A stretch of DNA of 62,325 bases from Sedimenticola sp. (lineage in GTDB: Bacteria > Pseudomonadota > Gammaproteobacteria > Chromatiales > Chromatiaceae), in contig JALVEB010000188.1 of the NCBI GenBank assembly GCA_027008705.1, positions 1 through 62,325 of the forward strand, read 5' to 3'. Under the pieces are notes generated by a model. That model did not search any database. It was given only the letters and a program-made list of their open reading frames with translations, and had not been told where the DNA came from. Shown here in pieces: positions 1-62,325 of this stretch; position 1 is the stretch's first letter; the number at the start of each line of letters is the position of its first letter. Position numbers and translations under genes: made by a program.

Positions 1-165
1 ATTGCGGCGGAAACGCCCGCGGCGACTTCCGTTGGAGCAGAGGTTACGGCGGCGGAAGCCCCGCCTCCGGTCGATAAGATCGCGGAACTGGAGCTCGATG
101 GCGATCTGGGGCCGGAACAGGAAGCACCCGCGCGGGAACAAGAGGCGGAGCCAGCCCCGCTTTGA
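1..165 (+). CDS. 3' end of an unidentified protein (acidic, Ala/Pro/Glu-rich tail), partial at the window edge
   Basis: Frame 1 reads IAAETPAATSVGAEVTAAEAPPPVDKIAELELDGDLGPEQEAPAREQEAEPAPL-stop (TGA at 163-165). This is more protein-like than the Arg-rich listed ORF 2..268. No domain recognised. Confidence 0.3.
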   Translation: MAAETPAATSVGAEVTAAEAPPPVDKIAELELDGDLGPEQEAPAREQEAEPAPL

Positions 166-182
166 TCGATGCTTTCCGGCAA

Positions 183-216
183 GAAAAAAGCCCGGCTGTC
201 GAAAGACTGCCGGGCT
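183..216 (-). terminator. Rho-independent terminator downstream of soxA
   Basis: Stem agcccggc (189-196) pairs with gccgggct (209-216), with extra inner pairs. On the minus strand it is followed by a T-run (complement of the A-run 184-189). It lies about 70 nt past the soxA stop. Confidence 0.6.
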
Positions 217-288
217 TCGGCCGGTTCGGGTCGGGAAGCGATCTGGACGATATTCCCCGACCCGATGATTCCGCTGAGTACGCGGAAA

Positions 289-1140
289 CTACTTGCGCGC
301 GGACGGGCCGTTGAACTCGATCCCGTTGCTCATATGCGTCAGGAAGTACTCGAGATTGCGATACTGCCGCCCTTGGGGTTTGAACGGCCTGGCGCGGACC
401 TGCTTGTTACAGCCCTTGAAGCGACGGTGCAGGGTGCCCAGCTCGCCCCATTTCGAGCGGTAGACCGGCCAACCGGTGGTCTGGCCCAGGGCCGGACTCA
501 GGATGTCGGCACGGATGTGCTGACCGGCGCTTTCGACATGACAACTCGCGCAGGAGAAGTTCAGCTGTCCGCGGCGCGCGAAATAGAACGACTTGCCGTC
601 ATTGTATGCGGCCAAGGCGGCGGCATCGCCCTCCGGAATCACCACATTGGTCTTCTGGCCGCGTGATTCGTAGGCCATGTAGGCAAGAATCCGGGTGATC
701 GGACCCTTGGCCCATTTCAGCGGTTTCTCGCCGTTCTTGACGCGGCACTCGTTGACCGCCATCGGCAGCGTGACGACCATGCCGCGCTTGGCATCCCAGT
801 GCGGATAATTCTTGCGCTGCGCCGGGCCGTCGGGAAAGCAGTCGGCGTAGGTCTTGCCGTTTTTGAACGGTGTGTTCCACATCTCTTCGCCGTCTTCGAT
901 CATCGGCTCATAAGGCGGGAATTCCTCGATGGCTTCCCATGAGTCACGCGAAACCTTGTCGATGGCGTAGACGCCGTTTTGGAACTCGTTCAGCGGCACG
1001 CCGGGGAACTTCTTCATGAAGTAGTCCCGGTACAGTTTCAGGTCTTCCGCTGGCGTGGAGTCAGTGGCCTTGTGATTGGCAAGGGCGCTGCCGGCGATGA
1101 GCAGTCCGGCGGTCAGCGCGGCGACCGTTTGTTTTTTCAT
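289..1140 (-). CDS. soxA: SoxA, c-type cytochrome subunit of the SoxAX thiosulfate-oxidation complex (single CXXCH form)
   Basis: Has a signal peptide, a single CASCH heme motif and a C-terminal HRRFKGCN segment carrying the expected distal Cys ligand. It sits last in a soxX-Y-Z-A gene string, with a GGAGGAGA RBS upstream. Confidence 0.85.
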   Translation of the reverse strand: MKKQTVAALTAGLLIAGSALANHKATDSTPAEDLKLYRDYFMKKFPGVPLNEFQNGVYAIDKVSRDSWEAIEEFPPYEPMIEDGEEMWNTPFKNGKTYADCFPDGPAQRKNYPHWDAKRGMVVTLPMAVNECRVKNGEKPLKWAKGPITRILAYMAYESRGQKTNVVIPEGDAAALAAYNDGKSFYFARRGQLNFSCASCHVESAGQHIRADILSPALGQTTGWPVYRSKWGELGTLHRRFKGCNKQVRARPFKPQGRQYRNLEYFLTHMSNGIEFNGPSARK

Positions 1141-1185
1141 GGATGTTGTCTCCTCCCGGGGGTAGGCAGTGGCCAGGTTGTGGAC

Positions 1186-1503
1186 CTAGCGTATCTTGGC
1201 GGTCGCGGAATCGCTGCCGCCCTGGTTGTCCACCCAGCTGAGCTTGACCTCGTCGCCCTTGTGGGCGCCGGTGAACTTGAACGACAGGTAAGGGTTCTTC
1301 GAAACCCCGCCGCTCATCTCGGCGACGAACACCTTTTTACCGTTGGCTTCGCAGGTGACCTCCTCGATGAAGTGGGCCGGGATCAGTTTGCCGGTCTTCT
1401 TGTTCTTGCGCAGGCCGGATTCCATCGGGTGGGTGATCAGGGTCTTCAGGGTGACGACGCCACCTTTCTCCTTGGCGCGGATCTTGATGCTTGATTTTGC
1501 CAT
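1186..1503 (-). CDS. soxZ: SoxZ, sulfur-carrier complex subunit
   Basis: 105 aa. The sequence (IKIRAKEKGGVVTLKTLITHPMESG...) is typical of SoxZ, and it lies immediately downstream of soxY. Confidence 0.85.
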   Translation of the reverse strand: MAKSSIKIRAKEKGGVVTLKTLITHPMESGLRKNKKTGKLIPAHFIEEVTCEANGKKVFVAEMSGGVSKNPYLSFKFTGAHKGDEVKLSWVDNQGGSDSATAKIR

Positions 1504-1555
1504 TATTCAATTACCTCTCTAGCGTGATTACGGGTTGGCGATCGATGCCGGGGCA

Positions 1556-2020
1556 TCAGCCGCCGCAACCACCGATGGTGACCTTGACCGCCTTGGAGGC
1601 TTGGTACACCTTGCCATTCGCTTTCACCACGGCAACGACCTTGCCCGTCTTGGCCATCTTGATGCGGGTAGAGACAAAACCCTTGGCCCCCGGTCCGAGC
1701 TTGGCCGAGAACAGCAACGGGGTCGGGTTACCGGTGGACAGGATGCTGATCGATTCGGTTCCGCTGATGCCGGAGGTTACCGAAACCGGTACCACCGCGC
1801 CATTTTCCGCGATATCCGGCGCTTTGATCTTGATCGCGCCGCTCTCCACCGGATGGGCATTGCCAAGCAGTTTTTCCAGTGCTTCGTCCGGCGTGGAGGA
1901 ATGAAAGGCGTTGGCCGGCCACTTGGCGAGTACCGCCTTGGGCAGCAACAAGCCGGTGCCGGTAACCGCGCCGGCCGCGAGGGAGCTCTTCAAGAAGAGT
2001 CGACGATTGAGTTCTTTCAT
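1556..2020 (-). CDS. soxY: SoxY, sulfur-carrier protein with C-terminal GGCGG swinging arm
   Basis: Twin-arginine signal (NRRLFLK) and a C-terminus ending in VTIGGCGG, the diagnostic SoxY motif. Confidence 0.9.
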   Translation of the reverse strand: MKELNRRLFLKSSLAAGAVTGTGLLLPKAVLAKWPANAFHSSTPDEALEKLLGNAHPVESGAIKIKAPDIAENGAVVPVSVTSGISGTESISILSTGNPTPLLFSAKLGPGAKGFVSTRIKMAKTGKVVAVVKANGKVYQASKAVKVTIGGCGG

Positions 2021-2058
2021 TGTGCTTGTCTCCTGAAATCTACAAGTACGTCTCGAGT

Positions 2059-2448
2059 TCAGAGCGTGTACAGGAAGTCGACGACCGCATCGATCTCCTT
2101 CTCGGTCAGAATCTTGTGTTTACCGAAAGGGGGCATGCGGGTGTTGGGGTTGTTGGAGGTGGCGTCCCACACCTGGGCGCGCAGTTTCGCGCGATCCGGG
2201 AAACGGGCCTTCATGCTGATCAGCGGCGGACCGATATCGCCCGGCGCGGTGCCGCCGGCGATGTAGTGGCAGGCCAGGCAATTGCCTTTCTTGCGGGTGA
2301 ACGCCGTTTTCTTGCCGAATTCGACGTTGGATGCCTGGTCGCCGGCATGGGCGGACCGGGCGCCGATGGCGCCGCTGACCGCAAGGATCGAGGCGATGGC
2401 GACGGTAGAGAGTGCGGATTTCCGCATGGGTATTCCTCCTGAAAACAA
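2059..2448 (-). CDS. soxX: SoxX, monoheme cytochrome c subunit of SoxAX
   Basis: Signal peptide and a single CLACH motif. It is the first gene of the sox string. Confidence 0.8.
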   Translation of the reverse strand: MFSGGIPMRKSALSTVAIASILAVSGAIGARSAHAGDQASNVEFGKKTAFTRKKGNCLACHYIAGGTAPGDIGPPLISMKARFPDRAKLRAQVWDATSNNPNTRMPPFGKHKILTEKEIDAVVDFLYTL

Positions 2449-2537
2449 AAGTGGTAAGGAGAATTGTTATTGTAGAGCCGGGATAAGACGGAATGATTAA
2501 ATACCTTTCTCTCATCGCGCGACCCGTGATGGCTGCG

Positions 2538-2694
2538 CTCGCCGCCCATGGATGTTCGGTTTTCGGGGCCGTTCCTCATGCTCTTGGGGCAAACGCGGAA
2601 GCGAGTCATGGCTGGGACCGCGTCAAGTTTCACCAACGTCCAAGTGCGCGAGCGACGATCGCGGCAGCCGAAATTCATGGGCGACGAGTTCATA
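2538..2694 (+). mobile_element. MITE-like repeat, copy E (diverged), about 90 bp upstream of the soxX start
   Basis: Termini ctcgccgcccatggatgttcgg ... ccgaaattcatgggcgacgag are inverted repeats. The internal sequence aligns with the copies at 42198, 56593 and (reverse-complemented) 3583. Confidence 0.75.
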
Positions 2695-2836
2695 TGCCGT
2701 GCAAGCCCTGCGTCTGACTTGGATGCATGGCCAATACTACCGAAATCCAGGGGGGTCGCAAGCGATAATTTTAACTTGAGTAAAATCTAATATGCGGAAG
2801 TTGTAATGGACGCGTTGTCGTTTCGTGGCGTTGCGG

Positions 2837-2879
2837 TTACGGGAAGTCCCGTAATCCTCCCTAATGCGACTAGGGAGGG
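2837..2879 (-). terminator. Tandem hairpins immediately after the maf stop (terminator-like, no U-tract)
   Basis: ttacggga/tcccgtaa (2837-2854) and cctcccta/tagggagg (2857-2879) are perfect 8-bp stems. No T-run follows on the minus strand. Confidence 0.3.
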
Positions 2880-3464
2880 TTACGCCGGTGGCAGGGGGAT
2901 TCCCTCGGCCTCGAGCAGCTCGGTCAGAGCGATCAGCGGCAGTCCGATCAGGCTGTTCGGGTCCCGTCCATGCAGCGACTCGAACAGTACGATGCCCAGC
3001 CCCTCTGATTTGAAGGCGCCCGCGCAATCGAGCGGCCGATCACGTTCGACATAGCGTCGGATACGCGCTTCATCGAGCGCGCGAAAGCGTACCTTGTAGG
3101 TTTCGTCGAGCACCTGGCACTGGTCCGTCAAGGTATTCAGCAGACACAAACCGGTATGGAACACGACTTCCCTCCCGGACAGGCTTCGGAGCTGCTCGAT
3201 GGCGCGCTCCACGCTGCCGGGCTTGCCGAGGAGGACGCCGGCGCCGACCGCGACCTGGTCGCTGCCGATGATCAAGCCGCTCCGGCCTTGCGCGGCGACC
3301 GCCCGGGCCTTGGCTTCGGCGAGCCGTTGCACCAACGCGGCGGGCGTTTCTCCGGGGCGGCGATCTTCATCGATCTCCGGGGCGACACAGTCGAAGGGCA
3401 GGCCGAGCTTCTCCAGCAAGGCCTTGCGATAGCGCGAGGTGGAGGCGAGAGTCAGTTGCGGCAT
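2880..3464 (-). CDS. maf: Maf-family nucleoside-triphosphate pyrophosphatase (YceF-like)
   Basis: 194 aa. N-terminus LTLASTSRYRKALLEKLGLPF and the overall layout are typical of Maf/YceF. Confidence 0.8.
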   Translation of the reverse strand: MPQLTLASTSRYRKALLEKLGLPFDCVAPEIDEDRRPGETPAALVQRLAEAKARAVAAQGRSGLIIGSDQVAVGAGVLLGKPGSVERAIEQLRSLSGREVVFHTGLCLLNTLTDQCQVLDETYKVRFRALDEARIRRYVERDRPLDCAGAFKSEGLGIVLFESLHGRDPNSLIGLPLIALTELLEAEGIPLPPA

Positions 3465-3582
3465 ATGGGTATCCCGTGGAATGATCGGTCCGGAGCATAG
3501 CAGACGGCCCGGCCTGGCAGTAATCTGGCTGGCTGGCGCGCTGACAAGGGAACGGCCGCTTTCTCTTCATAATTCACGTAAC

Positions 3583-3746
3583 TATACTCGTCGCCCATGA
3601 ATTTTCGGCCACTGCGACCGCCCCTCGCACCCGTGGGCGTCGTTGCGGAAACCCGCCATGGAATGGGCTATGACTCGCTTCCACGCCTGGCCCACGGGCG
3701 CGAGGAACGGTCTCGAAAAACCGAACATTCATGGGCGGCGAGTATA
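3583..3746 (-). mobile_element. MITE-like repeat, copy A (full length, 164 bp), ending 19 nt before the gor ATG
   Basis: Left end tatactcgtcgcccatgaattttcgg and right end ccgaacattcatgggcggcgagtata form an imperfect 26-bp terminal inverted repeat. The interior is the reverse complement of copies B, C and E. Confidence 0.85.
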
Positions 3747-3765
3747 CCAATCCCCGGAGGATTCG

Positions 3766-5115
3766 ATGACGAAACACTTCGATCTGATCGCGATCGGCGC
3801 CGGTAGCGGCGGTCTTTCGGTCGCCGAGCGCGCGGCGCGCCATGGCGCGCGATGCGCGGTGGCGGAGTCGGGCGCGCTCGGCGGTACCTGTGTCAATGTC
3901 GGTTGTGTACCCAAGAAGGTGATGTGGTATGCCGCGACGCTCGCCGGCGCGTTGCGGGATGCCGGAGACTACGGTTTTTCGGTACGGCGCGAAGGCTTTG
4001 ACTGGGCCGCCTTGAAGCGCCGCCGCGACGACTATGTGAAGGGCATCAATACTTGGTATGAAAGCTACCTGGATGACTCCGATATCGCTTTGCTACGGGG
4101 ACACGCGCGCTTTCTCGATGCTTCGACGCTGGAGATCGGCGGCGAACGCTGTCGCGCCGATCATATCGTCATCGCGCCGGGCACGCGTCCACGCATGCCG
4201 GATCTTCCGGGCGCGGGGCTGGGTATCGATTCCGACGGTTTCTTTGCGCTCGATGCGCTGCCGCGATCGGTCGGCATCGTCGGCAGTGGCTATATCGCGG
4301 TGGAGTTGGCCGGAGTGTTGAATGCGCTTGGCGCCGAGGTCACGCTGTTTCTGCGCAAGCAGCAGCTGCTGCGAAGCTTCGACGCGATGTTGCGCGAGGG
4401 GCTGATGGAGGCGATGCTGGACGAGGGCATCTCGATTCTGCCGATGACCCGGATCGCGGCGGTGGAGCGGCAGCCTGATCAAGGTCTGGTTTTCGACCTC
4501 GACAACGGCCAGCGGATGAGTGGCTTCGACGAGCTGATCTGGGCGATCGGGCGTGACCCGAACACCCAAGACCTGGGGCTGGAAGCGGCCGGTGTGGAAA
4601 CCGATGCGCATGGGTTCATCGTGGTCGACGAATGGCAGGACACCAACGTACCGGGGATCCACGCGGTCGGGGACGTGACCGGCAAGGCGCCGTTGACGCC
4701 GGTCGCGATCGCGGCCGCGCGGCGTCTCGCTGACCGCTTGTTCGGCAACCAGGCGGAGCGCAAGCTGGACTATGATCTGGTGCCGAGCGTGGTGTTCTCC
4801 CACCCACCGATCGCCACGGTTGGCCTGACGGAGGAGCAGGCGCGCGCGCAGCATGGCGAGGCGGTGCGCGTCTATCAGAGCTGTTTTACGCCGATGTATC
4901 ACGCTTTTACGAGCCATCCGGCGAAGATGTCGATGAAGCTGGTAACGGTCGGAGCGAAGGAGAAGGTGGTGGGCTGTCATGTGATCGGCATCGGCGCCGA
5001 CGAGATGATGCAGGGCTTTGCGGTGGCGATGCGCATGGGAGCGACGAAACAGGATCTGGACGACACCATCGCCATCCACCCGACCGCCGCCGAGGAATTG
5101 GTGACGATGCGCTAG
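3766..5115 (+). CDS. gor: Glutathione-disulfide reductase
   Basis: [12 protein letters not shown] dinucleotide fold, [13 protein letters not shown] redox-active disulfide and C-terminal [12 protein letters not shown]. The start is moved to MTKHFDL because the listed 41-codon N-terminal extension lies inside the repeat element. Confidence 0.88.
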
Positions 5116-5139
5116 CCCGCATCGCACCACCAAGGCGAT

Positions 5140-5168
5140 GGCCCGGCCCGGCCGATCCGGGCCGGGCC
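5140..5168. terminator. Bidirectional hairpin between convergent gor and the DUF2892 gene
   Basis: Perfect 12-bp stem ggcccggcccgg / ccgggccgggcc with loop ccgat. Confidence 0.55.
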
Positions 5169-5175
5169 GGGTGGT

Positions 5176-5367
5176 TTACGCCTCGTTCTTGCGCGCGGTG
5201 CTGAGCTTGAAGGGCGCATAGAGCGGGCACCAACCGATCAGGGCGGTGAACAGCGGGATGGCGCCGATGGCGCCGAGCCAGTTCTTGGCGTAGATACCCC
5301 AGCCGATGACGGCCAGGCCGACGACGATGCGCAGGATACGATCGATACCGCCAACATTCTTGGTCAT
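5176..5367 (-). CDS. Small inner-membrane protein, DUF2892 (YgaP C-terminal-like)
   Basis: 63 aa. Has the GGIDRILRIVVG motif plus two hydrophobic helices. ATG at 5367 is preceded by GGAGGT. The longer listed ORF extension overlaps the upstream Crp gene. Confidence 0.7.
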   Translation of the reverse strand: MTKNVGGIDRILRIVVGLAVIGWGIYAKNWLGAIGAIPLFTALIGWCPLYAPFKLSTARKNEA

Positions 5368-5446
5368 GGTATTACCTCCGGTTGTGTGGTCTTGATGGTG
5401 TGGAGGTAGAGCATAAGGGAGCCGAATGGTTCCGTCTGTAACAAGA

Positions 5447-6169
5447 TCACGCTCCCGACGGGGTTCCGATCCCTTCGCTTGCGATCCGTTCCAGCGCGGT
5501 GGTTTCCAGCAGTTCGATGCGACCGCGAGACAGTCGGACACAGCCGCGTTGTTCGAAAGCCTTGAGCAGGCGGCTGACGACCTCGCGCGAGGTGCCGAGC
5601 TCGTCGGCCAGATCCTGATGCGTGGCGACGATCACCCGGAGCCGGTCGCCTTCTTTCCCTTCGCGCAAGAGAAAACAGGCGATGCGCTGGTCGAGGCGCT
5701 GGAACACGACCTCCTCGACGACCTGGATGATCGATGCCAGGCGGTTGGCGACCAGCCCGAACAGATACTCCCGCCAAGCCTCGTCACGCCCGATCCAGGC
5801 ACGCACGAAATCCGCGGGAACCAAGACCACATCGAGACGCTGCTCCACCGTGGCGGTGGCGGGGAAGGGGAGATCGCTGAGGATGCAGGCCGCGGTCAGG
5901 ACGCAGCTTTCGCCGGGCCGGATGCGGTAGAGGGTGATCTCTTTGCCGTTCTCGCCGCTTTTGAAGATCCGCGCGACGCCTTCGAGAAGCAACGGCAGAT
6001 GGGAGCAGCGGCTTCTTTCGTCGCAGATTTGCGCGCCCGGCTCGAATCGCGCCACGATCGCAACGTCGGAGAACGCGCGCTGGAAGTCGTCGCCGGCACG
6101 TTCAAGAAATGGAAACAGTTGGTACAGACGCTGTTTCTTCGCGGGTTCGTTGATGCTCATTCGCTCCAT
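5447..6169 (-). CDS. Crp/Fnr-family transcriptional regulator (no N-terminal Fe-S cysteine cluster)
   Basis: A cNMP-binding-like beta-roll followed by the C-terminal HTH THQDLADELGTSREVVSRLLK. Confidence 0.8.
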   Translation of the reverse strand: MERMSINEPAKKQRLYQLFPFLERAGDDFQRAFSDVAIVARFEPGAQICDERSRCSHLPLLLEGVARIFKSGENGKEITLYRIRPGESCVLTAACILSDLPFPATATVEQRLDVVLVPADFVRAWIGRDEAWREYLFGLVANRLASIIQVVEEVVFQRLDQRIACFLLREGKEGDRLRVIVATHQDLADELGTSREVVSRLLKAFEQRGCVRLSRGRIELLETTALERIASEGIGTPSGA

Positions 6170-8460
6170 CCAGGTTGTTCTTTGTCGAGGTAGCCATCGA
6201 CATCGATTCGTTGTCGTTGCATGGCGGCCTGCTCTGAATAGGGCAGGACCAGCGAAACGCGCTGGTCGCGCCGGGATTCGATGAATTCCCGGAGGCGCGA
6301 GAGGTCTTCATCGAAGATCCGGGGCGATAGAATCAGCTGTTCCAACCCGAGATGGCCGGCGATGCGGAAGACGGTCTGTTGCAGCCCCACGTCGAAGGCG
6401 GCGACAGCGATGCCAAGGCGGGCAAGCTGCTCGAAGAGGGCGCGCGAGTGGTGCAACGAGCGGCTGATCTCAGCCATTGGGAACAGACAGACCAGTCCGC
6501 TGCCGGTTTGCTGTCTGGCGCGCAACAGTGCATGGAGCCAAGGGATGAAGCCGGCATCGCGCAGGGCTCTTCCGGACTGAGGAATCAGCAGCTGAGCCTG
6601 CTCGCCGCCGTGGTTCATCACGCGAAGCTCATCGAGAGCCGCGCGAAGTATCTCCTGATCGAGCCTGGCCTGGAACTCGGGGGCGATCGGGGCGCGCACG
6701 ATCGCCGCCCCGGCCCAGCGCTTCCCGGTGATCTCGGCGAATCGTGGGTAGGCCAGGTAGGCCAGGGTTTCCTCGCTTACGGAGTCACGCAGCGGCCGGC
6801 GCCAGAGCGTCAGGGGTTCGTTCCGGGTCAAGCGGCGCTGGATGGCGTCGAATCGCTCCGATAACAGCTTTTCACGGAGGCGGTCATCGAGTCCACAGCG
6901 TTTGCCGTCGCTGACGGCGCAGGCGTCGCGCGCGCGCTTCCAGTCCGCCGGACCGGCGGGCTCGTCGAGCAGACTCACGCCGGTGCGCACGCCGCCACGC
7001 CGGTCGGGGTCGGTTATCTGGATCAGCGCTTTGTGCAGTTTGTCGGCGTTCCGGATCAGGTTCTTCAGGCTCGCTCCGCCGAGCAGCCCGATCAGGGTCC
7101 GTTCGCCGATGATTTCGAGCCGTCCCTGACGTCCCAGTCGCGCGTCCAGTCGTTCCAAGCGTGGGCGCAGCGGCTCGCTTCTTGCGTCGATTCCCTGGCG
7201 CAGACCGATATAGAGGGCGACCGCCCGACCATGGGCCAGGCGGTCGCCCATATCGAGCACATGCTGACACAGACGGTCGATCGGGTCGCGCGCCATGGCG
7301 GGTTTCGCGGCGGAGGGTGGTGGTTCGTGGCGGGCGGCGGACAGCTGTTTTTCGACCAGCTTGATCAGCTTTTTCGGGCGGATGGGTTTTTCGAGAAACT
7401 CATCGGCGCCGGCCGCCAGCGCGGCGTTCTGACGATCCTTCTCGAGCTCGCCGGAGAGGTAGATCAGCGGGATGCCGCGATACTCGCGCCGGCGGCGCAA
7501 CAGCATCGTCAGCTCTTCGCCACTGAGTTCGGGCATGTAGAGGTCGATCAGTATCAGATCCGGATGGAACTCACTGGCCAGCGCCAATACCTCGCGTGGA
7601 TCGTCGATCGCCAGGGTGTCCATGCCGGCATTGGACAGGATCGCGGCGGCGAATTCGGCCTGGGAGGCGTCGTCGTCGACGATGATGACGCGGCGGGGCC
7701 GCGACGCTTCTTCCATGTCAACCGGGGCGGATTGGGCATTGCGTGGGTCCGGGAACAGCCGATCCAACATCTCGCTGGCGACCACCGGCGATACGAAGAA
7801 GTGCTCGACGCCGAAACGCGAAAGGCGGAGGCGTTCATCAGGCCCCAGTTCCGGACTGAGCGAGGCGAGCCGCGCGAGCGCCGCGACCGGGCCATGTGGT
7901 GGCAACCCGCTTTCCAAGCGTTCGATTTCCCGCAGATCGAACAGCAGCGTGGGGGCGATCCGGCGTTCCGGGGATGGCTGCAACAAGGACAGATCGTCGA
8001 TTTCACGCAGGTTCAGGCCACGTTCGGCGCAAAGTTCGGCCAACCCGAACGGCAACAACGCCGGGTCGCCGAGATACAGCAAAACCCGCGAAGGGTCCGC
8101 CGGCAGGTGGGGTGTCTCGCAATGGCTTGCGAGTTCATCGAACAGGGCGCTTATTTTTTCCATCTGGCGGGAGTCGGGAAGTTGCGCGCCCTGAACGAAG
8201 GTGCTGAGAAAAACGGAAAAGGCGAATGCCGCGTCCCCGAGCCCGGCGGGGCCGTCGTCCGCGGCCAATGTCTCCAGTCGCCGGGCCTTGTCGTACAATG
8301 CCGCGAGCGCGGTCGTCGAGGGTTGCTCGATGAGTCGCTCCACATGCTTGCGCAGCCGGGCGACGGTATGGGTAAGCTTCGGATCCATGAGTCGGTGGAC
8401 ATTGCCTGCGATAACGGGGTGACCCGGCGAGGCCGCGGTGGTTTCGGCTTTCGGGCGCAC
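6157..8460 (-). CDS. Multidomain response regulator: N-terminal helical/pseudo-receiver region, canonical REC, then degenerate GGDEF-like and EAL-like regions
   Basis: REC segment RRVIIVDDDASQ...DLILIDLYMPELSG...EKPIRPKKL. The C-terminal two-thirds has the length and layout of GGDEF+EAL, but I see no GG(D/E)EF or EAL signature. The start is uncertain. Confidence 0.6.
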   Translation of the reverse strand: MRPKAETTAASPGHPVIAGNVHRLMDPKLTHTVARLRKHVERLIEQPSTTALAALYDKARRLETLAADDGPAGLGDAAFAFSVFLSTFVQGAQLPDSRQMEKISALFDELASHCETPHLPADPSRVLLYLGDPALLPFGLAELCAERGLNLREIDDLSLLQPSPERRIAPTLLFDLREIERLESGLPPHGPVAALARLASLSPELGPDERLRLSRFGVEHFFVSPVVASEMLDRLFPDPRNAQSAPVDMEEASRPRRVIIVDDDASQAEFAAAILSNAGMDTLAIDDPREVLALASEFHPDLILIDLYMPELSGEELTMLLRRRREYRGIPLIYLSGELEKDRQNAALAAGADEFLEKPIRPKKLIKLVEKQLSAARHEPPPSAAKPAMARDPIDRLCQHVLDMGDRLAHGRAVALYIGLRQGIDARSEPLRPRLERLDARLGRQGRLEIIGERTLIGLLGGASLKNLIRNADKLHKALIQITDPDRRGGVRTGVSLLDEPAGPADWKRARDACAVSDGKRCGLDDRLREKLLSERFDAIQRRLTRNEPLTLWRRPLRDSVSEETLAYLAYPRFAEITGKRWAGAAIVRAPIAPEFQARLDQEILRAALDELRVMNHGGEQAQLLIPQSGRALRDAGFIPWLHALLRARQQTGSGLVCLFPMAEISRSLHHSRALFEQLARLGIAVAAFDVGLQQTVFRIAGHLGLEQLILSPRIFDEDLSRLREFIESRRDQRVSLVLPYSEQAAMQRQRIDVDGYLDKEQPGWSE

Positions 8461-8574
8461 GCATTGTACACCGGTATAAGGTCGAGGCGGGATTTCAGAG
8501 GTGAATGTGGTAATGGCGGTAGTTCACCGTGATGCGGAAAGGAGATCGGACAGCCGGATGTCGGTTGGCCGGCC

Positions 8575-11433
8575 GTGGCGGACGACGAGTATGGACCACG
8601 GGGCGGTATCGTGAGCGACGCGATCGCCGCGGGGCCGGCTCGGATCCGACGGCGGTTTGGTCCTCCGCTGATGCTGGCGGAGGGGATCGGCTGCGGGCTG
8701 CTGCCGTCCGCCGGGCGCCCGGGAGCGGATTTGGCGGTGGCGGGATTGTGCTTGTTGGCATTGGCGGGCCTGATGGGCTTGTTTCCGCTGGATCGGCGCG
8801 CCGCCCGGGTCGCCGCGATGCTGGCCGCCTGCGGTGGTTTATTGCTCGGCCTCGCCTGGGCCTTGCGCGCCGGCGAGTTAGCGTTGGCGCCCTCGCTGCT
8901 TTCCGTGTGGTGGTTGCCGTGGCTCGCCTTGCTGTTCGCCGGCGCGATCGTCCCGATATTGTTTGCGATGGCTTTCCCCGCGCGTCTGCCCGGCTTGCCG
9001 CTGGCCTTTCTCATCGGTCAGCTTGGTGGCGCCCTGTGGCTGTGGGAACCTCGACATCTGCTCGAGGATGCGGTGTTGCGTTCTCTCATGGGGTGGGTCG
9101 CCGCCGCCCATGTCGTTGCGCTGCTGGTGGCCTGGTTGGCGCGGCGCTGGTTGGTCGCGCTCGAACGTGGCCTGAGCACGTGCCGCTCGCTCGAGGCCGA
9201 TCTCGCGCAGACCCGCGCGGAACTCGTCGAAACCCGGGAGGCCCGGGAGTCGGTCTCGAATGAATTGGCGGTGACCCGAAATCAGGCCGAGGTCGCGGAT
9301 GTCGCGAAGACCGAGTTCCTGGCGACGATCAGCCACGAGATTCGGACCCCGTTGAACGGCATCCTGCCAATCCTCGAGATGCTGCGTGAAACCGAGTTGA
9401 CCAAGGAGCAGCGGCAGCATGTCGATACCGCGCTGAGTTCGTCCCGCCATCTGCTGCGGATCATCAACGACATCCTCGATTATTCCAAGATCGAAGCGGG
9501 TAAGCTGGAGCTGGAATCCATCAACCTGAATCTGCGTGAAGTGGTGCGGGCGGTGACCACCTTGTTGTCGAAGAGCGCCGAGCGGAAAGGGCTGCGAATC
9601 ACCACGATCGTTCACGACGATGTCCCGATGTTCGTCTCCGGAGACCCGATCCGCCTGCGTCAGATCCTCATCAACCTGGTCGGCAACGCGATCAAGTTCA
9701 CGGAACATGGCGGGGTCAGTGTCGAGGTCATCAACCAGCGTTCGGGGCGTCGTATCGTCGACCTGCTGTTCATCGTGCGGGACACCGGTATCGGCATGAG
9801 CGCCAAGACCGCGGCGAAGCTGTTCCAATCCTTCTCCCAGGCCGACGCCTCCACCACGCGCAAGCACGGTGGTTCCGGTCTGGGCCTGGCGATCTGCAAG
9901 CGTCTGGTCGAACTGATGGGTGGCACCATTGGGGTGCGATCGCAGCAAGGGGTCGGCTCGTTGTTCTGGTTTCAGGTGCCTTTTCGGCGCACCCTGGAAG
10001 TCAACGAGGATCGCGCTGACTTGAGCAATGCCCGGGTCTTGGTATTGTCCGGCGATGAGGCGCGCCAGAAATGGCTCGACGATCTGCTCGGACGCTGGGG
10101 CGTCATGAAGGCCATGGCCGCCACCATGGAGGAAGCCGTGAGCAAGATCGCCTCGTCGGCGCGGCTGGGATTCTCCTGGAGTTATGAGGCCGTCATCATC
10201 GATGCCGCCGGTCGGTATGAAGCCATCCCCGGCTTCGTCGAACGGCTCCACAGGCTCACCGAGATGGATGATGTGAAGGTCCTGATACTGGGGGACCGCG
10301 CGCGCGTCGATCTGCCGGAAGAGTCGGAAAGCTATGTCGAGATCATCTCGGAGAAATGTAGCGAGAACGAAGTCCGTCTCGCCTTGAACCACCTGCTCGG
10401 CATTGGTGAAGCCACGCCCAAGCAGACCTGGTGGCACGATGATCAGCCGGAGGGGGCGCTGCTGGCGGATGACGATCGTTCAGAGACCGTGGTCGGCTTG
10501 CTGCCGGATGGGGACGACCACCGGGAGGTGGCGCGCGAGCCCGAGCCGGTCTTCCATGGACGGGTACTGGTGGCCGAGGACAATCCGGTCAATCTCGCGG
10601 TGGTGGTGCGTCTGTTGTCACGGCTGGGGCTTGACGTCGATCAGGCGCTGAACGGCGCCGAAGCGGTCAAGATGATCAGCGCCCGTTCCTACGATCTGGT
10701 CTTCATGGATTGCCAGATGCCGGGGGTCGACGGCTACGAGGCCACGCGCATTGTGCGCGAGCGGGAAGATGAAATCGGGATCATGCAACGGGTGGTGATC
10801 GTCGCGATGACCGCGAACGCGATGCCGGGCGATCGCGAGCGTTGCCTGCAATGCGGGATGGACGACTACCTCTCGAAGCCGATCGATCGCATCGGCCTGC
10901 GCCACCTGCTGGCGAAATGGCTGAAGTCCGATGAAGATTCGCACAGCGGGGGTGCGGAAACCGTTTCGTCTGGAGAAGGAGAAGAGGATGCTCCCCCGGC
11001 GTCCGAACCCCGTGCCGTCGCCTCGCATGAAGTGATGCCGGATCCGGTGGAAACGGACGAGAATCCCCTCGAAACGGAACCCGGGGTGATCGACCGGGAG
11101 GTGCTCTCCGAGCTGCAAGAGATCATGGGCGAGGAATTCACGCGACTGTTGCAGCGATATCTCGACATCGCGCCGGCGCAGCTGAAAAACATCGATGAAG
11201 GCTTGATGCGTGGTGCTCTGGCCGAGGTCGCCAAGGTCGCCCATTCGTTGAAATCCAGTTGCGCCAACGTCGGCGCGATGCGCATGTCGGAGCTGGCGCG
11301 GCGCATCGAACTGGCGGCGAAGGAGAATGAGCAGCTTTCGTGTCTGGAGCTGAATCAGCAGCTCGCGCGCGAGGCCTGGCGCGTGGAAACCGCCTTGAGC
11401 CGACTGCTCGCGGACTGCCTGGAGCGGGAGTAG
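8575..11433 (+). CDS. Hybrid sensor histidine kinase (multi-TM sensor, HisKA, HATPase, receiver-like linker, REC, C-terminal Hpt)
   Basis: H-box SHEIRTPLNG, G2 box GGSGLGLAICKRL, REC DLVFMDCQMPGVDG and Hpt AHSLKSSCANVGA. The N-terminus has about 5-6 hydrophobic helices. The GTG start is uncertain. Confidence 0.85.
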   Translation: MADDEYGPRGGIVSDAIAAGPARIRRRFGPPLMLAEGIGCGLLPSAGRPGADLAVAGLCLLALAGLMGLFPLDRRAARVAAMLAACGGLLLGLAWALRAGELALAPSLLSVWWLPWLALLFAGAIVPILFAMAFPARLPGLPLAFLIGQLGGALWLWEPRHLLEDAVLRSLMGWVAAAHVVALLVAWLARRWLVALERGLSTCRSLEADLAQTRAELVETREARESVSNELAVTRNQAEVADVAKTEFLATISHEIRTPLNGILPILEMLRETELTKEQRQHVDTALSSSRHLLRIINDILDYSKIEAGKLELESINLNLREVVRAVTTLLSKSAERKGLRITTIVHDDVPMFVSGDPIRLRQILINLVGNAIKFTEHGGVSVEVINQRSGRRIVDLLFIVRDTGIGMSAKTAAKLFQSFSQADASTTRKHGGSGLGLAICKRLVELMGGTIGVRSQQGVGSLFWFQVPFRRTLEVNEDRADLSNARVLVLSGDEARQKWLDDLLGRWGVMKAMAATMEEAVSKIASSARLGFSWSYEAVIIDAAGRYEAIPGFVERLHRLTEMDDVKVLILGDRARVDLPEESESYVEIISEKCSENEVRLALNHLLGIGEATPKQTWWHDDQPEGALLADDDRSETVVGLLPDGDDHREVAREPEPVFHGRVLVAEDNPVNLAVVVRLLSRLGLDVDQALNGAEAVKMISARSYDLVFMDCQMPGVDGYEATRIVREREDEIGIMQRVVIVAMTANAMPGDRERCLQCGMDDYLSKPIDRIGLRHLLAKWLKSDEDSHSGGAETVSSGEGEEDAPPASEPRAVASHEVMPDPVETDENPLETEPGVIDREVLSELQEIMGEEFTRLLQRYLDIAPAQLKNIDEGLMRGALAEVAKVAHSLKSSCANVGAMRMSELARRIELAAKENEQLSCLELNQQLAREAWRVETALSRLLADCLERE

Positions 11434-11495
11434 ACTGTGGTGCGACGGTCGGTCCGCTTCGGATCGGTCTGTGTTACCCCGGGAGTCAGTAAAGA

Positions 11496-11927
11496 ATGAA
11501 CCAAGCCCCTTCCGTGCGCGCGGTTTCCCCGAGCGAGGCCTATGGGATCCTGTCACGCAATCCGCGCGCGATCCTTGTCGATGTACGCTCCAGCATGGAA
11601 TTCCTGTTCGTCGGTCACCCGGTCGGCGCGGTGCATGTGCCCTGGATCGACGAACCCGATTGGGAGATCAATCCGAACTTCGTCGCCGATGTGCGCAAGC
11701 TGCTGCTCGGCGGCGTGCGCGGCGGGGCGGCGCCGGGCGATGCCCTGGTGATCCTGATCTGTCGCAGCGGAAAACGTTCGCACGAGGCTGGCAAGCGCCT
11801 GATCGAACAGGGTATCGCCAACGTCTGTCATATCGACGAGGGCTTCGAGGGCGAGTTGAACGAGCACCACCAGCGCAGCAGCCTGGGTGGCTGGCGTTTC
11901 CACGGCTTGCCGTGGGAGCAGTGCTGA
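11496..11927 (+). CDS. Single-domain rhodanese-like sulfurtransferase
   Basis: Active-site loop ICRSGKRSHEAG, 143 aa. Confidence 0.8.
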   Translation: MNQAPSVRAVSPSEAYGILSRNPRAILVDVRSSMEFLFVGHPVGAVHVPWIDEPDWEINPNFVADVRKLLLGGVRGGAAPGDALVILICRSGKRSHEAGKRLIEQGIANVCHIDEGFEGELNEHHQRSSLGGWRFHGLPWEQC

Positions 11928-11942
11928 CGGCGGTGCCTTCGG

Positions 11943-12221
11943 ATGCCCGGCGAACAACAGGGAAAGGCCGCCGGCGGATGGTTCGTCTACCTGCTGCGGT
12001 GCGCCGATGGCAGCTATTACACCGGCATCACCACCGATCTGGAACGCCGCCTGCGTGAGCACAACGGCTCCCCACGCGGCGCGCGTTACACCCGATCCAG
12101 GCGTCCCGTGAGCCTGGTCTACAGCGAACCCTGTGCCGACCGTTCCGCCGCCTGTCGGCGCGAGTGCCAGTTGCGCCGCCTGCCGCGGAGCGCCAAGAAG
12201 GCCTTGCGCGAATCCTCTTGA
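11943..12221 (+). CDS. GIY-YIG domain protein (UPF0213 family)
   Basis: WFVYLLRCADGSYYTGITTDLERRLREHN matches the GIY-YIG signature. Confidence 0.8.
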   Translation: MPGEQQGKAAGGWFVYLLRCADGSYYTGITTDLERRLREHNGSPRGARYTRSRRPVSLVYSEPCADRSAACRRECQLRRLPRSAKKALRESS

Positions 12222-12324
12222 AGTCGCTGATCGTCGTCCCCATTTGATGTCCGGAACCTTCCAGAAACTATAGTTTATGATATGCTAAAATATTCTGATT
12301 CTGAGCTCTTGACGGAAACAAGCC

Positions 12325-12603
12325 ATGCCAATCTACGAATACCGTTGTGAAGAATGTGGCCATGAACTGGAAGCCATGCAGAAGATGGCCGATGCGCCCT
12401 TGACCGAATGCCCGAAGTGCGGCGAGCCGGCCTTGAAAAAGCTGATCTCGGCGGCCGGTTTCCGCCTCAAAGGATCGGGTTGGTACGAGACCGACTTCAA
12501 GACCGGCAAGAAGAAGAACGTCGCCGAGTCCGCTTCCTCATCGACCGAAAGCAAGCCGGCCGCGAAGGGGGGCTGCGGCTCCGGCGGTTGCGGCTGCGCC
12601 TAG
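12325..12603 (+). CDS. FmdB-family zinc-ribbon protein
   Basis: MPIYEYRCEECGHE...CPKCG zinc ribbon with a Gly/Cys-rich tail. Confidence 0.8.
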   Translation: MPIYEYRCEECGHELEAMQKMADAPLTECPKCGEPALKKLISAAGFRLKGSGWYETDFKTGKKKNVAESASSSTESKPAAKGGCGSGGCGCA

Positions 12604-12612
12604 GAGCACGGG

Positions 12613-13740
12613 ATGGCTGATATCACAGTGATCGGCGCCGGTTTCGCCGCGCTGACCGCGGTGCGCGCGTTGCGCGCCGCCGACAAGCAGGCCAAGATCA
12701 CCCTGGTCGCGCCGCAACCGCGCATGATCTACCTGCCGAGCCTGATCTGGATCCCGTCCGGGCTGCGCCAGCCGGACGACTTGGTGGTGCCGCTCGACCG
12801 CTTCTTCCGACGCATGAAGGTGCATTACCACCAGGGGAGCGTCACTGGCTTGAAGGATGGCGGCCGCATCGTCGTCACCGACAACGGCGAGGTGGCCAAC
12901 GACGGCCTGATCATCGCCAGTGGAGGGCGTTTCCTGAAAAAGCTGCCCGGCATCGAGCATGCGATCACCCCATGCGAGGGGATCGAAGCGGCGGTGCGTA
13001 TCCGCGACCGCCTGCGCGAGCTCGATGGCGGCACCATCGCGGTCGGTTTCGCCGGCAACCCGAAAGAACCATCGGCGATGCGTGGCGGGCCGATGTTCGA
13101 GTTTCTGTTCGGCATCGACAACCAATTGCGGCGCGAAGGCCGGCGCGAACGCTTCGAACTGGTGTTTTTCACCCCGGCGGCGAAGCCCGGCGCGCGGCTC
13201 GGCGAAAAGGCGGTCGACGGACTGCTGTCGGAGATGGCCAAGCGCGGCATCTCCACCCACCTGGGCCACAAGATGAAAGGCTTCGGCGATCACAGCGTGA
13301 TCACCGAGGGCGGCGAATTCGACGCCGACCTGATCCTCTTCATGCCGGGCATGACCGGCAACCAGTGGTTTGACCAGACCGATCTGCCGCGCTCCCCGGG
13401 CGGCCTGCTGAAGGCCGACGCCCAGTGCCGTGTCGAGGGCCGGGACAGGGTCTATGTGGCGGGCGACTCCGGCAGCTTTCCCGGCCCGGAATGGATGCCG
13501 AAACAGGCCCATATGGCGGACCTCCAGGCCGAGGCGGCGGCGAAGAACCTGCTCACCGAACTTGCCGGCGGAGAGCCGCGCGAGACCTTCAAGATCGAAC
13601 TGATCTGCATCGTCGACAATCTCAAGGGCGGCATGCTGGTGAAACGTACCGACAAGGGCAGTCTGATGCTGCCGTCGCTGGCGCCGCTGCACTGGGCGAA
13701 GCGCGCCTTCGAGCGCTGGTATCTGCGCCAGTATCGCTGA
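12613..13740 (+). CDS. FAD-dependent pyridine nucleotide-disulfide oxidoreductase, sulfide:quinone-reductase-like
   Basis: N-terminal ITVIGAGFAALTA Rossmann fold and a second GD motif (VYVAGDSG). Its size and layout are like SQR/NDH-2 relatives, but the exact subtype cannot be assigned by eye. Confidence 0.6.
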   Translation: MADITVIGAGFAALTAVRALRAADKQAKITLVAPQPRMIYLPSLIWIPSGLRQPDDLVVPLDRFFRRMKVHYHQGSVTGLKDGGRIVVTDNGEVANDGLIIASGGRFLKKLPGIEHAITPCEGIEAAVRIRDRLRELDGGTIAVGFAGNPKEPSAMRGGPMFEFLFGIDNQLRREGRRERFELVFFTPAAKPGARLGEKAVDGLLSEMAKRGISTHLGHKMKGFGDHSVITEGGEFDADLILFMPGMTGNQWFDQTDLPRSPGGLLKADAQCRVEGRDRVYVAGDSGSFPGPEWMPKQAHMADLQAEAAAKNLLTELAGGEPRETFKIELICIVDNLKGGMLVKRTDKGSLMLPSLAPLHWAKRAFERWYLRQYR

Positions 13741-13829
13741 TTTTCTCTCCGCCGCCGCGGTGGATTACGCCGGGTCCGTCCGTCTGTTATCCTTCGCGGA
13801 TTCCAGAAATCAGGCGAGGAGCCCCACGA

Positions 13830-14123
13830 ATGAGCGATATCCAACTCTCCGGCGAGCTGATGCGAGAGGTGCAGGCGGCGGTACGCAAGCATGCGCCCGA
13901 CGCCGATCTCGGCGAGATCATGCAGTACCTGGCCGCGTTGATCGGCTACATGCTCGGTAGTCATACCGCCGAACTCGAAGCCAAGCGTGATTACATCGAT
14001 CAGCTCGATCGTTTCGCCCGTGAGGTCATGGAAGACACCCACCAACGCATGGAACAGCACCAGCAGCAGGCCCCGGCGGCCGCCGCCGACAACGCCTTCG
14101 GCTATTGGACGCCTCCGAAGTAG
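13830..14123 (+). CDS. Hypothetical 97-aa protein
   Basis: ATG at 13830 preceded by aggcgaggag. No recognisable motif. The upstream part of listed ORF 13425..14123 overlaps the SQR-like gene in another frame. Confidence 0.45.
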   Translation: MSDIQLSGELMREVQAAVRKHAPDADLGEIMQYLAALIGYMLGSHTAELEAKRDYIDQLDRFAREVMEDTHQRMEQHQQQAPAAAADNAFGYWTPPK

Positions 14124-14133
14124 CCGCCCGGCG

Positions 14134-14625
14134 ATGGCCCTCTACGCGGCGGACAAACTGATCGCGCAGGCGCGGGCGCTGGCCGCCGAGTATCGGCGCG
14201 CGATGGGCAAGCCCTTGCCCGGTGTCGGCAGCGAGGTCGCCGAGCACGACGCGCGTCGGCTGTTGAGCCTGGAGCCGGCTCCGGACGACGCCGGCGGCTA
14301 CGATGCGGTCGACCCGGCGCGTGGCGGCAAGCGCATCCAGATCAAGAGCCGGCTGCTTGCCGGCGATGCCCGTTCGAGCCCGCGCATCGGCCGGATTCGG
14401 CTCGAGCAGGCTTGGGACAGTGTCGTGCTGGTGCTGCTCGACGAAGACTACCAGCCGACCGAGATCCTCGAACTGGATCGCGACGAGCTGCTCGAATACA
14501 TCGACCGCAGCAGCTCCCGCCGGGCCCGTCGCGGCGTGCTTTCGGTGGCGCGTTTTCGCGCCATAGGGCGGCTGTTGTGGACGCCTGAGAACGGCCGTGA
14601 AGGCGAACTCTGGGTCAACCAGTGA
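14134..14625 (+). CDS. Hypothetical 163-aa protein with a PD-(D/E)xK-like nuclease motif
   Basis: The spacing E(AEHD)...GYDAVD...RIQIKS resembles the E-D-(E/Q)xK restriction-endonuclease-fold signature. Its stop overlaps the GTG start of the helicase gene (GTGA). Confidence 0.45.
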   Translation: MALYAADKLIAQARALAAEYRRAMGKPLPGVGSEVAEHDARRLLSLEPAPDDAGGYDAVDPARGGKRIQIKSRLLAGDARSSPRIGRIRLEQAWDSVVLVLLDEDYQPTEILELDRDELLEYIDRSSSRRARRGVLSVARFRAIGRLLWTPENGREGELWVNQ

Positions 14626-16574
14626 GCATCGGCATCGACGAAGTGTTCGGCGCCGATGGCCTGCTTTCGCGGCGCATCCCCGGCTACCAATGGCGTGAAC
14701 AGCAGCAACGCATGGCCGAGCGCGTCGCTGAACTGATCGACCGCGGCGGCATCCTCTGCTGCGAGGCCGGCACCGGTACTGGAAAAACCTTCGCCTACCT
14801 CGTGCCGGCGCTGTTGTCCGGCCACAAGACGCTGGTCTCGACCGGCACCAAGAATCTTCAGGATCAGCTCTTCCATCGCGATCTTCCACTGATCCGCGAG
14901 GCCCTCGGCCTGCCGGTCGCGGTCGCGCTGCTGAAGGGGCGGGGCAACTACCTGTGCAAGCAGCGTCTGGCATTGGCCGCGCATGACGAACGCGCGCGCA
15001 AGCCGGAGTGGGCGGCCTGGCTGCAACGCATCCGCGCCTGGGCCAAGGACACCCGCGCCGGCGATATCAACGAACTCGGCGGGGTGCCGGAGGACGCCGG
15101 CATCTGGTCGTTGGTGACGTCGACCACCGAGAACTGCCTTGGTCAGGATTGCCCCGAGTACGACACCTGCCATCTGGTCGAGGCGCGCAAACGCGCGCAG
15201 GAGGCCGACCTGGTAGTGATCAACCATCACCTGTTGTGCGCAGACTTCTCCTTGAAGGACGAAGGCTTCGGTGAGCTGTTGCCGGCCGCCGATTGCTACA
15301 TCATCGACGAGGCGCATCAGCTCCCCGAGGTTGCCAGCAACTTCTTCGGCGAGACCATCAGCTCGCGCCAGATCCTCGAATTGACCCGAGACACCGAGGC
15401 GGCCTATCACCTCGAGGCCGGCGACCTGCCCGGGCTGCTCGAACAGATCGAAGCGGTCGCCAAGGCTTCGCGCGATCTGCGCCTGGCGTTCGGGCTTTCG
15501 GAACGGCGCGCCGCCTGGAAAGAGCTCGAACAAGAGCCGGCGGTCGGCGGGGCGCTCGACCATCTTGCCACCCAGATCGACCTGCTCGGCGGCATGCTCG
15601 ACGCCATCCAGGGGCGCGGCAAGGGGCTGGACAACTGCCTCGAACGTTGTCGCAAGCTGGTCGCCGGTCTGAGCGCGCTCTCCGCCGAGCCCAGTGGTGA
15701 GGATATCCGCTGGTTCGAGACCACGACCCTGGGTTATCGCCTGAACTCGACACCGCTGGATATTGCTGAGGTGTTCCGCGAACAGCTCGGTCGTGGCGGC
15801 GCCGCCTGGGTGTTCACCTCGGCAACGCTGGCGGTCGGCGAAAGCTTCGAGCACTTCATGGCGCGGCTCGGGATCCGCGACGCCGAGACCGCGAAGTGGG
15901 ATTCTCCGTTCGATTATCCCAGGCAGGCGCTGTGGTTCGTGCCGCGCGGCATGCCGCAGCCGCGTGACCCGCTGTTCAACCGAAAGGTCGCGGAGCTCGC
16001 GATCGAACTGATCGAAGCCAGCGACGGGCGTGCCTTTCTGCTCTATACCAGCCACCGCGCGCTGCGCGAGGCGGCGGCCTTTCTCGATGGCCGCGTCGAT
16101 CACCCGCTGCTGGTACAGGGCAGCCTGCCGAAGGCCGAGTTGCTCGAGCGCTTCCGCGAGCAGGGCAATGCCGTGCTGCTCGGCACGGCCAGCTTCTGGG
16201 AAGGGGTCGATGTGCGCGGTGACGCGCTGTCACTGGTGATCATCGACAAGCTGCCTTTCGCATCTCCCGGCGATCCGGTCATACAGGCGCGCCTCGACGC
16301 GATGCGCAAGGCCGGCGGCAACCCCTTCATGCAGTACCAGGTGCCGCAGGCGGTGATTGCGTTGAAACAGGGCGCCGGGCGGTTGATCCGCGATGTCAAC
16401 GACCGCGGCCTGTTGGTGGTCTGTGATCCGCGCCTGCTTGGGCGCCCTTACGGCCATGTGTTTCTCAACAGCATGCCGGACATGGCGCGTACCCGGGATC
16501 CAGCCGAGGCGATCCGCTTCCTTGCCTCTTTGCGACACGAACAAGAGAGCGACGATGAAGCTGCTGGCGCTTGA
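14622..16574 (+). CDS. DinG/YoaA-family ATP-dependent DNA helicase (Fe-S, XPD-like)
   Basis: Walker [15 protein letters not shown] box IIDEAHQL and a Cys cluster [15 protein letters not shown]. No N-terminal exonuclease domain. Confidence 0.85.
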
Positions 16575-17247
16575 TACCACTGAGAAAGCCTGTTCCGCGG
16601 CCTTGCTGATCGACGGCGAGACACGCCAACGGCTGCGGCTCGAGCCTCGCGCTCACGCCCGCCTGATCCTGCCGATGATCGACGAGCTGATGGCCGAGGC
16701 CGGTCTTGCGCCGGGCGCGCTCGATCTGCTCGCCTTCGCGCGCGGCCCCGGCTCGTTCACCGGGCTGCGCATCGCCGCCGGCGTCGCCCAGGGCATCGCT
16801 TTCGGCGCCGATCTGCCCGTGATGCCGGTCTCCAGTCTGCGTGGCCTGGCCCAGGGCGTGTGGCGTGAGCACGGTGCCGAGCGGGTGCTCGCGGCCTTCG
16901 ACGCACGCATGAACGAGGTCTATGACGGGGCCTTCGCGCTGCTTCCTACAACGGAGCAAGAACAGGTGATGCAGGCATTGGAGCCGGAGCGGGTCAGCGC
17001 GCCGGCGGCGCTCGACGCCACGGTCTTTGCCGGCCGGCATTGGGTCGGTGCCGGCTCCGGCTGGGCGGCTTGTCCGGGATTGGGTGAACGCCTGAAGCCG
17101 TGCGCATCGTTTCCAGATTCCTTCAGCCAGGCGCGTGACATCGGCGCCTGCGCCCTGGCCGACCATTTTGCGGGCATCGAACCCGTGCCTGCCGAACAGG
17201 CGCTTCCAGTCTACCTGCGCGATCGGGTCGCCATGCCGAAAGTGTGA
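16555..17247 (+). CDS. tsaB: tRNA t6A biosynthesis protein TsaB (YeaZ)
   Basis: [18 protein letters not shown]...GPGSFTGLRIAAGVAQG. Overlaps the helicase 3' end by 20 nt. Confidence 0.85.
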   Translation: MKLLALDTTEKACSAALLIDGETRQRLRLEPRAHARLILPMIDELMAEAGLAPGALDLLAFARGPGSFTGLRIAAGVAQGIAFGADLPVMPVSSLRGLAQGVWREHGAERVLAAFDARMNEVYDGAFALLPTTEQEQVMQALEPERVSAPAALDATVFAGRHWVGAGSGWAACPGLGERLKPCASFPDSFSQARDIGACALADHFAGIEPVPAEQALPVYLRDRVAMPKV

Positions 17248-17444
17248 TCCAGTTCCGTATTGTTTCGTTCCCATGCTGGACCTGTTCCCGGTCTCGGGAT
17301 AGTATCTGTCACGAAAAGTAAAAAAAGTTTACATGACGAAGGGAAGTCATTTTCTTGCCGGGTCTGGCGTCGATTCTGTGTCACGCGGGCCGGGACAGGG
17401 GGCACGGAGGCGCTTCTATTTCGATATGACCAGGGGCTTGAGCC

Positions 17445-18473
17445 ATGACGAAAGATCAATTGGCGCGCGCGGCGCAACAGATTGCGGATCTCCTCGAGAA
17501 CTGCGGATTGAAGGATGCCCTGAAACAGGCGTTGCTGCGCAAGAATCAGGGGGGAACGGCGGGGGATGCCTCGCCCAGTGTGATCGACGCCTATCAGAGC
17601 TTCTCCGCGCTGTCCCGGCGTTTCGACGTTGCGGAACGGCGCGTGCTGAAGGCGCTGAAACTCGGTTTTCTGCAACACACAGAGTTCTGGGTACGATTCT
17701 TGCAAAACAAGCTCGAACCCGAGATGATCCGCAACGCGCTGGAGCGGGTCTATCTGGCGCAGAAGTACCTGCCCGGATGGGTGGATCTGGTGAAGAACGA
17801 GATCGAGCTGGAGCTGGAAAAGCCGGTTCCCGAACGCAATGCGGCTTTGGTCGACCAGGAGATGCTGACGGTGCTCACCCGGCAGGAACGAGACATGCCC
17901 CCGTCGGTACGTGAGGTACAAGGCGTGATGACCTCGGTCGATGTCTTCCATGATGCCTGCTCGCTGCTGACGGGGAAAAGCGGTGCGTTGACCTTCCTCG
18001 GCAGTGAGATCTGTTTCGGCATGCGCATGCAATTCGTCGGTCCGGCGGAGACGATCCGGCTGATCAAGGAATCGATCCTGTCGATCTGGGACCGACGTCA
18101 GGTGATGTTGAACAACCCGGAAGGGTTCTGCGCGAGCGATCGCATCGACGATATTCCGGCGTTCGCCCTGCTGCGGGAGAGGATCGACAATGGCGAGATC
18201 GATGGCGTGCTTGGCGGGCAGATCCACACCATGCTGTGCGAGGCGTTCGAGCTGTTTCTCGGCGCCGGGGCGAGCATCCCCGAGCTCGAGCGCGCGGTCG
18301 AGGAGGATTCGGACCTGCTGATCGATTCCAGCCTGGCTTCGGAACAGACGCCGCACCGGCCCAAGGTGGTGGCGATCCGGAGTGCCCCGGCTCGCTCCCG
18401 GGATGCGAGCTTCGACGCCTGGGAAAACGAACGGGAGCAGTTGCTGAAGCTGGTTGACGAGCGCGGTATCTGA
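17445..18473 (+). CDS. Hypothetical 342-aa protein (orphan, no recognisable domain)
   Basis: Long ORF with protein-like composition and no obvious TM segment or signal peptide. Has its own AT-richer upstream region and its own terminator. Confidence 0.55.
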   Translation: MTKDQLARAAQQIADLLENCGLKDALKQALLRKNQGGTAGDASPSVIDAYQSFSALSRRFDVAERRVLKALKLGFLQHTEFWVRFLQNKLEPEMIRNALERVYLAQKYLPGWVDLVKNEIELELEKPVPERNAALVDQEMLTVLTRQERDMPPSVREVQGVMTSVDVFHDACSLLTGKSGALTFLGSEICFGMRMQFVGPAETIRLIKESILSIWDRRQVMLNNPEGFCASDRIDDIPAFALLRERIDNGEIDGVLGGQIHTMLCEAFELFLGAGASIPELERAVEEDSDLLIDSSLASEQTPHRPKVVAIRSAPARSRDASFDAWENEREQLLKLVDERGI

Positions 18474-18507
18474 CTGCGAAGTCGATGCGGCGGCAGAAAG
18501 ACCGCCG

Positions 18508-18539
18508 CCCCGCCCGGGGTGTTTCCGGGCGGGGTTTTT
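18508..18539 (+). terminator. Rho-independent terminator of the 342-aa gene
   Basis: ccccgcccgg / ccgggcgggg 10-bp stem followed by ttttt. Confidence 0.75.
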
Positions 18540-18557
18540 CGCTGGCATTCGGGGTGG

Positions 18558-20540
18558 CTACACCAACCCGCGGTGGAAGAAGCCGATCACGACCAGGATC
18601 AACAGAACCAGGCCGATCGACAGCAGGGTAAAGCCCAGCACATAGGAAACGGTCTTGAAACGTTTCGATGGCGGTGGTACCAGGCGTTTGTCGAGCTCGC
18701 CGCTGGCCTTCAGTCGCTCGTACTCCTCGGGTCGTTCTTCCTTGAACTCCTCGAGATCCCAACTGCCGGTGAACATCACCGTGTCGAGCGGGAATTTGCT
18801 CGGACGGAAGTGGTTATTGAAGAAGTGCACGACGAACAGCGTCATCACCGCGAGGAAGGCCTCCAGGCCGTGCGCCATCGTCGCCAGGTTGAACACCCAG
18901 CCCGGCAGAAAACGGCTGAAAAACGGTGAGAACCACAGGATCAGGCCGGACAGACCGATCACCAGCGCACCCCAGTAGACCGCCCAGTAGTCGAACTTCT
19001 CCCAGTAGGCCCAACGATCAAAGCGTGGCGCTTCTCCCTTGCCGAAGAACCACTTGAACTGGCCCTTCATGTCTTCCCAATCCTTCTTGCGTGGCAGCAG
19101 CGAATCGGGGCCGAACCAGTCGAAGTCCTTGTCCTTGATCAGCTTGCGCAAGACCACGAAGGCATGGCCGAACACCGCGAGCAGAAACACCACGGCGGCG
19201 GTGCGGTGGACATAGCCGAAGCCGGTCGGCCCGCCGAACAGCTTGATTACGAACATCGCCCAGGCGGTGTCCGGGAACATCACCACCATGCCGGTCAGGG
19301 TCAGCGTCATCACCGACAGGGCCAGAGCCCAATGATTCAGCCGCCATTGCCATGAGAAACGGCGGAAATGACGCCCGCTGTCGTGGCGGATGCGCTTGGC
19401 GCGCACGCGAAAGCGCTTGCCGTCGACGGTGATCCATTCATACGGACGCGACTTCATCTCGCGCCAGAACCACAGCATCGAGTGGGTATAGAAGAAGACC
19501 AGCGTCAGGATGATGATCGCGATCATCGCGCGACCCAGCCACCACAGCTCCGGGTTGCGCTCGATGTCGCCGATATCGGCATGGGCGCGGAAATGCACGA
19601 AATCCGGACCGGCGTCTTCGTGACACTTGCGGCAGGTCTTGAGGATGTTTTGGGGCGAGACCTTGGACGCCGGGTCATCGATTTTGTGGGTATTGTGCGG
19701 ATCGTGGCAGTCCTTGCATTGCGCCACCTCGGTATTGCCGAGCCAGGCGAGCTGGCCATGGGTGGTGGCCTTATAAGAGCGCACCTCCTTCGAATGGCAG
19801 TTGCCGCATTGCTCGGTGATCACGCGATGGGTCTTCAGCGCGCCCTTTTCGGCGATCTCGTGGGCCGAGTGGCAATCGGTGCAGGTGGCGCTGTCGCCTT
19901 TCCACGGTGTCTTCAGGCTGGCGCCGTGGATCGAGCGGCGATACGCCTCCAGCTCCCTGGCATGGCATTTGCCGCAGGTCTCCGGCGCGTTCAGTTTATG
20001 CACCGTCGAGCGGATATCGCTTGACGGGAACACATAGTGCGCGGTATGGCAGTCGGCGCAGCCGGCGTTGTCCTTGGCGCCCTTGCGTCGGGCATGGATC
20101 GAGTGGGTGTAACGCCGGGTCTGAATGACGATATCCAGGTTGTCGCCAGCCAGCCACGGAGTGCGCTCCGGCGCCGCGCCCTTGCCCTGGGCGATATGAC
20201 AGCGAACGCAATCCGGTCGCTTCAGATGCTGCTTGTGCGGCAGTTGCCCGATGTCGGAATGGCAGTCCAGGCAGCCATAGCGGCCATGCACGCTCTGGTG
20301 CAGGGTCTCGGCGTCGATGTCCAGATGACGGAATCTGCCGAGGGTCTCGTCCGGTACGGCGAAGCCCTTCTGCCCGTGACATTTCAGGCAGTCGGCCTCG
20401 CGGATGCGCTCGCGCGGAATCACCGGTTCGCCGGGCAGCAGGCGCTTCCCGTCGCCCTTGGCGGCGGGCGCGCCGGCCCAGGCGCCATTGGATATCGCCA
20501 GCAGCAGGCCGGCGACCAGCAGATAGGGAAGGATCTTCAT
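18558..20540 (-). CDS. Nine-heme cytochrome c fused to a ~6-TM cytochrome-b-like membrane domain (CbcL-like putative quinol:cytochrome oxidoreductase)
   Basis: Signal peptide MKILPYLLVAGLLLAISNGAWA. Nine CXXCH motifs: CLKCH, CLDCH, CVRCH, CADCH, CGKCH, CTDCH, CGNCH, CKDCH, CRKCH. The C-terminal half has about 6 hydrophobic helices with conserved His (HWALAL, VHRTAAV..FGHAF, MAHGLEAF..VVHFF). The ATG overlaps the amt stop (ATGA). The listed 1055-aa ORF is an out-of-frame extension through amt. Confidence 0.8.
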   Translation of the reverse strand: MKILPYLLVAGLLLAISNGAWAGAPAAKGDGKRLLPGEPVIPRERIREADCLKCHGQKGFAVPDETLGRFRHLDIDAETLHQSVHGRYGCLDCHSDIGQLPHKQHLKRPDCVRCHIAQGKGAAPERTPWLAGDNLDIVIQTRRYTHSIHARRKGAKDNAGCADCHTAHYVFPSSDIRSTVHKLNAPETCGKCHARELEAYRRSIHGASLKTPWKGDSATCTDCHSAHEIAEKGALKTHRVITEQCGNCHSKEVRSYKATTHGQLAWLGNTEVAQCKDCHDPHNTHKIDDPASKVSPQNILKTCRKCHEDAGPDFVHFRAHADIGDIERNPELWWLGRAMIAIIILTLVFFYTHSMLWFWREMKSRPYEWITVDGKRFRVRAKRIRHDSGRHFRRFSWQWRLNHWALALSVMTLTLTGMVVMFPDTAWAMFVIKLFGGPTGFGYVHRTAAVVFLLAVFGHAFVVLRKLIKDKDFDWFGPDSLLPRKKDWEDMKGQFKWFFGKGEAPRFDRWAYWEKFDYWAVYWGALVIGLSGLILWFSPFFSRFLPGWVFNLATMAHGLEAFLAVMTLFVVHFFNNHFRPSKFPLDTVMFTGSWDLEEFKEERPEEYERLKASGELDKRLVPPPSKRFKTVSYVLGFTLLSIGLVLLILVVIGFFHRGLV

Positions 20541-21799
20541 AGCTTCTGGGTGAACTCCGGGTAAGCCTCGAGCCCGATCTCGGCGATATCGGCCCCTTCG
20601 TACTCCTCCAGCTCCGAGAGCCGGATGCCCATGGTCTTCTTCAGCGCCAGCCAGGTCAGATAGCTGGCGCCGAAGGTCCAGGCGAAGATCAGCGCGATGC
20701 CTTTCAGTTGCGCTGTCAGACTGGCCTCGGGATTCGAGAACACCACCGCGATCAGCCCCCAGATCGCGACCACGCCGTGAACCGAGATCGCGCCGACCGG
20801 ATCGTCGATGTGCGCGACGCGGTCCATCAGAATGATCGATACCACCACCAGCAGCCCGGCGACGAGACCGATGAAGGTCGCCAGCCCCGGGGTCGGGGTC
20901 AGGGGCTCGGCGGTGATCGCGACCAGTCCGGCGAGGATGCCGTTGAGTCCCATCGTCAGATCGGTTTTGCCGAACCAGAAACGCGACAGGATCAGCGCCG
21001 CGATGGCGCCGCCGGCGGCGGCCATGTTGGTGTTGACGAAGATCAGCGCGACCGCGTTGGCGTCGGCCACCGAGGTGATGGTCAGCTGGGAACCGCCGTT
21101 GAAGCCGAACCAGCCGAGCCACAGGATCATCGTGCCGAGGGTGGCGAAGGTCATGTTCGATCCGGGGATCGCCATCGGTTGCAGTCCACCGCCGGGCTTG
21201 GGCACATACTTGCCCTTGCGTGGACCCAGCAACAGCACGCCGGCCAGCGCCGCCGAGGCGCCGGCGAGGTGGACCACGCCGCTGCCGGCGAAATCGAGGA
21301 AGCCGGCCTGCTTCAGAACGCCGCCGCCCCATTGCCAGTACCCCTCGACCGGATAGATCAGGCCGGTCATCACCACCGCGAAGGCGAGGAAGGCCCACAG
21401 ACGCATGCGCTCGGCGACGCTGCCGGAGATGATCGACATCGAGGTGGCGACGAACACCACCTGGAAGAAGAAATCGGCGAAATAGGAATGCCGGGTCTCG
21501 CCCCCTGAGTTGACCACGGTCGCGAGGCTGTGGTCGAGGCCGAGAAAGAAACTCAGCGATGGCAGCCAGGCGTTGTCGCTGGCGCCGTACATGATGTTGT
21601 AGCCGACGAACATGTACAGGATCGAGGCGATCGCATACAGCGCAACGTTCTTGGTCAGGATCTCGGCGACGCTCTTGGTGCGCACCATGCCGGATTCGAG
21701 CATCGCGAAGCCGGTTGCCATCCACATCACCAGCGCGCCGGAGAGCAGCAGGTAGAGCGTGTCGGTCGAATAGATCAGTTCAATCAGTGTGGTTTCCAT
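20537..21799 (-). CDS. amt: Amt-family ammonium channel
   Basis: 420 aa, about 11 TM. Has DFAGSGVVHLAGA and VHGVVAIWG (twin-His pore) and WFGFNGGS. No glnK gene is adjacent. Confidence 0.88.
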   Translation of the reverse strand: METTLIELIYSTDTLYLLLSGALVMWMATGFAMLESGMVRTKSVAEILTKNVALYAIASILYMFVGYNIMYGASDNAWLPSLSFFLGLDHSLATVVNSGGETRHSYFADFFFQVVFVATSMSIISGSVAERMRLWAFLAFAVVMTGLIYPVEGYWQWGGGVLKQAGFLDFAGSGVVHLAGASAALAGVLLLGPRKGKYVPKPGGGLQPMAIPGSNMTFATLGTMILWLGWFGFNGGSQLTITSVADANAVALIFVNTNMAAAGGAIAALILSRFWFGKTDLTMGLNGILAGLVAITAEPLTPTPGLATFIGLVAGLLVVVSIILMDRVAHIDDPVGAISVHGVVAIWGLIAVVFSNPEASLTAQLKGIALIFAWTFGASYLTWLALKKTMGIRLSELEEYEGADIAEIGLEAYPEFTQKL

Positions 21800-21834
21800 C
21801 GGGTGCCTACCGCAATATGAATTCGCTACGGGAA

Positions 21835-21870
21835 CGCCGGCGCCACGGAAGGGGTTCCGTGGCGCCGGCG
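21835..21870 (-). promoter_or_regulatory. Very stable intercistronic hairpin between the hao-like gene and amt
   Basis: Perfect 16-bp stem cgccggcgccacggaa / ttccgtggcgccggcg with a 4-nt loop. No U-tract follows on the minus strand. Confidence 0.5.
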
Positions 21871-21886
21871 GGAGGGAGGGGCGTCG

Positions 21887-23524
21887 CTATTCGCGGTTCG
21901 CCGCCGCTTCGGCCTCGGCCTTCATGCGGGCTTTCATGAGGTTGAAGCCATGGTTGTCGTCATCCGACGGACGCCAAGCACGGGGCGGCTTGCCGCCTTC
22001 GAACCAGCGGTGCATCGGCGAGGCAAGCACCTCCTTCAGCAGTTTCTCGACCGCATCGGCGCCCTTGGCGTTGCCGTTCTCGCGGGCGTGCTTGATCGCC
22101 TCACGGATCTCCGGCACCAGGTCGATGTAGAAACGGTGCGCGACCTCGAAGACGCCTTCCCAGTGCACATAGTCCGGGGCGAACATCGCCGCGCCATGGC
22201 GCGCGCGCCGGCCTTCATGGTGCCACAGATAGAAGTAGTCCCACTCCACTGCCTCATTGAACTTGACCTTGTCGCGCAGGCCGTTCTTCAGCATTGCCGT
22301 GACCAGTTTCTTCGCCGGGATCAGGAACTTGTCGTTGAAGGTCACGACGAAGGTGTCGAGCTGCTCGAAATGGGCGTCGACAATGTTGTTGCCGTGGCAT
22401 GAGCGGCACACCCGCTTCATGTCCTTGCGGCGTTGCAACCAGGGCTTGACCTTCTTGCCTTTCTCGATCGCCTTCGAGTCGACCTTCGCCGAGACCGGCG
22501 CGCGCAGATTCCAGGCGATGCGGTCGCCGATGTCATGGGTCACCGGCAGATCCTTGGTGCGCGACATATGGCAGGTGGCGCAGGTCGGCGCGGCGTTGTA
22601 GTCCTCGCCGACGATCCATTTGTTGGAATTCAGATTCATCTGGTCCTTGTGGGCGCGGAACGCGATACCATGCGCCGATTCCTCATAGATCTCCTTCTGC
22701 GGATGATCCGGGCCCAGGTGGCAGCGTCCGCAGGCATTCGGCTCGCGCGCCTGGGCGGCGGAGAAGTTGTGACGCAGGTGACAGGCGCTGCAAGCGCCCT
22801 TCGAGCCATCCGGATTGATGCGTCCGATGCCGGTGTTCGGCCAGCTCGATTTGTCGAGCGAGCCGTCCGAGTTCACGCGCACGATCGATCCGTGGCAGGC
22901 GCCGCAGCCCATCGCGGTGATCGGCGAGGTGCCGGAGAGCGTCGGCGCGCCCTCGACGACCTCGGCGAGGACGTTGTCGAGCGAGCCGAGGATGTCGCCG
23001 GCGGTGGCGTGGTGGCTGCGGTCGAACTCGGCGACCTCGCGCTCGTGACAGCGCGCGCAGTCCTTCGGCGAGACGATCACCGAGATCACGAAGTCCTTGT
23101 GCATGATCGCGTCCTTGTCGTTGCGATCCGCCTTGTGGCACTCGTAGCAGCCGACATTGGCGCCGAAGTGCTTCGAATGGCCCCACTGGTCATAGATGCC
23201 CGGGGTCTTTTCGCGGTGACAGGACATGCAGGTGGCGCTCTCGCGGCTCAACTGATTGAAGCCGGACAGGATCTTGACCGGCTTTTCATCGTGCATCGCG
23301 ACCCGCGTGGTCTTGGCGGGCCTGGCCGCCGGCGCGGCCTGGGCTCCTGGCGCCGCCTTGACGAGCGGCGTGCCGGTCGCTTGTGGCGTGGGCGCCGCCA
23401 CCGGGGCCGGATGCATCGGCTGGGCGACGGGCAGCTGGGTATTGTTCCACCAGCCGTTCGCGGCGGCGAAGGCGGTGGTGGCGAGCAGCAGGGACAAGAT
23501 GCCCCCGGATAGAACCGACCTCAT
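21887..23524 (-). CDS. Octaheme cytochrome c of the hydroxylamine-oxidoreductase (HAO) superfamily
   Basis: Signal peptide MRSVLSGGILSLLLATTAFAA, then a Pro/Ala-rich linker. Eight CXXCH motifs: CMSCH, CYECH, CARCH, CGACH, CSACH, CGRCH, CATCH, CRSCH. About 545 aa, with a C-terminal WHHEGRRARHGAAMFAPDY-type segment. The start is moved to the Met preceded by GGAGAG. Confidence 0.75.
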   Translation of the reverse strand: MRSVLSGGILSLLLATTAFAAANGWWNNTQLPVAQPMHPAPVAAPTPQATGTPLVKAAPGAQAAPAARPAKTTRVAMHDEKPVKILSGFNQLSRESATCMSCHREKTPGIYDQWGHSKHFGANVGCYECHKADRNDKDAIMHKDFVISVIVSPKDCARCHEREVAEFDRSHHATAGDILGSLDNVLAEVVEGAPTLSGTSPITAMGCGACHGSIVRVNSDGSLDKSSWPNTGIGRINPDGSKGACSACHLRHNFSAAQAREPNACGRCHLGPDHPQKEIYEESAHGIAFRAHKDQMNLNSNKWIVGEDYNAAPTCATCHMSRTKDLPVTHDIGDRIAWNLRAPVSAKVDSKAIEKGKKVKPWLQRRKDMKRVCRSCHGNNIVDAHFEQLDTFVVTFNDKFLIPAKKLVTAMLKNGLRDKVKFNEAVEWDYFYLWHHEGRRARHGAAMFAPDYVHWEGVFEVAHRFYIDLVPEIREAIKHARENGNAKGADAVEKLLKEVLASPMHRWFEGGKPPRAWRPSDDDNHGFNLMKARMKAEAEAAANRE

Positions 23525-23617
23525 TGTTTGGACTCTCCAAGCTGGTTTCTGAAATGGGCGCGCGGGGCGTTCCCGCGGGGACTGCGACCGGTGCGCGCCG
23601 GCCGACAATCAAGAAAA

Positions 23618-23632
23618 GCAAGTTTTGTGCCA
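23618..23632 (-). promoter_or_regulatory. Sigma54 (RpoN) -24/-12 promoter upstream of the hao-like operon
   Basis: The minus strand reads TGGCACAAAACTTGCT, i.e. TGGCAC-N5-TTGC(T), matching the consensus TGGCAC-N5-TTGCW. It lies about 95 nt upstream of the ATG at 23524. Confidence 0.75.
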
Positions 23633-23844
23633 GTGTGTAACATCCGTGTCGGGGCAGAGGGTTGCGCCGTCGGACGAGCAAGAGCGAAATCCCCTGTTTT
23701 CGGGAATATTATTAGTTGCTCCTCATATAGTTATCTTATGAAATGTAGGTTTGTCCGGGCGCCTGCGGCATCGTGATTTCAGGAATGGAAGGAAGGTTGC
23801 GAAGGGGGACGCCGGGCCGCGCCCTTGATGCGGCGCCCCGCTTT

Positions 23845-23861
23845 TGCACCTGGATGGTGCA
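23845..23861. promoter_or_regulatory. NtrC-type enhancer palindrome
   Basis: TGCACCTGGATGGTGCA against the consensus TGCACCA-N3-TGGTGCA. It is intergenic (after the stop of the ankyrin gene), about 215-240 bp upstream of the sigma54 element, with an AT-rich stretch in between. Confidence 0.6.
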
Positions 23862-23909
23862 ACATGGGGCGGCATGCTTCATAAGAGCACATTCGGGCGG
23901 TATTGCGGT

Positions 23910-25976
23910 TCAGTGCGAGGCGCAAGAGCGATAACGCGGCGTGGAGGGGCCGGGGGCGGCCGTGGGCGACAGCGCCAGGCGGCCGTCGTCCAGCCAGCGC
24001 AGGCGCGGGTCGTCGGAGGCGAGGGGTTCGGGGAAGCCGGGCAGCGGGGTGATCGCGCGGCCGTTCGCGCCGAGCAGATAGAGACGCCGGTCGCGGTCGC
24101 GAAACAACGCCAGCCAGGCGCCACGCTCGGGCGCGCAGCGCTCGGCCCACAGCTGTCGGCGCGGATGTTCGATCAGCGCCGCGAGCCGGCGCCCGCGGGT
24201 CCAGCGGGTAGCGCTGTCGCGCGCGCGTTTCTCGATGCGCCCGGCGATGTCGTCGAAGCCGGCGTCCCAGGCGAGTTCGGCGAGGCGGCGCAGCGCGCTT
24301 GGCTCGTCGGGCAAGGCGCCGGCGGCGAGCAGGGCGCGTGTCGCCTCGCGGTCGCGCAGCGCCAGCGCCAGGCGCAAGGCGCTGCGTCCGCGCCGGTCTT
24401 TCGCGCGTGGGTCGGCGCCGGCGCGCAGCATCGGCTCGATGAGTTCGGAATAGCCGTGGTTCAGCGCCTCGAACAGCGGACTTTCTCCTTGCTCGTCGGG
24501 GTAGCGCTCGAGGTCGTCGATGGCCGCGAGCACGCGCCGCGTGACCGTCACGCCGCCTTGCTGGAGCAGGTAGGTGAAGACGCTGGCGCCGGCGTCGTCG
24601 GCATCGCCGCGCACCCGTCGCGGCAGCGGGCGACCGTTGCGCAGCAGTTCGATCAGCCGTTCCCAGTCATGTCGAAGCAGGGCGTCGCGGGTATCGTGGT
24701 CGGAGGGGTCGTCGCCGACCGGCGGCGCCGTCGACGCGCGCGCGGCGCCGTCGCGCTGGTTGATCGCCGAGAGGCGCAGGTAGCGGCTGTAGCGGTCGCT
24801 CAGGGTGGCTTCCTCGATATGGATGCCGTGGCGGCTCAGGACCGCGAGACGGGGTGCGTCATCGCGTCGCAAGGCGTCGTCGACCCAGGCGCTTCGACGC
24901 GTCTTTTCGAGCTTTCCGGCGTCGACGTGATCGAGCAGCAGGTCGAGCAGCGCGGTGGCGCCGGCGGCCTTGTCGAGGGCGTCCGGGCGATCGCCGCCGC
25001 GCGGGTCGGCGCCGTGGTCGAGCAGCGCCCGGGCGATCGCGAGACGTCGATCGCGCGCTCGGGAGGGCGGTTCTTCGCCGGCCCCGATGAGGCGCATCAA
25101 CGGGGTTTCGTCGCGCTCGTCGCGGCGGTTCGGGTCGGCGCCCTGTCGCAGCAATTGCGCGACAATGGCGACTGCGTTGGGGCGCGGCGGGGCATCGCGC
25201 GGGATCGCCGCCTGCAACGCGGTTTCACCGAACAGGTTCGGCTGGTTGGGATCGGCGCCGGCATCGAGCATCCAGCGGACGACCTCGGGCAGGTCGCGTC
25301 GCGCCGCCGCCACCAGTGGACCGCCACGATAATCGGCGCCACGCGCCAACAGCTCGCGGATGCGCGTGCGATCGGCTTTGTCGATCGCGCGTTCGAGCTC
25401 GCGCGACAGGTAGCCCTTGCGCAGTCGGGCCGGCGGGCTCGCCTGTGGCGGGGTGGCGGTGTCGGTGGCTTGCGCGCGGGCCCTGGCTTCGGTGAGGTCG
25501 AGCTGGTCGGCGATCTCGCAGCCGGCGGCGAAGGCCGCGGTGTCGAGCGGCACGCCATGCAACTGACAGCGCCAGCGATAGAGGTCTTGCTGGTCCGTGC
25601 TGGCTTCGGGCGTCAGCAGGATCCGGGCTTCGCGCGGGAAGGCGCCGCCGAGTCCCGCGACGATGCGCCCGCCGGGCTCGATGCGCACCGAGCGCAGCGC
25701 GCCCCGGTGGAAGGTATGCGGCGGAGCAAGGCCCAGTTCCTGGTTGTCGTTGGGGAAGCGGCCCTGTTGCTCGACGAAGGCGATGAGCTGAAGCTTGATG
25801 TCTTGCAATGCGGCCAGGGCCGATGACAGGCGCGCCGCGCGCATCGTCGCGCTGATGTATTGCGAGGCCGCGGCGCCGTCGCCGCCGGGTGGGACCAGGG
25901 TGGCCGGTCGCAGCAGCCAGAGTCCGGCGGCCAGCAGGGATGCGGCCGAGAGCAACAGGCGTAGCGGGCCTTTCAT
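23910..25976 (-). CDS. Membrane-anchored protein with a pilin-fold-like N-terminal domain, multiple ankyrin repeats and an unknown C-terminal domain
   Basis: N-terminal hydrophobic helix. Residues about 35-170 resemble a type IV pilin globular domain (SQYISATMRAARLS...GRFPNDNQELGL...WRCQLHG...AAGCE disulfide loop) but lack the prepilin G/FTLIE leader. Repeated ...LL..GADPN...G.T.L motifs are ankyrin repeats. The ATG overlaps the glnD stop (ATGA). Confidence 0.65.
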   Translation of the reverse strand: MKGPLRLLLSAASLLAAGLWLLRPATLVPPGGDGAAASQYISATMRAARLSSALAALQDIKLQLIAFVEQQGRFPNDNQELGLAPPHTFHRGALRSVRIEPGGRIVAGLGGAFPREARILLTPEASTDQQDLYRWRCQLHGVPLDTAAFAAGCEIADQLDLTEARARAQATDTATPPQASPPARLRKGYLSRELERAIDKADRTRIRELLARGADYRGGPLVAAARRDLPEVVRWMLDAGADPNQPNLFGETALQAAIPRDAPPRPNAVAIVAQLLRQGADPNRRDERDETPLMRLIGAGEEPPSRARDRRLAIARALLDHGADPRGGDRPDALDKAAGATALLDLLLDHVDAGKLEKTRRSAWVDDALRRDDAPRLAVLSRHGIHIEEATLSDRYSRYLRLSAINQRDGAARASTAPPVGDDPSDHDTRDALLRHDWERLIELLRNGRPLPRRVRGDADDAGASVFTYLLQQGGVTVTRRVLAAIDDLERYPDEQGESPLFEALNHGYSELIEPMLRAGADPRAKDRRGRSALRLALALRDREATRALLAAGALPDEPSALRRLAELAWDAGFDDIAGRIEKRARDSATRWTRGRRLAALIEHPRRQLWAERCAPERGAWLALFRDRDRRLYLLGANGRAITPLPGFPEPLASDDPRLRWLDDGRLALSPTAAPGPSTPRYRSCASH

Positions 25977-28600
25977 GCCCCGCCGGCCGTTTCGAGTCCG
26001 GAGAGCAGCGCCGCGCGCAGGCGCTCGCGGGTGGCCGCATCGAGCGGCTCGGCGTCCGGGGTGGTCAGCAGGAAGGTGTCGCGGGCTTCCTCGCCGACGG
26101 TGGCGATGCGCGCGTTGATCAGGCGGATACCCTGTTCGTGCAGGATCTCGGCGACCGTCGCGAGCAGGCCGGGGCGGTCCATCGCGCGCAGATGCAGGAT
26201 GCTGCGCTGGTTGTCCGGGTCCTGCTCGAACTCGATGCGGGTCTCGACTTCGAAATGCTTCAGCTGGCGCGGCGCGCGGCGCTGCCCGGTGCTCTCCGCG
26301 CCTTCATGCCAGAGGCGCGATTCGAGCTCATCGATGAGGCGCTCGATCGCTTCGGCGTCATCGAGTGGCGCGCCGTTTTCGCCGAGTACGAAGAAGCTGT
26401 TCAGCGTCATGTCCTGATCGAGGGTTTCGATGCGCGCGTCGACGATGTTCAGGCCCAGTAGATCCAGGATGCGCGTGGTCGCGGCGAACAGCCCCTTGCG
26501 GTCCGGGCCGTAGCTCAGGATCTCGGTGCTGCCGCGTTCGATGTTGCGGCGCAGACGGATCAACGGAGCGCGCGGGCCGGCATCGAGAATCTGACTGGTC
26601 TGCCAGGCGATCTCATCGGCGCTGGAGATGCGGAAATAGTCTTTGCTGAGCTGGCTCCACAAGGTGTTCACCCGGGCCTCGTCGAAGCCTTCCTCGGCCA
26701 GCTTCCACAGCGCCAGCTTGCGGTGTTCCTCGATCTGGCGTTCGCGATCCGGTCGCCGGCTTTCGGCATCGCGCTTGAGCATCGCCAGGGTGTCGAAATA
26801 GAGTTTTTTCAGCAGCGAGTCGCGCCAGCTGTTCCAGCGCTTGGGATTGGTGGCGCGGGCGTCGGCGACGGTCAGCAGGTAGAGGGCCTGAAGTCGCTGT
26901 GGGGTGGCGACCAGCGCGGCGAAGTCGGCGATCACCTTCGGGTCGTCGAGATCCTTGTGCTGCGCGGTCATCGACATCACCAGATGGTTGGCGACCAGCC
27001 ACACGATCAGCTCGCGGTCCTCGTCCGCGAGCTCGTGGGCGCGGCAGAATTCCTCGGTAATGCGCGCGCCGATCTTCGAGTGATCGCCTCCATAGCCCTT
27101 GCCGATGTCATGGAAGAGCCCGGCCAGATAGAGCCGTTCGGGTTTCTCCAGCCCGCCGATCAGGCGCGAGGCGAGCGGGAATTCGTCATGGAACTCGGGT
27201 ACCGCGAAGCGGCGCAGGTTACGCACCAGAAACAGGGTGTGTTCGTCGACTGTGTACTGGTGGAACAGATCGTACTGCATGCGCCCGACGATGTGTTCGA
27301 AGGCCGGGATGTAGGCGGCGAGCACGCCATAGCGGTTCATGCGTCGCAGCTCGTGGGTGATGCCGCGCGGTTGGCGCATGATCTCGAGGAACAAGGCGCG
27401 CGCGCGCGCGCTGGCGCGGAAACGATGGTCGATCAGGTGGCGATGCTCGCGGATCAGGCGGATGGTGCTGGCGCGCACGCCCTTGATCCCGGGATGTTGT
27501 TCGAGCAACAGGAAGATCTCCAGCAGCGCGTGGGGGTTCTGGATGAACAGCTGGTTGTCGCGCGCCTCGATGAAATCGCCACGCAGCTGAAAGGCCTGGG
27601 TGAGCGGGGTGATCGCCAGGGCGTCCGGATCGCCGAGGATGTCTTCCTCGAAATGCTGCAACAGCATCTCCGAGAGCCGGCTGACCTCCATCACGGTGCG
27701 GTAGTAGCCCTGCATCATGTGTTCCACCGCGAGATTGCCGGCATCGCTCCGGTAGCCGAGGCGGTCGGCGAGGGTGCGCTGATAGTCGAACAACAGGCGG
27801 TCTTCGTGGCGGCCGGTCAGCAGGTGCAGACCATAGCGCAGCCGCCACAGCTCGGTTTCGGCCGCGCGGAGCGCGTCGTATTCGTGTTCGCGCAGAAAGC
27901 CCTTGTCGACCAACTCTTGCAGTGATTGGATGCCGTAGTGGCGTTCGGCCACCCACAGCAGGGTCTGGATATCGCGCAGCCCGCCCGGGCTCTCCTTGAT
28001 ATTGGGTTCCAGGATGTATCCGCTGTCGTCGAAACGCTTGTGGCGTCGGGCCTGTTCGTCGAGCTTGGCGTTGAAGAAGGCGCGGCTCGGCCAGATATGC
28101 GCCGGCCCGGTGCGCTCGCGCATCCGATAATACAGGGTTTCCTGGCCGCACAGCAGGCGTGCCTCGAGGAGGTTGGTCATGACCGTGACATCGTCGCGCG
28201 CCTGACGCTGGCATTCATCGGGGGTTCGCACCGCGTGACCGACCTCCAGGCCGGTATCCCACAGGCGGATCAGAAAGGCCTCGATGGCATCGTTCAAGGC
28301 GTCGTCGTCGTCACGCTCGACCAGCAACAGGATATCGACATCGGAGGCCGGATGCAGCTCGCCCCGGCCGTAGCCGCCGACCGCCACCAGCGCGGCGCGT
28401 CCGTCGAGCGCGTCGGGCCACAGCTGGCGCAGCAGATAATCGGTATAGCGGCACTGGCAGGCGACCAGCTCGCGCACCGATTCGCCGGCCCAGAAACGCT
28501 CGGCGGAGAGTTCGCGCAGTTCGCGCAGGGCCTTGGCGCAGGTTTGCGGATCGGCTTTCGGTGGCAGTGACTCTAGGATCTTTTTTGCATGTTCAATCAT
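25973..28600 (-). CDS. glnD: Bifunctional [protein-PII] uridylyltransferase / uridylyl-removing enzyme
   Basis: 875 aa. Nucleotidyltransferase GGYGRGELHPASDVD, HD domain LFHDIGKG and two C-terminal ACT-like regions. Confidence 0.9.
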   Translation of the reverse strand: MIEHAKKILESLPPKADPQTCAKALRELRELSAERFWAGESVRELVACQCRYTDYLLRQLWPDALDGRAALVAVGGYGRGELHPASDVDILLLVERDDDDALNDAIEAFLIRLWDTGLEVGHAVRTPDECQRQARDDVTVMTNLLEARLLCGQETLYYRMRERTGPAHIWPSRAFFNAKLDEQARRHKRFDDSGYILEPNIKESPGGLRDIQTLLWVAERHYGIQSLQELVDKGFLREHEYDALRAAETELWRLRYGLHLLTGRHEDRLLFDYQRTLADRLGYRSDAGNLAVEHMMQGYYRTVMEVSRLSEMLLQHFEEDILGDPDALAITPLTQAFQLRGDFIEARDNQLFIQNPHALLEIFLLLEQHPGIKGVRASTIRLIREHRHLIDHRFRASARARALFLEIMRQPRGITHELRRMNRYGVLAAYIPAFEHIVGRMQYDLFHQYTVDEHTLFLVRNLRRFAVPEFHDEFPLASRLIGGLEKPERLYLAGLFHDIGKGYGGDHSKIGARITEEFCRAHELADEDRELIVWLVANHLVMSMTAQHKDLDDPKVIADFAALVATPQRLQALYLLTVADARATNPKRWNSWRDSLLKKLYFDTLAMLKRDAESRRPDRERQIEEHRKLALWKLAEEGFDEARVNTLWSQLSKDYFRISSADEIAWQTSQILDAGPRAPLIRLRRNIERGSTEILSYGPDRKGLFAATTRILDLLGLNIVDARIETLDQDMTLNSFFVLGENGAPLDDAEAIERLIDELESRLWHEGAESTGQRRAPRQLKHFEVETRIEFEQDPDNQRSILHLRAMDRPGLLATVAEILHEQGIRLINARIATVGEEARDTFLLTTPDAEPLDAATRERLRAALLSGLETAGGA

Positions 28601-29382
28601 TTGGTTATTCCGAGTTCCTCATATTCTTCTTTACGCAATGTGAGGATCTCGTGGCCGCTGTCGGTAACCAGTATCGTGTGTTCCCACTGGGCCGACAAGG
28701 AGCGGTCCTTGGTGACCACGGTCCAGTCGTCGCCAAGGGTTTTGACATGGCGCTTGCCGGCATTCACCATCGGTTCGATCGTGAAACACATGCCGGCGCG
28801 GATCTCGGCGCCGGCGCCGGGCTTGCCATAGTGCATGATCTGGGGTTCCTCGTGGAAGCCGCGGCCGATGCCATGACCGCAGTATTCGCGCACAACCGAA
28901 TAATGGTGGGATTCGACGAACCTCTGGATCGCATGCCCGATGTCGCCGACGTGGATGCCGGGACGCACGAGGTCGATGCCGACGAACATCGCCCGGCGGG
29001 TGATCTCGCTCAGACGCCGCGCCAGCACCGACGGCTCTCCGACGAAAAACATCTTGCTGGTGTCTCCATGGAAGCCGTCTTTTATCACCGTGATGTCGAT
29101 GTTGACGATATCGCCTTTCTTCAGCACCTTGTCGCTCGGGATGCCGTGACAGACCTGGTGATTGACCGAGGTGCAGATCGATTTCGGGAAACCATGGTAG
29201 TTCAGCGGCGCCGGGACGGCCTGCTGCTCGTCGACGATGTAATCGTGGCACAGGCGATCGAGTTCATTGGTTGTCACGCCGGGCTGGACGTAGGGTTCGA
29301 TGAACTCCAGCACCTCGGCGGCAAGACGCCCGGCGACGCGCATTTTTTCAATCTCTTCAGGGGTTTTTATCGTAATACTCAT
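28597..29382 (-). CDS. map: Type I methionine aminopeptidase
   Basis: [25 protein letters not shown]... The start is moved to this Met because the listed extension is Pro/Arg-rich. The stop overlaps the glnD start. Confidence 0.9.
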
Positions 29383-29666
29383 GGCATTTGTGCCCTGTGT
29401 GGGGGTGTGGGGAGAACGGTGCGGGGTTTGTCCGGAAAGGCTGGATATGGTATAAAACCGACCGCCTGATGGCAATTGATCCCGCTCCGCGCCGTGGTGG
29501 CGGGAAATTCGCGCGGTCACCGTCACGCCCGGCGGGGTGCCCTGGTCATGAGCCGGGGTTGCCGGGCGGGGTGGCCGCAAGAGCAACCCCGGAAACGTCG
29601 CGCATGCCGCGCCGGCCGATGGCCGGAGGGCAGGCTGCCGCGTTTCCTCCTGTTTTGGAGAACTCC

Positions 29667-30416
29667 ATGAGCACAGTCTCTATGCGCCAGATGCTCGAAG
29701 CTGGCGTGCATTTCGGGCACCAGACCCGTTACTGGAACCCGAAGATGGCCCCGTATATCTTCGGCCAGCGCAACAAGATCCACATCATCAACCTGGAAAA
29801 GACCCTGCCGATGTTCAACGAGGCGATGAATTTCATCGGTTCGTTGGCGGCCAACGGCGGCAAGATCCTGTTCGTCGGTACCAAGCGGGCGGCGCGCGAG
29901 GCGATCCGCGAGGAAGCCACCCGCTGCGGCATGCCCTATGTCAACCATCGCTGGCTCGGCGGCATGCTGACCAACTACAAGACCATCCGCCAGTCGATCA
30001 AGCGCCTGAAGGATCTCGAGGCGATGGCGAGCGACGGCAGCATGGATCAGCGCTTCAGCAAGAAAGAGGCGCTCGGCATGCGGCGTCAGCTCGAAAAGCT
30101 CGAGCGCAGCCTCGGGGGCATCAAGGATATGAGCGGGCTGCCCGACGCGCTGTTCGTCATCGATGTCGGCGTGGAGGACATCGCGGTCGCCGAGGCCCGC
30201 AAGCTGGGTATCCCGGTGGTCGGCGTGGTTGATACCAACAATGATCCGAGCAAGGTGGATTATGTCATCCCCGGCAACGACGATGCGATTCGCGCGGTGC
30301 AGCTGTACTGCCAGGGCGCCGCGGTGGCGGTGCTGGAAGGCCGCGCCAGCGCGGCGCGTTCGGCCGGCGCCGATGATTTCGTGGAGATCGAAGAGGAAGA
30401 CCAGGCGGCTTCCTGA
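29667..30416 (+). CDS. rpsB: 30S ribosomal protein S2
   Basis: [27 protein letters not shown]. Confidence 0.95.
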
Positions 30417-30439
30417 GCGTCTTTCCCTGGAGCTCATGC

Positions 30440-30466
30440 GCGCGCCGGCCGGGCCGGCGCGCTTTT
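30440..30466 (+). terminator. rpsB-tsf intercistronic hairpin / attenuator
   Basis: gcgcgccgg / ccggcgcgc 9-bp stem followed by tttt. Confidence 0.55.
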
Positions 30467-30503
30467 GCTGTCTGACAGAATATATTGATGAGGTAGAAGC
30501 AAC

Positions 30504-31388
30504 ATGGCGATTACAGCCGCACTGGTGAAGGAACTGCGCGAACGCACGGGCGCGGGGATGATGGAATGCAAGAAGGCTCTGGTTGAGAGCGACGGCGATA
30601 TCGAAGCCGCGATCGAGGCGATGCGCAAGTCGGGCCAGGCGAAGGCCGCGAAGAAAGCCGGGCGCACCGCCGCCGATGGCTTGGTGGTGGTCAAGATCAG
30701 CGATGACGGCAAGCGCGCCGCGATCACCGAGGTCAACTGCGAAACCGATTTCGTCGCCAAGGACGAGAACTTCAGCGGTTTCGCCGAGGCGGTCGCCGAG
30801 CGCGTGCTCGCGAGCGATGTCGGCAGCGTTGAAGAGTTGAACGCGCTGCCGCTGCGCGACGGCGACAGCCGAACCGTCGAGGAGGCGCGCACCGAGCTGG
30901 TCGCGAAGATCGGTGAGAACATGAGCGTGCGCCGCTTCGAGCGCATCGCCACCGAGACCGGCATCCTTGCCAGCTATCGCCATGGGGTGCGCATCGGCGT
31001 GGTGGTCGAGCTCGAGGGCGGCGACGCCGAGCTCGGCAAGGACGTGGCAATGCACATCGCCGCGAGCAAGCCGGCCTATGTCAGTGAGGATCAGGTCGAC
31101 CCGGAGGTGGTCGAGAAAGAGAAGGAGATCTTTCGTGCTCAGGCGCTGGAGAGCGGCAAGCCGGAGAATATCGTCGACAAGATCATTGCCGGTCGCGTGC
31201 GCAAGTTCCTGTCCGAGATCACGCTCGTCGGCCAACCGTTCGTCAAGGATCCGGATGTCACCGTCGGCAAGCTGTTGGCCGACAAGGGCGCCGAGGTGAA
31301 ACGCTTCGCGCGCTTCGAGGTGGGCGAAGGCATCGAGAAGAAAAGCGAGAACTTCGCCGATGAAGTGATGGCCCAGGTACGCGGCTGA
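30504..31388 (+). CDS. tsf: Elongation factor Ts
   Basis: [26 protein letters not shown]. Confidence 0.95.
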
Positions 31389-31396
31389 ACGCTTCG

Positions 31397-31423
31397 GAAA
31401 GCCCGCTCCGGCGGGCTTTCTTT
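31397..31423 (+). terminator. Rho-independent terminator after tsf
   Basis: aaagcccgc / gcgggcttt stem followed by cttttg. Confidence 0.7.
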
Positions 31424-31489
31424 TGTCGTTCCGGCGCGCTTCGGCGCATCTTTGTGGGTTTTGAATTCTTAATAAAAACAGGTGGTTGA

Positions 31490-32206
31490 ATGTCGGATCT
31501 CGTGTATTCCCGGATGTTGGTCAAGCTCAGTGGCGAGGCCTTGATGGGGGAAGGCGATTTCGGTATCGATGCGGCCGTGATCGAGCGTCTCGCGGGGGAT
31601 TTGCGCGCGCTGCGCGAGGCCGGTGTGGCGGTTGGCGTGGTCATCGGCGGCGGCAATCTGTTCCGTGGCGCCGGGCTGGCCGCCGGCGGCCAGGACCGTG
31701 TCACCGGTGACCACATGGGGATGTTGGCGACGGTGATGAACTCGCTGGCGATGCGTGACGCGCTTGACCGCCTCGGGACGCCGGCGCTGGTGATGTCGGC
31801 CCTGTCGATGCCGGCGGTGTGCGATGATTACAGTGTGCGCGGCGCCCGTCGCGCGCTGGCCGCGGGTGAGATCGTGCTGCTGTCGGCGGGTACCGGGAAT
31901 CCGTACTTCACCACCGATTCGGCGGCCAGCCTGCGCGCGATCGAGATCCAGGCCGATGTCCTGGTGAAGGCCACCAAGGTCGATGGCATCTACTCGGCCG
32001 ATCCCATGAAGGATCCCGATGCGCGTTTCTACCCGCAACTGACCTACGATCAGGTGATCGCCGAGAATCTCGGCGTGATGGATATGACCGCGATCGTGCT
32101 GTGCCGCGATCAGCATATGCCGCTGCGCGTAATGAATATACAGGAGCCGAACGCTCTGTTGCGCGTGGCGCGAGGTGAGTCGCTCGGCTCGGTCGTCGTG
32201 CAGTGA
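31490..32206 (+). CDS. pyrH: UMP kinase
   Basis: [16 protein letters not shown]...[10 protein letters not shown]. Confidence 0.93.
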
Positions 32207-32257
32207 GGCGCGGCCACGCGATTCTTTCTCATGGTAAGCAAGAGGTGAGTGACCTAG

Positions 32258-32815
32258 ATGATTGACGATATCAAACAGGACGCGGCCACGCGCATGGCGA
32301 AGAGCGTCGACGCGCTGGGCCACGAGTTGGCGAAGATCCGTACCGGTCGCGCCCATCCCAGCCTGCTCGACCATCTGACGGTGAGCTACTACGGATCGGA
32401 AGTGCCGCTGAACCAGGTGGCCAATATCGGCATCGAGGATGCGCGCACGCTGCTGGTGCAGCCGTGGGAGCAGAACATGGTATCGGCGGTCGAGAAGGCG
32501 ATCATGAACTCCGATCTGGGCCTGAATCCGAATACCGCCGGCACTTCGATCCGCGTGCCGTTGCCGCAACTCACCGAGGAGCGGCGCAAGGACTTGGTGC
32601 GCATCGCGCGTCAGGAGGCCGAGCAGGCGCGTGTCGCGATCCGCAATATCCGCCGCGACGCCAACAGCGAGTTGAAATCGCTGGTGAAGGAGAAGCTGAT
32701 CTCGGAAGACGATGAACGGCGCGGTCAGGAGATCATCCAGAAACTGACCGACCAGCACGTCAAGGAGATCGACGAAAAGCTGGCGGAAAAGGAAAAGGAC
32801 TTGTTGTCGGTTTGA
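32258..32815 (+). CDS. frr: Ribosome recycling factor
   Basis: 185 aa, [19 protein letters not shown]. Confidence 0.93.
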
Positions 32816-33558
32816 TCGTGCCCGCCTCGTCACCGCAACACCTGCCACGACACGTCGCCATCGTCATGGATGGCAACGGTCGTTGGGCGCAACGGCAGGG
32901 AAAGCCGCGTCCCTTCGGGCATCGCGCCGGCGCCGAAACGGTCCGCGCGATCGTCGAGACCTGCGCCGACAGCGGCGTCGAGGTGCTGACCCTGTTCGCC
33001 TTCAGCAGCGAGAACTGGGCGCGTCCGGAGGACGAGGTCAGTCTCCTGATGGAGCTGTTCCTGATGATGCTGCGACGGGAAACCCGGCGCCTGCATGCCA
33101 ACCATGTGCGCCTGCGCATCATCGGTGATCGCTCGGCTTTTCCGGAGAAATTGCGTCAGCGGATCGCCGAGGCCGAGCGCCTGACGCGCGACAACCAGGG
33201 TCTGGTATTGCAGATCGCGGCCAACTACGGCGGACGCTGGGACATCACCGAAGCCTGCCGCCGCCTGGCGCGGCGGGTCGCCGCGGGCGGACTGGACGCC
33301 GAGGCCATTGACGAGGCTCGCCTGGCCGACGAGCTCGCGTTTCCCGACCTGCCCGACGTCGATTTGTTCATTCGCACCGGCGGTGAGCAGCGCCTGAGCA
33401 ATTTCATCCTCTGGCAGGCGGCTTACGCCGAGTTGTATTTCTCGGACCTGCTGTGGCCCGATTTCGGCCCCGATGCGCTGCGCGCGGCGTTTGTCGATTT
33501 CGCCTCGCGCGAGCGCCGCTTCGGGCGCATCGTCGAACAGCGGCAGGTCGTCGAATGA
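32812..33558 (+). CDS. uppS: Ditrans,polycis-undecaprenyl-diphosphate synthase
   Basis: [13 protein letters not shown] and [15 protein letters not shown]. The start is a non-ATG codon (TTG at 32812 or GTG at 32818). Confidence 0.9.
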
Positions 33559-34388
33559 GTTCCCTGGCAAAGCGCGTGTTGTCCGCGCTGCTTCTCGCCC
33601 CGTTGGTCATCGCGGCGGTGATCCTGCTGCCGAGCGACTGGATCGCCGGTCTGTTCGGTATCATCGTGTTGCTGGCGGCGATGGAATGGGCCCGCATGGC
33701 GGGCCTTGAAAGCGAGAACCGGCAGCTGGCGTGGAGCCTGCTGCTGGCGCTGCTGATCGGGCTGGCGGCCTTCTTCCAGGCCGGGATGGCTTATCTGCCG
33801 ATCCTCGTCGGCGCCTTGTGGTGGGGGTTGGCATGCGCGCGTCTGCTGCTCGCATCGCGGCATCCGGTGGCGTTGCGGGCCGGCATCGCCGGCTGGCGGC
33901 TGCTCGACGGCCTGTTGGTATTGTTCCCGGCATGGTACGCGCTGGTCCGCATTCATGGCATGCCGCATATCGGCCCGTTCCTGCTGCTCTACCTGCTGCT
34001 GCTGATCTGGGGCGCTGATTCCTTCGCGTATTTCTCCGGGCGCGCGTTCGGGCGTCACAAACTGGCGCCGAACCTCAGCCCGGGCAAGACTCTCGAGGGC
34101 GTGGCCGGCGCGCTGCTCGGCGTGCTTCCGATCGCCTGGTTTGGGCACCGCCTGGTGGCGCGGAATTATGATGTCCCGATGTGGCAATGGCTGGCGTTGG
34201 CGCTGCTGGTGGTGTGCGCATCGATCATCGGTGATCTGTTCGAGAGCTGGGCCAAGCGTGAGCGTGGCCTGAAGGACAGTGGCGACCTGATCCCGGGCCA
34301 TGGGGGCGTGATGGACCGCATCGACAGCCTGACGGCGGCCGCGCCGGTGTTCGCCGCCGGCTTGCTTGCTCTGGGGTTGATGCGATGA
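33555..34388 (+). CDS. cdsA: Phosphatidate cytidylyltransferase
   Basis: Signature [32 protein letters not shown] overlap with uppS. Confidence 0.9.
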
Positions 34389-35563
34389 GCGGCGTGGCCG
34401 TGCTCGGTTCGACCGGTTCGATCGGCGTTTCGACGCTGGACGTGATCGCGCGCCATCCCGAACGTTTCCAGGTCATTGCGTTGACCGCGAACGGGAACCA
34501 TCGACGCCTGTTCGAGCAGCTGCGTCGCTTCGCCCCGCGTTATGCGGTGATGGCCGATCCCGATGCCGCGCGGATCCTCGCCGACGCGGTTCGCCGGGAG
34601 GGTCTTGCCACCCAGGTGTTGGCCGGGCCCGAGGCGCTGGAACAGGTCGTCACGCTCGATGAGGTCGAGCAGGTAATGGCGGCGATCGTCGGCGCGGCCG
34701 GCTTGCCCCCGGCGCTGGCGGCGGCGCGCGCCGGCAAGCGGGTGTTGCTCGCCAACAAGGAAGCCTTGGTGGTCGCCGGCGACCTGTTCATGCGCGCGGT
34801 GGCGGAGGGGGGCGCCGAGCTGTTGCCGATCGACAGCGAGCACAATGCGATCTTCCAGTGCATGCCGGCCGGTTTTCGCGCCGGTCGGGCGGCCCGCGGG
34901 GTGAGTGGGATTCTGCTTACCGCGTCCGGCGGTCCGTTTCGCGAGTGGCCGCTCGAGGCGCTCGAAACGGTCACTCCGGAGCAGGCCTGCGCCCACCCGA
35001 ACTGGGACATGGGGCGTAAGATCTCGGTCGATTCGGCGACGATGATGAACAAGGGCCTGGAGCTGATCGAGGCCTGCTGGCTGTTCGCCACCGATGTCGA
35101 TCATGTTCAGGTGGTGGTACATCCACAAAGCGTCGTCCACTCGCTGGTTCAGTACACCGATGGCTCGGTGCTGGCGCAGCTCGGCAACCCGGACATGCGC
35201 ACGCCGATCGCTCATGCGATGGCATGGCCGGAACGCATCGACTCCGGGGTTGCGCCACTCGATCTGTTCGCCATCGCGCGGCTCGATTTCGAAGCCCCGG
35301 ATGCGAGGCGCTTCCCCTGCCTGCGCCTGGCCGCCGAGGCGATGCGCGCCGGCGGCACCGCGCCGGCGGTGCTGAATGCCGCTAATGAGATCGCGGTGCA
35401 GGCTTTCCTCGATCGTCGCTTGGCGTTTACCGCGATCCCACGGTTGATCGAGCGGGTGCTCGCGGCGATGCCGCCGAGGCCGGTCGAGTCGCTGCGGCAG
35501 CTGCTCGCGGTCGACAGCGAGGCCCGTCGGCAGGCGGAACGATTCATCACGGAGAGAGTCTGA
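34385..35563 (+). CDS. dxr: 1-deoxy-D-xylulose 5-phosphate reductoisomerase
   Basis: [17 protein letters not shown] and LANKEAL. Confidence 0.93.
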
Positions 35564-35569
35564 AACGGC

Positions 35570-36934
35570 ATGATTTCGTTCATCACCACGCTGTTCTGGT
35601 TCATCGTCGCGCTCGGCGTACTGATCACCATCCACGAGTTCGGGCATTTCTGGGTCGCGCGCGTCAGCGGCGTCAAGGTGCTGCGTTTCTCGATCGGTTT
35701 CGGCAGGCCGTTGATGAAATGGGTCGGGAAGAAGGACGCAACCGAATACGTCGTCGCCGGCATCCCGCTCGGCGGTTACGTCAAGATGCTCGACGAGCGC
35801 GAGGGCGAGGTCGCGCCGGAAGAGGCGCATCGCGCCTTCAACCGTCAGTCGCTGCCGGTGCGCAGCGCGATCGTCGCCGCCGGGCCGCTGTTCAACCTGC
35901 TGTTCGCGGTGCTGGCGTTCTGGGTTCTCGGCATGACCGGTGAGACCGGCAGCCGTCCGCTGGTCGGAAGCGTGGCCGCCGACAGCATTGCCGCGCGCGC
36001 CGGCATCGAGCGCAACGATCTCTTCGTCGCGGTCGCCGGCGAGCCTGCGCCGACCTGGGAGAGCGTGGTCTACGGCCTGCTCGGCGCCGCGGTCAGCGAC
36101 GAGCCGGTCGCGGTGCGCGTGCGCCAGCCCGGGCAGCCCTCGCGCGAGCTTCGGCTGGCGCTGTCCGGTTTGTTGAAATCGGCCGGGCAACCCGAGTTGC
36201 TCGAGCATCTCGGCATCGAGCCGAAGCACCCGACACTGCCGCCGGTGTTTGGCCGGCTGGTGGCCGGCGAGCCGGCGGCGGAAGCGGGATTGCAGGTGGG
36301 GGACCGTCTGCTCGCGGTCGATGGCGAACCGCTTGCGGACTGGATGGCCTGGGTCGAATACGTGCGCGCCCATCCGGGCCGGCTGCTGCATCTGCGCGTC
36401 GAACGCAACGGACAGACCCTGTCGCTCGAACTGATCCCGGCGCGCATTGAGCAGGATGGCAAGGTCATCGGTCATATCGGCGCGGCGCCGCGCGTGCCCA
36501 AGGGTTTTCTCGACGACTACCGGGTCAAGGTGCGTTACGGTCCGCTCGAGTCGCTGAGGCGCGCCGTGGTCAAGACCTGGGACATGTCGGTATTGATGCT
36601 GAAGGTCATGGGTCGCATGCTGACCGGGCAGGCCTCGATTCAGAACCTCAGCGGTCCGATCTCGATCGCTCAGGCGGCCGGCGACACCGCGCGCATCGGT
36701 CTCGATTACTTCCTGAAGTTTCTCGCCGTGGTCAGCATCAGTCTCGGGGTATTGAATCTGCTGCCGATCCCGATCCTCGATGGCGGCCATCTGCTGATGT
36801 TTCTGATCGAGGCGATCAAGGGCAGCGAGGTGTCGGAATCGGCGATGCTGCTTGGTCAGAAGATCGGCATCGTGTTGTTGCTGTCGTTGATGGTCGTCGC
36901 CTTCTACGTCGATCTCTCCCGGGTCTTCGGTTGA
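35570..36934 (+). CDS. rseP: RIP zinc metalloprotease RseP
   Basis: [10 protein letters not shown] zinc motif, PDZ-like middle region and C-terminal [12 protein letters not shown]. Confidence 0.92.
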
Positions 36935-37022
36935 TGTGCCGCGTTCACGGCGGGCTGCTATAATGCGCCCTTCGCTGAAGACGCGCCGCGTCTTCATGGC
37001 CGGGAATCCTCCCTTGATCCGG

Positions 37023-39341
37023 ATGCAGAAGAACCATATCGTCGTGTCACGAACCGATCTTGCTGTGTTGCGCCTGTTGGCGTTTCTCCTTGTTTTGGCG
37101 CTGGCCGGGCGGGCGCTGGCCGCTGGTTTCGTCGTGCGCGATATCCGGATCGACGGCCTGCGCCGGATCTCCCCCGGCATCGTCTTCAACAAGCTGCCCG
37201 TCAAGGTCGGCGAACGCCTGCGTCCCGAGGACAGCGGGCGAATCATCCGCGCGCTGTACAAGACCGGGTATTTCAAGGATGTGCGCCTGGCGCGGGATGG
37301 CGATGTGCTGATCGTGAAGGTCGTCGAGCGGCCGGCGATCGCCGAGATCAAGCTCGAGGGCAACAAGCTGCTGGAAACCGACCAGTTGTTGAAGGCGCTG
37401 AAGGATATCGGCCTGTCCGAGGGCCGGGTCTTCAACCGCGCGGTGCTTGACCGCATCGAACAGGAACTGCGTCGCCAGTATTTCTCGCAGGGCCGTTACG
37501 CGGTTCAGTTGAAGACCACGGTTTCGCCACTGCCGCGCAACCGCGTGGCGATCCGGATCGACATCTCCGAGGGCGAAACCGCGCGCATCAAGCGCATCAA
37601 TATCGTCGGCAACAAAGCCTTCACCGATGAACAGCTGATGGAAGGCTTCAAGTCCGGCGTTCCGGGCTGGCTGGATTTCTTCTCCGACGCCGACCAATAC
37701 TCGCGCCAGAAACTCAGCGCGGACCTGGAAACCCTGCGTTCCTATTACCTCGACCGCGGCTATCTGAGGTTCAAGGTCGATTCGACCCAGGTTTCGATTA
37801 CGCCGGACAAGAAAGACATCTACGTCACCATCAATATCGACGAGGGCGCGCTCTACCGCATCAAGGATATCCGTCTGGCGGGTAAGCTGGTGATCGAACC
37901 GGAAAAACTGTTTCCACTGATTCATCTTGCGCGCGGGCAGCTGTTCTCGCGCAAGGCCGTGGTGCGCAGCGCCGAGCGCATTGATGAGCGCCTCGGCGAT
38001 CTTGGCTACGCTTTCGCCAATGTCAACACCATCCCGGAGATTGATGAAAAGAATCACGAGGTTACGATCACCTTCTACATCGATCCGGGCAAGCGGGTCT
38101 ATGTGCGTCGCGTCGAGATCAGCGGCAACAGCAATACCCGCGACGAGGTGTTGCGCCGCGAGCTGCGCCAACTGGAGCGCGCCTGGTTCTCGAACGCCAA
38201 GACCAAGCTCTCGCGCGAACGCCTGCAACGGCTCGGTTTCTTCGAGGAGGTCAACGTCGAGACGCCGGCTGTGCCGGGTTCGTCCGACGAGGTCGATGTC
38301 AAGATCGCGGTCAAGGAGAAGCCCTCTGGCAACTTCACCGCCGGCCTTGGGCTGTCGCAGTCCGATGGTTTGCTGTTCAATACCAGCATCGCCGAGGACA
38401 ACTTCTTTGGTACCGGCAAACGGGTCGTGCTCGGTCTGAACACCAGCGCGTCGAACACCCTCTACCAGCTTTCCTATACCAACCCGTATTACACCGTCGA
38501 TGGCATCAGTCGGGGTTTCAACCTGAAGTACCGAAAAACCGATTTCCGCGAGTTCGATTCGGCCGACTACAAGACCGATACCGGCACCCTCGGGGTCAAC
38601 TTCGGCATTCCGATCAGTGAATTCAACCGCTTCGGCTTCGGTTTCGATGCCGAATATACCCGGCTGAAACTCGGCGACAATCCGGCCGATGAGATCCGCG
38701 AGTTCGTCGAGCAGGAGGGCGACCGCTTCTGGAATTTCCGCGCCAATCTGTTCTGGTCACACGATTCGCGTGATTCGGCGATCTTCCCGACGCGTGGCAG
38801 CAGTTCGCGTTTCTTCGCCAAGGTCACCGTGCCCGGAAGCGACCTGACCTATTACAAAATCGGCCTGAAGCACCGCCAGTATATCCCGCTGAACAAGACC
38901 TTTACGCTGGGTCTCTATGCCGATCTCGCTTACGGAGACGGCTATGGCAATACCGGCCCGCTGCCGTTCTTCGACAATTTCTTCGCCGGGGGGTTTACCA
39001 CGGTACGCGGTTTCCGGCGGAACTCGCTGGGTCCACGCGATTCCAACGGCGATCCGATCGGCGGCAATCTGCGCGTGGTCGGAAATGCCGAGTTGTTGTT
39101 TCCGCCGCCGTTCAAGTCGACGCGGAACAGTATGAGGCTCGCGGCTTTTTTCGATATCGGCAACGTGTATGATACGAATCGGGACGGCTTCGACAGCGGT
39201 TCATTGCGTTATTCCACCGGTTTGGCGATGACTTGGTTGTCGCCGGTTGGTATATTGACGCTGGGCTATGGGTTTCCGCTCAACGACCAGGAAGGCGATG
39301 ACACGGAATCCCTGCAATTCAGTTTTGGCACCTCGTTCTAG
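37023..39341 (+). CDS. bamA: Outer membrane protein assembly factor BamA
   Basis: POTRA repeats followed by a C-terminal beta-barrel ending in [10 protein letters not shown]. The start is chosen just before the signal peptide ([15 protein letters not shown]); the listed start 36936 is also possible. Confidence 0.9.
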
Positions 39342-39354
39342 GGTTGAGAGATAT

Positions 39355-39879
39355 ATGACTTCCAGATATTTGATGCGTTGCATGGTTTTCGGAGCCTTGG
39401 CGATGCTGAGCGCGGCGGCGTTCGGCGAGAGCCGGGTCGCCTTCGTCGATGCCGACAAGGTGGTCGAGAATTCACCTCAGTACGAAGCGGCCCGCGCGGC
39501 GATCCAGCGCGAGTTTTCGCGGCGCGAGAACGATCTGTTGGCCAAGCAGAAGTCGTTGAAGAAGCTCGAGGCCAAACTGGCCAAGAACGCCAAGATCATG
39601 AGCGAATCGGAAGCCAAGCGGCTGGAGCGCGAGGTCATCAGCCGCCGTCGTCAGCTGAAGAACGCCAAGCAGGAGTTTCGCGAGGATCTGACGCTGCGTC
39701 AGAACGAGGAATTCAACAAGCTGCGGCGTCAGGTCATCGAGGTGATCAAGGAGATCGGCAAGGCGAGGAACCTGGACCTGGTCTTTTCGGTGGGCGTCGT
39801 CTATGTCGACCCGCGTGTCGATATCTCGGATCAGGTATTGAAACGGCTGCGCAAGCGTTTCAAGAAAAGAAGAAAATAG
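39355..39879 (+). CDS. skp: Periplasmic chaperone Skp (OmpH)
   Basis: Signal peptide plus a Lys/Glu-rich coiled coil, in the position between bamA and lpxD. Confidence 0.85.
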   Translation: MTSRYLMRCMVFGALAMLSAAAFGESRVAFVDADKVVENSPQYEAARAAIQREFSRRENDLLAKQKSLKKLEAKLAKNAKIMSESEAKRLEREVISRRRQLKNAKQEFREDLTLRQNEEFNKLRRQVIEVIKEIGKARNLDLVFSVGVVYVDPRVDISDQVLKRLRKRFKKRRK

Positions 39880-39885
39880 TCTCCG

Positions 39886-40923
39886 GTGCGCGACGGTATT
39901 CCGCATAGCCTCGGCGAGCTGGCCGAGGCGATCGGCGCGCGCGTTCGAGGGGATGCGGATCGGCGCGTGCGGCGCGTCGACGTGCTCGAGTTCGCCGACG
40001 GAGAGGCCCTCGCTTTTCTCGCCAATTCGCGTTATCGCAAGTTCCTGAAGGATTGTCGCGCCGGCGCGGTGATTCTCGCCGAGGCCGATCTCGAAGCCTG
40101 TCCGGTCGATGCCCTGGTGATGGAGAATCCCTACCTCGGATTCGCCCGCGCGGCGGCCCGGCTTTATCCCGAGGAACCGGGTCGACCGGGCGTGCATCCG
40201 GACGCGACCCTGTCTCCCGAGGCGGAGCTCGGTCGTGATGTCGTGATCGAGGCGCGCGCGGTGATCGAGGCCGGCGCGCGGCTTGGCGATGGCTGCCGCA
40301 TCGGCGCGGGTTGCTATATCGGGCGCGAAGTGCATATCGGCGCCGGAACGCGCCTGTTCCCCAATGTTACGGTGTGCGAGGGGGTCGAGATCGGCGCCCG
40401 CTGTCGGATTCAGCCGGGCGCCGTGATCGGAAGCGATGGGTTCGGCCTGGCGCGCGAAGCGGGCGGCGGTTGGGTGCGCGTGCCGCAGTTGGGTTCGGTC
40501 CGCATCGGTGACGATGTCGACATCGGAGCCAACACCACGGTCGATCGCGGCGCGCTGCGGGATACCGTGATCGCCGATGATGCGCGTCTCGATAACCTGA
40601 TCCAGGTTGCGCACAACGTGGAGATCGGCGAACACAGCGCCCTGGCGGCGTTCGTCGGCATCTCCGGTTCGAGCCGCATCGGCGCGAACTGCACGCTGGC
40701 CGGCGCGGCCGGGTTGGTGGGGCATATCGAGCTCGCCGACCAAGTGCATATTACCGGCATGACGATGGTGACTCGTTCGCTGAACGAGGCGGGCGCCTAC
40801 TCCGGCAATATCCCCGCGATGCCAGCGCGTGAATGGAAAAAGGCGGTGGTCCGTTTCCGCCGACTCGATGATCTGGCCACGCGTCTGCGCGAGCTGGAGA
40901 AACGGCTGGGACCGTCGGATTGA
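39886..40923 (+). CDS. lpxD: UDP-3-O-acylglucosamine N-acyltransferase
   Basis: Hexapeptide-repeat left-handed beta-helix, 345 aa, in conserved context. GTG start. Confidence 0.9.
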   Translation: MRDGIPHSLGELAEAIGARVRGDADRRVRRVDVLEFADGEALAFLANSRYRKFLKDCRAGAVILAEADLEACPVDALVMENPYLGFARAAARLYPEEPGRPGVHPDATLSPEAELGRDVVIEARAVIEAGARLGDGCRIGAGCYIGREVHIGAGTRLFPNVTVCEGVEIGARCRIQPGAVIGSDGFGLAREAGGGWVRVPQLGSVRIGDDVDIGANTTVDRGALRDTVIADDARLDNLIQVAHNVEIGEHSALAAFVGISGSSRIGANCTLAGAAGLVGHIELADQVHITGMTMVTRSLNEAGAYSGNIPAMPAREWKKAVVRFRRLDDLATRLRELEKRLGPSD

Positions 40924-40984
40924 CAATGACAAGCCCCGATGCGGGGCGCAAAGCGATTACCGCGGGGTTTGAACATTGATTCGC

Positions 40985-41416
40985 ATGGACATCAACCAGG
41001 TGATGAGTCGCTTGCCTCATCGCTATCCCTTTCTGCTCGTCGACCGGGTGCTCGAGTGCGAGCCGGGCGAGCGCCTGCTGGCGTTGAAGAACGTCACCTT
41101 CAACGAGCATTTCTTCCAGGGTCATTTCCCCGTCAAACCGATCATGCCCGGGGTGTTGATCATCGAAGCGTTGGCCCAGGCGACGGGCCTGTTGGCGATG
41201 GAGACCGAGCCGGACAAGGTGGGTGATTCGTTGTACTACTTTGTCGGTATCGACAATGCGCGTTTCAAGCGACCGGTGGTGCCCGGGGATCAACTCGAAC
41301 TCGAGGTCTGGTTCGACAAGGAGCGCCGCAATATCTGGAAGTTCAACGGCGAGGCGCGCGTTGGAGGCAAGATCGCGGCGTCGGCGGTGATTATGTGCAC
41401 CGCGGTGGATATCTGA
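40985..41416 (+). CDS. fabZ: 3-hydroxyacyl-ACP dehydratase FabZ
   Basis: [22 protein letters not shown]...FFQGHFP. Confidence 0.92.
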
Positions 41417-41417
41417 T

Positions 41418-42191
41418 GTGATTCACCCGCGGGCGCTCGTCGACAGCGCGGCCGAACTGGACGAGGGTGTCCGCGTCGGCGCTCATGCGATCGTCGAGGC
41501 TGGCGTGCGTATCGGCGCGGGCAGTTCGATCGGTCCGCATGCCATCGTGCGCTCGGGCACCCGCATGGGGCGCGACAACCGGATCTTCCAGTTCGCTTCC
41601 GTTGGCGAGGATCCTCAAGACAAGAAATACGGCGGCGAAGCCACCGAACTGATCCTCGGCGATCGCAACGTGGTGCGTGAGTTCGTCACCCTGAACCGGG
41701 GTACCGCGCAGGATGCGGGCGCAACGCGCATCGGTGACGACAACCTGTTGATGGCCTATATCCACGTCGCCCACGATTGCCAGATCGGCAACCACTGCAT
41801 CCTCGCCAATGCCGCTTCGCTCGGTGGGCATGTGCAGGTCGCCGATTATGCGATTCTTGGCGGTTTTACGATCGTCCATCAGTTCTGCCGCATCGGACGG
41901 CACAGCTTCAGCCAGATGGGCAGCATGGTGCAGAAGGACATTCCGCCCTATGTGTTGGTCGGCGGTCATCCGGCGGAATCCCATGGCATCAATGCCGAGG
42001 GGCTGAAGCGGCGCGGCTTCTCGAGCGATACCATCCAGACGATCAAGCGCGCCTATCGCAAGCTGTTCAAGACCCGGGGGCTGTTGTTGGGGGAGGCCGC
42101 GCGGCAGGTCGAGGCCGAGCTCGGCGGGGTGCCGGAGGTGCGTGAGCTGCTCGATTTCATCGCCAGCAGCCGGCGTGGCGTGATCCGTTAG
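41418..42191 (+). CDS. lpxA: Acyl-ACP:UDP-N-acetylglucosamine O-acyltransferase
   Basis: Hexapeptide repeats and conserved context. GTG start. Confidence 0.9.
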   Translation: MIHPRALVDSAAELDEGVRVGAHAIVEAGVRIGAGSSIGPHAIVRSGTRMGRDNRIFQFASVGEDPQDKKYGGEATELILGDRNVVREFVTLNRGTAQDAGATRIGDDNLLMAYIHVAHDCQIGNHCILANAASLGGHVQVADYAILGGFTIVHQFCRIGRHSFSQMGSMVQKDIPPYVLVGGHPAESHGINAEGLKRRGFSSDTIQTIKRAYRKLFKTRGLLLGEAARQVEAELGGVPEVRELLDFIASSRRGVIR

Positions 42192-42197
42192 CCTGCA

Positions 42198-42361
42198 TAT
42201 GCCCGTCGCCCATGGATTTTCGGTTTTTTTCGGCCGTTTCTCGCGTCCGTGGGCCAGGCGTAGAAGCGAGCCATAGCCCATTCTATGGCGAGTTTCCGTA
42301 AGAGCGTCCACGGGTGAGAGGGGCGGTCGCAGTGGCTGAATATTCGTGGGCGGCGAGTATA
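42198..42361 (+). mobile_element. MITE-like repeat, copy B (full length)
   Basis: tatgcccgtcgcccatggattttcgg ... ctgaatattcgtgggcggcgagtata. Lies between the lpxA stop and the lpxB start. Confidence 0.85.
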
Positions 42362-42407
42362 TACTCGTCGCCCATGAATTTTCGCGGTAGCCGAAGGTTC
42401 ATGCGCT
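42358..42407. repeat. Mini-derivative of the MITE (two terminal repeats only), abutting copy B
   Basis: tatactcgtcgcccatgaattttcg-cggtagc-cgaaggttcatgcg forms a hairpin made only of terminal-repeat sequence. It ends about 28 nt before the lpxB ATG. Confidence 0.6.
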
Positions 42408-42434
42408 GCAAATTTCGAGCAACAGGTTTAGAGC

Positions 42435-43583
42435 ATGAGAATCTGCGTCGTGGCCACCGAACCATCGGGGGATCAGCTAGGGGCCGGCCTGATCGATGCG
42501 TTGCGCGCGCGCTGGCCCGGGGCGCGTTTCGAGGGCATCGGCGGGCCGCGCATGATGGCTGCGGGGCTGGTATCCGAGGCGCCGATGGAAAAGCTCTCGG
42601 TGATGGGGCTGACCGAGATTCTCCGCCATCTGCCGGAACTGCTCGGCATTCGTCACGCCCTGCGTAGACGCCTGCTGGCCGATCCGCCTGTCTTGTTCAT
42701 CGGCATCGACGCGCCGGATTTCAATCTCGGTCTGGAACGGTGCTTGAAACAGGCGGGTGTTCCGGTGGCGCACTATGTCAGCCCGACCGTCTGGGCCTGG
42801 CGTGGCGGTCGCGTGAAAACCCTGCGTCAGGCGACCGACCTGGTGTTGTGCATCTTTCCGTTCGAGCAGGAGTTCCTGCGCGCGCGCGGGGTCAACGCCT
42901 TGTTCGTCGGCCATCCGCTGGCCACGCGCTATCCCTTGCAGTGCGCTACCGATGCCGCTCGCGAGCGCCTCGGGATCGACGGGCGGGGGCCGGTTCTGGC
43001 GCTGCTGCCGGGTAGTCGCGACAGCGAGGTGCGACGCTTGTCCGAACCATTTCTGCGCAGCGCCTTGGCCCTGCAACGGTCGCTGCCCGGGCTGCGCGTG
43101 CTGACCCCGTTGGCCAGCGCCGCCACCGCGCGCGCCTTCGAGACGGCGCGCGCGCGTTTCGCGCCGTCGTTGCGTATCACGACCTGGACGGATCGCACCA
43201 GCGACGTTCTCGCCGCCGCCGACGTGGTGCTGACAGCCTCCGGCACCGCCACCCTCGAGGCCCTGTTGTGCAAGAAGCCGATGGTCGTCGGCTACCGTGT
43301 CGCGGCTTCCACCTACTGGATTGCGCGACTGCTGAAATTGGTCGAGACACCGCATTTTGCGATGGCCAACCTGCTCGCCGATGAGCGCCTCGCGCCCGAG
43401 TTCATCCAGCGGCAATGCGTCGAAGGGAAGCTGGTGCCGGCGCTGCGGCGTTTCTTCGACGATGCGGCTTTGCGCGCGAAGATCGCGCAACGTTATACCG
43501 GGATTCACCGGCGCATGCTTCTGAACGCCGATGCCAAGGCGGCCGAAGCCATCGCCGGCTTGCTGGAGCGCCAGCCGGAGTAA
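42435..43583 (+). CDS. lpxB: Lipid-A-disaccharide synthase
   Basis: MRICVVATEPSGDQLGAGLI, 382 aa. Confidence 0.9.
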   Translation: MRICVVATEPSGDQLGAGLIDALRARWPGARFEGIGGPRMMAAGLVSEAPMEKLSVMGLTEILRHLPELLGIRHALRRRLLADPPVLFIGIDAPDFNLGLERCLKQAGVPVAHYVSPTVWAWRGGRVKTLRQATDLVLCIFPFEQEFLRARGVNALFVGHPLATRYPLQCATDAARERLGIDGRGPVLALLPGSRDSEVRRLSEPFLRSALALQRSLPGLRVLTPLASAATARAFETARARFAPSLRITTWTDRTSDVLAAADVVLTASGTATLEALLCKKPMVVGYRVAASTYWIARLLKLVETPHFAMANLLADERLAPEFIQRQCVEGKLVPALRRFFDDAALRAKIAQRYTGIHRRMLLNADAKAAEAIAGLLERQPE

Positions 43584-43673
43584 GGAGTAATCATCGATGA
43601 ACCAATGGTCTCGACCCGCTTTTGTTTTGTCCGGCTTGCCGGCAGCCCGCCGTCAGTCTGCTTGGAGTGGCGC

Positions 43674-44252
43674 ATGAGCCGGCGGCTTTGCGGTGTCGAT
43701 GAGGCCGGGCGAGGTCCGCTCGCCGGGCCGGTCGTGGCCGCCGCGGTGATTTTGGATCCGGCGCGACCGATCGACGGCCTGCGCGATTCGAAGAAGCTCG
43801 GCGAGCCACGGCGCGAGGCGTTGGCGGCGCGGATTCGCAAGCAGGCCCTGGGGTGGGCGCTCGGACGCGCTGAGGTCGAGGAGATCGATCGGCTCAATAT
43901 CCATCACGCGACCCTGTTGGCGATGCGGCGCGCGGTAGAGGCGCTGAAACCGCGTCCCACGGAGGTGCTGGTCGATGGTCGTTTCTGCCCACAACTGGAT
44001 CTTCCGACGCGCGCGTTGGTCGGCGGCGATGGCATCGAGGAGTCGATCAGCGCCGCTTCGATCATCGCCAAGGTGGCGCGTGACCACGAGATGATCCATC
44101 TCGATCGGGAATGGCCCGGCTACGGTTTCGCGCGGCACAAGGGCTACCCGACGAAGGCGCATCTCGCGGCGTTGGAAACGCTCGGCGTGACGCCGATCCA
44201 TCGGCGCTCGTTCGCGCCGGTGCGACGCCGCCTGGAGGCCGCCACGCGATGA
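43674..44252 (+). CDS. rnhB: Ribonuclease HII
   Basis: [21 protein letters not shown]. The start is moved to MSRRLCG. Confidence 0.9.
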
Positions 44253-45097
44253 CCGTCCATGATCTGCACTGCCACTCCACCGCCTCCGATGGCACCCTGA
44301 GTCCGGGCGCGCTGGTCCGCCATGCCGCCTCGGTCGGTGTCGACGTCCTTGCGCTGACCGACCATGACACCACCGCCGGCATCGCCGAGGCCGGGCGCGA
44401 GGCGGCTGTCCAAGGGCTGACGTTGCTTCCCGGGGTCGAGATCTCGGTCAGTTGGCGCGGCGCGACAGTACATATCGTCGGTTTGCGCGTCGATCCCGAC
44501 GATCATGCGCTGGCCACCGGGCTGGCGCGACTGCGCGCGTTTCGCGACTGGCGCGCGCAAGAGATCGGCCGGCGTCTCGCGGAGAAGGGGATCCCCGGCG
44601 CCTACGAGGGCGCGCGCGCCCGTTCCGGCGGCGCCCTCATCGGACGCACCCACTTTGCGCGCTTTCTCGTTGCCCGGGGCTATGCGCGTGATACGCGTGA
44701 AGTCTTCCGCCATTATCTTGTGCGTGGCAAGCCGGGGCATGTCGCCGGAGACTGGGCCGGACTTGACGAGGCGGTCGGTTGGATTCGCAACGCCGGCGGG
44801 CGCGCGGTGATCGCCCATCCGGCGCGCTATCGCATGACACGCACCCGGCTGCGCAAGCTGATCGCCGAGTTCCGCGATGCCGGCGGTGAGGCGCTGGAGG
44901 TAGTCTCCGGTAGCCACAGCCGCGACGAAGCCTATACAATGGCGCGCCACGCCGCTGATTTCGGCCTGCTGGCTTCAGCCGGCTCCGACTACCATGGTCC
45001 GGAAAATCCGTGGGTAGAGATGGGCCGACTGGCCGACCTGCCACCGGGTTGCCGGCCCGTATGGCATGATTGGTCGCTGGTTACCGGCACGGCATGA
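44249..45097 (+). CDS. PHP-domain phosphoesterase (TrpH/YciV, RNase AM-like)
   Basis: [15 protein letters not shown]...[12 protein letters not shown] overlap with rnhB. Confidence 0.85.
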
Positions 45098-45114
45098 GCA
45101 AGAGTAGTAGAGCA

Positions 45115-45738
45115 ATGGCGCAGTTCTTCCAGATCCATCCCGACAACCCACAGCCACGGCTGATTCGTGGCGCGGTCGAGACCTTGCGCGGCGGCGGCCT
45201 GATCATCTACCCGACCGACTCCAGCTATGCCCTGGGCTGCCGCATCGGCGACAAGGCGGCGATGGATCGCATCCGCGAGATTCGTCGCCTCGGCCCCAAC
45301 CACAACTTCACGCTGGTCACGCGCGATCTCTCCGAGATTTCGCAATACGCCAAGGTCGGCAATGAACAGTACCGCCTGATCAAAACCCTGACCCCGGGTC
45401 CGTACACCTTTCTGCTGAAGGCCACCCGTCAGGTGCCGAAGCGGCTTCAGCACCCCAAGCGCAAGACCATCGGCATCCGCGTACCCGACAATGCCATCAG
45501 CCAGGCTTTGCTCGAAGAGCTCGGCGAGCCGATCATGAGCAGCACCCTGATGCTGCCCGGCGACGAGATGCCGCTGACCGATCCTTACGATATCAAAGAC
45601 ACTCTTGGCCACGCCGTCGACCTGATCATCGACGGGGGCTATTGCGGTTTCGAACCGACCACTGTGATCGATCTCACCGACGACGCCCCGACCATCGTGC
45701 GCCAGGGCAAGGGCGAATGCGCCCATCTTTGCGACTAA
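45115..45738 (+). CDS. yciO: YciO (TsaC/Sua5/YrdC-fold) protein
   Basis: [17 protein letters not shown]...[12 protein letters not shown]...NHNFTLV closely parallels E. coli YciO as I recall it. Confidence 0.85.
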
Positions 45739-45763
45739 TCATCCACCAGAGCGGGAGCCTCTC

Positions 45764-47404
45764 ATGCCACAACCCATCGAACTGCCGATCTGGGCCGAGT
45801 TGCAGGCCCATCACCAGCGGATCAGCGGCCTTCACATGCGTGACCTGTTCGATGCCGATCCGCAACGCTTCGAACGTTTCTCGGTAGAGGCCGGCGACTT
45901 TCTGCTCGATTACTCGAAGAACCGCATCACCGATGAAACCCTGCCCTTGCTGCTGCGCCTCGCCCGCGACCGGCGGTTGGAGGCATGGCGCGATCGTATG
46001 TTCGATGGGGAGCGCATCAACAACACCGAGGGCCGCGCGGTGCTGCATACCGCGTTGCGCAACCGCTCCGGGCGGCCGGTGTTCGTCGATGGCGAGGATG
46101 TGATGCCGGCGGTGCGGGCGGTGCTCCAGCGCATGCGCGATTTCAGCGCGCGGGTACGCGAGGGCGACTGGACCGGATGTAGCGGCCAACGCATCCGCGA
46201 CGTCGTCAACATCGGCATCGGCGGCTCCGATCTCGGTCCTTTGATGGTCTGTCACGCGTTGGCCGGCTGCGACGAACAACCGTTGCGGGTCCACTTCGTC
46301 TCGAACGTCGATGGTTGCATGATCGAGCAGGTGCTGAGCGATCTGAACCCGGAAACCACTCTGTTCATCGTCGCCTCGAAGACCTTCACCACCCAGGAGA
46401 CGATGACCAACGCCCACAGCGCGCGGGACTGGTATCTGCGGGCAACCGGCGACGAGGCCGGCATCGCGCGTCATTTCGTCGCCGTTTCGACCAACCGCGA
46501 AGCCGTCGCCGCGTTCGGCATCGACACCGCGCACATGTTCGAGTTCTGGGAATGGGTCGGAGGGCGCTATTCGCTGTGGTCGGCCATCGGCCTGTCGATC
46601 GCGCTGGCGGTCGGTTTCGATGCCTTCGAACAGTTGCTCGACGGCGCGCACTGGATGGACGAGCACTTTCGACACGCGCCGCTGGAACGCAACCTGCCGG
46701 TGATCCTCGGCCTGCTCGGTGTCTGGTACGTCAACTTCTTCGGCGCCGAGACCCACGCCATCCTGCCATACGACTACCTGCTGCAATTCCTGCCGAATCA
46801 CCTGCAACAACTGGACATGGAGAGCAACGGGAAATCGGTGGATCGCGACGGCCGCGCGGTGGGCTATGCCACCGGCCCGATCGTCTGGGGCGCGCCGGGT
46901 ATCAACGGCCAACATGCCTTCTATCAGCTGATCCACCAGGGCACCCATCTGGTTCCAGCCGACTTCATCGCGTCTCGCCGTCCGCGCACCCGTCTGACGC
47001 ACCATCACGAGATCGTGTTGTCGAACTTCCTCGCCCAGACCGAGGCGCTGATGCGTGGCCGCACGCGCGACGAGGCATTGGCCCTTCAGCGAGCCGCCGG
47101 CGTATCCGGGGAAGTCATCGAACAGCGCGTTGCGCAGATGGTATTCCCCGGCAACAACCCGACCAACTCGCTGATCGTCGAGCGCCTCACGCCGCATTCG
47201 CTCGGTGCGCTGATCGCCTTGTATGAGCACAAGGTGTTCGTGCAAGGCGTGATCTGGAACCTGAACTCGTTCGACCAATGGGGTGTGGAGCTCGGCAAGC
47301 AGCTTGCCAGCCGCATCCTGCCGGAACTGCGCTCCGGCCGGCTCGAACAGGCTCATGACGCCTCCACCGAAGGTCTGATCCGCTACCTGCTGGCGAAACG
47401 CTGA
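45764..47404 (+). CDS. pgi: Glucose-6-phosphate isomerase
   Basis: 546 aa. [23 protein letters not shown] and [11 protein letters not shown]. Confidence 0.93.
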
Positions 47405-47448
47405 GCCTTGATTGTTCCAGCGACGTCAGGTTCCTGTCGTTTGTCGGT

Positions 47449-47520
47449 TTGTCGCCCATGAGCTTTCGGTTCAAGCGAAGTGGAAGCGGCTTCGGCACTG
47501 CTCAGTCAACATGAGCGTTA
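47449..47520. repeat. Possible degenerate remnant of the MITE terminal repeat
   Basis: gtcgcccatgagctttcgg resembles the terminal repeat tcgcccatgaattttcgg. The partner arm is weak. Confidence 0.3.
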
Positions 47521-47539
47521 GCGGGCCGCTTTTTCGCGG

Positions 47540-48064
47540 TCACTTGCTTCTCAGCAATACCGAGTCCGCGCCGGGAAGCTTCAGCCGGTTCTCCAGTCGC
47601 CAGCTGTCATCCGGAGGACTCAGGCGGATATGCCAGTTGGCGGGCGGGATCGGATCCGGAAGCGTCGCGCGGAAGCGACCTTGGCCGAGCGCTTCCATCG
47701 GCATCTTCATGTCGTGGTGGGCGCGGGTCGGGTGGATCAGTTGCAGCACCAGCGCCCCGATCGGTGCGCCGGCGCGCTGATGCAGCGTGACCTCCATATG
47801 ATGGCTCACCGGATCGAAGCGGACATGGGCTTCCAGGCCGAGCGTGCGCGCCCGTTCGTCCTTGGCCAGGTCTTTGTTGATCGCCAGCCCGTCCTTGTAG
47901 TAGTCGTCGCTGACGAGGCCGTCGTCGGTGTCCAGCGCCAGGTGCAGGGTGATGAACCCGGCGATCACCGCCGACAGCGGCAGACTGATCAAAAACCAGG
48001 GCCAGAACTGGCGGTACCAGGGCTTGGTATCCAGGCGTTCTCGTGTGTCATGGGTGGCATGCAT
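47540..48064 (-). CDS. ccoH: FixH/CcoH-family cbb3 oxidase assembly protein
   Basis: PWYRQFWPWFLISLPL N-terminal TM segment, 174 aa, directly downstream of ccoG. Confidence 0.75.
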   Translation of the reverse strand: MHATHDTRERLDTKPWYRQFWPWFLISLPLSAVIAGFITLHLALDTDDGLVSDDYYKDGLAINKDLAKDERARTLGLEAHVRFDPVSHHMEVTLHQRAGAPIGALVLQLIHPTRAHHDMKMPMEALGQGRFRATLPDPIPPANWHIRLSPPDDSWRLENRLKLPGADSVLLRSK

Positions 48065-48067
48065 GGC

Positions 48068-49480
48068 CTACATCTCCGGTCGCGGTCCGAGGAAGCGGCC
48101 TTCCTCGGTGGTTTCGAGTCCCGGCTGGGTCAGGGATTCCAGGTGGAAGCGGATGTCGTTGCCCGGCTGAGGCAGGTTCTCGGGATCGACCTGCACGCGT
48201 ACCGGAACCGAGACGACCTCGCCGGGCGGCGCCTCGATGAGATCGGAGCGGGCGATCAGCTTGGCGTCCTTCAGCCCCTCGACGTCGAGCTTGAACTTCT
48301 GTGGCCGGTTGGTCATGTTGACCACCTTCAGCGTATAGACGTTCTCGATCAGGCCTTCGTCGGTCTCGTTGTACAGCGTGTTGCGGTCACGCAGAATATC
48401 CAGCTCCAGCGGCACGCGGGTGGCGATGGCGTAGACCAGCGCGCCGAACAGGATCAGCAGCAGCGTGGCGTAGACGATTACGCGCGGGCGCAGGATATGG
48501 GTATGTTCACCCTCCAGCGCGCGCTCGGTGGTATAGCGCACCAGTCCCTTCGGATAGTTCATCTTCTCCATCACGTCGTCGCAGATGTCGATGCAGGCGG
48601 CGCAGCCGATGCACTGGTATTGCAGGCCGTCGCGGATATCGATGCCGGTCGGGCAGACCTGCACGCACATCGTGCAGTCGATACAGTCACCAAGGCCGAG
48701 TTCGCGCGGATTGGCTGATTTCTTGCGCGGTCCGCGCGGTTCGCCACGCTTTTCGTCATAGGCGACGAGCAGGGTGTCCTTGTCGAACATCGCACTCTGG
48801 AAGCGGGCGTAGGGGCACATGTAGATGCATACCTGTTCGCGCATCCAGCCGGCATTGCCATAAGTGGCGAAGCCATAGAACAGGATCCAGAAGGTTTCCC
48901 ACGGACCAAGCTGGAAATGGATCAGTTCGTTCCACAACTCATGGATCGGCGTGAACCAGCCGACGAAGGTGAAGCCGGTCCATAGCGAGAACAGGATCCA
49001 GATCAGGTGCTTGGTGAATTTGATGCGGAACTTGCGCGCCGACATCGGCTGCTTGTCGAGCTTGATCTGCTGCTGGCGCGAGCCTTCGACCTTGCGCTCG
49101 ATCCATAGGAAGATCTCGGTCCACACGGTTTGCGGACAGGCGTAGCCGCACCACAGTCTGCCGGCCAGCGCGGTGAACAGGAACAGCGACAGCGCGGCGA
49201 TGATCAGCAGCAGCGCCAGATAGATGAAATCCTGCGGCCAGAAGGTCAGGCCGAAGATATAGAACTTGCGCGCCGGAAGATCGAACAGCACCGCCTGGTG
49301 TCCGTTCCATTGCAGCCATGGCAGACCATAGAAGATGCCCAGCAGGGCGATCATCGCCAGCGTGCGCATGCGCGCGAAGATGCCATGCACCTCCCGTGGA
49401 TAGATCTTCTGGCGCTTCTTGTAGAGTTCGTTCTCGACCTCTTGATCGACGGTCGGTTTCTTCCCAGCGGTTGCGGACAT
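48068..49480 (-). CDS. ccoG: Cytochrome c oxidase accessory protein CcoG (FixG), polyferredoxin
   Basis: CIDCTMCVQVCP and CIGCAACIDIC 4Fe-4S motifs plus N-terminal TM helices. Confidence 0.88.
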   Translation of the reverse strand: MSATAGKKPTVDQEVENELYKKRQKIYPREVHGIFARMRTLAMIALLGIFYGLPWLQWNGHQAVLFDLPARKFYIFGLTFWPQDFIYLALLLIIAALSLFLFTALAGRLWCGYACPQTVWTEIFLWIERKVEGSRQQQIKLDKQPMSARKFRIKFTKHLIWILFSLWTGFTFVGWFTPIHELWNELIHFQLGPWETFWILFYGFATYGNAGWMREQVCIYMCPYARFQSAMFDKDTLLVAYDEKRGEPRGPRKKSANPRELGLGDCIDCTMCVQVCPTGIDIRDGLQYQCIGCAACIDICDDVMEKMNYPKGLVRYTTERALEGEHTHILRPRVIVYATLLLILFGALVYAIATRVPLELDILRDRNTLYNETDEGLIENVYTLKVVNMTNRPQKFKLDVEGLKDAKLIARSDLIEAPPGEVVSVPVRVQVDPENLPQPGNDIRFHLESLTQPGLETTEEGRFLGPRPEM

Positions 49481-49576
49481 GATGGTGACCTAAAATATAA
49501 GTAGTTTATAAAATTCGGTAGTTATAATTTGTTTTCGGTGTGCTGTCTTTAATCCAGCGCAAAGCACTTTTATCAC

Positions 49577-49858
49577 TCAGTCGATCCTTGGACGATGGAC
49601 CGGCTTGCGGAAGTAGCAGGTCATGCCGCAGGAGATCGCGGTCATCAGCCAGAAGGCGAAGAAACCGATGGTGTAGCCGCCGGTGCGGGTCAGCTCGGGA
49701 TAGCCGGCCAGGCGACCGAGATCGGCGGGGTCGAACAGTGAGAAGAACAACACGGTGGCGAGGCTGGCCACCAAAAAGGAGGGCCACAATACCGAGACGA
49801 CCCGCTGGATGGTCGGCAGTTCCTGTTGCTCCTTGTAGATCGTGGGGTTTTTTTGCAT
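49577..49858 (-). CDS. Small two-TM membrane protein (93 aa), unknown function
   Basis: MQKNPTIYKEQQELPTIQRVVSVLWPSFLVASLATVLFF... with a GGAGCGGAAAA RBS-like sequence. Lies between ccoP and ccoG. Confidence 0.5.
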   Translation of the reverse strand: MQKNPTIYKEQQELPTIQRVVSVLWPSFLVASLATVLFFSLFDPADLGRLAGYPELTRTGGYTIGFFAFWLMTAISCGMTCYFRKPVHRPRID

Positions 49859-49870
49859 TTTTCCGCTCCA

Positions 49871-49898
49871 AAAAAATAACCCGGTAGAAACTACCGGG
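49871..49898 (-). terminator. Rho-independent terminator after ccoP
   Basis: On the minus strand: cccggtag-tttc-taccggg followed by ttattttttt. Confidence 0.65.
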
Positions 49899-49965
49899 CA
49901 AAGGGGGTTTGGATCAAGCGCCGCCATGCCCGTCGCTCGCGGGCATGGCGGTTGTCTTGCGGGTC

Positions 49966-50859
49966 TCAGCCGCCATGCGACAGGCTGTAGACATAGCCCG
50001 CGAGCACATGCACCTTGTCCTTGCCGAGCAGATCCTTGTGCGCCGGCATCTTGCCGTTGCGGCCGTCGGAGATGGTCTTCTTGATGGTCGCCAGGGTGCC
50101 ACCATAGAGCCAAGTCTTGTCGGTCAGGTTCGGCGCGCCGAGCATCGGGTTGCCCTTGCCGTCCATGCCGTGGCAGGCGGCGCAGTTGGTCTGGAAGATC
50201 TTCTTGCCTTCCTCGGCCTTGGCGGCGTCGACGTTCTTGCGTCCGGACAGCGAGGCGACGTAGTTGGCGACCTTGTCGACGCCATCGTCACCGAGGATCG
50301 GTTTCCAGGTCGGCATTGCGGCCTGACGGCCGTTCAGAATGGTTTCCTCGATCTTCTCCGGAGTGCCTCCCCACAGCCAGTCCTTGTCGGTCAGGTTCGG
50401 GAAACCACGGGCGCCCTTGGCATCGGAACCGTGACACTGCATGCAGTAGGTCAGGAACAGGTGCCGGCCGGTTTTGACTGCTTCGGGATCGGCGGCCAAT
50501 GCCGGGATCGGCATCTTGGCGTACTTCGCGAAGATCGGCGCGTACTTGGCCTCGGCGGCCTTGATCTCCTCGTCGTACTGGTTGGTTTCCGACCAGCCGC
50601 TGACACCGTGCCAGTTTCCGACGCCGTAGATCACCAGATAGATCGCGGAAAAGATCAAGGTACCGTAGAATAGCCACAGCCACCAGCGCGGCAGCGGGTT
50701 GTTATACTCTTGCAAGGTACCGTCCCAGGTATGACCGGTGACGTCGCCCTGCGCCGCCTCGCCCTGGCGGGACTTCATCGTCCAGCGGATCAGCCACCAG
50801 CAGGCGAGGATGTTGCCGACGGTGAGTGTCCACACCCAGCCGCTCCAGAATGAACTCAT
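49966..50859 (-). CDS. ccoP: cbb3-type cytochrome c oxidase subunit III (diheme)
   Basis: N-terminal TM segment plus CMQCH and CAACH. Confidence 0.92.
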   Translation of the reverse strand: MSSFWSGWVWTLTVGNILACWWLIRWTMKSRQGEAAQGDVTGHTWDGTLQEYNNPLPRWWLWLFYGTLIFSAIYLVIYGVGNWHGVSGWSETNQYDEEIKAAEAKYAPIFAKYAKMPIPALAADPEAVKTGRHLFLTYCMQCHGSDAKGARGFPNLTDKDWLWGGTPEKIEETILNGRQAAMPTWKPILGDDGVDKVANYVASLSGRKNVDAAKAEEGKKIFQTNCAACHGMDGKGNPMLGAPNLTDKTWLYGGTLATIKKTISDGRNGKMPAHKDLLGKDKVHVLAGYVYSLSHGG

Positions 50860-51032
50860 GACAGGTTCTCCTTTTTAAGGGTTTCAGCGTCGATCACGTC
50901 ATCCGCGAACGGCAGGTTCGCGGCCTCGGAGAACGGCTGCTTGCGCCGCTTGCTCCAGGCCCAGGCCCAGACGCCGATGAATGCGATGAATGCGGCAACG
51001 GTGTGCCAGGATCTGAAATCGTTGATATCCAT
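50856..51032 (-). CDS. ccoQ: cbb3-type cytochrome c oxidase subunit IV (CcoQ), 58 aa, not in the ORF track
   Basis: Manual translation gives MDINDFRSWHTVAAFIAFIGVWAWAWSKRRKQPFSEAANLPFADDVIDAETLKKENLS. It has a single TM segment, and its stop overlaps the ccoP ATG (ATGA). Confidence 0.8.
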   Translation of the reverse strand: MDINDFRSWHTVAAFIAFIGVWAWAWSKRRKQPFSEAANLPFADDVIDAETLKKENLS

Positions 51033-51041
51033 TCCATCACC

Positions 51042-51659
51042 TCACAATGCCGTGCCCAGGCCCTGCAGGTAGGCAACCAGCGCTTGCGCTTCGGTCTTGC
51101 CCGCCACCGCGGCCTTGGCGTTTTTCATGTCTTCCTCGGTGTACAGCTCACACTTCGGGCAGGTCAGGCCGATGACGACATTCAAGGCCTTCATCTTCTT
51201 GGCGGTGTCCTCGCCGGTCAGTTTGTTCTCGAACAGCCAGGTAAAGGCGGGCATGTTCGAGGCCGGCACGACATCGCGCGGGTTGTACAGATGCGCGAAG
51301 TGCCAGGCGTCGCTGTAACGGCCGCCGACGCGGGCCAGATCCGGACCGGTGCGCTTGGAGCCCCACAGGAAGGGATGGTCATAGACCGATTCGCCGGCGA
51401 CCGAATAGTGGCCGTAGCGCTCGGTTTCGGCGCGGAACGGACGGATCATCTGCGAGTGGCAGTTGTTGCATCCCTCGCGGATGAAGATGTCGCGTCCTTC
51501 CAGGCGCAGCGCCGAGTAGCGCTCGACGCCCTTCACCGGCTCGGTGGTGTCCTTCATGAAGAACAGGGGCACGATCTCGGCCAGGCCGCCGATGCTGATG
51601 ACGATCAGGATCATCAACGCCATCAGGCCGACGTTCTTTTCGACTATTTCATGTGACAT
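51042..51659 (-). CDS. ccoO: cbb3-type cytochrome c oxidase subunit II (monoheme)
   Basis: [20 protein letters not shown]..., CNNCH motif and a GGAGGT RBS. The listed longer ORF runs out of frame into ccoN. Confidence 0.92.
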
Positions 51660-51679
51660 GTTTGCATACCTCCGTGGTC

Positions 51680-53095
<1,416 letters not shown>

Positions 53096-53225
53096 TGGCT
53101 TGTCTCCAAAGTAATGAGCGCTACGAAAATCACGAAAGAAAACCCCTCGGGCAGGGATGGCCCACGGGGGCCGAAGAGGGTGATTTCAGTCTCGGATAAT
53201 ATGCTGAAGTGCTTGCGGGCGGGCA

Positions 53226-53239
53226 TTGATCCAGGTCAA
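53226..53239. promoter_or_regulatory. FNR/Anr box upstream of ccoN
   Basis: TTGATCCAGGTCAA (consensus TTGAT-N4-ATCAA) with a TATTAT -10-like hexamer about 25 nt downstream on the minus strand. It lies about 135 nt upstream of the ccoN ATG. Confidence 0.7.
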
Positions 53240-53304
53240 GAAGCCGACAAAAAACCCCGTCGGGACATGGATTTGCATTTTGCGGCGCAAGCTTGGGAAG
53301 GGGC

Positions 53305-54063
53305 TCAGGGCAGCAGCTGGCGACCGTGACAATGAGGGTTTTTCTCGCACAACTCGTCGAGGCGGTCCATGTCGAGCAGGCGCACGAACTTGCGATCCAC
53401 CTGCAACAGCCCTTCTTGCTGCATGCGCGTGAACAAGCGGCTGACGGTCTCGACCGCCAGGCCCAGGTAGCTGGCGATGTCGTGGCGCGACATGCTGAGG
53501 TTGAACTCGGTGGCCGAGAAGCCGCGCTGCGCGAGGCGCCGGGACAGGCTGAGCAGGAAGGTGGCGAGACGCTCGTCGGCGCTGCGGTTGCCGAGCAGCA
53601 TTAACATGTTGGTGTCCTTGCTGATCTCGCCGCTCATCAGACGGAAGACCTGGTGTTGCAGGCTCGGCAGCTGGGTGGCCAGGGTTTCGAGCTGGAGAAA
53701 CGGGATCTTGCAGATGCTGGAGGTCTCCAGCGCCTTCGCCGAGCAACCGTGTTGGTTGTCGAGGATGGCGTCGAGGCCGATCAGCTCGCCGGGCAGATGG
53801 AAGCCCAGCACCTGCTCGCCGCCGTCGGCGCTCTGCACGAAGGTCTTGAAGCTGCCGGTTTTGACCGCGTAGATGTTCTGGAAAGGGTCGCCGATGTGGA
53901 ACAGCGCTTCGCCACGCTGGATCGGGCGGCTGCGCTTGACGATCTGGTCCAGCTTCTCGACATCGGCCTCCTTCAGACCCAGCGGCAGGCACAAAGCCGA
54001 CAGCGTGCAGTTTTGACAGGCGACCTTGATTTTATCGAGCGAAACGACACGGGGGTTGGGCAC
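53305..54063 (-). CDS. fnr: Oxygen-sensing FNR/Anr transcriptional regulator
   Basis: N-terminal Cys cluster ACQNCTLSALC, a further Cys at HGCSA, and HTH MSRHDIASYLGLAVETVSRLF. Confidence 0.88.
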   Translation of the reverse strand: MPNPRVVSLDKIKVACQNCTLSALCLPLGLKEADVEKLDQIVKRSRPIQRGEALFHIGDPFQNIYAVKTGSFKTFVQSADGGEQVLGFHLPGELIGLDAILDNQHGCSAKALETSSICKIPFLQLETLATQLPSLQHQVFRLMSGEISKDTNMLMLLGNRSADERLATFLLSLSRRLAQRGFSATEFNLSMSRHDIASYLGLAVETVSRLFTRMQQEGLLQVDRKFVRLLDMDRLDELCEKNPHCHGRQLLP

Positions 54064-54104
54064 GTTTTTATCTCCGATCCGGTGGCGTCATTCTGAACGC
54101 TGGA

Positions 54105-54118
54105 TTGATATGGATCAA
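54105..54118. promoter_or_regulatory. Perfect FNR box in the fnr / ABC-transporter divergent intergenic region
   Basis: TTGATATGGATCAA. Confidence 0.7.
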
Positions 54119-54238
54119 GTGCATCTTGAGCGGACAGCCTGTTGAAGAAAAGGGGAATCTGGCGTTTCGATACATGGCTGCCGCCGAGCCGGGATTCGCG
54201 CTACACTGTCGTCCTTTCGGAGACCCGGATCCCAATCC

Positions 54239-55153
54239 ATGGATGCGCTCGAGCTGCAAGATCTGCGCAAGACCTACCGAGGCGGTCACGAGGCGCTGAA
54301 GGGTATCGAACTGTGCGTGCCGGAGGGCGAGTTCTTCGCGCTGCTCGGCCCGAACGGCGCCGGTAAATCGACCGCGATCGGCATCATCGCCTCGCTGGTG
54401 ACCAAGACCAGCGGGCGCGTGCGCGTGTTCGGCCATGACCTTGATCGCGATCCGATGGGCGTGCGCCGCGCGATCGGGCTGGTGCCGCAGGAATTCAATT
54501 TCAACCAGTTCGAGCCGGTCGAGGAGATCGTCATCAACCAGGCCGGTTTCCAGGGAATCCCGCGTCGCGAGGCCCGTGCGCGCGCGGAATCCGAGCTGCG
54601 CCAGCTTGACCTCTGGGACAAGCGCCGGGTCAGCGCGCGCGAGCTCTCCGGCGGCATGAAGCGGCGTTTGATGATCGCGCGCGCGCTGGTTCACCGGCCG
54701 CCGTTGCTGATTCTCGATGAGCCTACCGCCGGTGTCGATGTCGAGATCCGCAACAGCATGTGGGAATTCCTGCAAGATCTCAACCGCCAGGGCACGACGA
54801 TCATCCTGACCACGCATTATCTCGAAGAAGCCGAGGCCTTGTGCCGGCATATCGCGATCATCGACCACGGGCGCATCGTCGAGAACGCCAATATGCTCGA
54901 ATTGCTGACCCGCCTGCATCAGGAGATCCTGGTGCTGAATCTGCGCCAGCCGTTGCGCGAGCCTCCGGCGATCGAGGGCATGACGCTGCGTTGCCTCGAC
55001 CCGCTCACGCTCGAGGTGGTGGTGCGGCGGGATCAATCCTTCAATCGTCTGTTCTGCGAGTTGGAACGCCATGGCATCGAGGTGCTCAGCCTGCGCAACA
55101 AGAAGAGCCGCCTCGAACAGTTGTTCATGAACCTGCTGGGCAATGCCGCGTGA
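54239..55153 (+). CDS. ABC-2-type transporter ATP-binding protein
   Basis: Walker A GPNGAGKST, signature LSGGMKRR and Walker B LLILDEPT. Confidence 0.88.
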   Translation: MDALELQDLRKTYRGGHEALKGIELCVPEGEFFALLGPNGAGKSTAIGIIASLVTKTSGRVRVFGHDLDRDPMGVRRAIGLVPQEFNFNQFEPVEEIVINQAGFQGIPRREARARAESELRQLDLWDKRRVSARELSGGMKRRLMIARALVHRPPLLILDEPTAGVDVEIRNSMWEFLQDLNRQGTTIILTTHYLEEAEALCRHIAIIDHGRIVENANMLELLTRLHQEILVLNLRQPLREPPAIEGMTLRCLDPLTLEVVVRRDQSFNRLFCELERHGIEVLSLRNKKSRLEQLFMNLLGNAA

Positions 55154-55917
55154 ACGCGTACTGGATCGCTTTCCAGACCATCGTGGTCAAGGAGACGATG
55201 CGCTTCGTGCGCATCTGGCCGCAGACCGTGCTGCCGGCGGTGGTCACCACCACGCTGTATTTCATCATCTTCGGCCGCCTGATGGGCGAGCGCATCGGCC
55301 CGATGGATCAGATGGCCTACATCGACTTCATCGCGCCCGGGATGATCCTGATGACGGTGATCACCAACTCCTACGCCAATGTGGTCTCGTCGTTCTACAG
55401 CGGCAAGTTTCAGCGCCATGTCGAAGAGTTGCTGGTCGCCCCGGTGCCCAACGGCGTGATCCTGGCCGGCTACGTCTGCGGCGGCATCCTGCGCGGGTTG
55501 GCGGTCGGCCTTGCGGTCGGCGGCGTGGCGGCGTGGTTCGTCGATTTCCATCCGCACAGCCCGCTGCTGGTGCTGCTGGTGTTCGTGCTCACCTCGGCGG
55601 TGTTCGCCACCGGTGGCTTCATCAATGCGGTGTTCGCCAACAGCTTCGACGATATCTCGATCGTCCCGACCTTTGTCCTGACCCCGCTGACCTACCTCGG
55701 CGGAGTGTTTTATTCGATCGACCTGCTGCCGGCGGTTTGGCAGAAGGTCTCGTTGTTCAATCCGATCCTTTATATGGTCAACGCCTTCCGCTACGGCATC
55801 TACGGCGTCTCGGATATCGCGATCGGCTGGGCGCTCGCCATCATGCTCGGCTTTCTGGCGTCCTTGAGCGCTGTCGCGCTGTATCTGCTGCACAAAGGGA
55901 TCGGCATCAAGAGTTGA
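55150..55917 (+). CDS. ABC-2-type transporter permease
   Basis: About 6 TM. GTG start overlapping the ATPase stop (GTGA). N-terminus NAYWIAFQTIVVKETMRFVRIWPQTV. Confidence 0.82.
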   Translation: MNAYWIAFQTIVVKETMRFVRIWPQTVLPAVVTTTLYFIIFGRLMGERIGPMDQMAYIDFIAPGMILMTVITNSYANVVSSFYSGKFQRHVEELLVAPVPNGVILAGYVCGGILRGLAVGLAVGGVAAWFVDFHPHSPLLVLLVFVLTSAVFATGGFINAVFANSFDDISIVPTFVLTPLTYLGGVFYSIDLLPAVWQKVSLFNPILYMVNAFRYGIYGVSDIAIGWALAIMLGFLASLSAVALYLLHKGIGIKS

Positions 55918-55928
55918 CGGAGAAGCGA

Positions 55929-56609
55929 ATGGACGTGAAAACCGCGCTGAGCACGCGCAAGTCGGTGCGCGCCTATCTGAAACGTCCAGTGGAGCGCGCC
56001 GTGATCGAAGGTCTGCTCGACGCGGCCCGGCACGCGCCGTCCGGCGCCAACACCCAGCCATGGCGCGTGTGGGTGCTCAGCGGCGAGCGCAAGGCGCGTC
56101 TCGGCGCGCGCCTCGAGCAGGCGTTTCGGGAGGGCCGGCGAGGCGCGCCGGACTACGCCTACTACCCGCGTGAATGGTTCGAGCCCTACCAGTCTCGTCG
56201 TCGCGCCTGTGGCTTGCAACTTTACGAGGCCCTGCGCATCGCTCGCGATGACCGTCAGCGCCGCGCCGACCAGTGGGCGGCCAACTATCGCGCCTTCGAT
56301 GCTCCGGTCATGTTGCTGTTTTTCGTGGATCGGCGGCTGGGTGCCGGGTCTTACCTCGACTACGGCATGTTCTTGCAATCCCTGATGCTTGCCGCCGTCG
56401 AGCAAGGATTGGCGACCTGCGCGCAGGCCGCGTTGGCCGAGTACCCGGAGCTGGTGCGTGACGAACTCGGCCTCGACGACGAGTTGCGGCTGCTGTGTGG
56501 CATGGCGCTGGGGTACGAAGACCGGGATGCCCCGATCAACGCCTATCGCACGCCGCGGGAACCCGTCTCGGAGTTCACGACCTTCATCGATCATACTCGT
56601 CGCCGATGA
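55929..56609 (+). CDS. Nitroreductase-family flavoprotein
   Basis: ALSTRKSVRAYLKRPV...AARHAPSGANTQPWRV. The last few codons and the TGA lie inside MITE copy C. Confidence 0.82.
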   Translation: MDVKTALSTRKSVRAYLKRPVERAVIEGLLDAARHAPSGANTQPWRVWVLSGERKARLGARLEQAFREGRRGAPDYAYYPREWFEPYQSRRRACGLQLYEALRIARDDRQRRADQWAANYRAFDAPVMLLFFVDRRLGAGSYLDYGMFLQSLMLAAVEQGLATCAQAALAEYPELVRDELGLDDELRLLCGMALGYEDRDAPINAYRTPREPVSEFTTFIDHTRRR

Positions 56610-56742
56610 ATTTTCGGATTTTCGAGATCGTTCCCCGCGCCCGTGGGCCAGGCGCGGAAACGAGTCATAGTCCATTCCATGGCGCGCTTTCGCAACAACG
56701 CCCCGGCACCGGGGGGGGTGACGGGGCGTCGCGAGCGGTGGG
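56593..56742 (+). mobile_element. MITE-like repeat, copy C (distal terminal repeat missing or degenerate)
   Basis: atactcgtcgccgatgaattttcgg... aligns with copies B and E through ...cgcaacaacgccc and then degenerates. It sits between convergent genes. Confidence 0.75.
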
Positions 56743-56748
56743 GGGACC

Positions 56749-57840
56749 TCAGTTGTTCTGGATCACGATGTTCGGGAACTTCTGCGCATGGCTCTTGGCC
56801 TGTAGCGACAGCTTGGCCGCCGCCTTGCGCGCAATCTCGCGGTAGATCTGGGAGATGCGCGATTCCGGCTCGGCAACCACGGTCGGCTTGCCGCTGTCGG
56901 TCTCCTCGCGAATGCGGATATCGAGCGGCAGCGCGCCGAGGAAGTCCACGCCGTATTGCTCGGACATGCTGCGACCGCCGCCTTCGCCGAAGATATGCTC
57001 CTCGTGGCCGCAGTTCGAGCAGATATGGGTGCTCATGTTCTCGACGATGCCGAGCACCGGCACTTCCACCTTCTCGAACATCTTGAAACCCTTGCGCGCG
57101 TCGAGCAGGGCGATATCCTGCGGCGTGGTGACGATGATCGCGCCGCTTACCGGCACCTTCTGCGCCAGCGTCAACTGGGTGTCGCCGGTACCCGGCGGCA
57201 GGTCGATCACCAGGTAATCGAGATCGGACCAGTTGGTTTCCGAGAGCAGTTGTTCCAGCGCCTGGGTGACCATCGGCCCACGCCAGATCATCGGCGTCTC
57301 CTCATCGATCAGAAAACCGATGGACATCGATTGGATATGGTAGCTGTTGACCGGCTCCAGGGTTTTGCCGTCCTTCGATTCCGGCTGTCCGGAGACGCCG
57401 AGCATGCGCGGCTGCGACGGACCGTAGATATCGGCGTCGAGCATGCCGACGCGCGCGCCCTCGGCGGACAGCGCCAGCGCCAGGTTGACCGCGGTGGTGG
57501 ACTTGCCGACCCCGCCCTTGCCGGAGGCTACCGCGATGATGTTCTTGACATTGTCGATCGGCTTCAGCGATTTCTGCACGCTGTGCGCCTCGACCTTCCA
57601 GCTGACATCGACATTGGCGTTGTCGACGCCATCGACCGACTCGGCGGCCTGCTTCACGGCGTTGGCGATATCATCCTTGATGCCCGCGGCCGGAAAGCCG
57701 AGCACGATCTTGATATTGGCGTCATTGCCGTCGATCTGGATGTCCTTGACGGATCTGGCGCTGACCAGATCCTTGCCCAGCGTGGGCTCGATATAGGATT
57801 TCAGCGCTTCTTCGACTTGCTCTTTGGAAACTTCGGCCAT
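56749..57840 (-). CDS. apbC: Fe-S cluster carrier ATPase ApbC/Mrp
   Basis: Deviant Walker A SGKGGVGKST and the CSNCGH CXXC motif. The start is moved to MAEVSKEQ, which has an AGGAGA RBS. Confidence 0.9.
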   Translation of the reverse strand: MAEVSKEQVEEALKSYIEPTLGKDLVSARSVKDIQIDGNDANIKIVLGFPAAGIKDDIANAVKQAAESVDGVDNANVDVSWKVEAHSVQKSLKPIDNVKNIIAVASGKGGVGKSTTAVNLALALSAEGARVGMLDADIYGPSQPRMLGVSGQPESKDGKTLEPVNSYHIQSMSIGFLIDEETPMIWRGPMVTQALEQLLSETNWSDLDYLVIDLPPGTGDTQLTLAQKVPVSGAIIVTTPQDIALLDARKGFKMFEKVEVPVLGIVENMSTHICSNCGHEEHIFGEGGGRSMSEQYGVDFLGALPLDIRIREETDSGKPTVVAEPESRISQIYREIARKAAAKLSLQAKSHAQKFPNIVIQNN

Positions 57841-57930
57841 GATTCTTTCTCCTGACGACATCGGGGTTCTTCGGATGGCGGCGGATTTTACACCAATTCC
57901 CGGGAGCATATCCAAGTAATTTACTGGGTT

Positions 57931-58032
57931 ATAGGCCCGTCGCCCATGAATTTTCGGCTACCGCGACCGCCTTTCGCGCCCATGGGCGCTGAGTAGAGTA
58001 TTCTCTGGCTTGGAAAATTCATGAATGAGACG
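57931..58032 (-). mobile_element. MITE-like repeat, copy D (internally deleted, ~100 bp)
   Basis: ataggcccgtcgcccatgaattttcggctaccgcgaccgcc... ends in ggaaaattcatgaatgagacg. Its left part aligns with copy A. Confidence 0.7.
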
Positions 58033-58219
58033 CGCCCTCGCTGGTTTCTTGTTCCCGCGAGAAATGTTCTTCCGTTGCCCGTCATCCCCGATACGGGATG
58101 CCTTCAGGAAATGCCTTGTGAAAACCATCTACCGCGCGATCATCACGTGAATTCATGAACTTTCTGGGATGGATGCCAAGAGTCTTTGGGGTCATCGGGA
58201 TGGTCGCGGGGAGATGGGC

Positions 58220-58253
58220 AAAAAAACGGGGATCGGATTTTCGTCCGATCCCC
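58220..58253 (-). terminator. Orphan Rho-independent terminator (minus strand) in the apbC / tRNA-Gly spacer
   Basis: Perfect 10-bp stem ggggatcgga / tccgatcccc with a 6-nt loop. On the minus strand it is followed by ttttttt (A-run 58220-58226 on the plus strand). Confidence 0.5.
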
Positions 58254-58390
58254 AAGACACACCCCAACGCTGATGAGAATACCCCTGTTTCATCTAATGG
58301 AAATTGACTGGGGTCAAGGTTCCGGGGGAAAACGCGTGCGGGCGCGGACTTTGCCTGTTCGGTGAGCGTGGTACAATCACCTGGAGCAGC

Positions 58391-58464
58391 GCGGGTGTAG
58401 TTCAACGGTAGAACCCGAGATTCCCATTCTCGTGATGGCGGTTCGATTCCGCTCACCCGCTCCA
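58391..58464 (+). tRNA. tRNA-Gly (anticodon CCC)
   Basis: GCGGGTG acceptor pairs with CACCCGC. D arm GTTC/GAAC, anticodon stem CGAGA/TCTCG with loop TTCCCAT, T loop TTCGATT, and an encoded CCA. A TTGCCT...TACAAT promoter-like pair lies just upstream. Confidence 0.9.
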
Positions 58465-58480
58465 TTTCCTCCGAGGCCGG

Positions 58481-59533
58481 ATGAATCTCAAACCCCTCCC
58501 GACCGATTTCGCCGATCGCATGCTCGCCTGGTATGACGCATGCGGGCGCAAGGATCTGCCATGGCAGCGGCGCGCCGACCCGTACGCCACCTGGATCTCC
58601 GAGATCATGCTGCAACAGACCCGGGTGGCCACAGTAATCCCTTATTATGAACGTTTTCTGAATCGTTTCCCCGATGTCGCCGCGCTCGCCGCCGCGCCGC
58701 TCGACGAGATACTGCACCTGTGGTCCGGGCTCGGTTACTATGCCCGCGCGCGCAACCTGCACCGTGCCGCGCAGCTCATCGTCGATGACTTCGGCGGGCG
58801 TTTTCCGTGTGATATCGAGCACTTGCGCGCACTGCCCGGTATCGGGCGCTCCACCGCCGGGGCGATTCTGTCGCTGGGCGTCGGACAACGCCAGCCGATT
58901 CTGGACGGCAACGTCAAGCGCGTGCTCGCGCGTTGCTTCGGTGTCGAAGGCTGGCCGGGACAGGCGGCGGTGCAGCGGGAACTCTGGGCCTTGGCGGAAC
59001 GGCTGACGCCGGGTGAGCGCTGCGCCGACTACAATCAGGCGATGATGGATCTCGGCGCCACCCTCTGCCAGCGCGCCGGCCCCGAGTGTCCGCGCTGCCC
59101 GCTGTACAAGGATTGCATCGCGCGGCGGCATGGGCGTCAGGCCGAGCTGCCCGGTCGTCGGCCAAGGCGGGCTTCGCCGGTGCGTGCGACGCGCATGCTG
59201 GCGTTGCGCGACGCCGACGGTCGGGTGTTGTTGCAGCGGCGACCGCCGAGCGGCGTCTGGGGTGGCCTGTGGTCGCTGCCGGAGTGGGATGACGACGAAT
59301 GCCGCAACCGCTATCCATGGCTGGACCTGAGCGCCGGCATGGCGCTGCCGGCGCGGCGCCATGCCTTCAGCCATTTCCAGCTCGAGATCACTCCGTGGCT
59401 GATCACCCCGGTGAAAGGCGGGGATTCGGTGATGGATGCCCCCGACCTGCTCTGGTATAACGGCGACAGCGAAACCATCGGCCTGGCCGCGCCGGTCAGC
59501 CGCATTCTGCAAGAGATCGAGGAGTATCCCTGA
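58481..59533 (+). CDS. mutY: A/G-specific adenine DNA glycosylase
   Basis: [23 protein letters not shown], HhH-GPD region, Fe-S cluster [17 protein letters not shown] and a NUDIX-like C-terminus. Confidence 0.92.
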
Positions 59534-59799
59534 TGGCGAGAACCGTGAATTGCATCAAGCTTGGCCGCGAGGCCGAGGGTCTGGAGCGGCCGCCGTATCC
59601 GGGCGACCTGGGCCAGCGCATCTTCGAGCAGGTCTCGAAAGAGGCCTGGAGCGAGTGGTTGAAACACCAGACCATGTTGATCAACGAATACCGCCTCAGT
59701 CCGGTCGACCCGAAGGCGCGCGAGTTTCTTGAAAAACAGATGGAAGCCTTCTTCTTCGGTGATGGCGGTGAAGCGCCGCCGGACTTCAAGCCGGAGTAG
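59533..59799 (+). CDS. yggX: Fe(2+)-trafficking protein YggX
   Basis: [31 protein letters not shown]...[11 protein letters not shown]. Confidence 0.9.
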
Positions 59800-59827
59800 A
59801 TTTTCCCCCATTCGGTACGGTTTGCCG

Positions 59828-60343
59828 TTAACGCCGGCGTCGGCGGTTGCCGAGCAATACATAAGCAGCGCCGGTGCCGCCGTCCCATCGAGGGCAGGAG
59901 CAAAACGCCAAAACCTCGTCGCGCTGGCGCAGCCATTGGTTGATGCGTTGCTTCAGGATCGGCTGCGCGCGCGAGCCATAGCCCTTGCCGTGGATGATGT
60001 GCAGGCAGCGCCAGTCGTAGCGCCCCGCGTCGTTCAGAAAGCTGGCCAGCGCGGCGCATGCTTCCTCGACACGCAGTCCGTGCAGATCCAGCGAAGCATC
60101 GGTTTCGATGTGTCCGCTTTGCAGATCGCGAAACAGCCGGCGCTGGATGCCGGGGCGGCGGAACTCCAGGAAATCCGGGGTTTCGATATCCATGTCGGCG
60201 AACAAGGGCTGTTCCTCTTCCGCATCCAGCCCCAGCGGCACCGGGCGCGGTTTGCGGCGGAACGGCGCGACCTTGTCCTGCTTCAGCGGTCGCGCGCCGG
60301 ATACCTCTCGGCGGAACAGATCCAGATCCTCGTCGTCACTCAT
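59828..60343 (-). CDS. Smr-domain protein
   Basis: C-terminal LDLHGLRVEEA...IIHGKGYGS. The start could be upstream (up to 60442). Confidence 0.8.
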   Translation of the reverse strand: MSDDEDLDLFRREVSGARPLKQDKVAPFRRKPRPVPLGLDAEEEQPLFADMDIETPDFLEFRRPGIQRRLFRDLQSGHIETDASLDLHGLRVEEACAALASFLNDAGRYDWRCLHIIHGKGYGSRAQPILKQRINQWLRQRDEVLAFCSCPRWDGGTGAAYVLLGNRRRRR

Positions 60344-60564
60344 GCCGTGTCGCCGTTGTTGCCGTCGCGTCATCATGTCATTATCCATGGGTGGTCGACA
60401 AGAAGAGCGCCTGTTCATTGCGGCGGATGATCCCGCTGGCATGGCGGGCCGTTGATTCGAGTATGGTTACGAAGGGATGTTGATCCGATCGCTGAGGTTC
60501 GGCGCGTTCGGTGGATTTGCCTGGGCTCGTGTCGCCTCCAGGCGGCACGAGCCGGTCTTCGCCA

Positions 60565-60687
60565 TCAGGCGGCTTCGTCGCAGATCTCTTCCTCGGCTTC
60601 GATCATCATCTCGACGATCACCGCCATCTCTTGCGGGTATTCATCGGCGAGAGCGCGCAGTTCGGTGCAATCGAGCGTCATATCCAT
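60565..60687 (-). CDS. Candidate 40-aa acidic protein (unlisted small ORF)
   Basis: Manual translation gives MDMTLDCTELRALADEYPQEMAVIVEMMIEAEEEICDEAA. A GGAGAAAG RBS lies 5 nt (gacc) upstream of the ATG, a 13-bp hairpin (60515-60544) follows the stop, and an FNR-like box lies upstream. Confidence 0.4.
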   Translation of the reverse strand: MDMTLDCTELRALADEYPQEMAVIVEMMIEAEEEICDEAA

Positions 60688-60854
60688 GGTCTTTCTCCTG
60701 TTTGTTGCCTTCGTATAGGGGTTTGCGGCAGGGCGGCGCCTTCCTTGCGCTTTGGATTCCCGGTAGTCCTTCTCTATCGGGAATGGCGTCCTGTCTTTAT
60801 GTACATAATATAAGCATATTCTAATTTAATTTCAAGCTGGCTCGATGAGGTTTC

Positions 60855-60868
60855 TTGATCCGGGTCAA
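60855..60868. promoter_or_regulatory. FNR-like box in the smr / rlmN spacer
   Basis: TTGATCCGGGTCAA, nearly identical to the ccoN box. An AT-rich TAAATT -10-like region follows on the minus strand. Confidence 0.5.
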
Positions 60869-61162
60869 CCTCGACGCAGGGGCGTCCGCCCTTTTGAATG
60901 AATAGCAGGCGGGGTCATCGCGCTTCCACGCCATTGACCTGACAAGGCGCAGGCCCGATCAAGTACTGCGGATCGGGCGGCGGCGCTAAACCTTTGAAAT
61001 CAGGAAACGTCAGGCGAAATGAAGCGCGATTGCCCTGAAACAGCGGGGGGTATTCGTTGCCAGCAAGGGGTGGCGACGGTACACTTGCGGAGCCGTGCCG
61101 GATATCGCCGGGCGGCCTTGATCGTGTCCATTTCCGTGACGCTTCATTTCTTCCTGGAAGCC

Positions 61163-62257
61163 ATGCCGACCACCGCGCAAAAGATCAACCTGCTCGACCT
61201 GGATCTGCCGGATCTGGAGAACTGGATCGTTGCGCAGGGGTACAAACGCTTCCATGCGCGTCAGTTGTTGAAGTGGATACACAAACACGGCGTGACCGAT
61301 TTCGATCGGATGACCGATCTGAGCAAGGCGCTGCGCGCGCAGCTTCGGGAGACCGCCGAGGTGCGCGTGCCGGAGGTGATTCTCGAGCAGCCGTCCAGTG
61401 ACGGCACCCGAAAATGGGTCTTGCAGCTCGATGGCCATAACCGCATAGAGACGGTACTGATTCCGGATCACACCGGCCGGCGCAACACCCTGTGCGTTTC
61501 GTCCCAGGTGGGTTGTGCGTTGGAATGTCGTTTTTGCTCCACCGCGCGTCAAGGTTTCAACCGCAACCTCTCCGTGGCGGAGATCATCGGGCAGGTGTGG
61601 ATCGCCGCGCGACGCCTCGGCGAGCGTCCGCTGACCAATGTCGTGATGATGGGGATGGGCGAGCCGCTGGCCAATTTCGACAATGTGGTGAAGGCGATGA
61701 ACCTGATGCAGTACGAGCTCGCTTACAGCCTGTCGAAGCACCGCGTGACGCTGAGCACCTCGGGCGTGGTGCCGGCATTGTATCGGCTGAAAGAGGTCAG
61801 CGATGTCTGCCTGGCGGTTTCCCTGCATGCGCCGGACGATGCCTTGCGCAACGAGTTGGTGCCGATCAATCGCAAGTATCCGATTGCCGAGCTGCTTGAG
61901 GCCTGCCGCTATTATATTGAAGGAGACAAGCGCCGCAAGGTGACCTTCGAGTATGTGATGATCGACGGCGTTAACGACAGCGACCAGCAGGCGCGCGCGC
62001 TGGTGCGCCTGCTCAGCCGGGTGCCGTCGAAGATCAACCTCATTCCATTCAATCCTTTTCCCGGCACCGACTATCGCTGCTCCTCGCCCCGGCGCATGGA
62101 GCAGTTCAGCCAGATCCTGATCAAAGCGGGTTTCGTGACCACCTTGCGCAAGACCCGTGGCGACGATATCGATGCCGCCTGTGGGCAGTTGGTCGGCCAG
62201 GTCAGGGATCGCAGCCGGCGTCAGTTGGTGGGCCTGAAGTCCGGAGCGCGCGGATGA
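61163..62257 (+). CDS. rlmN: Dual-specificity 23S rRNA/tRNA adenine-C2 methyltransferase RlmN (radical SAM)
   Basis: [22 protein letters not shown] radical-SAM CX3CX2C motif. The start is moved to [13 protein letters not shown]. Confidence 0.92.
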
Positions 62258-62325
62258 TGCGGCGGCTTGGGTCGCTTGGGCTGGTGGCGATGCTGGCGCT
62301 GATGGGCTGCACCCCGGGTAATCTC
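62254..62325 (+). CDS. 5' end of a lipoprotein gene (position typical of pilW), partial
   Basis: [24 protein letters not shown] has the lipobox LMGC. ATGA overlap with the rlmN stop. Only 24 codons are visible. Confidence 0.5.

Follow-up and report, generated by a model that had tools for sequence, protein, structure and literature searches.

In hydroxylamine oxidoreductases (HAOs), a Tyr cross-link tunes the enzyme towards oxidation. IhOCC, a membrane-associated octahaem cytochrome of the archaeon Ignicoccus hospitalis (PDB 4qo5), has eight CXXCH motifs and a non-Tyr aromatic residue, Phe, at the cross-link position; it reportedly reduces nitrite and hydroxylamine in vitro, a result attributed to Parey et al. 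in 2016, and its physiological role is unsettled. To our knowledge, it has neither a nonahaem/cytochrome b partner, nor a linked amt gene, nor Ntr control. The epsilon-Hao of Campylobacterota is an HAO-family enzyme without the cross-linking Tyr, and the idea of a 'reverse HURM', with electrons proposed to come from the quinol pool, reportedly goes back to Campbell in 2009, Hanson in 2013 and Haase et al. in 2017. It is paired with a small NapC/NrfH-type cytochrome and is discussed as an enzyme of respiratory ammonification or detoxification, and we know of no description of sigma-54/NtrC control or amt linkage. In vitro, both nitrite and hydroxylamine are reduced by this enzyme, whereas hydroxylamine oxidation is scarcely seen (PMC8042395, citing Haase 2017).

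NrfA, working with NrfH or NrfBCD, is a periplasmic multihaem enzyme producing ammonium from nitrite and fed by interchangeable membrane quinol dehydrogenases; it belongs to another haem-protein family, carries five haems and has CXXCK as the motif of its active site, and its systems are typically FNR/NarL-regulated and respiratory. CbcL of Geobacter sulfurreducens is said, from work by Zacharoff in 2016, to fuse nine c haems to a dihaem b domain. It passes quinol-pool electrons to periplasmic acceptors, which are PpcA-type cytochromes of extracellular electron transfer and not a dedicated catalytic octahaem, and is described as an inner-membrane quinol oxidase with nine c haems in its periplasmic domain and a dihaem b membrane domain (PMC13591261). 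In Nitrospira, an octahaem (OCC/ONR) and a Rieske/cytochrome b, encoded among amtB, glnB and glnD, have been put forward as a nitrite reductase of assimilation (PMC6311188, PMC5767232), the octahaem function itself being deduced from context and expression only. The idea of an octahaem assimilatory nitrite reductase combined with membrane quinol oxidation next to amtB has already been raised for Nitrospira (PMC6311188).

The locus described here, within a 62,325-nt stretch of Sedimenticola sp. DNA (the window), comprises three minus-strand genes in the order hao, amt and multihaem/cytochrome b fusion. Its octahaem is likened to epsilon-Hao by description, its fusion to CbcL by architecture, and its periplasmic octahaem wired to a membrane quinol-oxidising protein to the Nitrospira system by concept. 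Unlike in Nitrospira, the membrane partner is a nonahaem/FdnI-like fusion instead of a bc-type complex, and amt is embedded and translationally coupled rather than only nearby.

The reading we favour, with a probability of roughly 0.55, is a nitrogen-starvation-induced, quinol-fed periplasmic ammonification module serving assimilation. Under scarcity of fixed nitrogen, a sigma-54 promoter would be switched on by NtrC~P sitting at an upstream palindrome; the first gene would yield a secreted HAO-family octahaem, probably a trimer, without Tyr cross-link, and read-through of a hairpin would give the translationally coupled Amt and fusion. In the fusion, the FdnI-like dihaem b domain would draw electrons from quinol and pass them across or along the membrane, through the nine periplasmic c haems, to the octahaem, which would form ammonium from nitrite (and/or from hydroxylamine or NO). 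Amt, possibly in physical contact with the cytochrome, would then import that ammonium, or any scavenged ammonium, for cytoplasmic glutamine synthetase. A sulfur oxidiser would in this way gain usable ammonium from nitrite outside the cytoplasm.

The initial annotation had proposed a quinol-driven, nitrogen-controlled reductive module with its own Amt, and the three minus-strand genes, motifs, gene overlap, promoter and palindrome that it described are all present. Cross-genome comparison strengthens its core (a reductive HAO-family enzyme, CbcL-like quinol supply, nitrogen control and Amt) through the family assignment, a Trp in place of the cross-linking Tyr, recurrent sigma-54/NtrC motifs and amt in two gene orders; however, amt is clade-specific and the idea has a precedent, leaving the interpretation as a whole partly supported.

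The octahaem, its membrane partner and the ammonium channel

The hao gene (21887 to 23524, minus strand, ATG at 23524) encodes 545 amino acids comprising a Sec signal peptide, a Pro/Ala-rich linker and eight CXXCH motifs, with no CXXCK motif found in the protein. Profile searching matched it to PF13447 at 89.9 bits (cutoff 21.9), and its best solved relative is IhOCC (2e-48, or 1e-68 with the family profile), followed by the Kuenenia and Nitrosomonas HAOs. The alignment with IhOCC begins at haem 1 and extends to the C-terminal helices, with only moderate similarity in the aligned parts. By sequence, the protein belongs to the HAO family, as first proposed, being closest to IhOCC, and is predicted to be the periplasmic catalytic subunit. 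ONR, OTR and MccA types were also considered and rejected, as the searches place the protein in the HAO family, and affinity to the tetrathionate-reductase (OTR) type was not seen in them.

The catalytic Asp-His pair is kept in the alignment, with Asp273-His274 corresponding to Asp267-His268 of the Nitrosomonas enzyme (NeHAO). The position of the cross-linking Tyr467 of NeHAO is occupied by an invariant Trp455 in a profile comparison, the octahaem model being too poor for use (pLDDT 48.6), and this substitution agrees with the reductive reading. An invariant Tyr452, which weighs against it, sits three residues before the aligned position.

The fusion gene (18558 to 20540, minus strand, 660 amino acids) encodes, in this order, a signal peptide, nine CXXCH c-type haem motifs and six transmembrane helices. 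The protein matches PF01292 at 47.4 bits (cutoff 30.1) and TIGR01583 weakly, and it belongs to a very large superfamily of variable haem number (5041 representative clusters). A model of the membrane domain superposes on FdnI (1kqf_C) with a TM-score of 0.70 on the target and a probability of 1.0, HyaC coming next, while His403, 445, 459, 557, 572 and 577 are invariant. Fold and His ligands point to an FdnI/HyaC-like dihaem cytochrome b, in keeping with the CbcL-like architecture recognised earlier, and the fusion is predicted to be a quinol:cytochrome c oxidoreductase.

FdnI and HyaC (in Fdn-N and Hyd-1) usually deliver periplasmic electrons to quinone, so that the architecture alone fits an oxidative, quinone-reducing enzyme equally well. 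The octahaem would then work in a forward, HURM-like direction, its substrate in the periplasm being a reduced form of nitrogen, either hydroxylamine or something hydrazine-like, or else a different small molecule, with electrons passing through nine c haems and cytochrome b to quinone in an energy-conserving redox loop. The proximity of Tyr452 to the cross-link position would suit such an enzyme, but the aligned residue itself is Trp, the nearest solved relative is IhOCC rather than an oxidative HAO, and amo-like genes were absent near the module. Moreover, NtrC control of an enzyme that oxidises fixed nitrogen would be physiologically senseless, and CbcL, alike in architecture, oxidises quinol (PMC13591261). 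We consider an oxidative role highly improbable, and in the favoured ammonification module electrons would flow from quinol to the octahaem.

The amt product (20537 to 21799, minus strand, 420 amino acids) scores 335 bits against PF00909 and 597.5 bits against TIGR03644 (cutoff 514), which, together with the conservation of both pore histidines in the alignment to 6eu6, upholds its annotation as an ammonium channel; the profile assigns it to the marine subtype. No glnK partner accompanies amt at the module.

Promoter signals and the hairpin after hao

A sigma-54 (-24/-12) promoter, TGGCACaaaacTTGCT (23617 to 23632, minus strand), previously described as near-consensus, matches TGGCAC-N5-TTGCT exactly, some 95 nt ahead of the hao start codon, and is the single exact match in the window, with 0.08 expected by chance. 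About 225 bp further upstream lies an exact NtrC-type palindrome, TGCACC-N5-GGTGCA (23845 to 23861), the only perfect site in the window; 0/100 shuffles gave one (0.00 expected). The AT-rich block between them (23705 to 23746, minus strand) is a possible IHF bending site, and a comparable block, CAACTATATGA, occurs in a relative (L081).

Of the 47 module loci, 39 have a sigma-54 motif of this class ahead of hao, those of Endoriftia and Thiohalobacter among them, whereas 9 of the 67 remaining hao loci do; the background is 0.13 per kb per strand. By locus type, the motifs precede hao in 26/33 hao-fusion pairs, 12/13 hao-amt-fusion triplets and the single locus with amt upstream (1/1). NtrC-like palindromes, counted with up to two mismatches (background 0.09 per kb), are found upstream of hao in 24/47 related module loci. 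Sigma-54 promoters can also be served by activators other than NtrC; the palindromes suggest that the module may be NtrC-dependent.

In the hao-amt intergenic stretch, a stem-loop absent from the initial annotation (approximately 21835 to 21870, minus strand) has a 16-bp perfect GC-rich stem and no T-run, the 101-nt stretch containing it folding at -46.7 kcal/mol (z = -3.9); it is likely an attenuator or mRNA-stabilising element. A strong hairpin of differing sequence occupies the same position in 17/17 triplet loci and most pair loci, accompanied by T-runs in several. Further downstream, the TGA that ends amt overlaps the ATG of the fusion as ATGA (20537 to 20540), and in 14/17 triplet loci the two genes overlap or lie no more than 4 nt apart; no such fusion start is visible in L096, L097 and possibly L088. 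The overlap, mostly kept in the clade, fits the amt-fusion part of the proposed three-gene operon, but the conserved hairpin qualifies the remainder: it follows hao and is terminator-like in several loci, so that co-transcription across it is presumed, and amt and the fusion may be expressed far more weakly than hao or depend on a promoter that escaped notice.

Were the hairpin a true terminator, hao, amt and the fusion could be separate, adjacent members of the Ntr regulon, with an octahaem substrate that may be no N-oxide; amt and the fusion would be expressed separately, and a dedicated product-capture function would be lost. This would accord with the terminator-like hairpins after hao in nearly all loci, the separate sigma-54 promoters of amt and hao in one locus (L112), and an amt of the ordinary stand-alone marine subtype. 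However, sigma-54 motifs between hao and the next gene do not stand out across the 47 loci (3 found against 2.4 expected), no further promoter was found there in the window, the amt-fusion overlap is retained by most members of the clade, and hao stays with the fusion in many genera. A purely regulatory association consequently appears quite unlikely.

Distribution of the hao-fusion pair and exchange of partners

The pair of hao and fusion occurs in many sulfur-oxidising Gammaproteobacteria, including Endoriftia, Thiohalobacter, Thiodiazotropha and Thiomargarita, and is kept across genera despite otherwise unrelated flanks. The module, initially thought unexpected in a Sox/cbb3 sulfur oxidiser, is typical of this group. 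Triplets were recovered in about 17 loci, all within the window's own clade, where amt lies between hao and the fusion; the general arrangement is instead the two-gene pair, which the neighbourhoods identify as the conserved and ancestral functional unit. In one other lineage (L112), amt stands directly upstream of hao, each gene having a sigma-54 promoter. The channel gene thus appears to have been recruited twice, in two different gene orders, and as a later addition to the pair it would place product uptake under the same control.

Members of the octahaem family (49-59% identity) adjoin four different quinol-dehydrogenase types: the nonahaem/cytochrome b fusion in 36 loci, a NapC/NrfH-type tetrahaem in 7, NrfD elsewhere, and in L054 a Rieske protein and cytochrome b, as in Nitrospira, clustered with NapAGHB and an Rrf2 regulator. 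These neighbours suggest that the octahaem acts as a quinol-fed electron acceptor, with partner swapping that parallels NrfA, while the NapAGHB neighbourhood would tie the family to nitrate-derived nitrite.

The same neighbours, NapAGHB with an Rrf2-type regulator and NapC/NrfH-type cytochromes, are typical of dissimilatory contexts, and the octahaem might accordingly serve dissimilatory nitrite reduction, either as DNRA or with NO as the product, or else detoxify hydroxylamine or NO, amt having landed by chance in a conveniently expressed locus. Roles of this kind have been proposed for epsilon-Hao and for the octahaems of cable bacteria and Beggiatoa, related octahaems are discussed as DNRA enzymes (PMC4914600, bioRxiv 10.1101/2020.02.22.960823), and in the Tyr-less HAOr of Kuenenia nitrite reduction stops at NO, which counts against ammonium as an assured product (PMC8042395). 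Nevertheless, the fusion-carrying clade has signals of the sigma-54/NtrC type (the 39/47 loci above) and not of the FNR/NarL/NsrR type, amt was apparently recruited twice and in different orders, and neither nap nor nor genes were found in the hao neighbourhoods of Endoriftia and Thiohalobacter. A respiratory or detoxifying function is considered unlikely, and the assimilatory ammonification module is preferred.

Within the 62-kb window, no nitrate reductase or nitrite transporter was found, a point against the favoured reading. The adjacency to glnD (25973 to 28600, minus strand) holds in that this gene lies two genes upstream of the module, but elsewhere it is kept in one close relative only. 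An ankyrin-repeat gene, previously unmentioned, separates glnD from the promoter region. At the other end of the module, a bidirectional intrinsic terminator (18507 to 18535), added here to the described features, lies between the fusion gene and a convergent 342-aa ORF, with a 13-bp stem containing 10 GC pairs, a T-run on the plus strand and a weaker one on the minus strand.

Identity and catalytic class of the octaheme protein

The hao gene (21887..23524, minus strand) encodes a secreted protein of 545 aa in which an N-terminal Sec signal peptide and a Pro/Ala-rich linker accompany eight CXXCH motifs, all in one polypeptide. The initial annotation had assigned it to the hydroxylamine oxidoreductase (HAO) superfamily on the basis of its size and motifs, and profile searches upheld this assignment: PF13447 (HAO family) matched with 89.9 bits (cutoff 21.9), and HAO-type structures were retrieved from the PDB. 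The top solved relative was the octaheme protein of Ignicoccus hospitalis (IhOCC, 4qo5; E = 2e-48, or 1e-68 with the family profile), followed by the reductive HAO of Kuenenia (HAOr, 6h5l), and then by Nitrosomonas HAO (NeHAO), Kuenenia HOX and hydrazine dehydrogenase. The family-profile matches (4qo5, 6h5l, 1fgj, 4n4j, 6hif, 6t5e) ranged from E = 1e-68 to 1e-15. The CXXCK motif, which marks the active site of TvNiR/ONR and NrfA, was not found in the protein; ONR returned zero matches in the PDB family-profile search, and NrfA appeared at E = 0.5-0.7 only. Clustering with OTR or sulfite-type reductases, named in the initial annotation as the main result that would speak against its assignment, was also looked for: neither OTR nor MccA chains were among the PDB matches at E <= 1 and, with ONR likewise unmatched, no such affiliation emerged. 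The family itself is carried by no fewer than 594 species-level genomes and counts over 7900 proteins scoring below 1e-10; Campylobacterota do not occur among the 80 best genome loci.

At the catalytic haem, the distal Asp-His pair is kept, since CHLGPDHPQ in the octaheme protein aligns with CHSGVDHNN in NeHAO (Asp267-His268), and both residues, Asp273 and His274, are invariant among 15 members of the family. The likewise invariant Arg341 aligns opposite NeHAO Tyr334. The cross-linking tyrosine of oxidative HAOs, whose inspection the initial annotation had proposed, corresponds to Tyr467 of NeHAO in the motif GGWTYTEGW; it was located through four C-terminal fragments of Nitrosomonas-type HAOs, as a search seeded with the NeHAO fragment gave fragments only. 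In a profile-profile alignment with anchors at equal spacing on both sides (Pro450 and Arg464-x-Tyr466), Tyr467 falls opposite the invariant Trp455 of the octaheme family, with the caveat that an invariant Tyr452 lies three residues upstream of that tryptophan. IhOCC carries Phe at the cross-link position. By this alignment, the window's protein belongs to the Tyr-less HAO class, unlike the oxidative P460-type HAO/HDH of Nitrosomonas and anammox bacteria. An oxidative, quinone-reducing enzyme formed by the octaheme protein and its membrane partner is considered very improbable. An AlphaFold model of the octaheme protein (15-sequence alignment) reached a mean pLDDT of 48.6, too poor for the geometry of the Tyr position, and was therefore discarded and used neither for fold searches nor for judging the tyrosine.

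Among Tyr-less enzymes, epsilon-Hao reduces nitrite and hydroxylamine, and Kuenenia HAOr takes nitrite to NO (PMC8042395). By analogy, the product of the octaheme protein acting as a reductase could be ammonium, as with epsilon-Hao, or NO, as with HAOr.

The membrane partner and the Amt channel

The 660-aa product of the fusion gene (18558..20540, minus strand) begins with a signal peptide, carries nine CXXCH motifs and ends in a membrane domain of six helices, for which PF01292 scores above cutoff. The structure model is confident for the membrane domain, whose best match, with a TM-score of 0.70 on target and a probability of 1.0, is FdnI (1kqf_C) from the formate dehydrogenase-N of E. coli; the cytochrome b of hydrogenase-1 ranks next. 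Six helix histidines, including His 403, 445/459, 557 and 572, are invariant across 17 homologues; His557 and His572 are spaced 15 apart, compared with 14 in FdnI. Judged from the model, the domain is a predicted FdnI/HyaC-type dihaem cytochrome b, with a four-helix core and four conserved His ligands. Nine c haems and a dihaem b constitute the architecture of Geobacter CbcL (PMC13591261), and the fusion protein has the same layout, nine CXXCH motifs and an FdnI-like domain in one ORF, and thus resembles CbcL in architecture. The wider superfamily is very large (5041 representative clusters), and the named members of the related clusters carry only the generic label 'cytochrome b/b6 domain-containing protein'.

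Between hao and the fusion gene lies amt (20537..21799, minus strand), whose stop codon shares ATGA with the start codon of the fusion gene. Its 420-aa product matches PF00909 over residues 16-413 (335 bits) and passes the NCBIfam 'marine subtype' model TIGR03644 (597.5 bits, cutoff 514). Both pore histidines are kept, VVH and SVHG aligning with the twin histidines of 6eu6. No PII (glnK) gene flanks amt in the window or in the related loci with the same three-gene order, so this is not a canonical amtB-glnK operon. Among solved structures, the channel is closest to 6eu6 and to two Amt fusion proteins of 644-661 aa, 8qj3 and 8qpf (E = 5e-60 to 4e-55), which are sensor-type Amts; E. coli AmtB gives a weaker match (E = 5e-41). 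Since the closest solved relatives are of the sensor type rather than AmtB, a gating or sensing role for the channel stays conceivable. The Amt might act physically with the fusion protein, either in a metabolon that imports ammonium at its site of production or as an ammonium-sensing gate that throttles quinol-driven electron flow once ammonium suffices. This would be analogous to AmtB-GlnK or to the sensor Amts (6eu6, 8qj3), with a cytochrome as the partner of the Amt; we regard such an interaction as a long shot.

Gene order and transcriptional signals across related loci

In sulfur-oxidising and methane-oxidising Gammaproteobacteria the fusion gene directly follows hao within otherwise unrelated flanks, as in Candidatus Endoriftia persephone, Thiohalobacter and Thiomargarita. 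The description of the module as unexpected in a sulfur oxidiser was therefore wrong, sulfur-oxidising Gammaproteobacteria being its main home. The full hao-amt-fusion order, for which the initial annotation had suggested a neighbourhood search, does recur in approximately 17 loci, but is confined to the window's own clade: the window, a locus of identical synteny (L081), two 'Sedimenticola sp.' MAGs and some 13 metagenome contigs. All of these triplet loci share at least 75% identity with the window in the cytochrome b domain, and the amt stop and fusion start overlap or lie at most 4 nt apart in 14 of 17. The proximity of the locus to glnD is real in the window; being limited to the window and L081, it was dismissed as a meaningful link.

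In two pair-type loci, L116 (2460..4806) and L120 (3810..4869), hao and the fusion gene are separated by unrelated ORFs other than amt, namely a single small coiled-coil-like ORF and several that resemble transposases. The hao-fusion junction thus tolerates insertions besides amt. In a further locus, L112, amt stands immediately upstream of hao and each gene has a sigma-54 promoter, that of hao being the exact consensus. Co-location of hao, amt and the fusion gene for regulation only, with no functional chain between their products, is considered unlikely.

The amt-hao gap of L112 (3135..3185) contains a long perfect inverted repeat, CATGCACCATC...GATGGTGCATG; in its arms, some 27 nt from each other, are TGCACC and GGTGCA, the half-sites of NtrC. 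The repeat could terminate amt, serve the exact sigma-54 promoter behind it as an activator site, or do both.

At other loci, members of this octaheme family (49-59% identity) have different quinol dehydrogenases as partners: a NapC/NrfH-type tetrahaem protein in Agarivorans, Photobacterium and others, and an NrfD-type membrane protein in Verrucomicrobiota and Phycisphaerales. In a Chlorobiota MAG (L054, 4373..15439), a Rrf2 regulator, an alginate-export-type porin, a Rieske protein, cytochrome b and the Hao-family octaheme protein are clustered with NapA, NapG, NapH and NapB, a Nitrospira-like Rieske/cytochrome b partner here joined to periplasmic nitrate reductase. The exchange of four quinol-dehydrogenase types and the linkage to periplasmic nitrate reductase are as expected of a periplasmic terminal nitrite reductase, and the partner swapping mirrors that of NrfA systems.

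Three 'Sedimenticola sp.' MAGs (L044, L055 and L066) have a second Hao paralog, which shares 52-55% identity with that of the window and is followed by a protein of about 860 aa instead of the fusion (in L044, a molybdopterin oxidoreductase). MAGs under the label 'Sedimenticola sp.' thus have one or the other of two Hao systems that differ in their wiring.

The features first read from the window, namely three co-directional genes, the ATGA overlap, a sigma-54 promoter and an NtrC-type site, were borne out in every detail. The promoter, TGGCAC-N5-TTGCT (23617..23632, minus strand), is exact; no other exact match occurs in the window, where chance would give 0.08. Approximately 225 bp further upstream, beyond an AT-rich block, lies an exact NtrC-type palindrome, TGCACC-N5-GGTGCA (23845..23861), which is unique in the window and was never obtained from shuffles. 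A bidirectional terminator (18507..18535) closes the three-gene unit.

The region upstream of hao was scanned in all loci for sigma-54 motifs, requiring the GG and GC cores and allowing at most two mismatches to TGGCAC-N5-TTGCW (background 0.13 per kb per strand). The motif was detected in 26 of 33 hao-fusion pairs, 12 of 13 triplets and the single amt-upstream locus (1/1), compared with 9 of 67 other hao loci. NtrC-like palindromes (at most two mismatches; background 0.09 per kb) were present in 24 of the 47 module loci, that is, pairs, triplets and L112, and Endoriftia and Thiohalobacter were among the loci positive for these upstream motifs. Such enrichment across related loci indicates that the predicted sigma-54/NtrC-type control is a trait of the whole hao-fusion clade and no accident of the window. 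A respiratory or detoxifying role of the octaheme module is regarded as an unlikely alternative.

A perfect 16-bp GC hairpin without a T-run, missed in the initial annotation, directly follows the hao stop codon. A strong stem-loop is found 3' of hao in all triplet and most pair loci, varying in sequence and in several cases carrying T-runs. A second promoter for amt and the fusion gene was rejected: sigma-54 motifs between hao and the next gene were not above chance in the module loci, and the search of the window's locus gave no sigma-70-like site. On the simplest reading, one promoter serves all three genes, which would be co-transcribed, and the stem-loop behind the gene for the abundant soluble subunit would attenuate transcription or stabilise the mRNA. 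An Rfam scan of 17-30 kb returned nothing but a t44 RNA far from the locus (29492..29587, plus strand; RF00127, 47.4 bits, gathering score 44), an ordinary leader element between a map-like gene and the ribosomal/tsf region.

Proposed nitrite assimilation and its setting

The reading we favour, with a probability of about 0.55, is NtrC-controlled, quinol-driven periplasmic reduction of nitrite or hydroxylamine to ammonium, with uptake by Amt. Under nitrogen limitation, NtrC would activate the sigma-54 promoter; quinol electrons would pass through the dihaem b domain of the fusion protein and its nine c haems to the periplasmic octaheme protein, which would reduce nitrite and/or hydroxylamine to ammonium, and the Amt channel would import the resulting ammonium. 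In FdnI-type b domains the quinone site lies towards the cytoplasmic face. Speculatively, if such a domain ran as a quinol oxidase, the membrane potential would be able to drive electrons from the high-potential ubiquinol pool onto low-potential c haems, a push that could explain why ubiquinone-based sulfur oxidisers have the fusion protein as partner rather than NrfH.

Reductive HAO-family enzymes and their quinol-dehydrogenase partners are already known. For Nitrospira, context and expression have led to the proposal of an octaheme protein as assimilatory nitrite reductase, connected to a membrane complex and located next to amtB (PMC6311188; PMC5767232). Our literature search returned nothing specific on the three-gene arrangement or on Ntr control of hao in sulfur oxidisers, and no description of the nonaheme/FdnI-like fusion as a dedicated HAO-family partner, of conserved sigma-54/NtrC control of hao-fusion in these organisms, or of an Amt embedded and translationally coupled within such a unit.

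If the favoured reading holds, many sulfur-oxidising Gammaproteobacteria, among them relatives of Endoriftia, Thiodiazotropha and other animal symbionts, would gain nitrogen from nitrite via an Ntr-switched, quinol-driven periplasmic HAO-family enzyme, a route other than the cytoplasmic ones through NirBD or NirA. Genes annotated as 'hydroxylamine oxidoreductase' or 'multiheme cytochrome' are often taken as markers of nitrification or DNRA in metagenomes, and these annotations would gain a concrete physiological role. The Nitrospira OCC hypothesis would widen to a second, different membrane partner, and a compact two- or three-gene unit would be available for testing what turns HAO-type enzymes to the reductive direction and which product is released.

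The remaining genes of the window are housekeeping (tsf, dxr, rseP, bamA, lpxB, pgi) or encode cbb3 oxidase, and no nitrate/nitrite reductase or transporter genes are present elsewhere in it. Convergent with the fusion gene lies a 342-aa ORF (17445..18473, plus strand) kept at the same position in L081 only, as a 348-aa counterpart with 55% identity and no Pfam family on record. The gene at 23910..25976 (minus strand), whose start codon shares a 4-nt overlap with the stop of glnD, encodes an ankyrin-repeat protein of 688 aa that has a signal/TM segment at its N-terminus; the surrounding 2-kb stretch has 72.7% GC versus approximately 63% elsewhere. The glnD-ankyrin pairing is also found in L081, where the ankyrin protein is 55% identical to the window's, compared with 82% for GlnD.
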